From an uncultured Methanosarcinales archaeon (lineage in GTDB: Archaea > Nanobdellota > Nanobdellia > Woesearchaeales > UBA11576), in the NCBI GenBank assembly GCA_964572875.1, contig CAZNGE010000024.1, positions 4,417 to 18,169 on the forward strand: DNA of 13,753 nucleotides, written 5' to 3'. Of this stretch, positions 1 to 13,753 are shown piece after piece. The notes under the pieces were generated by a model. It did not search any database and was not told the origin of the DNA. It saw nothing but the letters and a program-made list of their open reading frames with translations. A program made the position numbers and the translations under genes. Position 1 is the stretch's first letter. Each line of letters starts with the position of its first letter.

Positions 1-44
1 TACAGGCAGCATTGACGCTGCACTAATGTCACAAGGTGATCGGG

Positions 45-632
45 ATGAGCGAGAGAAGCAGAACAGCATATGGACAGTCAAAAAAGCAGGGTGGTAGAGG
101 AGCGAAGAAGAAGGATTCGCAGTATGATGAGAAGGTGAAGAGGATCCTGCGTGAGATGGGGCTTGAGCCGGATGAGGAAGAAGATGACCAGTTCCTGCTC
201 GGCGGGGCCATGCCTATGTATGGCGAAAGTATGAATATGCCGCTGATGGCTGGCGGGTACTCCGGAATGCAGGGCGGGCTTGAGAGGAGCATGGCGCCTG
301 CGTACAGCATACCTCCATCAATGATGGATGGCAGCAGAGCTCAGGGCCACAATGCAATTCAGCAGAGGCCTGTGCAGATGCCATACCAGGGCGATGGCAA
401 GACCTGCGCTGTGAACATACAGTATGCAGCAGCAGACGGCACGATGTACCAGATGAGCATGGTCACGCCAGAGCAGAACAAAGCAAAAGGCCTGCAGAAC
501 ATGCTCGCAGGGCTGTACTGCATGATGATGTCAGAAGGAGACAAGGGATATGCAGGCAGCAGCGCATACAAGCCTGGCAGGGCAGGCAAAGGAGCCGGGA
601 AGGCGTACGCAGGAGGCAAAGGCGGGAAATAG
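45..632 (+). CDS. Hypothetical Met/Gly/Ala/Tyr-rich low-complexity protein (about 195 aa)
   Basis: The ORF track gives 36..632 from GTG. The ATG at 45 follows AGGTGA (34-39) at SD-like spacing, so I prefer 45. Stop is TAG at 630-632. The product has a basic N-terminus, a DEEEDD patch, MxM-rich low-complexity sequence and a GK-rich tail. No family recognised. Confidence 0.6.
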   Translation: MSERSRTAYGQSKKQGGRGAKKKDSQYDEKVKRILREMGLEPDEEEDDQFLLGGAMPMYGESMNMPLMAGGYSGMQGGLERSMAPAYSIPPSMMDGSRAQGHNAIQQRPVQMPYQGDGKTCAVNIQYAAADGTMYQMSMVTPEQNKAKGLQNMLAGLYCMMMSEGDKGYAGSSAYKPGRAGKGAGKAYAGGKGGK

Positions 633-674
633 AAATATGAACCCTTTGGAGCGGAGGTGCTGCCCTCTTAAATC

Positions 675-681
675 TTTTTTT
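675..681 (+). terminator. Oligo-T tract (T7), archaeal-type terminator candidate for the 45..632 gene
   Basis: A run of seven T lies 43 nt after the TAG stop, and the next promoter-like element follows immediately. Confidence 0.45.
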
Positions 682-697
682 ATCTATTTACCAGTTA

Positions 698-705
698 TTT
701 ATAAA
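698..705. promoter_or_regulatory. Palindromic TATA-like octamer TTTATAAA (first of a pair)
   Basis: Exact TTTATAAA. A second copy lies at 730-737, and the two flank the palindrome CTGCGT-t-ACGCAG (712-724). Confidence 0.35.
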
Positions 706-722
706 TGACCCCTGCGTTACGC

Positions 723-739
723 AGAAACATTTATAAACC
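723..739 (+). promoter_or_regulatory. BRE/TATA promoter module AGAAAcATTTATAAACC
   Basis: This 17-mer matches 11893-11909 with one mismatch. That second copy sits 24 nt upstream of the ATG of the 11932 gene. Confidence 0.5.
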
Positions 740-790
740 AATTATTACTTCTACACTACTGGTGGATAGTAGCACTTACCAGGTGCGTAC

Positions 791-797
791 TTATAAT
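791..797 (+). promoter_or_regulatory. Weaker TATA-like element TTATAAT proximal to the 847 gene
   Basis: It lies about 50 nt upstream of ATG 847 and would give a short leader containing GAGGTG (827-832). Confidence 0.25.
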
Positions 798-846
798 CAT
801 CAAATCTATCTGCCAATCTATTGATAGAGGTGTGGGGGAATCAGTC

Positions 847-2808
847 ATGACCGGCAAGGATTCAGATCCTTTGAGCACTCTTGATGAGCTGACAGAGCAG
901 CTCGATGAAGAGAAGAGGCAGCATGAGAACTACGCTCACCAGATAGCAGAACGCATGGAGCAGCTCCAGCAGAGGCGCAATGAGATAGCCAAGCTGAGGC
1001 AGGAAGTGGCACCCCTGATTTCTGAACGAGAGAAGTATGCCCAGGGCATAAAGGACATACATGAAGAGGAACGGACTGCAGAGCGGGAGGAAAAGGTCCT
1101 TGAGAACGAGCTCACCGAAAGGAGGCAGAGATACCACGGCATAGCGCAGCAGATAAAGAACACTGAGAAAAGCCGCGAGGACGAGATAAGCAAAGCAGAA
1201 GAGGAAAGACAATCAGAGATCGCAGCCATCAACGAGAAATACGACAACAGGATCACAGACGTAAAGAAGACAGCAGAGGCTGAGATAGCCCAGCTGCAAG
1301 AAGGCCGCAGGAAGATGGTCGGGCCGACAAAGGAGATGGTCCGGAAATACAAAGACAAGAAAGACGAGCACAGCGAACTTGCGCAGCAGCGCAGGGAAAA
1401 GGAAAAGGACCTCATAGAATCAACCAAGATGATAAGCGCCTGCCTCGGGCAGATAGAGGAGCACAGGAAATACATAAAGGATAACTCGCTTGAGAATTTC
1501 CTGAAGAGCATAAGGCCGAAAGACATGGCACTCGATCCAGCACCTTCTGACGAGGAGATAGTCCAGCTGTACGACGGGGATCCTGCAGGAATTCCCGAGG
1601 ACATGCAGCTCCCCGAGCCAGAGACCATAAGGTCGGGCACAGGGCTTGAAGGCCTTGACATCATGGACTACAAGCCGGAAGGTGCTGCTGAAGAGGCTGA
1701 TGCAGATACCGATAGTCTCGAAGAGCTGGAGCAGCAGCTGGATGAAGAGGATGATGAAGATGTCTCCTTCCTCAACATAGATGATGCTGACCTCGACGCT
1801 GTAGTGGATATACCGCATGAAGAGGACCATGGAGAGATGAATACCCTGCTTGATGAGATATCAGACGAGCACAAGGCTCTTGTCGAGACGGCTGCCCAGA
1901 ATTCTCTCGGGCCTGAGAACGGCAAGAAACAAGCATCTGCTGGATCATACTCAGTACAGAATCCTGAACAGAAAGAGGATGTGGGCGATGTGATTTACCT
2001 TGATGATGGCAAAGAAAAACAGGCAAAAGACAGCGCAGTAATAGGCAAGATGGGCATCAAGCGGGTCCCTGACAAGAGCAAAGAGCTCCATGAAGGCGCA
2101 AGCGACCTGGAGAAGGCTGTGGCAGACATCCACGGATGGAGATACTCGACAGAGAGGGGGCTCGGCAGAGCATCGATACAATACACCGGACAGGGCGAGG
2201 ACAAAGAGCCGCACAGGATGATCGAATGCTTTGACATGAGCCTAATAAGCCTGATGCTGGACAGCGCAGAGAAGATGCTCAATGAGGCGGCAAAGTTCCC
2301 TGAAGTCATAGATGAAGAGAATGTCGTGCTGAACGAGGACAACATAGACTATCTTTCCAAGAAGTCAGAGGAGTTCAAGACATCCTATGTCGCGCTGACA
2401 GGGACTGTTGAGACGGTCATCAGGCTCTACGCGCCGCAACTCAACAAGGTGATATCTGAATACATGAAGCATGAGGAAGACATGGACGACAGCATCCTGG
2501 ACGATGCAGAGCTCGACAGGGAGAAGAGCATGATGCTGCACCCTGAGATGACGAGGAAGCTTGAGCAGACAATCCTTAAGGACATCCTCAATGAACACCA
2601 GGTCAAAAACATGTTCCTGGCCAATCTCGTAGATGTCAGCGAGGGGCCGCAATACCTCAGCGAGATAGAACTCAACAGGCTGGTCAGCGATCTCAGGGAC
2701 ACAAAGAAATACCTTGAAGCTACCATGACCCAAGAAGAATGGGAGAAGGCGGTCTCGGGAGTGGCCTACGCATTCACACAGAAAGGATGCGAGATAATCA
2801 CCCCTTAA
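847..2808 (+). CDS. Hypothetical large acidic coiled-coil protein (about 653 aa)
   Basis: The ORF track starts at GTG 832. The first ATG at 847 follows purine-rich GAGGTGTGGGGGA. The N-terminal ~230 aa are E/K/R/Q-rich and heptad-like, the centre is a D/E-rich tract, and the C-terminal ~200 aa look more globular. Stop is TAA at 2806-2808. No enzymatic motif seen. Confidence 0.75.
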   Translation: MTGKDSDPLSTLDELTEQLDEEKRQHENYAHQIAERMEQLQQRRNEIAKLRQEVAPLISEREKYAQGIKDIHEEERTAEREEKVLENELTERRQRYHGIAQQIKNTEKSREDEISKAEEERQSEIAAINEKYDNRITDVKKTAEAEIAQLQEGRRKMVGPTKEMVRKYKDKKDEHSELAQQRREKEKDLIESTKMISACLGQIEEHRKYIKDNSLENFLKSIRPKDMALDPAPSDEEIVQLYDGDPAGIPEDMQLPEPETIRSGTGLEGLDIMDYKPEGAAEEADADTDSLEELEQQLDEEDDEDVSFLNIDDADLDAVVDIPHEEDHGEMNTLLDEISDEHKALVETAAQNSLGPENGKKQASAGSYSVQNPEQKEDVGDVIYLDDGKEKQAKDSAVIGKMGIKRVPDKSKELHEGASDLEKAVADIHGWRYSTERGLGRASIQYTGQGEDKEPHRMIECFDMSLISLMLDSAEKMLNEAAKFPEVIDEENVVLNEDNIDYLSKKSEEFKTSYVALTGTVETVIRLYAPQLNKVISEYMKHEEDMDDSILDDAELDREKSMMLHPEMTRKLEQTILKDILNEHQVKNMFLANLVDVSEGPQYLSEIELNRLVSDLRDTKKYLEATMTQEEWEKAVSGVAYAFTQKGCEIITP

Positions 2809-2810
2809 TT

Positions 2811-3332
2811 TCATATCTCATAGATGCTGTAGCTTGTTCCCATCACCGAAACGCTCCTCTCAGGGCGCAGTGTGAGAGGGCGGAAGATGTTGTCAACGAT
2901 GACTATCCTGCCCCTGAATCCTTCTACAAGCCTCTTCTCCAGCCTATGGAAATAATTGTCAGGGTTGATGAATATGAAGTCATACTGAGAAAGGTCCTCC
3001 CCGAGATAATCCATGTTCTTGAGCACGAAGTCCATGCCCAGCCTCTGCCTTATCTCCTCAGCATCCCTGTGGAGCAGCTCATCCGACTCTATTCCTACGG
3101 CCTTTGTGAAGAGACTCGCTACCGCGACCACTACACCGTCGCCGGATCCGAGATCGACAAAGCTCTTATGCTTCTGGAGTTCCAGCTTCCTGAAAAGCTC
3201 ATAGAGCTGGAGCGGGTCTGACATCGCCCAGTACCCCCTGCCCGTCTGCCTCTGCGACCTGCCTTCAAGGATCAGCCTGCTGCGCCTCCTTGCATAAGCC
3301 TGCCTTATGGTCTCGAACCTTCCGTGCTGCAT
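2811..3332 (-). CDS. Small class I SAM-dependent methyltransferase (173 aa)
   Basis: Motif I is VDLGSGDGVVV, an acidic residue ends beta2 (VGIESD), and DFIFINPDNYF resembles motif IV. An Arg-rich 36-aa N-terminal extension is present. An AT-rich TATA-like element lies ~23-35 nt upstream and there is no SD. Confidence 0.75.
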   Translation of the reverse strand: MQHGRFETIRQAYARRRSRLILEGRSQRQTGRGYWAMSDPLQLYELFRKLELQKHKSFVDLGSGDGVVVAVASLFTKAVGIESDELLHRDAEEIRQRLGMDFVLKNMDYLGEDLSQYDFIFINPDNYFHRLEKRLVEGFRGRIVIVDNIFRPLTLRPERSVSVMGTSYSIYEI

Positions 3333-3354
3333 AGTATGAGCTGGAGAAAGGATG

Positions 3355-3369
3355 TTATATTAATATTTT
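3355..3369 (-). promoter_or_regulatory. TATA-like element (AAAATATTAATATAA on minus strand) for the methyltransferase gene
   Basis: The AT-rich box ends 23 nt upstream of ATG 3332. No SD lies in between, which suggests a leaderless or very short-leader mRNA. Confidence 0.4.
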
Positions 3370-3378
3370 CATTCGCTT

Positions 3379-3411
3379 AAAAAGAATATCACAAGCAGTG
3401 GCAGCGCTGCC
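3379..3411 (-). terminator. Palindrome GGCAGCGCTGCC followed on the minus strand by T5; terminator candidate for the five-gene operon
   Basis: A perfect 12-nt palindrome (3400-3411) begins 8 nt after the TAA stop at 3419-3421. A plus-strand A5 run at 3379-3383 is T5 on the minus strand. Confidence 0.45.
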
Positions 3412-3418
3412 TATCTGA

Positions 3419-4246
3419 TTATCTGGTCGATAATATGCCCTTAACGACCTCGATGAAGTCATGCGCCTCTTTCCTGTAGCGGTCATAATGGTCGCCCGGC
3501 ACGCGCTGGACCTCGCCTGACATCAGCATCTTCCCTATGTTCATGAACTCGCTCACCAAAGATATGTAGCGCTTGTCAAGTATCCCTTTCGCAACAAGAT
3601 GATGCTTCATCAATGGTATGAGATGGTCAGGGGTGTCAGGCACTATTCCATGCCTAAGCAATGCGGAATGCGCAGCGTCGAAAACAGCCCAGTGCAGGTC
3701 GATGACTGCCTGCCTCATGTTCCAGTGCGCGTTCGAGACAGACATCGGCCCTCTCGCGAGATATATCCACACTATCTCCTTACCAGGCCGTATCTTCTGC
3801 GAAGCGAGCATCTTCTTGGCCATGCCGAAGCAGCCCTTGTCATACACAGCGGTGCCGTCGCGCAGCATGTTTATCAGGATAGGATCCCCCTTGAGCGAGT
3901 AGTCCCAGAACTTGGTCAAAGGCATGGTGGTTATGTGAAGCCTTCGCGAGACCTTCGCGGCACTCCTCTCTGTCACGATGCGATACGCAGTTATCACCTC
4001 AGAGTTCATCACATTGACCATGTCATCGAATATTATCAGGACATCAATGTCGCTGCCTGAAAGTATCTCCTCTCTCAGGTCAGTCTTTCCCGGAGCGAAA
4101 CCTCCGCGAACCGCAGAGCCGAACCAGACGACAGACTTGACAAGGATGCCCAGCTCCTTCACCATCTCTTTCGAGAAGCGCTTGACAATGTCCTCTATCT
4201 CGCCAGGCTTTGCGATGTACTCCCTTGTGGTTGTCCTGAAATTCAT
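3419..4246 (-). CDS. Fused minimal nucleotidyltransferase (Pol-beta superfamily) plus HEPN-like helical domain, catalytic motifs intact (275 aa)
   Basis: WFGSAVRGG...SGSDIDVLIIFDD is the MNT-type G-S...D-x-D signature. The C-terminal half (AVIDLHWAVFDAAHSALLRHGIVPDTPDHL...) looks like a HEPN or KNTase C-domain helical bundle with no obvious R-x4-6-H RNase motif. AGAGGAGAAAG sits directly upstream of the ATG. Confidence 0.75.
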   Translation of the reverse strand: MNFRTTTREYIAKPGEIEDIVKRFSKEMVKELGILVKSVVWFGSAVRGGFAPGKTDLREEILSGSDIDVLIIFDDMVNVMNSEVITAYRIVTERSAAKVSRRLHITTMPLTKFWDYSLKGDPILINMLRDGTAVYDKGCFGMAKKMLASQKIRPGKEIVWIYLARGPMSVSNAHWNMRQAVIDLHWAVFDAAHSALLRHGIVPDTPDHLIPLMKHHLVAKGILDKRYISLVSEFMNIGKMLMSGEVQRVPGDHYDRYRKEAHDFIEVVKGILSTR

Positions 4247-4294
4247 CTTTCTCCTCTTTTCCTGTTTCCTTCTGTGAATCTTATGATATTAACA

Positions 4295-6325
4295 CTATTC
4301 CAATGGCACGCCGCTCCAGAACACCCAGTCATCTGTCGGCCTGTACGCTCCGACGACATACGGCGGCGGGTTGACATGCCCGAAATAAGTCTCTGAGACG
4401 TCAGACCACCTGGTGGCAGCAGGCGCAGCCGTGAAATAGCTGTCAGCGATCTCAGAGCCGAAAGCGCGCCAGGTCTGCAATAGTATCCTGCCTTTGCCGA
4501 ACTGCTCCTCCTCATGACCCTCTGATATGACCGCTCCTGTGAAACCATTCTTCTTCAGGTGATCGACAGCCTCGACAACAGGGAATATTCCCTGTCCTGC
4601 AGGAAGATGGCCGTGCGCGCCTGTAGCTGAATCCACAGCCTGCACGCTGCCTATGACCTTCTCCTTCTGCATCCTGTCTGTCATGTCCAGGAACCACGTG
4701 TTGAACCTCTCAAGACGAGCCTTCTCTGTCTCACGGGGATGCTCCTTCTTGAAATGCTGGAGCCACATGCCCAGGTGGGACGTGTCGAGGCAGCCCTGGA
4801 TGTGCCGCTCTGCAGTCTCTTTTGCCTCGTCTTTTGCGAATCCTCTCTCCTTGACAAGGCGCTCTGCCATCTCCTTCCTAGAAAGCTTGATCAGTTCAGT
4901 GAACTCCTCGGGATGACCGCCGTAAGCACCAGGCCATCCCAGCTCAGGGCCGACATGGATAGGCCTCTCGACATTAGGGTTCTGGTTGGTCTCGTCAAGC
5001 GCAGCGAGCCCTGCCTCTGCATAGGACTTGACTGACTGCTTCTTGGCGAACTTACTCATCGATTGCACCTTGTCCATGGTCAGCTCTATCTCTGCAGCCT
5101 GCGCATCTGATGCGGCTGATGCCTCATGCACGTGCTTGAGATGGTGCTGGAGACCCTCTATGCTTTCCTCGATTATCTCGCTCGGCTTCTTGTATTCAGA
5201 AGGTATGAACTCCCCTCCCCTGACATGGCGTATAGAAGGGTCCTCCTTCATGAGCTTCCACACCTCCTCTTTAGGTATGGACTCCTCAAGCTTCCTGTAA
5301 TACTTCAAAGCGTCCTGCAGGGCCTTATACTGTCTGGCCTCTATCTGATACTGCCCTGTGTAGAACAATGAATGGCCTCTTGCCTGGAGCCACTTATTCT
5401 CCATGTTGAGGCGGAACGCATACTCTGCAGGATCATAATTCTCGCCATAACGCTCATTGAACTGGTTGGTCCTCTCCACTATCTTCTCCCAAGGCACAGG
5501 ATTCGACTTGAACTTCTTGTTGACAGGATCCCATTCAGGAACTCGCTGGAGAAGCTCCTCCTTCTTGGTGGGATCGATCCACCTGCCGTCAAAATCCAGC
5601 CAGTCGCCTTTCCTGATATCCACAGGATTGCCATGCCTGTCAAGACCCTTTATGTCCTTCTCTGCAACCCTGTACTCAGGCTCGAAGATGTCAGAAGAGT
5701 GCTTTATGGCCTCGTGGATCTGGCCGGTCCTCACGTCGACAAGATATTCTGTGGCGTACTGGTCCTCCTGCTCATACGCCTCGAACTTGCCTGCCCACGG
5801 GCCTTTCTTGTTCCAGGACGCGTCCACGATGCCGCGGTGGAACTCCTGTGACCAGATGTCCACTCCGCCTCCTCCTGCGATGTCGCCGAGGAAACGTATC
5901 GCGTCCTTGACCTCGCGCAGGTCATCCTGCCTCTTCTGCTCTGATATGTGGCCGCGCTGCGGGTCAAAACCAGACATATTGGTCATGGAAGACGCGGGCA
6001 TCTCCAGACCCTCAATCATCACGTTGTTGGCGCGCGTGAGCTCGCGCAGGCTCTCCCTTGCCTCAGAGCCGTATGCCTTTGCCCTACCGCCCATCGGGCT
6101 CGTCGTAGGGACAGACATGACTATCTGCATCTTGCTCGCGCCCTCACGGATGGCCGCCTCGACGTTCTGGATTATATGGCCTCCTGTAACAGGATGCTTC
6201 TCAGGCACAGTCACGCCTATCTCATCCACCGCGAGAATCGGCTTCTCGAGCTTAGGCTGCTCCCTCAGCGGCGTGAAAGTTTCCCTGTCCATGGCCGAAT
6301 AGTAAGGCCCTGAGCTGAACTGCAT
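4295..6325 (-). CDS. Very large xylose-isomerase-like / AP-endonuclease-2 fold TIM-barrel protein with a large internal insertion (676 aa from ATG 6325)
   Basis: The C-terminal part has GCLDTSHLGMW (D-x-x-H), VQAVDSATGAHGHLPAGQGIFP (H..PG.G) and AVISEGHEE (terminal Glu). The N-terminal part has GGGGVDIWSQEF. The ORF stays open to 6352, but ATG 6323-6325 sits 1 nt after the upstream TAA and follows GGGAGGT. Confidence 0.65.
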   Translation of the reverse strand: MQFSSGPYYSAMDRETFTPLREQPKLEKPILAVDEIGVTVPEKHPVTGGHIIQNVEAAIREGASKMQIVMSVPTTSPMGGRAKAYGSEARESLRELTRANNVMIEGLEMPASSMTNMSGFDPQRGHISEQKRQDDLREVKDAIRFLGDIAGGGGVDIWSQEFHRGIVDASWNKKGPWAGKFEAYEQEDQYATEYLVDVRTGQIHEAIKHSSDIFEPEYRVAEKDIKGLDRHGNPVDIRKGDWLDFDGRWIDPTKKEELLQRVPEWDPVNKKFKSNPVPWEKIVERTNQFNERYGENYDPAEYAFRLNMENKWLQARGHSLFYTGQYQIEARQYKALQDALKYYRKLEESIPKEEVWKLMKEDPSIRHVRGGEFIPSEYKKPSEIIEESIEGLQHHLKHVHEASAASDAQAAEIELTMDKVQSMSKFAKKQSVKSYAEAGLAALDETNQNPNVERPIHVGPELGWPGAYGGHPEEFTELIKLSRKEMAERLVKERGFAKDEAKETAERHIQGCLDTSHLGMWLQHFKKEHPRETEKARLERFNTWFLDMTDRMQKEKVIGSVQAVDSATGAHGHLPAGQGIFPVVEAVDHLKKNGFTGAVISEGHEEEQFGKGRILLQTWRAFGSEIADSYFTAAPAATRWSDVSETYFGHVNPPPYVVGAYRPTDDWVFWSGVPLE

Positions 6326-6326
6326 C

Positions 6327-7136
6327 TTAACGCGAGACCTCCCTGTCCACATGCTCCTTCACGAAATCACCTATCTCCTTGAGGAAAAAATCAGCATCAG
6401 CGAGATACGAGTCGAACTCCCTGCCCGATATCTCGAACACCTCCTTGTGCATTATCCGCTTGGCAGCGTCATAGAAGCGATCCACTATGTCCGCGCACCT
6501 GCGATGCACGAGGTTCCGCGCCACCAACTCCTTCCTGACAGCCTCAGCAAGATGCTTCGGCGACGGAGGGGTCAGGCCTGCGACCATGACTGCCGCGTGC
6601 GCTGCGTCCATCACAGCCCAGTAAAGGTCTATCACAGCCCTGCCCACCTTCTGGTTAGAGGCCTTCAACGAGCGCTCTGCCTTGACAAAATACACATTGA
6701 CGCTCTCCTTTGACGGTCTTATCTTCCCTGTGACCAGCAGGTCCTGGAGAGGAAGGAAGAAGCCGTTGTCATGCACCACAAGCCCATCCCGGGCAAGCTG
6801 CATCACATCGTCGTCACGCGACCTGAAACCCTCCCAGAACGCAGAAGCGAGCATGGCTTCGCACTTGAGCGGAAGAGTGCTCTCATACGCCATGTCAGAT
6901 GCGGAGATGCGGAACTCCTCTACCTGAGGATCGAATATCAGTGAGTTGAGGTCGTCAAGGATAAACACCATCTCGAGAAGGTTCCTCGACTCTGAAGGCC
7001 GCTTCAGTAATACAGAAGATATGGTCTTCCCGTGCTCCTGAAGTGCCTTTTCCGCAAAAGCGCGCACATCCCTGTACCTCTGTTCTGTAAGGTGATCTGC
7101 GTTATGCGGCTTTTTCCTCTCAAGCTTGTCTTCCAT
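6327..7136 (-). CDS. Paralog of the 3419..4246 NTase-HEPN protein with a degenerate nucleotidyltransferase active site (269 aa)
   Basis: Clear collinear similarity to the 275-aa protein: ARDGLVVHDNGFF vs LRDGTAVYDKGCF, GKIRPSKE vs GKIRPGKE, AVIDLYWAVMDAAHAAV vs AVIDLHWAVFDAAHSAL. However, FGS is replaced by LKR and SDIDVLII by LLEMVFIL. The same AGAGGAGAAAG RBS lies upstream. Confidence 0.7.
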   Translation of the reverse strand: MEDKLERKKPHNADHLTEQRYRDVRAFAEKALQEHGKTISSVLLKRPSESRNLLEMVFILDDLNSLIFDPQVEEFRISASDMAYESTLPLKCEAMLASAFWEGFRSRDDDVMQLARDGLVVHDNGFFLPLQDLLVTGKIRPSKESVNVYFVKAERSLKASNQKVGRAVIDLYWAVMDAAHAAVMVAGLTPPSPKHLAEAVRKELVARNLVHRRCADIVDRFYDAAKRIMHKEVFEISGREFDSYLADADFFLKEIGDFVKEHVDREVSR

Positions 7137-7151
7137 TTCCTTTCTCCTCTA

Positions 7152-7706
7152 TCATGGATGGAACCATTCCATCTTGTAGCCAAGGGACCTCAGCAGGTGC
7201 ATCGAGCTGACCACGCTCTCGACAAGCTCCTCTGACGGGGTCGAGTACAGGTCCTTGTCAGGCGAGTTCTGCATGCTCTGCTTGACGACATCATATGCCT
7301 GCCTTGCGTTCTCATACACCTCGAGGAACTCATCCCTCGTCGGGGTTCTGCTGTCCTGCGCATACCATCCCTGGATCTCCTCCAGGGTGTTCTGCGGAAG
7401 GAGCTCCTGTATGCGCCTGCCATAGTCAGCGCCTCCCTTCTCTATCCTCTTGATGTCCGATTCATTGATCTGCGCCTCGATGTCCTTGGACTGCTCGAAC
7501 AGCTTGTCTATATTCACCTGGTCCTGCTTCGGCACGTCTATCTCCTGCAGCATCTCGTCTATCTTTATCTCCTTGAGCGAATCCTCTATTATCTTGCGGG
7601 CCTCGAGCTCCTCCCTCTTCCTCTTCTCCTCGAGCGCCTTCAGCCTAGCGAGACGTTCCTTGGGAGGGAGTTTCCTTATCTTCTCAAGCTCTTTCTCATC
7701 TACCAT
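7152..7706 (-). CDS. Hypothetical protein, charged coiled-coil N-terminus (184 aa)
   Basis: Its start ATG overlaps the upstream stop (ATGGTAG, 7700-7706). K/E/R-rich helix-like N-terminal half, C-terminal ~80 aa unrecognised. Stop is TGA at 7152-7154. Confidence 0.7.
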   Translation of the reverse strand: MVDEKELEKIRKLPPKERLARLKALEEKRKREELEARKIIEDSLKEIKIDEMLQEIDVPKQDQVNIDKLFEQSKDIEAQINESDIKRIEKGGADYGRRIQELLPQNTLEEIQGWYAQDSRTPTRDEFLEVYENARQAYDVVKQSMQNSPDKDLYSTPSEELVESVVSSMHLLRSLGYKMEWFHP

Positions 7707-9166
7707 GTCGCCATCCTGTACATCTTCTTGAAATTCTTGTAAGCGTTATAGAGCACGAACTCCATAGCACCTATCGCCGCGCCCCTGTCCTTGTCCTTCT
7801 GCCAATCGCTCTTCTCACCCTTGGACCTCTTCTTCATGCTCGGAAGCAGGGGCCCGAATATCTCCTTGAAGCCTCCGAAAATCGCGAGGAAGGGCTCGGC
7901 AGTCTCCTTCAGTCCTTCCATCGCCTTCTTGGCCGCGACCTGCTTCTCCTCTTTCTCTTTTATGTCTTCTGGAAACTCCTCACCTGCCTGCTTGAGGTAG
8001 TCGCGCAGGTCATCACCCAAAGCCTCTATTGACTCCTTCAGCGAAACATCAATGTCTCCCAGGATGTCCATCACCTCTTCCTCGCGCATCCGGAGATAGT
8101 TCTTCCGCTCCTCATCCGACCAGGCATAACCCCTCAATGTGAACTCTGTCCTGCCCACATGGACCGGACCCTTGTGCTGGTAGCCTTCCTGATGGTATTC
8201 CATCCTCGGACTTGTCCTGTAGACCATGTTCATCACTATTATCGGCTGGTAAAACGAACCAGGCAACGGCCTGCTGAACATGACCTCTATCTCGGTCACG
8301 CTGCCCTCGAAAGCTCCGATTATGTCCTCACTGATCGTCTTCTCAAAGTTCTGGGAGAGACGCCGGACATTGCGCAGGTACGGCTTGACCCAGTTGATGT
8401 ACATCTGGATAGAATTGTAATGCTGCCTGAGGAACTTCAGGGTGAAGCGATGCCGGTTCTTGAGCTCCTTGTGCGTATGCTCTTTCCAGACGATGAACGC
8501 CTGCAATTTGTTCTTCAGCACGTTCTTGAGCTTCAGGTTGAACCTAAGGCTGTTGACATAGCTGTCGACCTCGCCTTTCTTCATAGGCGGCGCTGCAAAG
8601 AACAGGTCAGGAAGCGCAGTGTATCCCAAAGTGCTCGCGAGACCGTAAACAGAGCCGGGCGACTTCACTCCTCCGTCCTTCAGGTCGACCCAATAGCTCC
8701 TCAGCACGATCTCCGCCGACTGGCTGGTCTTCCTCGCATTGACAGAGTCCTGCTTCTCTATCGCCTTCTCACTCGCCGTGTAAAGGTCAAGCCTCTCATC
8801 AAGAATCCTCAGCTCTCGCACTATCTGGAACAGCTCCTTTGTCAGCTTGCCTATCGTGGCGAGATAGTTCGAGACCTGCCCCTGCTGGATCGACAGGCGC
8901 TGCTGGGCCTGGCCCCAGAACGCAGACTGCTCTGAAGCAGTGAATATGTCGGTTATCTTGGTCGCCTCGTGGAAGCCGAAATCATCCCGTATCTGGTTCA
9001 GCAGGAAGAAATAATGCGCCTCTACAGACTGGTTGAACACCTCGCGCACCATCCTGAGAGTGTGGACTGCCTCAGGCACGTTCTTTATCGGGACAGGATC
9101 AGACCCTCTTGTCCGCTCCTGCATCTCCCATTCCCTGAATCCGAAATCCTTGCAGTCTATTGCCAT
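7700..9166 (-). CDS. Hypothetical protein, first gene of the operon (488 aa), no recognisable family
   Basis: Long ORF with codon usage like its neighbours and AAGGAAAAG upstream of the ATG. It has helical or coiled segments, a central mixed region and a basic, amphipathic-looking C-terminal tail (FLAIFGGFKEIFGPLLPSMKKRSKG...). No Walker, nuclease or other motif noticed. Confidence 0.7.
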   Translation of the reverse strand: MAIDCKDFGFREWEMQERTRGSDPVPIKNVPEAVHTLRMVREVFNQSVEAHYFFLLNQIRDDFGFHEATKITDIFTASEQSAFWGQAQQRLSIQQGQVSNYLATIGKLTKELFQIVRELRILDERLDLYTASEKAIEKQDSVNARKTSQSAEIVLRSYWVDLKDGGVKSPGSVYGLASTLGYTALPDLFFAAPPMKKGEVDSYVNSLRFNLKLKNVLKNKLQAFIVWKEHTHKELKNRHRFTLKFLRQHYNSIQMYINWVKPYLRNVRRLSQNFEKTISEDIIGAFEGSVTEIEVMFSRPLPGSFYQPIIVMNMVYRTSPRMEYHQEGYQHKGPVHVGRTEFTLRGYAWSDEERKNYLRMREEEVMDILGDIDVSLKESIEALGDDLRDYLKQAGEEFPEDIKEKEEKQVAAKKAMEGLKETAEPFLAIFGGFKEIFGPLLPSMKKRSKGEKSDWQKDKDRGAAIGAMEFVLYNAYKNFKKMYRMATW

Positions 9167-9190
9167 TTTCTTTTCCTTATATCTATAGTC

Positions 9191-9216
9191 AATGCTTAAA
9201 TATGTTTATAAGCATT
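9191..9216 (-). promoter_or_regulatory. Operon promoter: TATA-like CTTATAAAC (minus strand, 9204-9212) embedded in the inverted repeat AATGCTTA-N10-TAAGCATT
   Basis: The TATA-like box is ~38 nt upstream of ATG 9166. Perfect 8-bp inverted-repeat arms lie at 9191-9198 and 9209-9216. Confidence 0.45.
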
Positions 9217-9267
9217 ATGGTATTCTTACCGACGATTATGTGACATCAGTGTCCTGACCTGTCCTAA

Positions 9268-9531
9268 TCACCTCTTGTAAAGCACGACCACGAAACCGAC
9301 CTGGTCGATGATGTCTGATGATGTCGCCTTTGCAAGCTCTTTCGCAGCGGCCTTCCGGTCACTGGACTCCAAAAAAGACCTGAGGAACTTGACCTTGACA
9401 AGCTTCCTCTTCTGCAGGAGACTCTTCACCTGCATTATGGCGTTGTCGGTCAGGCCGTTCTTGCCTATCCTGACCAGCGGCTCCATGAGCCTTGCCTTGC
9501 TCTTCAGCATCTTGGTGTTGTCTATCACCAT
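9268..9531 (-). CDS. yhbY: YhbY/CRS1 (CRM domain) family RNA-binding protein (87 aa)
   Basis: The size and the pattern LKSKARLMEPLVRIGKNGLTDNAI...LVKVKF...IDQVGFVVVLYKR match the YhbY signature (IGKxGLT, KVK, LYR/K). Confidence 0.8.
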   Translation of the reverse strand: MVIDNTKMLKSKARLMEPLVRIGKNGLTDNAIMQVKSLLQKRKLVKVKFLRSFLESSDRKAAAKELAKATSSDIIDQVGFVVVLYKR

Positions 9532-9544
9532 GTTATTGCCCTGT

Positions 9545-11242
9545 TCATGCTGTCACGTGCGTGGGATGCTCGTGGCCAACATTCTTCCTCTGCAGCAGGT
9601 CGTCGATGTGCCTGTACTTGACCATAAGCATCCTGAGCTGGTTTGCCTCGAAATCAGGCAGCATGCTCGAGACCATGTCCCCGCCGAGGAAATGCGGAAG
9701 TATGACATAGTCAGCACCCATCTTATAGAGCTCAAGCGCCTGGTCTATCTTGTGCGCAGTGACTATCATCGGTATGTAGTTGTTGAGCGCCTTTATCTTC
9801 TGGAGCAGCAGCAGGTTGTCCTTGTATGATGTCGCGGTCGAGATCAGCATCCTTGTCTTCTTTATGTCAAGCCTTGCAAGTATCTCGGGGTCGCATATGT
9901 CCCCGTACATGCATGGCACACCCATGTTCTTCAGCTTCTTTATCCGGTCAGGATTGAAATCCACGACAAGGACATTCTTCTTCTGCGCGACCAACGTGTT
10001 CAGGATGCTGTATCCTATGCGGTCATAGCCGCAGAGTATCACGTCATAGAACAGCTTGTGGCTACACATCGGGCCGTGATGGCCTATCCTGAAACCGAGC
10101 ATCTTGAGGAAATCGATGAAATACCTGTACATCCTTGACTCGTAATTCATGATATATGACGTCAATGTCATGGTTATGACCGCGAGCATGATAGTGAGCG
10201 TGAGGATGCCCTGTGGGATTGCGCCGGAATTCACTCCCAGGAGGACTATTATCAGGGAGAACTCCGATATCTGCGCCAATGATGACGCAGTGATGAATGA
10301 TGTCCTGGGCTGGTGCCTCATGCCCAGGAGCGCGAAGAATATGACCAGCATCTTGACGAATACCGCGAGCAGCAGCAGGAGCAGGAGTACGGGCAGCGCG
10401 AGAGGCGTGAAGCCCTTGAACGTGAACTGGAGACCCAGCGACGTGAAGAACATTATCGAGAAGAAGTCCCTCAGAGGCCCTACTTTCCCGACTATCTCTA
10501 TGTTGTACGGCAGGTTGGCGAGGAGCACGCCTGCGAAGAACGCACCTATGGTTATCGAAAGGCCTATCGCGCTGAATATGAGCGCGAAAAGGAAGCAGAC
10601 GCTCAGCGAGACTATAAGCAGGAGCTCCCGGGACTTGGCAGCGAACTCGAACACATGAGGGAACACGTACCTGCTTGCAAGGATGCCTGCCAGGATCACA
10701 AGCAGTATCTTGACGAAGAAGAAATAGCCTATCGCGCCATTCGAGACTGACGCCAGGTACGATAATGCCATTATCGCGAATATGTCCTGCACGACCAGGA
10801 TGCCTATGGTCAGCCTGCCGTGGAGGGTGTTGGTCTCGAGCTTGTCAGACAGTATCTTTATCACGATCATGGTGCTGCTGAACGCTATGACCAGCCCGAG
10901 ATAGATGGATTCCACTGAGTCGAAACCGAGGAGCTTTGTCACGAAATAGCCTGCAGCGAACACCAGCAGCATCTCTATGCTTCCGACTGCTGTAGATACT
11001 ATCCCAATGTCCTTGAGCTTCTTGAACTCCAGCTCAAGCCCGACGATGAAGAGCAGGAACGCTATCCCTATCTCACTCAGGTTCATGATGAGGTCATGGT
11101 TCGTGACGAGACCGAAGACATTGCCTATCAGGATGCCTGCTATTATGTACGCAGGTACAAGGGGCTGCTTGGCGAGCTTCGCCAGATAGGTCGCTAGACC
11201 CGCGAAGATCACCAGCATCCCGATCTCGAAAAATATGTCCAT
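9545..11242 (-). CDS. CPA2-family (Kef-type) monovalent cation:proton antiporter with C-terminal RCK/TrkA-N domain (565 aa)
   Basis: A multi-pass hydrophobic N-terminal ~390 aa begins MDIFFEIGMLVIFAGL...QPLVPAYIIAGILIG. The C-terminal Rossmann-like domain reads VILCGYDRIGYSILNTLVAQKKNVLVVDFNPDRIKKL. An in-frame stop lies 3 codons upstream of the ATG. Confidence 0.85.
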   Translation of the reverse strand: MDIFFEIGMLVIFAGLATYLAKLAKQPLVPAYIIAGILIGNVFGLVTNHDLIMNLSEIGIAFLLFIVGLELEFKKLKDIGIVSTAVGSIEMLLVFAAGYFVTKLLGFDSVESIYLGLVIAFSSTMIVIKILSDKLETNTLHGRLTIGILVVQDIFAIMALSYLASVSNGAIGYFFFVKILLVILAGILASRYVFPHVFEFAAKSRELLLIVSLSVCFLFALIFSAIGLSITIGAFFAGVLLANLPYNIEIVGKVGPLRDFFSIMFFTSLGLQFTFKGFTPLALPVLLLLLLLAVFVKMLVIFFALLGMRHQPRTSFITASSLAQISEFSLIIVLLGVNSGAIPQGILTLTIMLAVITMTLTSYIMNYESRMYRYFIDFLKMLGFRIGHHGPMCSHKLFYDVILCGYDRIGYSILNTLVAQKKNVLVVDFNPDRIKKLKNMGVPCMYGDICDPEILARLDIKKTRMLISTATSYKDNLLLLQKIKALNNYIPMIVTAHKIDQALELYKMGADYVILPHFLGGDMVSSMLPDFEANQLRMLMVKYRHIDDLLQRKNVGHEHPTHVTA

Positions 11243-11269
11243 CTCAGTTCACCATCGTGACCATGCCAT

Positions 11270-11294
11270 GGCCGGCCTGTTGGGCTGGCCGGCC
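11270..11294. other. All-GC hairpin: GGCCGGCC-N9-GGCCGGCC
   Basis: Two copies of the self-complementary octamer (11270-11277 and 11287-11294) lie in the 140-nt spacer between the AbrB-like gene and the antiporter gene. Confidence 0.5.
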
Positions 11295-11382
11295 GCTGGG
11301 CAAGGTCCTTCCTCCTGTAACTAGGACAAATCCGTCCTTTCCCCTATTAACATGAACTCCTCTACATGCACCATTCACATCA

Positions 11383-11541
11383 TCATCTAGCCTTTCCATT
11401 CTCCCTCAGCTTCAGAAGTATGTTGCCCTGCTGGTCCAGCTCTATCTTTATGCTGGAGCCTTTCTTCCAGCCCTTCGCGTCGATCAGGGCCTTAGGCAGG
11501 GTTATCTTGTATTGCTTGTTGTTGTCGAACTGCAGCTTCAC
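11383..11541 (-). CDS. AbrB/SpoVT (swapped-hairpin) family DNA-binding protein, 52 aa, absent from the ORF track
   Basis: My translation of the minus strand gives (V/M)KLQFDNNKQYKITLPKALIDAKGWKKGSSIKIELDQQGNILLKLRENGKAR, stop TGA at 11383-11385. The ITLPKAL...GWKKGSxIxIE pattern is typical of the SpoVT-AbrB domain. Start is GTG (11539-11541) or the adjacent TTG (11542-11544), with an in-frame TGA just upstream. Confidence 0.65.
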   Translation of the reverse strand: MKLQFDNNKQYKITLPKALIDAKGWKKGSSIKIELDQQGNILLKLRENGKAR

Positions 11542-11752
11542 CAATCATATCACTTTCGGTTCCTGTAACAGCATAGAACATTATAGGAGGCAGCGCCTTG
11601 GCGATTTCTGTGAACATCTCTCACAGACCTGGTGGCTTTCCGAGGAGGTTAGTAAGTATGAGCGCCGCCTCCTACATGTCTATTTGTTAAACGTACCTCT
11701 TTTTCCCCTGCATATGCTGTGGAGACCACAGCAAAGGCGTTGGAGCATGATT

Positions 11753-11825
11753 GAATTATACATATTTTAATACATATATTTATATTTTTCTAAAGGTATA
11801 ATAATATACGTAGAATTATACATAT
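11753..11825. repeat. Two exact copies of GAATTATACATAT (11753-11765 and 11813-11825), start-to-start spacing 60 bp
   Basis: Read directly in the AT-rich divergent intergenic region. A partial third copy, ATACATAT, lies at 11770-11777. Confidence 0.6.
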
Positions 11826-11892
11826 ACTGATATTTAAAGGTTTCGGTGGTTTATTACGGGTTTTAATGTTTCTTCTATACAGTAGTTAAAAT

Positions 11893-11909
11893 AGAAAAAT
11901 TTATAAACC
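11893..11909 (+). promoter_or_regulatory. BRE/TATA promoter AGAAAaATTTATAAACC for the 11932 gene (leaderless arrangement)
   Basis: TTTATAAA (11900-11907) ends 24 nt before ATG 11932, with no SD in between. It is near-identical to 723-739. Confidence 0.6.
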
Positions 11910-11931
11910 TGATATTATACAAAATAACAAC

Positions 11932-12930
11932 ATGAAAAACCAGATATTCGTGCCGACAGTCGCAGAGTTCTCTGATGATATACACACCAGTCTTGAGCTG
12001 CAGGAACCGCTGGTTGGGGCAGGATACACACCAGGGCTCATGCTTGTCATCAGGAACGGCAGGAAAGGCGTGACCCTGGATTCTGTAGTGCAGAAGCAGA
12101 AATCGAACCTGGAACGGGTCACTGATTACAACGGCCCTATAATCACCATGCTCTCAAACATACCCATTGAAGAGATTGATTTCCTGCATAATCCTGAATA
12201 TGCTACTGAACATGTCAAGAGAGGGATAGACTTCACAAGGACGCTGCTGATGGGCGACAGGAGAATAGTTACGTTCCATCTGAACTCATTGGTGACTGCA
12301 GAAGAATTCTGCCGGAAAGACCGGGCGGAATGGATGGAAGATTTCAAGTGGATTGTCCAGCCCGCACTTCAGGATGTCGCAAGATACGCAAAAACAAACG
12401 GGGTGGAGGTCAAGGTCGAGACAGTTCCTGTCCCTGAATTCGGGGACATACCTTCTGATGATGAAAGATCATATAGAGGAGTGAAGTGGAACGAGCTAAG
12501 GAACCCATTCTACCTTACAGCACACTGGGGCTTCAAGCAGGTACGTGATGCAGGACTCGGCATCTGCCTGGACCTATGCCATAGCAAGACAATCTATGAC
12601 ATCGCAAGGCTCGGCGACCATGACAATGTGCTGCACAGGGAAGACAGGGATGCACTGTCGGAGAGGCAGCTCTTTGAAGACGTCAGGGCAATCAGGGAAG
12701 GTGATATCGCGCACGTAAATGACGGCGCAGGAACATTCTCGACACAGCACCAGACAGTCCATAAGGAAGACCTTGCCCTTGGAGCGGGCGAGATAGTTGA
12801 CCTGCCCGACATCATAAGATATATGGACCAGAACAAGATAGCCTATGTCCTCGAGATCGGCGAGACAGACTTCAAGAACAGGCCCAATATGAAACAGTCA
12901 GTGGATTATGTACTTTCTAATTGTGCTTGA
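11932..12930 (+). CDS. Xylose-isomerase-like TIM-barrel protein with endonuclease-IV-like metal-ligand pattern (332 aa)
   Basis: The motifs appear in the order of the AP_endonuc_2 superfamily: VTFHLNS, VKVETVP, GICLDLCHS, IAHVNDGAGTFS...HKEDLALGAGEI, YVLEIGE. The H-x-N-D segment resembles Nfo as I recall it. Confidence 0.7.
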   Translation: MKNQIFVPTVAEFSDDIHTSLELQEPLVGAGYTPGLMLVIRNGRKGVTLDSVVQKQKSNLERVTDYNGPIITMLSNIPIEEIDFLHNPEYATEHVKRGIDFTRTLLMGDRRIVTFHLNSLVTAEEFCRKDRAEWMEDFKWIVQPALQDVARYAKTNGVEVKVETVPVPEFGDIPSDDERSYRGVKWNELRNPFYLTAHWGFKQVRDAGLGICLDLCHSKTIYDIARLGDHDNVLHREDRDALSERQLFEDVRAIREGDIAHVNDGAGTFSTQHQTVHKEDLALGAGEIVDLPDIIRYMDQNKIAYVLEIGETDFKNRPNMKQSVDYVLSNCA

Positions 12931-12937
12931 TTAATCT

Positions 12938-13753
12938 TCATTCTTTTACGTCCAACCCGCCACTCGGCAGGACCTTTATTATCTCGTCCAGTTCCCCGCC
13001 GAACCTCTTCTTTATCAGCTTTGCGAGCTCAGATGATTTCTTCTTTCCCTGTATGAGTTCTATGTATTCCTTGCAGTGCTGTCTCACTGCAGATGTAGGG
13101 GCGCACATTATCCTGCCGTCATCGAGAGCGCCGACTGCGCAGTTGGGAGTGACGTGTATATAATTAGTCTTGCCCCGTATCATGAACGCGCCTTTCGGCA
13201 CATACTCACCGGGATTCGCCTCTTTCGTGACCTGATCAGGGCTTACGTAGAATGTAGGTGTGGTGCCGAGACCCATCTTCCATGCCCTCGAGAAGCAGAG
13301 CGTGGCGTCAGCAGCCTCCTGCAATGTCTGCTCTCCAGGCTCTTTTCCCTCTGTCTTTATGACAAAGAAAGGCGAGCCTGACATGTCTGTGTGGAACACG
13401 ATGTCATGCTTATCAGTGTGCTTCTTGATGACTATCTCATTAGTGGTCGCGTCCCTTCCTCCTATGACAAGGAAGCCTTCGCTCGACAGGAACCACCTGA
13501 ACTTCTCATACCACTCAGGCTTGCGCCTCTTCTTCTCTTCTGCCTTCTTCTGCGCGGTCTCTATCTTCTCGAGGCTCTCTTCCTTGCTCTTGTTCTCCTC
13601 CTCGAGCTTCTGGAGCGATATCGTGAGGGCTTTCCTCGCGCCTTCCAGCTTCTTCCTTGCCTGCTTGCCCTTCTCGAAGTAGGTCTGCGCGTTCTGCTCT
13701 ACAGAGAGCTTAGGGTTGAGAGTTATCTTCATGAGGAGAAGGAAGGGGGAGAG
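12938..13753 (-). CDS. NFACT family (RqcH/NEMF/Tae2-like) ribosome quality-control protein, C-terminal part (coiled-coil end, NFACT-R/DUF814, NFACT-C); 5' end probably outside the window
   Basis: ITLNPKLSVEQNAQTYFEKGKQARKK matches the conserved I.LNP..S..NAQ.YF.KY.K.K segment. WFLSSEGFLVIGGRDATTNEIVIKKH...IVFHTDMSGSPFFVIK matches NFACT-R. The frame stays open from the first Met (13732) to the window edge. In full-length homologs as I recall them (B. subtilis RqcH), the NAQ motif lies about two thirds into the protein. Confidence 0.75.
   Translation of the reverse strand, partial: LSPFLLLMKITLNPKLSVEQNAQTYFEKGKQARKKLEGARKALTISLQKLEEENKSKEESLEKIETAQKKAEEKKRRKPEWYEKFRWFLSSEGFLVIGGRDATTNEIVIKKHTDKHDIVFHTDMSGSPFFVIKTEGKEPGEQTLQEAADATLCFSRAWKMGLGTTPTFYVSPDQVTKEANPGEYVPKGAFMIRGKTNYIHVTPNCAVGALDDGRIMCAPTSAVRQHCKEYIELIQGKKKSSELAKLIKKRFGGELDEIIKVLPSGGLDVKE

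Follow-up and report, generated by a model that had tools for sequence, protein, structure and literature searches.

MJ1311 of Methanocaldococcus jannaschii (PDB 3wqo) is an uncharacterised TIM barrel which resembles D-tagatose 3-epimerase and endonuclease IV, and which reportedly keeps nine endonuclease-IV zinc ligands without having a DNA-binding groove. It is listed as a predicted endonuclease-IV homologue of M. jannaschii (PMC2770678). A second group of described proteins, kanamycin nucleotidyltransferase and the archaeal fused NTase-HEPN proteins (COG1708 + COG2250/UPF0332), shares with the nucleotidyltransferases (NTases) of the present locus a size of ~255-275 aa and an N-terminal Pol-beta-type NTase domain with GS and DxD motifs that is followed by a helical domain. 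MntA/HepT (MNT-HEPN) toxin-antitoxin pairs likewise combine a minimal Pol-beta-type NTase with a HEPN/UPF0332-type domain. The locus described here brings proteins related to these together in a window of 13,753 nucleotides from a Woesearchaeota (DPANN) archaeon, this being the whole stretch of DNA that was analysed, and its features are as follows:

9205-9246, minus strand: promoter region, consisting of an ATGTCAC motif, a spacer of ~24 nt and then ccATAATGcTTATAAA (BRE/TATA-like box)
7700-9166, minus strand: ORF, gene for the 488-aa protein
7152-7706, minus strand: ORF, gene for the 184-aa protein
6327-7136, minus strand: ORF, gene for the 269-aa NTase paralogue, predicted to be dead
4295-6325, minus strand: ORF, gene for the 676-aa TIM-barrel protein
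3419-4246, minus strand: ORF, gene for the 275-aa NTase
3379-3414, minus strand: probable end of the unit, a GC-rich palindrome GCAGCGCTGC and then TTCTTTTT (T5 run)

The gene anatomy given in the preliminary description was reproduced exactly, with a 7-nt overlap (ATGGTAG) between the 488- and 184-aa genes, a 15-nt gap before the 269-aa gene, a TAA-g-ATG junction between the 269- and 676-aa genes and a 48-nt gap before the 275-aa gene. The start of the 676-aa gene is the ATG at 6325, which is backed by the N-termini of homologues. There is a single occurrence of the composite promoter pattern in the window (zero expected by chance), and in ten loci of the close clade it was found once per locus, 60-110 nt ahead of the 488-aa gene. 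Its TATA box and upstream ATGTCAC motif are conserved among relatives. The TATA-like box had been described as embedded in an inverted repeat, and AATGCTTA-N10-TAAGCATT is indeed present at 9191-9216 with TTATAAA embedded in it, overlapping the 3' part of the promoter region; the downstream arm of the repeat, however, showed no conservation in relatives. The palindrome and T5 run noted after the unit are also present and were flagged by the terminator scan, with a regional count of such sites that is not above chance (6 versus 4.5 +/- 2.0 in shuffles), and relatives carry GC-rich repeats and T-rich stretches at the matching position. The DOT1-like gene downstream of the unit has its own conserved TTAATAA box in relatives, and the NTase gene directly adjoins or overlaps the TIM-barrel stop codon in close relatives. 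Together with the conserved promoter before the 488-aa gene and the cross-species coupling given below, these two observations support the reading of the five genes as one tightly packed transcription unit.

The synteny comparison covered 46 species loci whose downstream sequence extends for 5 kb or more; a partner was counted if it lay no more than 5 kb away on the same strand. The TIM barrel was found near the 488-aa gene in 41 of these loci and a 184-like gene in 40; a 184-like gene had no TIM barrel within 5 kb in five loci, and in six the TIM barrel had no detected 184-like gene. The conserved unit is the trio of 488-aa, 184-aa and TIM-barrel genes, with the NTase (20/46) as an accessory to it. 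The five-gene operon proposed earlier is real in the window, but its layout recurs in only 8 of the 46 loci, whereas the trio is widely conserved. On the question, raised earlier, whether homologues of the 488-aa protein co-occur with both the TIM barrel and the NTase, co-occurrence was thus broad for the former and only partial for the latter.

Both the 488- and the 184-aa proteins had been described as orphans, which proved to be wrong in each case. The 488-aa family has >1,934 homologues in 719 clusters at 50% identity and is present in 418 GTDB species representatives, with all named members belonging to the Woesearchaeota or Nanoarchaeota. Profile and structure searches gave no match: no Pfam domain in the family, no hits at E <= 10 in a PDB profile search and no Foldseek match at E <= 0.001 for the AF2 model (mean pLDDT 76.5) in the PDB and BFVD. 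Homologues share 42-85% identity, and 41 diverse sequences have 49 invariant columns, the invariant polar residues including K70, D73, E79, S81, R90, Q94, Q95, H249 and H336. The model has a seven-stranded beta-sheet built from the N- and C-terminal segments with two ~60-residue helices between them. A conserved stretch at residues 211-270 is strongly basic (net +13 in the charge profile), while segments 77-85, 274-287 and 324-331 are conserved in sequence yet of low model confidence. In the C-terminal part, a conserved hydrophobic stretch (PFxxxFxGFxExF) is joined through a Lys-rich linker to an amphipathic helix (YKNFKKAHxMxxW) that is also conserved and has Trp at its end. Iterated profile search recovered the family of the 184-aa protein, an acidic coiled-coil (pI 4.9), in 72 of 87 loci; conservation is seen in the N-terminal helix (KKLsPEERIkrLKelEE) and at a nearly invariant Tyr95, the rest being variable (mean column identity 27%).

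The 676-aa protein had been read as a TIM barrel of the xylose-isomerase/endonuclease-IV fold, which agrees with a PF01261 score of 36.8 bits against a Pfam gathering threshold of 31.1 and with an eight-stranded AF2 model (pLDDT 82.9, pTM 0.78). From this model and the sequence matches it can be assigned with confidence to that superfamily, with MJ1311 as the closest solved sequence (best PDB sequence match of the family, profile E 3e-6). It is acidic (pI 5.6). An insertion of ~290 residues (~165-455) between beta4 and beta5 forms a beta-rich subdomain and a stalk of long helices, and the conserved, disordered, aromatic C-terminal tail ends in PLE, its segment 626-662 combining conserved sequence with low model confidence. 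Residues E161, R164, E461, H471, E474, D514 and H517 are invariant and H573 and E602 nearly so, with most of the conserved acidic and His residues lying at or just past strand C-termini. The endonuclease-IV-like motifs VVHTGE, APEN, DTGH and HxHLTDN..DDEH..GxG are kept by 7 of 41 family members. In the subfamily of the window, four of the nine endonuclease-IV-type positions are replaced (H->E108, H->W158, H->Q562 and D->H571), and judged by these substitutions the metal site of the window's TIM barrel is remodelled. Both partner genes are missing beside the most divergent relative of the TIM barrel.

The 269- and 275-aa proteins are paralogous (28% identity, E 3e-36). The 275-aa protein is a Pol-beta-type nucleotidyltransferase (PF01909, E 1.3e-6) with a helical C-terminal domain, and within its family 20 of 25 members match NTP_transf_2 and Polbeta and 10 of 25 match DNA_pol_B_palm. 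It retains the FGS and DxD motifs, which are intact in all single-copy members and of which the 269-aa copy has lost both. Going by these motifs, the 275-aa copy is the predicted active NTase and the 269-aa copy is predicted to be catalytically dead, as the preliminary description had it. The loss is seen in all four genomes examined, and since the copies are nevertheless 52-63% identical between these genomes, the degenerate copy appears to be maintained; it is restricted to the clade of the window. Of the earlier label of an NTase-HEPN paralogue pair, the paralogy and the NTase domain stand, while the HEPN part has as its sole basis the JGI family name ('predicted nucleotidyltransferase/UPF0332 family'). 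The helical C-terminal domain, which the 269-aa copy shares, is HEPN-like or UPF0332-like, and its identification as HEPN is weak: Pfam HEPN (PF05168) matched none of 25 family members at E <= 1, the one HEPN-clan match among them was marginal (PF18735, E 0.15), and no conserved Rx4-6H RNase motif was found in it.

The locus is best explained, tentatively and at somewhat less than an even chance, as a Woesearchaeota-specific chromosomal operon for a housekeeping multi-subunit metalloenzyme complex with the translationally coupled genes of the trio as its evolutionary core. This three-gene core stays linked in hundreds of Woesearchaeota species, so that the operon has the look of housekeeping machinery shared by the lineage and not of a defence island. 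Database searches placed the combination in none of the known pathways or defence systems, in line with the preliminary description. From gene coupling only, we infer that the 488-, 184- and 676-aa proteins would assemble into a single cytoplasmic complex. Its catalytic subunit would be the TIM barrel, a divalent-metal enzyme from the MJ1311/endonuclease-IV-like branch, probably carrying out phosphoester or sugar-phosphate chemistry at the remodelled metal site. The 488- and 184-aa proteins are probably non-catalytic partners that hold or present the substrate, and would be expected to dock on the helical stalk or the conserved C-terminal tail of the barrel; the conserved low-confidence segments of the TIM barrel (626-662) and of the 488-aa protein are possible docking sites that fold on binding. 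Given the invariant polar residues of the 488-aa protein, it could also be catalytic instead of serving as a scaffold. A nucleic acid or other polyanion is the most likely substrate in view of the conserved, strongly basic helical region of this protein, although a small molecule is equally compatible with the TIM fold, as the best Foldseek matches are sugar epimerases. The NTase, added in ~40% of lineages, probably nucleotidylates the same substrate or a subunit, and the active and dead copies in the clade of the window probably pair as a heterodimer.

Alternatively, the TIM barrel may be a ketose or sugar-phosphate isomerase/epimerase, with the NTase activating or tagging a small molecule (nucleotide-sugar-like) and the 488-aa protein acting as a new-fold enzyme of the same pathway. 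For the 676-aa model, Foldseek ranks ketose 3-epimerases, namely D-psicose and D-tagatose 3-epimerases, at the top (probability 1.0, TM-score on target up to 0.62); there are also weak PDB profile hits to them, and the 676-aa protein carries the name 'sugar phosphate isomerase/epimerase' in public sources. The 488-aa protein is enzyme-like in its many invariant polar residues, and among solved structures kanamycin nucleotidyltransferase, a small-molecule enzyme, is closest to the NTase in sequence. This alternative is nonetheless considered unlikely. The conserved neighbourhood contains no carbohydrate genes such as a sugar kinase or transporter, the 184-aa partner is a coiled-coil of low conservation and not an enzyme, and a ~290-residue stalk insertion with a conserved disordered tail is unusual in a soluble metabolic isomerase. 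The beta7 loop motif (D/H-x-H-x3-G-x-G) is also like that of MJ1311 and endonuclease IV, the loop being shorter in ketose epimerases.

It is less probable again that the 488-aa protein is a peripheral-membrane or filament-forming structural protein on which the other products ride. For a non-enzyme its conservation is very high, at 42-85% identity, and the model shows long helical hairpins; its C-terminal stretch, linker and amphipathic helix can be likened to the sequences that target bacterial division proteins to the membrane. Weak Foldseek resemblances to periplasmic adaptor proteins, CapZ and Cyt toxins (beta-sheet with helical hairpins) point in the same direction, but all of these are non-significant (E > 0.001, TM-score < 0.35). 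The protein is soluble, with no transmembrane segment detected in a Kyte-Doolittle profile (19-residue window, maximum average 1.19). Such a role would also leave unexplained the obligatory pairing with a metalloenzyme and the many invariant polar residues.

The genes might instead have no joint function and be neighbours only through the inherited gene order of this region of the Woesearchaeota chromosome, which appears improbable. The 488-aa gene has a fixed position adjoining a Na+/H+ exchanger gene and yhbY, and these two keep their synteny across long evolutionary distances as well, as do the NFACT and DOT1-like genes, so that the whole region is conservative. Since the exchanger, yhbY and NFACT genes are syntenic, part of the synteny may be simply inherited gene order. 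The trio, however, is joined by gaps of 2-6 nt or overlaps, with a median of 5.5 nt from the 488- to the 184-aa gene (<=20 nt in 39/58 loci) and of 2 nt from the 184- to the 676-aa gene (<=20 nt in 26/37), against promoter-sized gaps to the flanking syntenic genes (median 92 nt from yhbY to the 488-aa gene). The order 488-676-184 also occurs, so the linkage of the trio survives rearrangement. Furthermore, the compared genomes are only 42-47% identical in the highly conserved 488-aa protein, and at such divergence in a very conserved protein unselected gene order is normally lost.

The defence or toxin-antitoxin role raised in the preliminary description, in which an MntA-type NTase would control a HEPN toxin or a TIM-barrel nuclease attacking invading nucleic acid, is consistent with the NTase plus UPF0332/HEPN-like architecture, a match of the NTase domain to the PADLOC candidate family PDC-S09 (E 1.6e-6) and a TIM barrel from the endonuclease-IV-like branch, but is very improbable given that the core genes are highly conserved and near-universal, occurring across 418 species representatives of one lineage at a fixed site beside housekeeping genes, that these core genes are absent from viral contigs (the anchor 488-aa gene being absent from IMG/VR), that PADLOC gave no system-level match for the operon, nothing for the TIM-barrel, 184- and 269-aa proteins and a chance-level match for the 488-aa protein, and that the NTase, the least conserved part of the module, is fused in one chain with a HEPN-like domain that has no Rx4-6H motif.

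The same two features, a single fused polypeptide instead of two genes and the missing RNase motif, separate the operon NTase from MntA/HepT, as does its being conserved across the lineage and tied to the operon rather than scattered in many copies. Kanamycin nucleotidyltransferase is the best PDB match of the 275-aa NTase, at a marginal E of 0.024 that covers the N-terminal 60 residues only. Compared with the archaeal fused NTase-HEPN proteins, the NTase family of the operon appears restricted to Woesearchaeota and sits among unrelated proteins, with one clade having an active and a maintained dead copy.

For the barrel, the D-psicose and D-tagatose 3-epimerases are the best structural matches (TM-score on target 0.38-0.62), and the acidic and His residues at the ends of strands 5-8 are placed as in their Glu-Asp-His-Glu metal site. 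However, E is only 1e-3 to 1e-2 at 7-13% identity, the His-ligand position is Gln in the subfamily of the window, and the epimerases are ~290 aa without the insertion or partner genes. Escherichia coli Nfo shares the fold superfamily (PF01261; endonuclease IV at Foldseek rank 15); subfamily B of the 676-aa family has motif-level equivalents of all nine metal ligands, the first five of which were matched by eye, and the columns of H216, D229 and H231 align automatically with the family. Sequence searches from the 676-aa family did not reach Nfo or endonuclease IV and hhalign gave nothing; the window protein leaves only five of the nine positions unchanged, and Nfo has neither the stalk insertion nor dedicated partner proteins. 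MJ1311, at 293 aa, also differs in having no insertion or conserved C-terminal tail, in a match that spans only ~55 residues, and in the four of nine ligand positions that are replaced in the window's subfamily. It is nevertheless the best solved-structure sequence match, aligning to the C-terminal third of the 676-aa family (E 8e-7 with the subfamily-B member P0210), and its beta7 motif HxHxxDN-GYDDEH-x3-GxGN is common to that family.

ORF calling placed five minus-strand genes, named here by the lengths of their products, exactly as the preliminary description had them.

Genes of the operon
7700-9166, minus strand, 488-aa gene (ORF call)
7152-7706, minus strand, 184-aa gene (ORF call)
6327-7136, minus strand, 269-aa gene (ORF call)
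4295-6325, minus strand, 676-aa TIM-barrel gene (ORF call and homologue starts)
3419-4246, minus strand, 275-aa gene (ORF call)

The mechanical ORF of the TIM-barrel gene extends to 6352, and its start was set at the ATG at 6325 because the homologues start with MQF or MEF. The junctions were likewise as described, comprising a 7-nt overlap (ATGGTAG), a 15-nt gap, a TAA-g-ATG arrangement and a 48-nt gap. All five products are soluble, with no stretch of transmembrane-level hydrophobicity in any of them, and a scan of the window for RNA families and tRNAs returned none. The window belongs to a metagenome contig of a Woesearchaeota (DPANN) archaeon, and proteins identical to its 488-aa product were found on JGI 3300031699 Ga0315535_1001679 and on a Logan contig of SRR9700626.

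The 488-aa protein had been regarded as an orphan; it was found to have more than 1,934 homologues at E ≤ 0.001 in a 90%-identity database. Among the best 120 of these, identity to the window protein ranged from 42 to 100% and a Pfam domain was present in only one. With the 488-aa profile, a complete HMMER search over 1.84 billion cluster representatives returned a family of 719 clusters at 50% identity, all 150 matches listed being clear family members; 418 relatives were detected when a single genome was scanned for each GTDB species. Named homologues belong to the Woesearchaeota or Nanoarchaeota, except for a few bins named as Methanosarcinales, Aminicenantes, Nitrosarchaeum and Thermoproteota, which are probably mis-assignments. 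When ten of the lowest-scoring full-length matches were checked, the named ones were still Woesearchaeota. No relatives were found in a search of IMG/VR.

To describe the gene neighbourhood, ORFs were called in all 87 loci fetched around 488-aa homologues and searched with iterated profiles of every window protein. Neighbours were counted on the same strand and within 5 kb of the 488-aa gene, in the 46 GTDB species loci with at least 5 kb downstream of it.

Genes near the 488-aa gene
TIM barrel, 41/46 species loci
184-like gene, 40/46 species loci
NTase, 20/46 species loci
DOT1-like methyltransferase, 17/46 species loci

Gene junctions in the fetched loci
488 to 184, median gap 5.5 nt, at most 20 nt in 39/58 loci
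184 to TIM, median gap 2 nt, at most 20 nt in 26/37 loci
TIM to NTase, median gap 51 nt, at most 20 nt in 5/26 loci
yhbY to 488, median gap 92 nt, at most 20 nt in 4/38 loci

By these counts and median gaps, the evolutionary unit is a translationally coupled trio formed by the 488-aa protein, the 184-aa coiled-coil protein and the 676-aa TIM barrel. The idea of a conserved five-gene operon therefore held in part: the trio is widely linked, but the exact layout 184-NTase-TIM-NTase was present in eight loci, all from the window's closest clade. The alternative order 488-TIM-184 occurs in five loci, which indicates that the linkage outlasts rearrangement. It is strong and not absolute, since five loci have no nearby TIM barrel and one divergent TIM barrel has no partner genes. 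The NTase is an accessory gene and its duplication is limited to one clade. In locus L081 (12059-12658), from a lineage without the TIM barrel there, a different NTase (an HTH fused to a Pol-beta-type domain) follows the 184-like gene; NTases may associate with the locus repeatedly.

Within the anchor family, 49 columns are invariant and 64 nearly invariant across 41 diverse members. The AF2 model of the window protein (pLDDT 76.5, pTM 0.52) has the following parts.

Features of the 488-aa AF2 model
13-76 and 290-349, N-terminal and C-terminal strands of one beta-sheet
82-138 and 211-272, two helices of about 60 residues between the sheet halves
C-terminal region, helical

Residues 211-270 together have a net charge of +13. 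At the C-terminus lie a hydrophobic stretch that is conserved, a linker rich in Lys and an amphipathic helix with a terminal Trp. Pfam scans of unusually long homologues gave a single find, a small zinc ribbon inside the linker of one of them. Scans of all five operon proteins and their neighbours against Pfam, NCBIfam, PHROGs and PADLOC returned nothing useful for the 488-aa and 184-aa proteins, and the 488-aa family profile, run against the PDB, found no match at E ≤ 10. Foldseek gave no match to the model at E ≤ 0.001 in the PDB or BFVD, and its weak similarity to periplasmic adaptor proteins, CapZ, Cyt toxins and START domains was dismissed as non-significant. The family is, as far as the tools used can see, without known relatives: neither Pfam nor the solved or predicted viral structures contain one that is detectable for the anchor protein.

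The 184-aa protein, also described as an orphan, belongs to a family that iterated profile searching detected in 72 of the 87 loci. The family is poorly conserved except for its N-terminal helix and one nearly invariant tyrosine. This residue, Tyr95 (gene at 7152-7706), lies within an otherwise variable linker and is a possible target for modification, nucleotidylation by the adjacent NTase being one example. A likeness of the N-terminal helix to ESCRT MIM motifs was considered and rejected, since in register the helix departs from the MIM1 consensus.

For the 676-aa protein, the assignment to the XI/Endo-IV-fold TIM barrels was confirmed by a match to PF01261 (AP_endonuc_2) over residues 506-611, at 36.8 bits against a cut-off of 31.1, and this domain is carried by nearly all homologues. 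The AF2 model, built on a 41-sequence alignment (pLDDT 82.9, pTM 0.78), is an eight-stranded beta/alpha barrel with ligand-type residues at the C-terminal strand ends, where E108, W158, E461, D514, Q562 and E602 lie at or just past them.

Features of the 676-aa AF2 model
36-41, 65-69, 103-108, 153-158, 456-461, 511-514, 558-562 and 598-601, barrel strands
between beta4 (153-158) and beta5 (456-461), insertion
about 181-277, beta-rich subdomain of the insertion
299-349, 381-418 and 423-448, long helices of the insertion

The C-terminal tail (626-662) is conserved in sequence and modelled with low confidence, and it looks like a peptide docking on a partner. The last ~50 residues (window 4295-4450) are aromatic-rich, with the pattern FG..PP.Y..G.Y.PS..W.LWS.VPLE and an invariant terminal Glu.

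When the model was compared with the PDB by Foldseek, the top-ranking matches were ketose 3-epimerases, at E 1e-3 to 1e-2, with probability 1.0 and a TM-score on target of at most 0.62; endonuclease IV came in at rank 15. Among solved structures, MJ1311 (PDB 3wqo, E 3e-6) alone shows clear sequence relatedness to the family, and a published table names it as the predicted endonuclease-IV homologue of M. jannaschii (PMC2770678). Column analysis of 41 sequences split the family into two subfamilies. Subfamily B (7/41) carries the motifs SVHVP or THA, VVHTGE, APEN, DTGH, HxHLTDN-GYDDEH-x3-GxG and EPG. Subfamily A (34/41), which includes the window protein, has E108, W158, Q562 and H571 at four positions of the E. 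coli endonuclease IV (Nfo) ligands, retains E461, D514, H517, H573 and E602, and shows E161, R164, H471 and E474 as further invariant residues. Both occupy the same operon position, an example being P0207 and P0075, found on one contig.

The comparison with Nfo was made over its trinuclear zinc ligands H69, H109, E145, D179, H182, H216, D229, H231 and E261. All nine are reproduced at motif level in subfamily B, five of the equivalences being matched by eye, whereas the window protein has E108, W158, E461, D514, H517, Q562, H571, H573 and E602, with five of the nine unchanged. When the cores without the insertion were aligned to Nfo with MAFFT, only the beta7 region could be aligned, which confirmed H216, D229 and H231; the remaining ligands were therefore equated from motifs by eye. 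Searching found no Nfo chain at E ≤ 1 with the family profile and none at E ≤ 10 with the subfamily-B sequence P0210, and hhalign of the family against E. coli Nfo gave nothing (probability 0.5%). With an incomplete ligand set and no detectable homology to Nfo, endonuclease IV proper was rejected as the identity of the protein. Relative to the Glu-Asp-His-Glu metal site of the ketose 3-epimerases, E461, D514 and E602 are invariant or nearly so in the family, while the His position, assigned from strand positions, is occupied by Gln562 in subfamily A and by His in B. The active-site geometry was inferred from strand ends and conservation. The protein is very probably a metalloenzyme from an MJ1311/endonuclease-IV-like ancestor with a site remodelled in most lineages; its substrate is not readable from sequence.

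The 269-aa and 275-aa proteins are paralogues (E 3e-36), and their description as a degenerate and an active NTase proved correct. The 275-aa protein matches PF01909 (E 1.3e-6, 29.1 bits against a cut-off of 21) and contains both FGS and DIDVL, so that it belongs with the NTases, whereas the 269-aa protein has no PF01909 HMM match and neither catalytic motif. FGS and DIDxL are kept in single-copy members and in the 275-aa type. Both motifs are lost from the 269-aa type in 4/4 genomes examined; these copies are nevertheless 52-63% identical to each other among genomes, so that they count as maintained pseudo-enzymes. NTP_transf_2 and Polbeta were found in 20 of 25 family members and DNA_pol_B_palm in 10 (Pfam), and the closest solved sequence is kanamycin nucleotidyltransferase (E 0.024, N-terminal domain only).

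The attribution of a HEPN domain to these proteins fared less well. PF05168 was found in 0/25 members at E ≤ 1, and the sole HEPN-clan match, in one of the 25, was a marginal one to HEPN_RiboL-PSP (PF18735, E 0.15). On the other side, NTase homologues carry the JGI label 'predicted nucleotidyltransferase/UPF0332 family', and the C-terminal domain is possibly related to HEPN at the fold level. UPF0332 is the name that COG gives to a HEPN group. The invariant columns of the C-terminal half are D183, W186, D190, H193, P203, P206 and G251; the Rx4-6H RNase motif is absent from the family columns, with no conserved arginine 5-7 residues before a conserved histidine. Judged from these columns and matches, the HEPN call is weakly supported and the domain would be at most of the non-catalytic kind.

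Upstream of the operon, the described inverted repeat AATGCTTA-N10-TAAGCATT with TTATAAA inside is present. Loci of the window's clade share a composite motif, ATGTCAC-N(about 24)-ccATAATGTTTATAAAC, placed 60-110 nt upstream of the 488-aa gene; it was seen in 10 loci, one copy in each, and the window has one occurrence against none expected by chance. The TATA part therefore represents a conserved promoter, but the downstream repeat arm is not conserved among relatives. The ATGTCAC heptamer itself lies at 9240-9246 (minus), ~24 nt upstream of the TATA box, with the same position in L008, L010, L012, L013, L014, L017 and L050, and may be bound by a transcription factor controlling the operon. 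A sigma-70 promoter scan was set aside, the host being an archaeon.

At the other end, the palindrome GCAGCGCTGC followed by T5 is present; a terminator-like hairpin is by itself not statistically distinctive, the count of such sites in the window not being above chance. The operon boundaries were supported by three features of close relatives: their NTase gene begins either in overlap with the TIM stop codon or within about 10-20 nt after it, T-rich sequence lies 3' of the NTase gene, and a separate (A/T)TTAATAA box, also conserved, belongs to the DOT1-like gene. It should also be noted that in L010, L013, L017 and L008 GC-rich repeats such as GCAGCAGCGCCACCGCC, as inverted or direct pairs, lie between the NTase and DOT1-like genes and flank inserts of 150-250 nt; these repeats look like a small repeat or MITE-like element. 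The window has a single palindrome at 3391-3414 in their place, possibly a remnant.

Flanking genes and sites of the window
36-632, plus strand, 198-aa low-complexity protein rich in Gly/Met/Tyr/Gln, retained in 10 loci in convergent orientation to the operon
698-737, two TTTATAAA boxes between the 198-aa and 658-aa genes
832-2808, plus strand, 658-aa very acidic (pI 4.6) coiled-coil protein, in 2 loci only
2811-3332, minus strand, DOT1-like methyltransferase (PF08123, E 6e-7), weakly matched by an archaeal protein-lysine methyltransferase model
9268-11242, minus strand, Kef-type Na+/H+ exchanger (TrkA-N domain) and yhbY, 13 nt apart, directly upstream of the operon
about 11383-11541, minus strand, 52-aa ORF, placed from L001 7626-7784, with a weak MazE/AbrB-type (PF04014) match, in the low-GC (0.37) intergenic stretch between the exchanger and 332-aa TIM-barrel genes
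11900-11907, own TTTATAAA box of the 332-aa gene
11932-12930, plus strand, second xylose-isomerase-like TIM barrel, of ordinary size at 332 aa (PF01261, E 8e-6, below the gathering threshold), with endonuclease IV-like DLCH and HVND motifs

The exchanger/yhbY gap has a median of 1.5 nt in 30 loci of Woesearchaeota; so tight and conserved a pairing is unexpected for a transporter gene and one encoding a ribosome-assembly RNA-binding protein. The DOT1-like methyltransferase may be functionally linked to the operon. The 332-aa gene was found in 0/80 GTDB species loci, its sole match, L001, being a copy of the window's own contig, and no relationship to the 676-aa protein was detectable that would make it a paralogue. 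Neither the 198-aa nor the 658-aa protein has a Pfam match, and a 654-aa neighbour in L004 was unrelated to the latter.

The reading preferred here, as a whole put forward tentatively and with slightly less than even confidence, is that the trio forms a housekeeping complex in which the TIM barrel would supply metal-dependent catalysis and the 488-aa and 184-aa proteins would be its partners. A number of features point towards a nucleic-acid or other polyanionic substrate: the 488-aa protein has a conserved, basic helical region, the active site is of endonuclease-IV-like ancestry, the operon includes a Pol-beta-type NTase, and the neighbours yhbY and the NFACT gene are RNA-related. A small-molecule substrate is fully possible given the fold matches to sugar epimerases. 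It is considered unlikely that the trio is a previously unrecognised, Woesearchaeota-specific machine for nucleic-acid end-processing or modification. In such a machine, catalysis would fall to a TIM-barrel phosphoesterase of endonuclease IV descent carried on a helical stalk, with a nucleic-acid-binding 488-aa subunit of new fold and a coiled-coil adaptor both holding it. A heterodimer of active and dead Pol-beta-type NTases would extend or tag the processed end, or alternatively would nucleotidylate the nearly invariant Tyr95 of the 184-aa protein as a switch. If true, this would represent a lineage-specific route to RNA/DNA repair or RNA maturation in reduced-genome archaea.

Woesearchaeota are among the most widespread DPANN archaea and have small genomes; to our knowledge, none has been grown in pure culture. 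A three-gene module present in hundreds of their species, with a very conserved anchor, is likely to be central to their biology. A literature search on Woesearchaeota and xylose isomerase-like proteins found no paper, and the module is not treated in papers on lineage-specific archaeal protein families. The 676-aa protein is an unusual enzyme form, with an endonuclease-IV/MJ1311-type metal site in a barrel interrupted by a ~290-residue stalk module. Its ancestral ligand set in one clade, set against a remodelled one in another, could show the role of this superfamily branch, including the long-uncharacterised MJ1311.

The suggestion of a defence or toxin-antitoxin locus, for which the NTase domain's match to the PADLOC-DB 2.0 candidate family PDC-S09 (E 1.6e-6) might speak, fails because the family occupies a fixed chromosomal place in 418 species representatives of one lineage, because the 488-aa protein is conserved at 42-85% identity, and because PADLOC gives no system-level match and viral contigs lack the family. 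Apart from PDC-S09, the only PADLOC-DB 2.0 match among the five operon proteins was a Cas8e match of the 488-aa protein (E 0.0023), which was at chance level; the three other proteins gave zero matches. NTase-plus-HEPN-like proteins should not be annotated automatically as toxin-antitoxin or defence elements. Systems of the MntA/HepT type consist of two adjacent small genes and are patchy in distribution and multicopy, whereas here the domains are fused in one chain of 265-275 aa, of which there are between zero and two copies, in a fixed position within an operon that spans the lineage.
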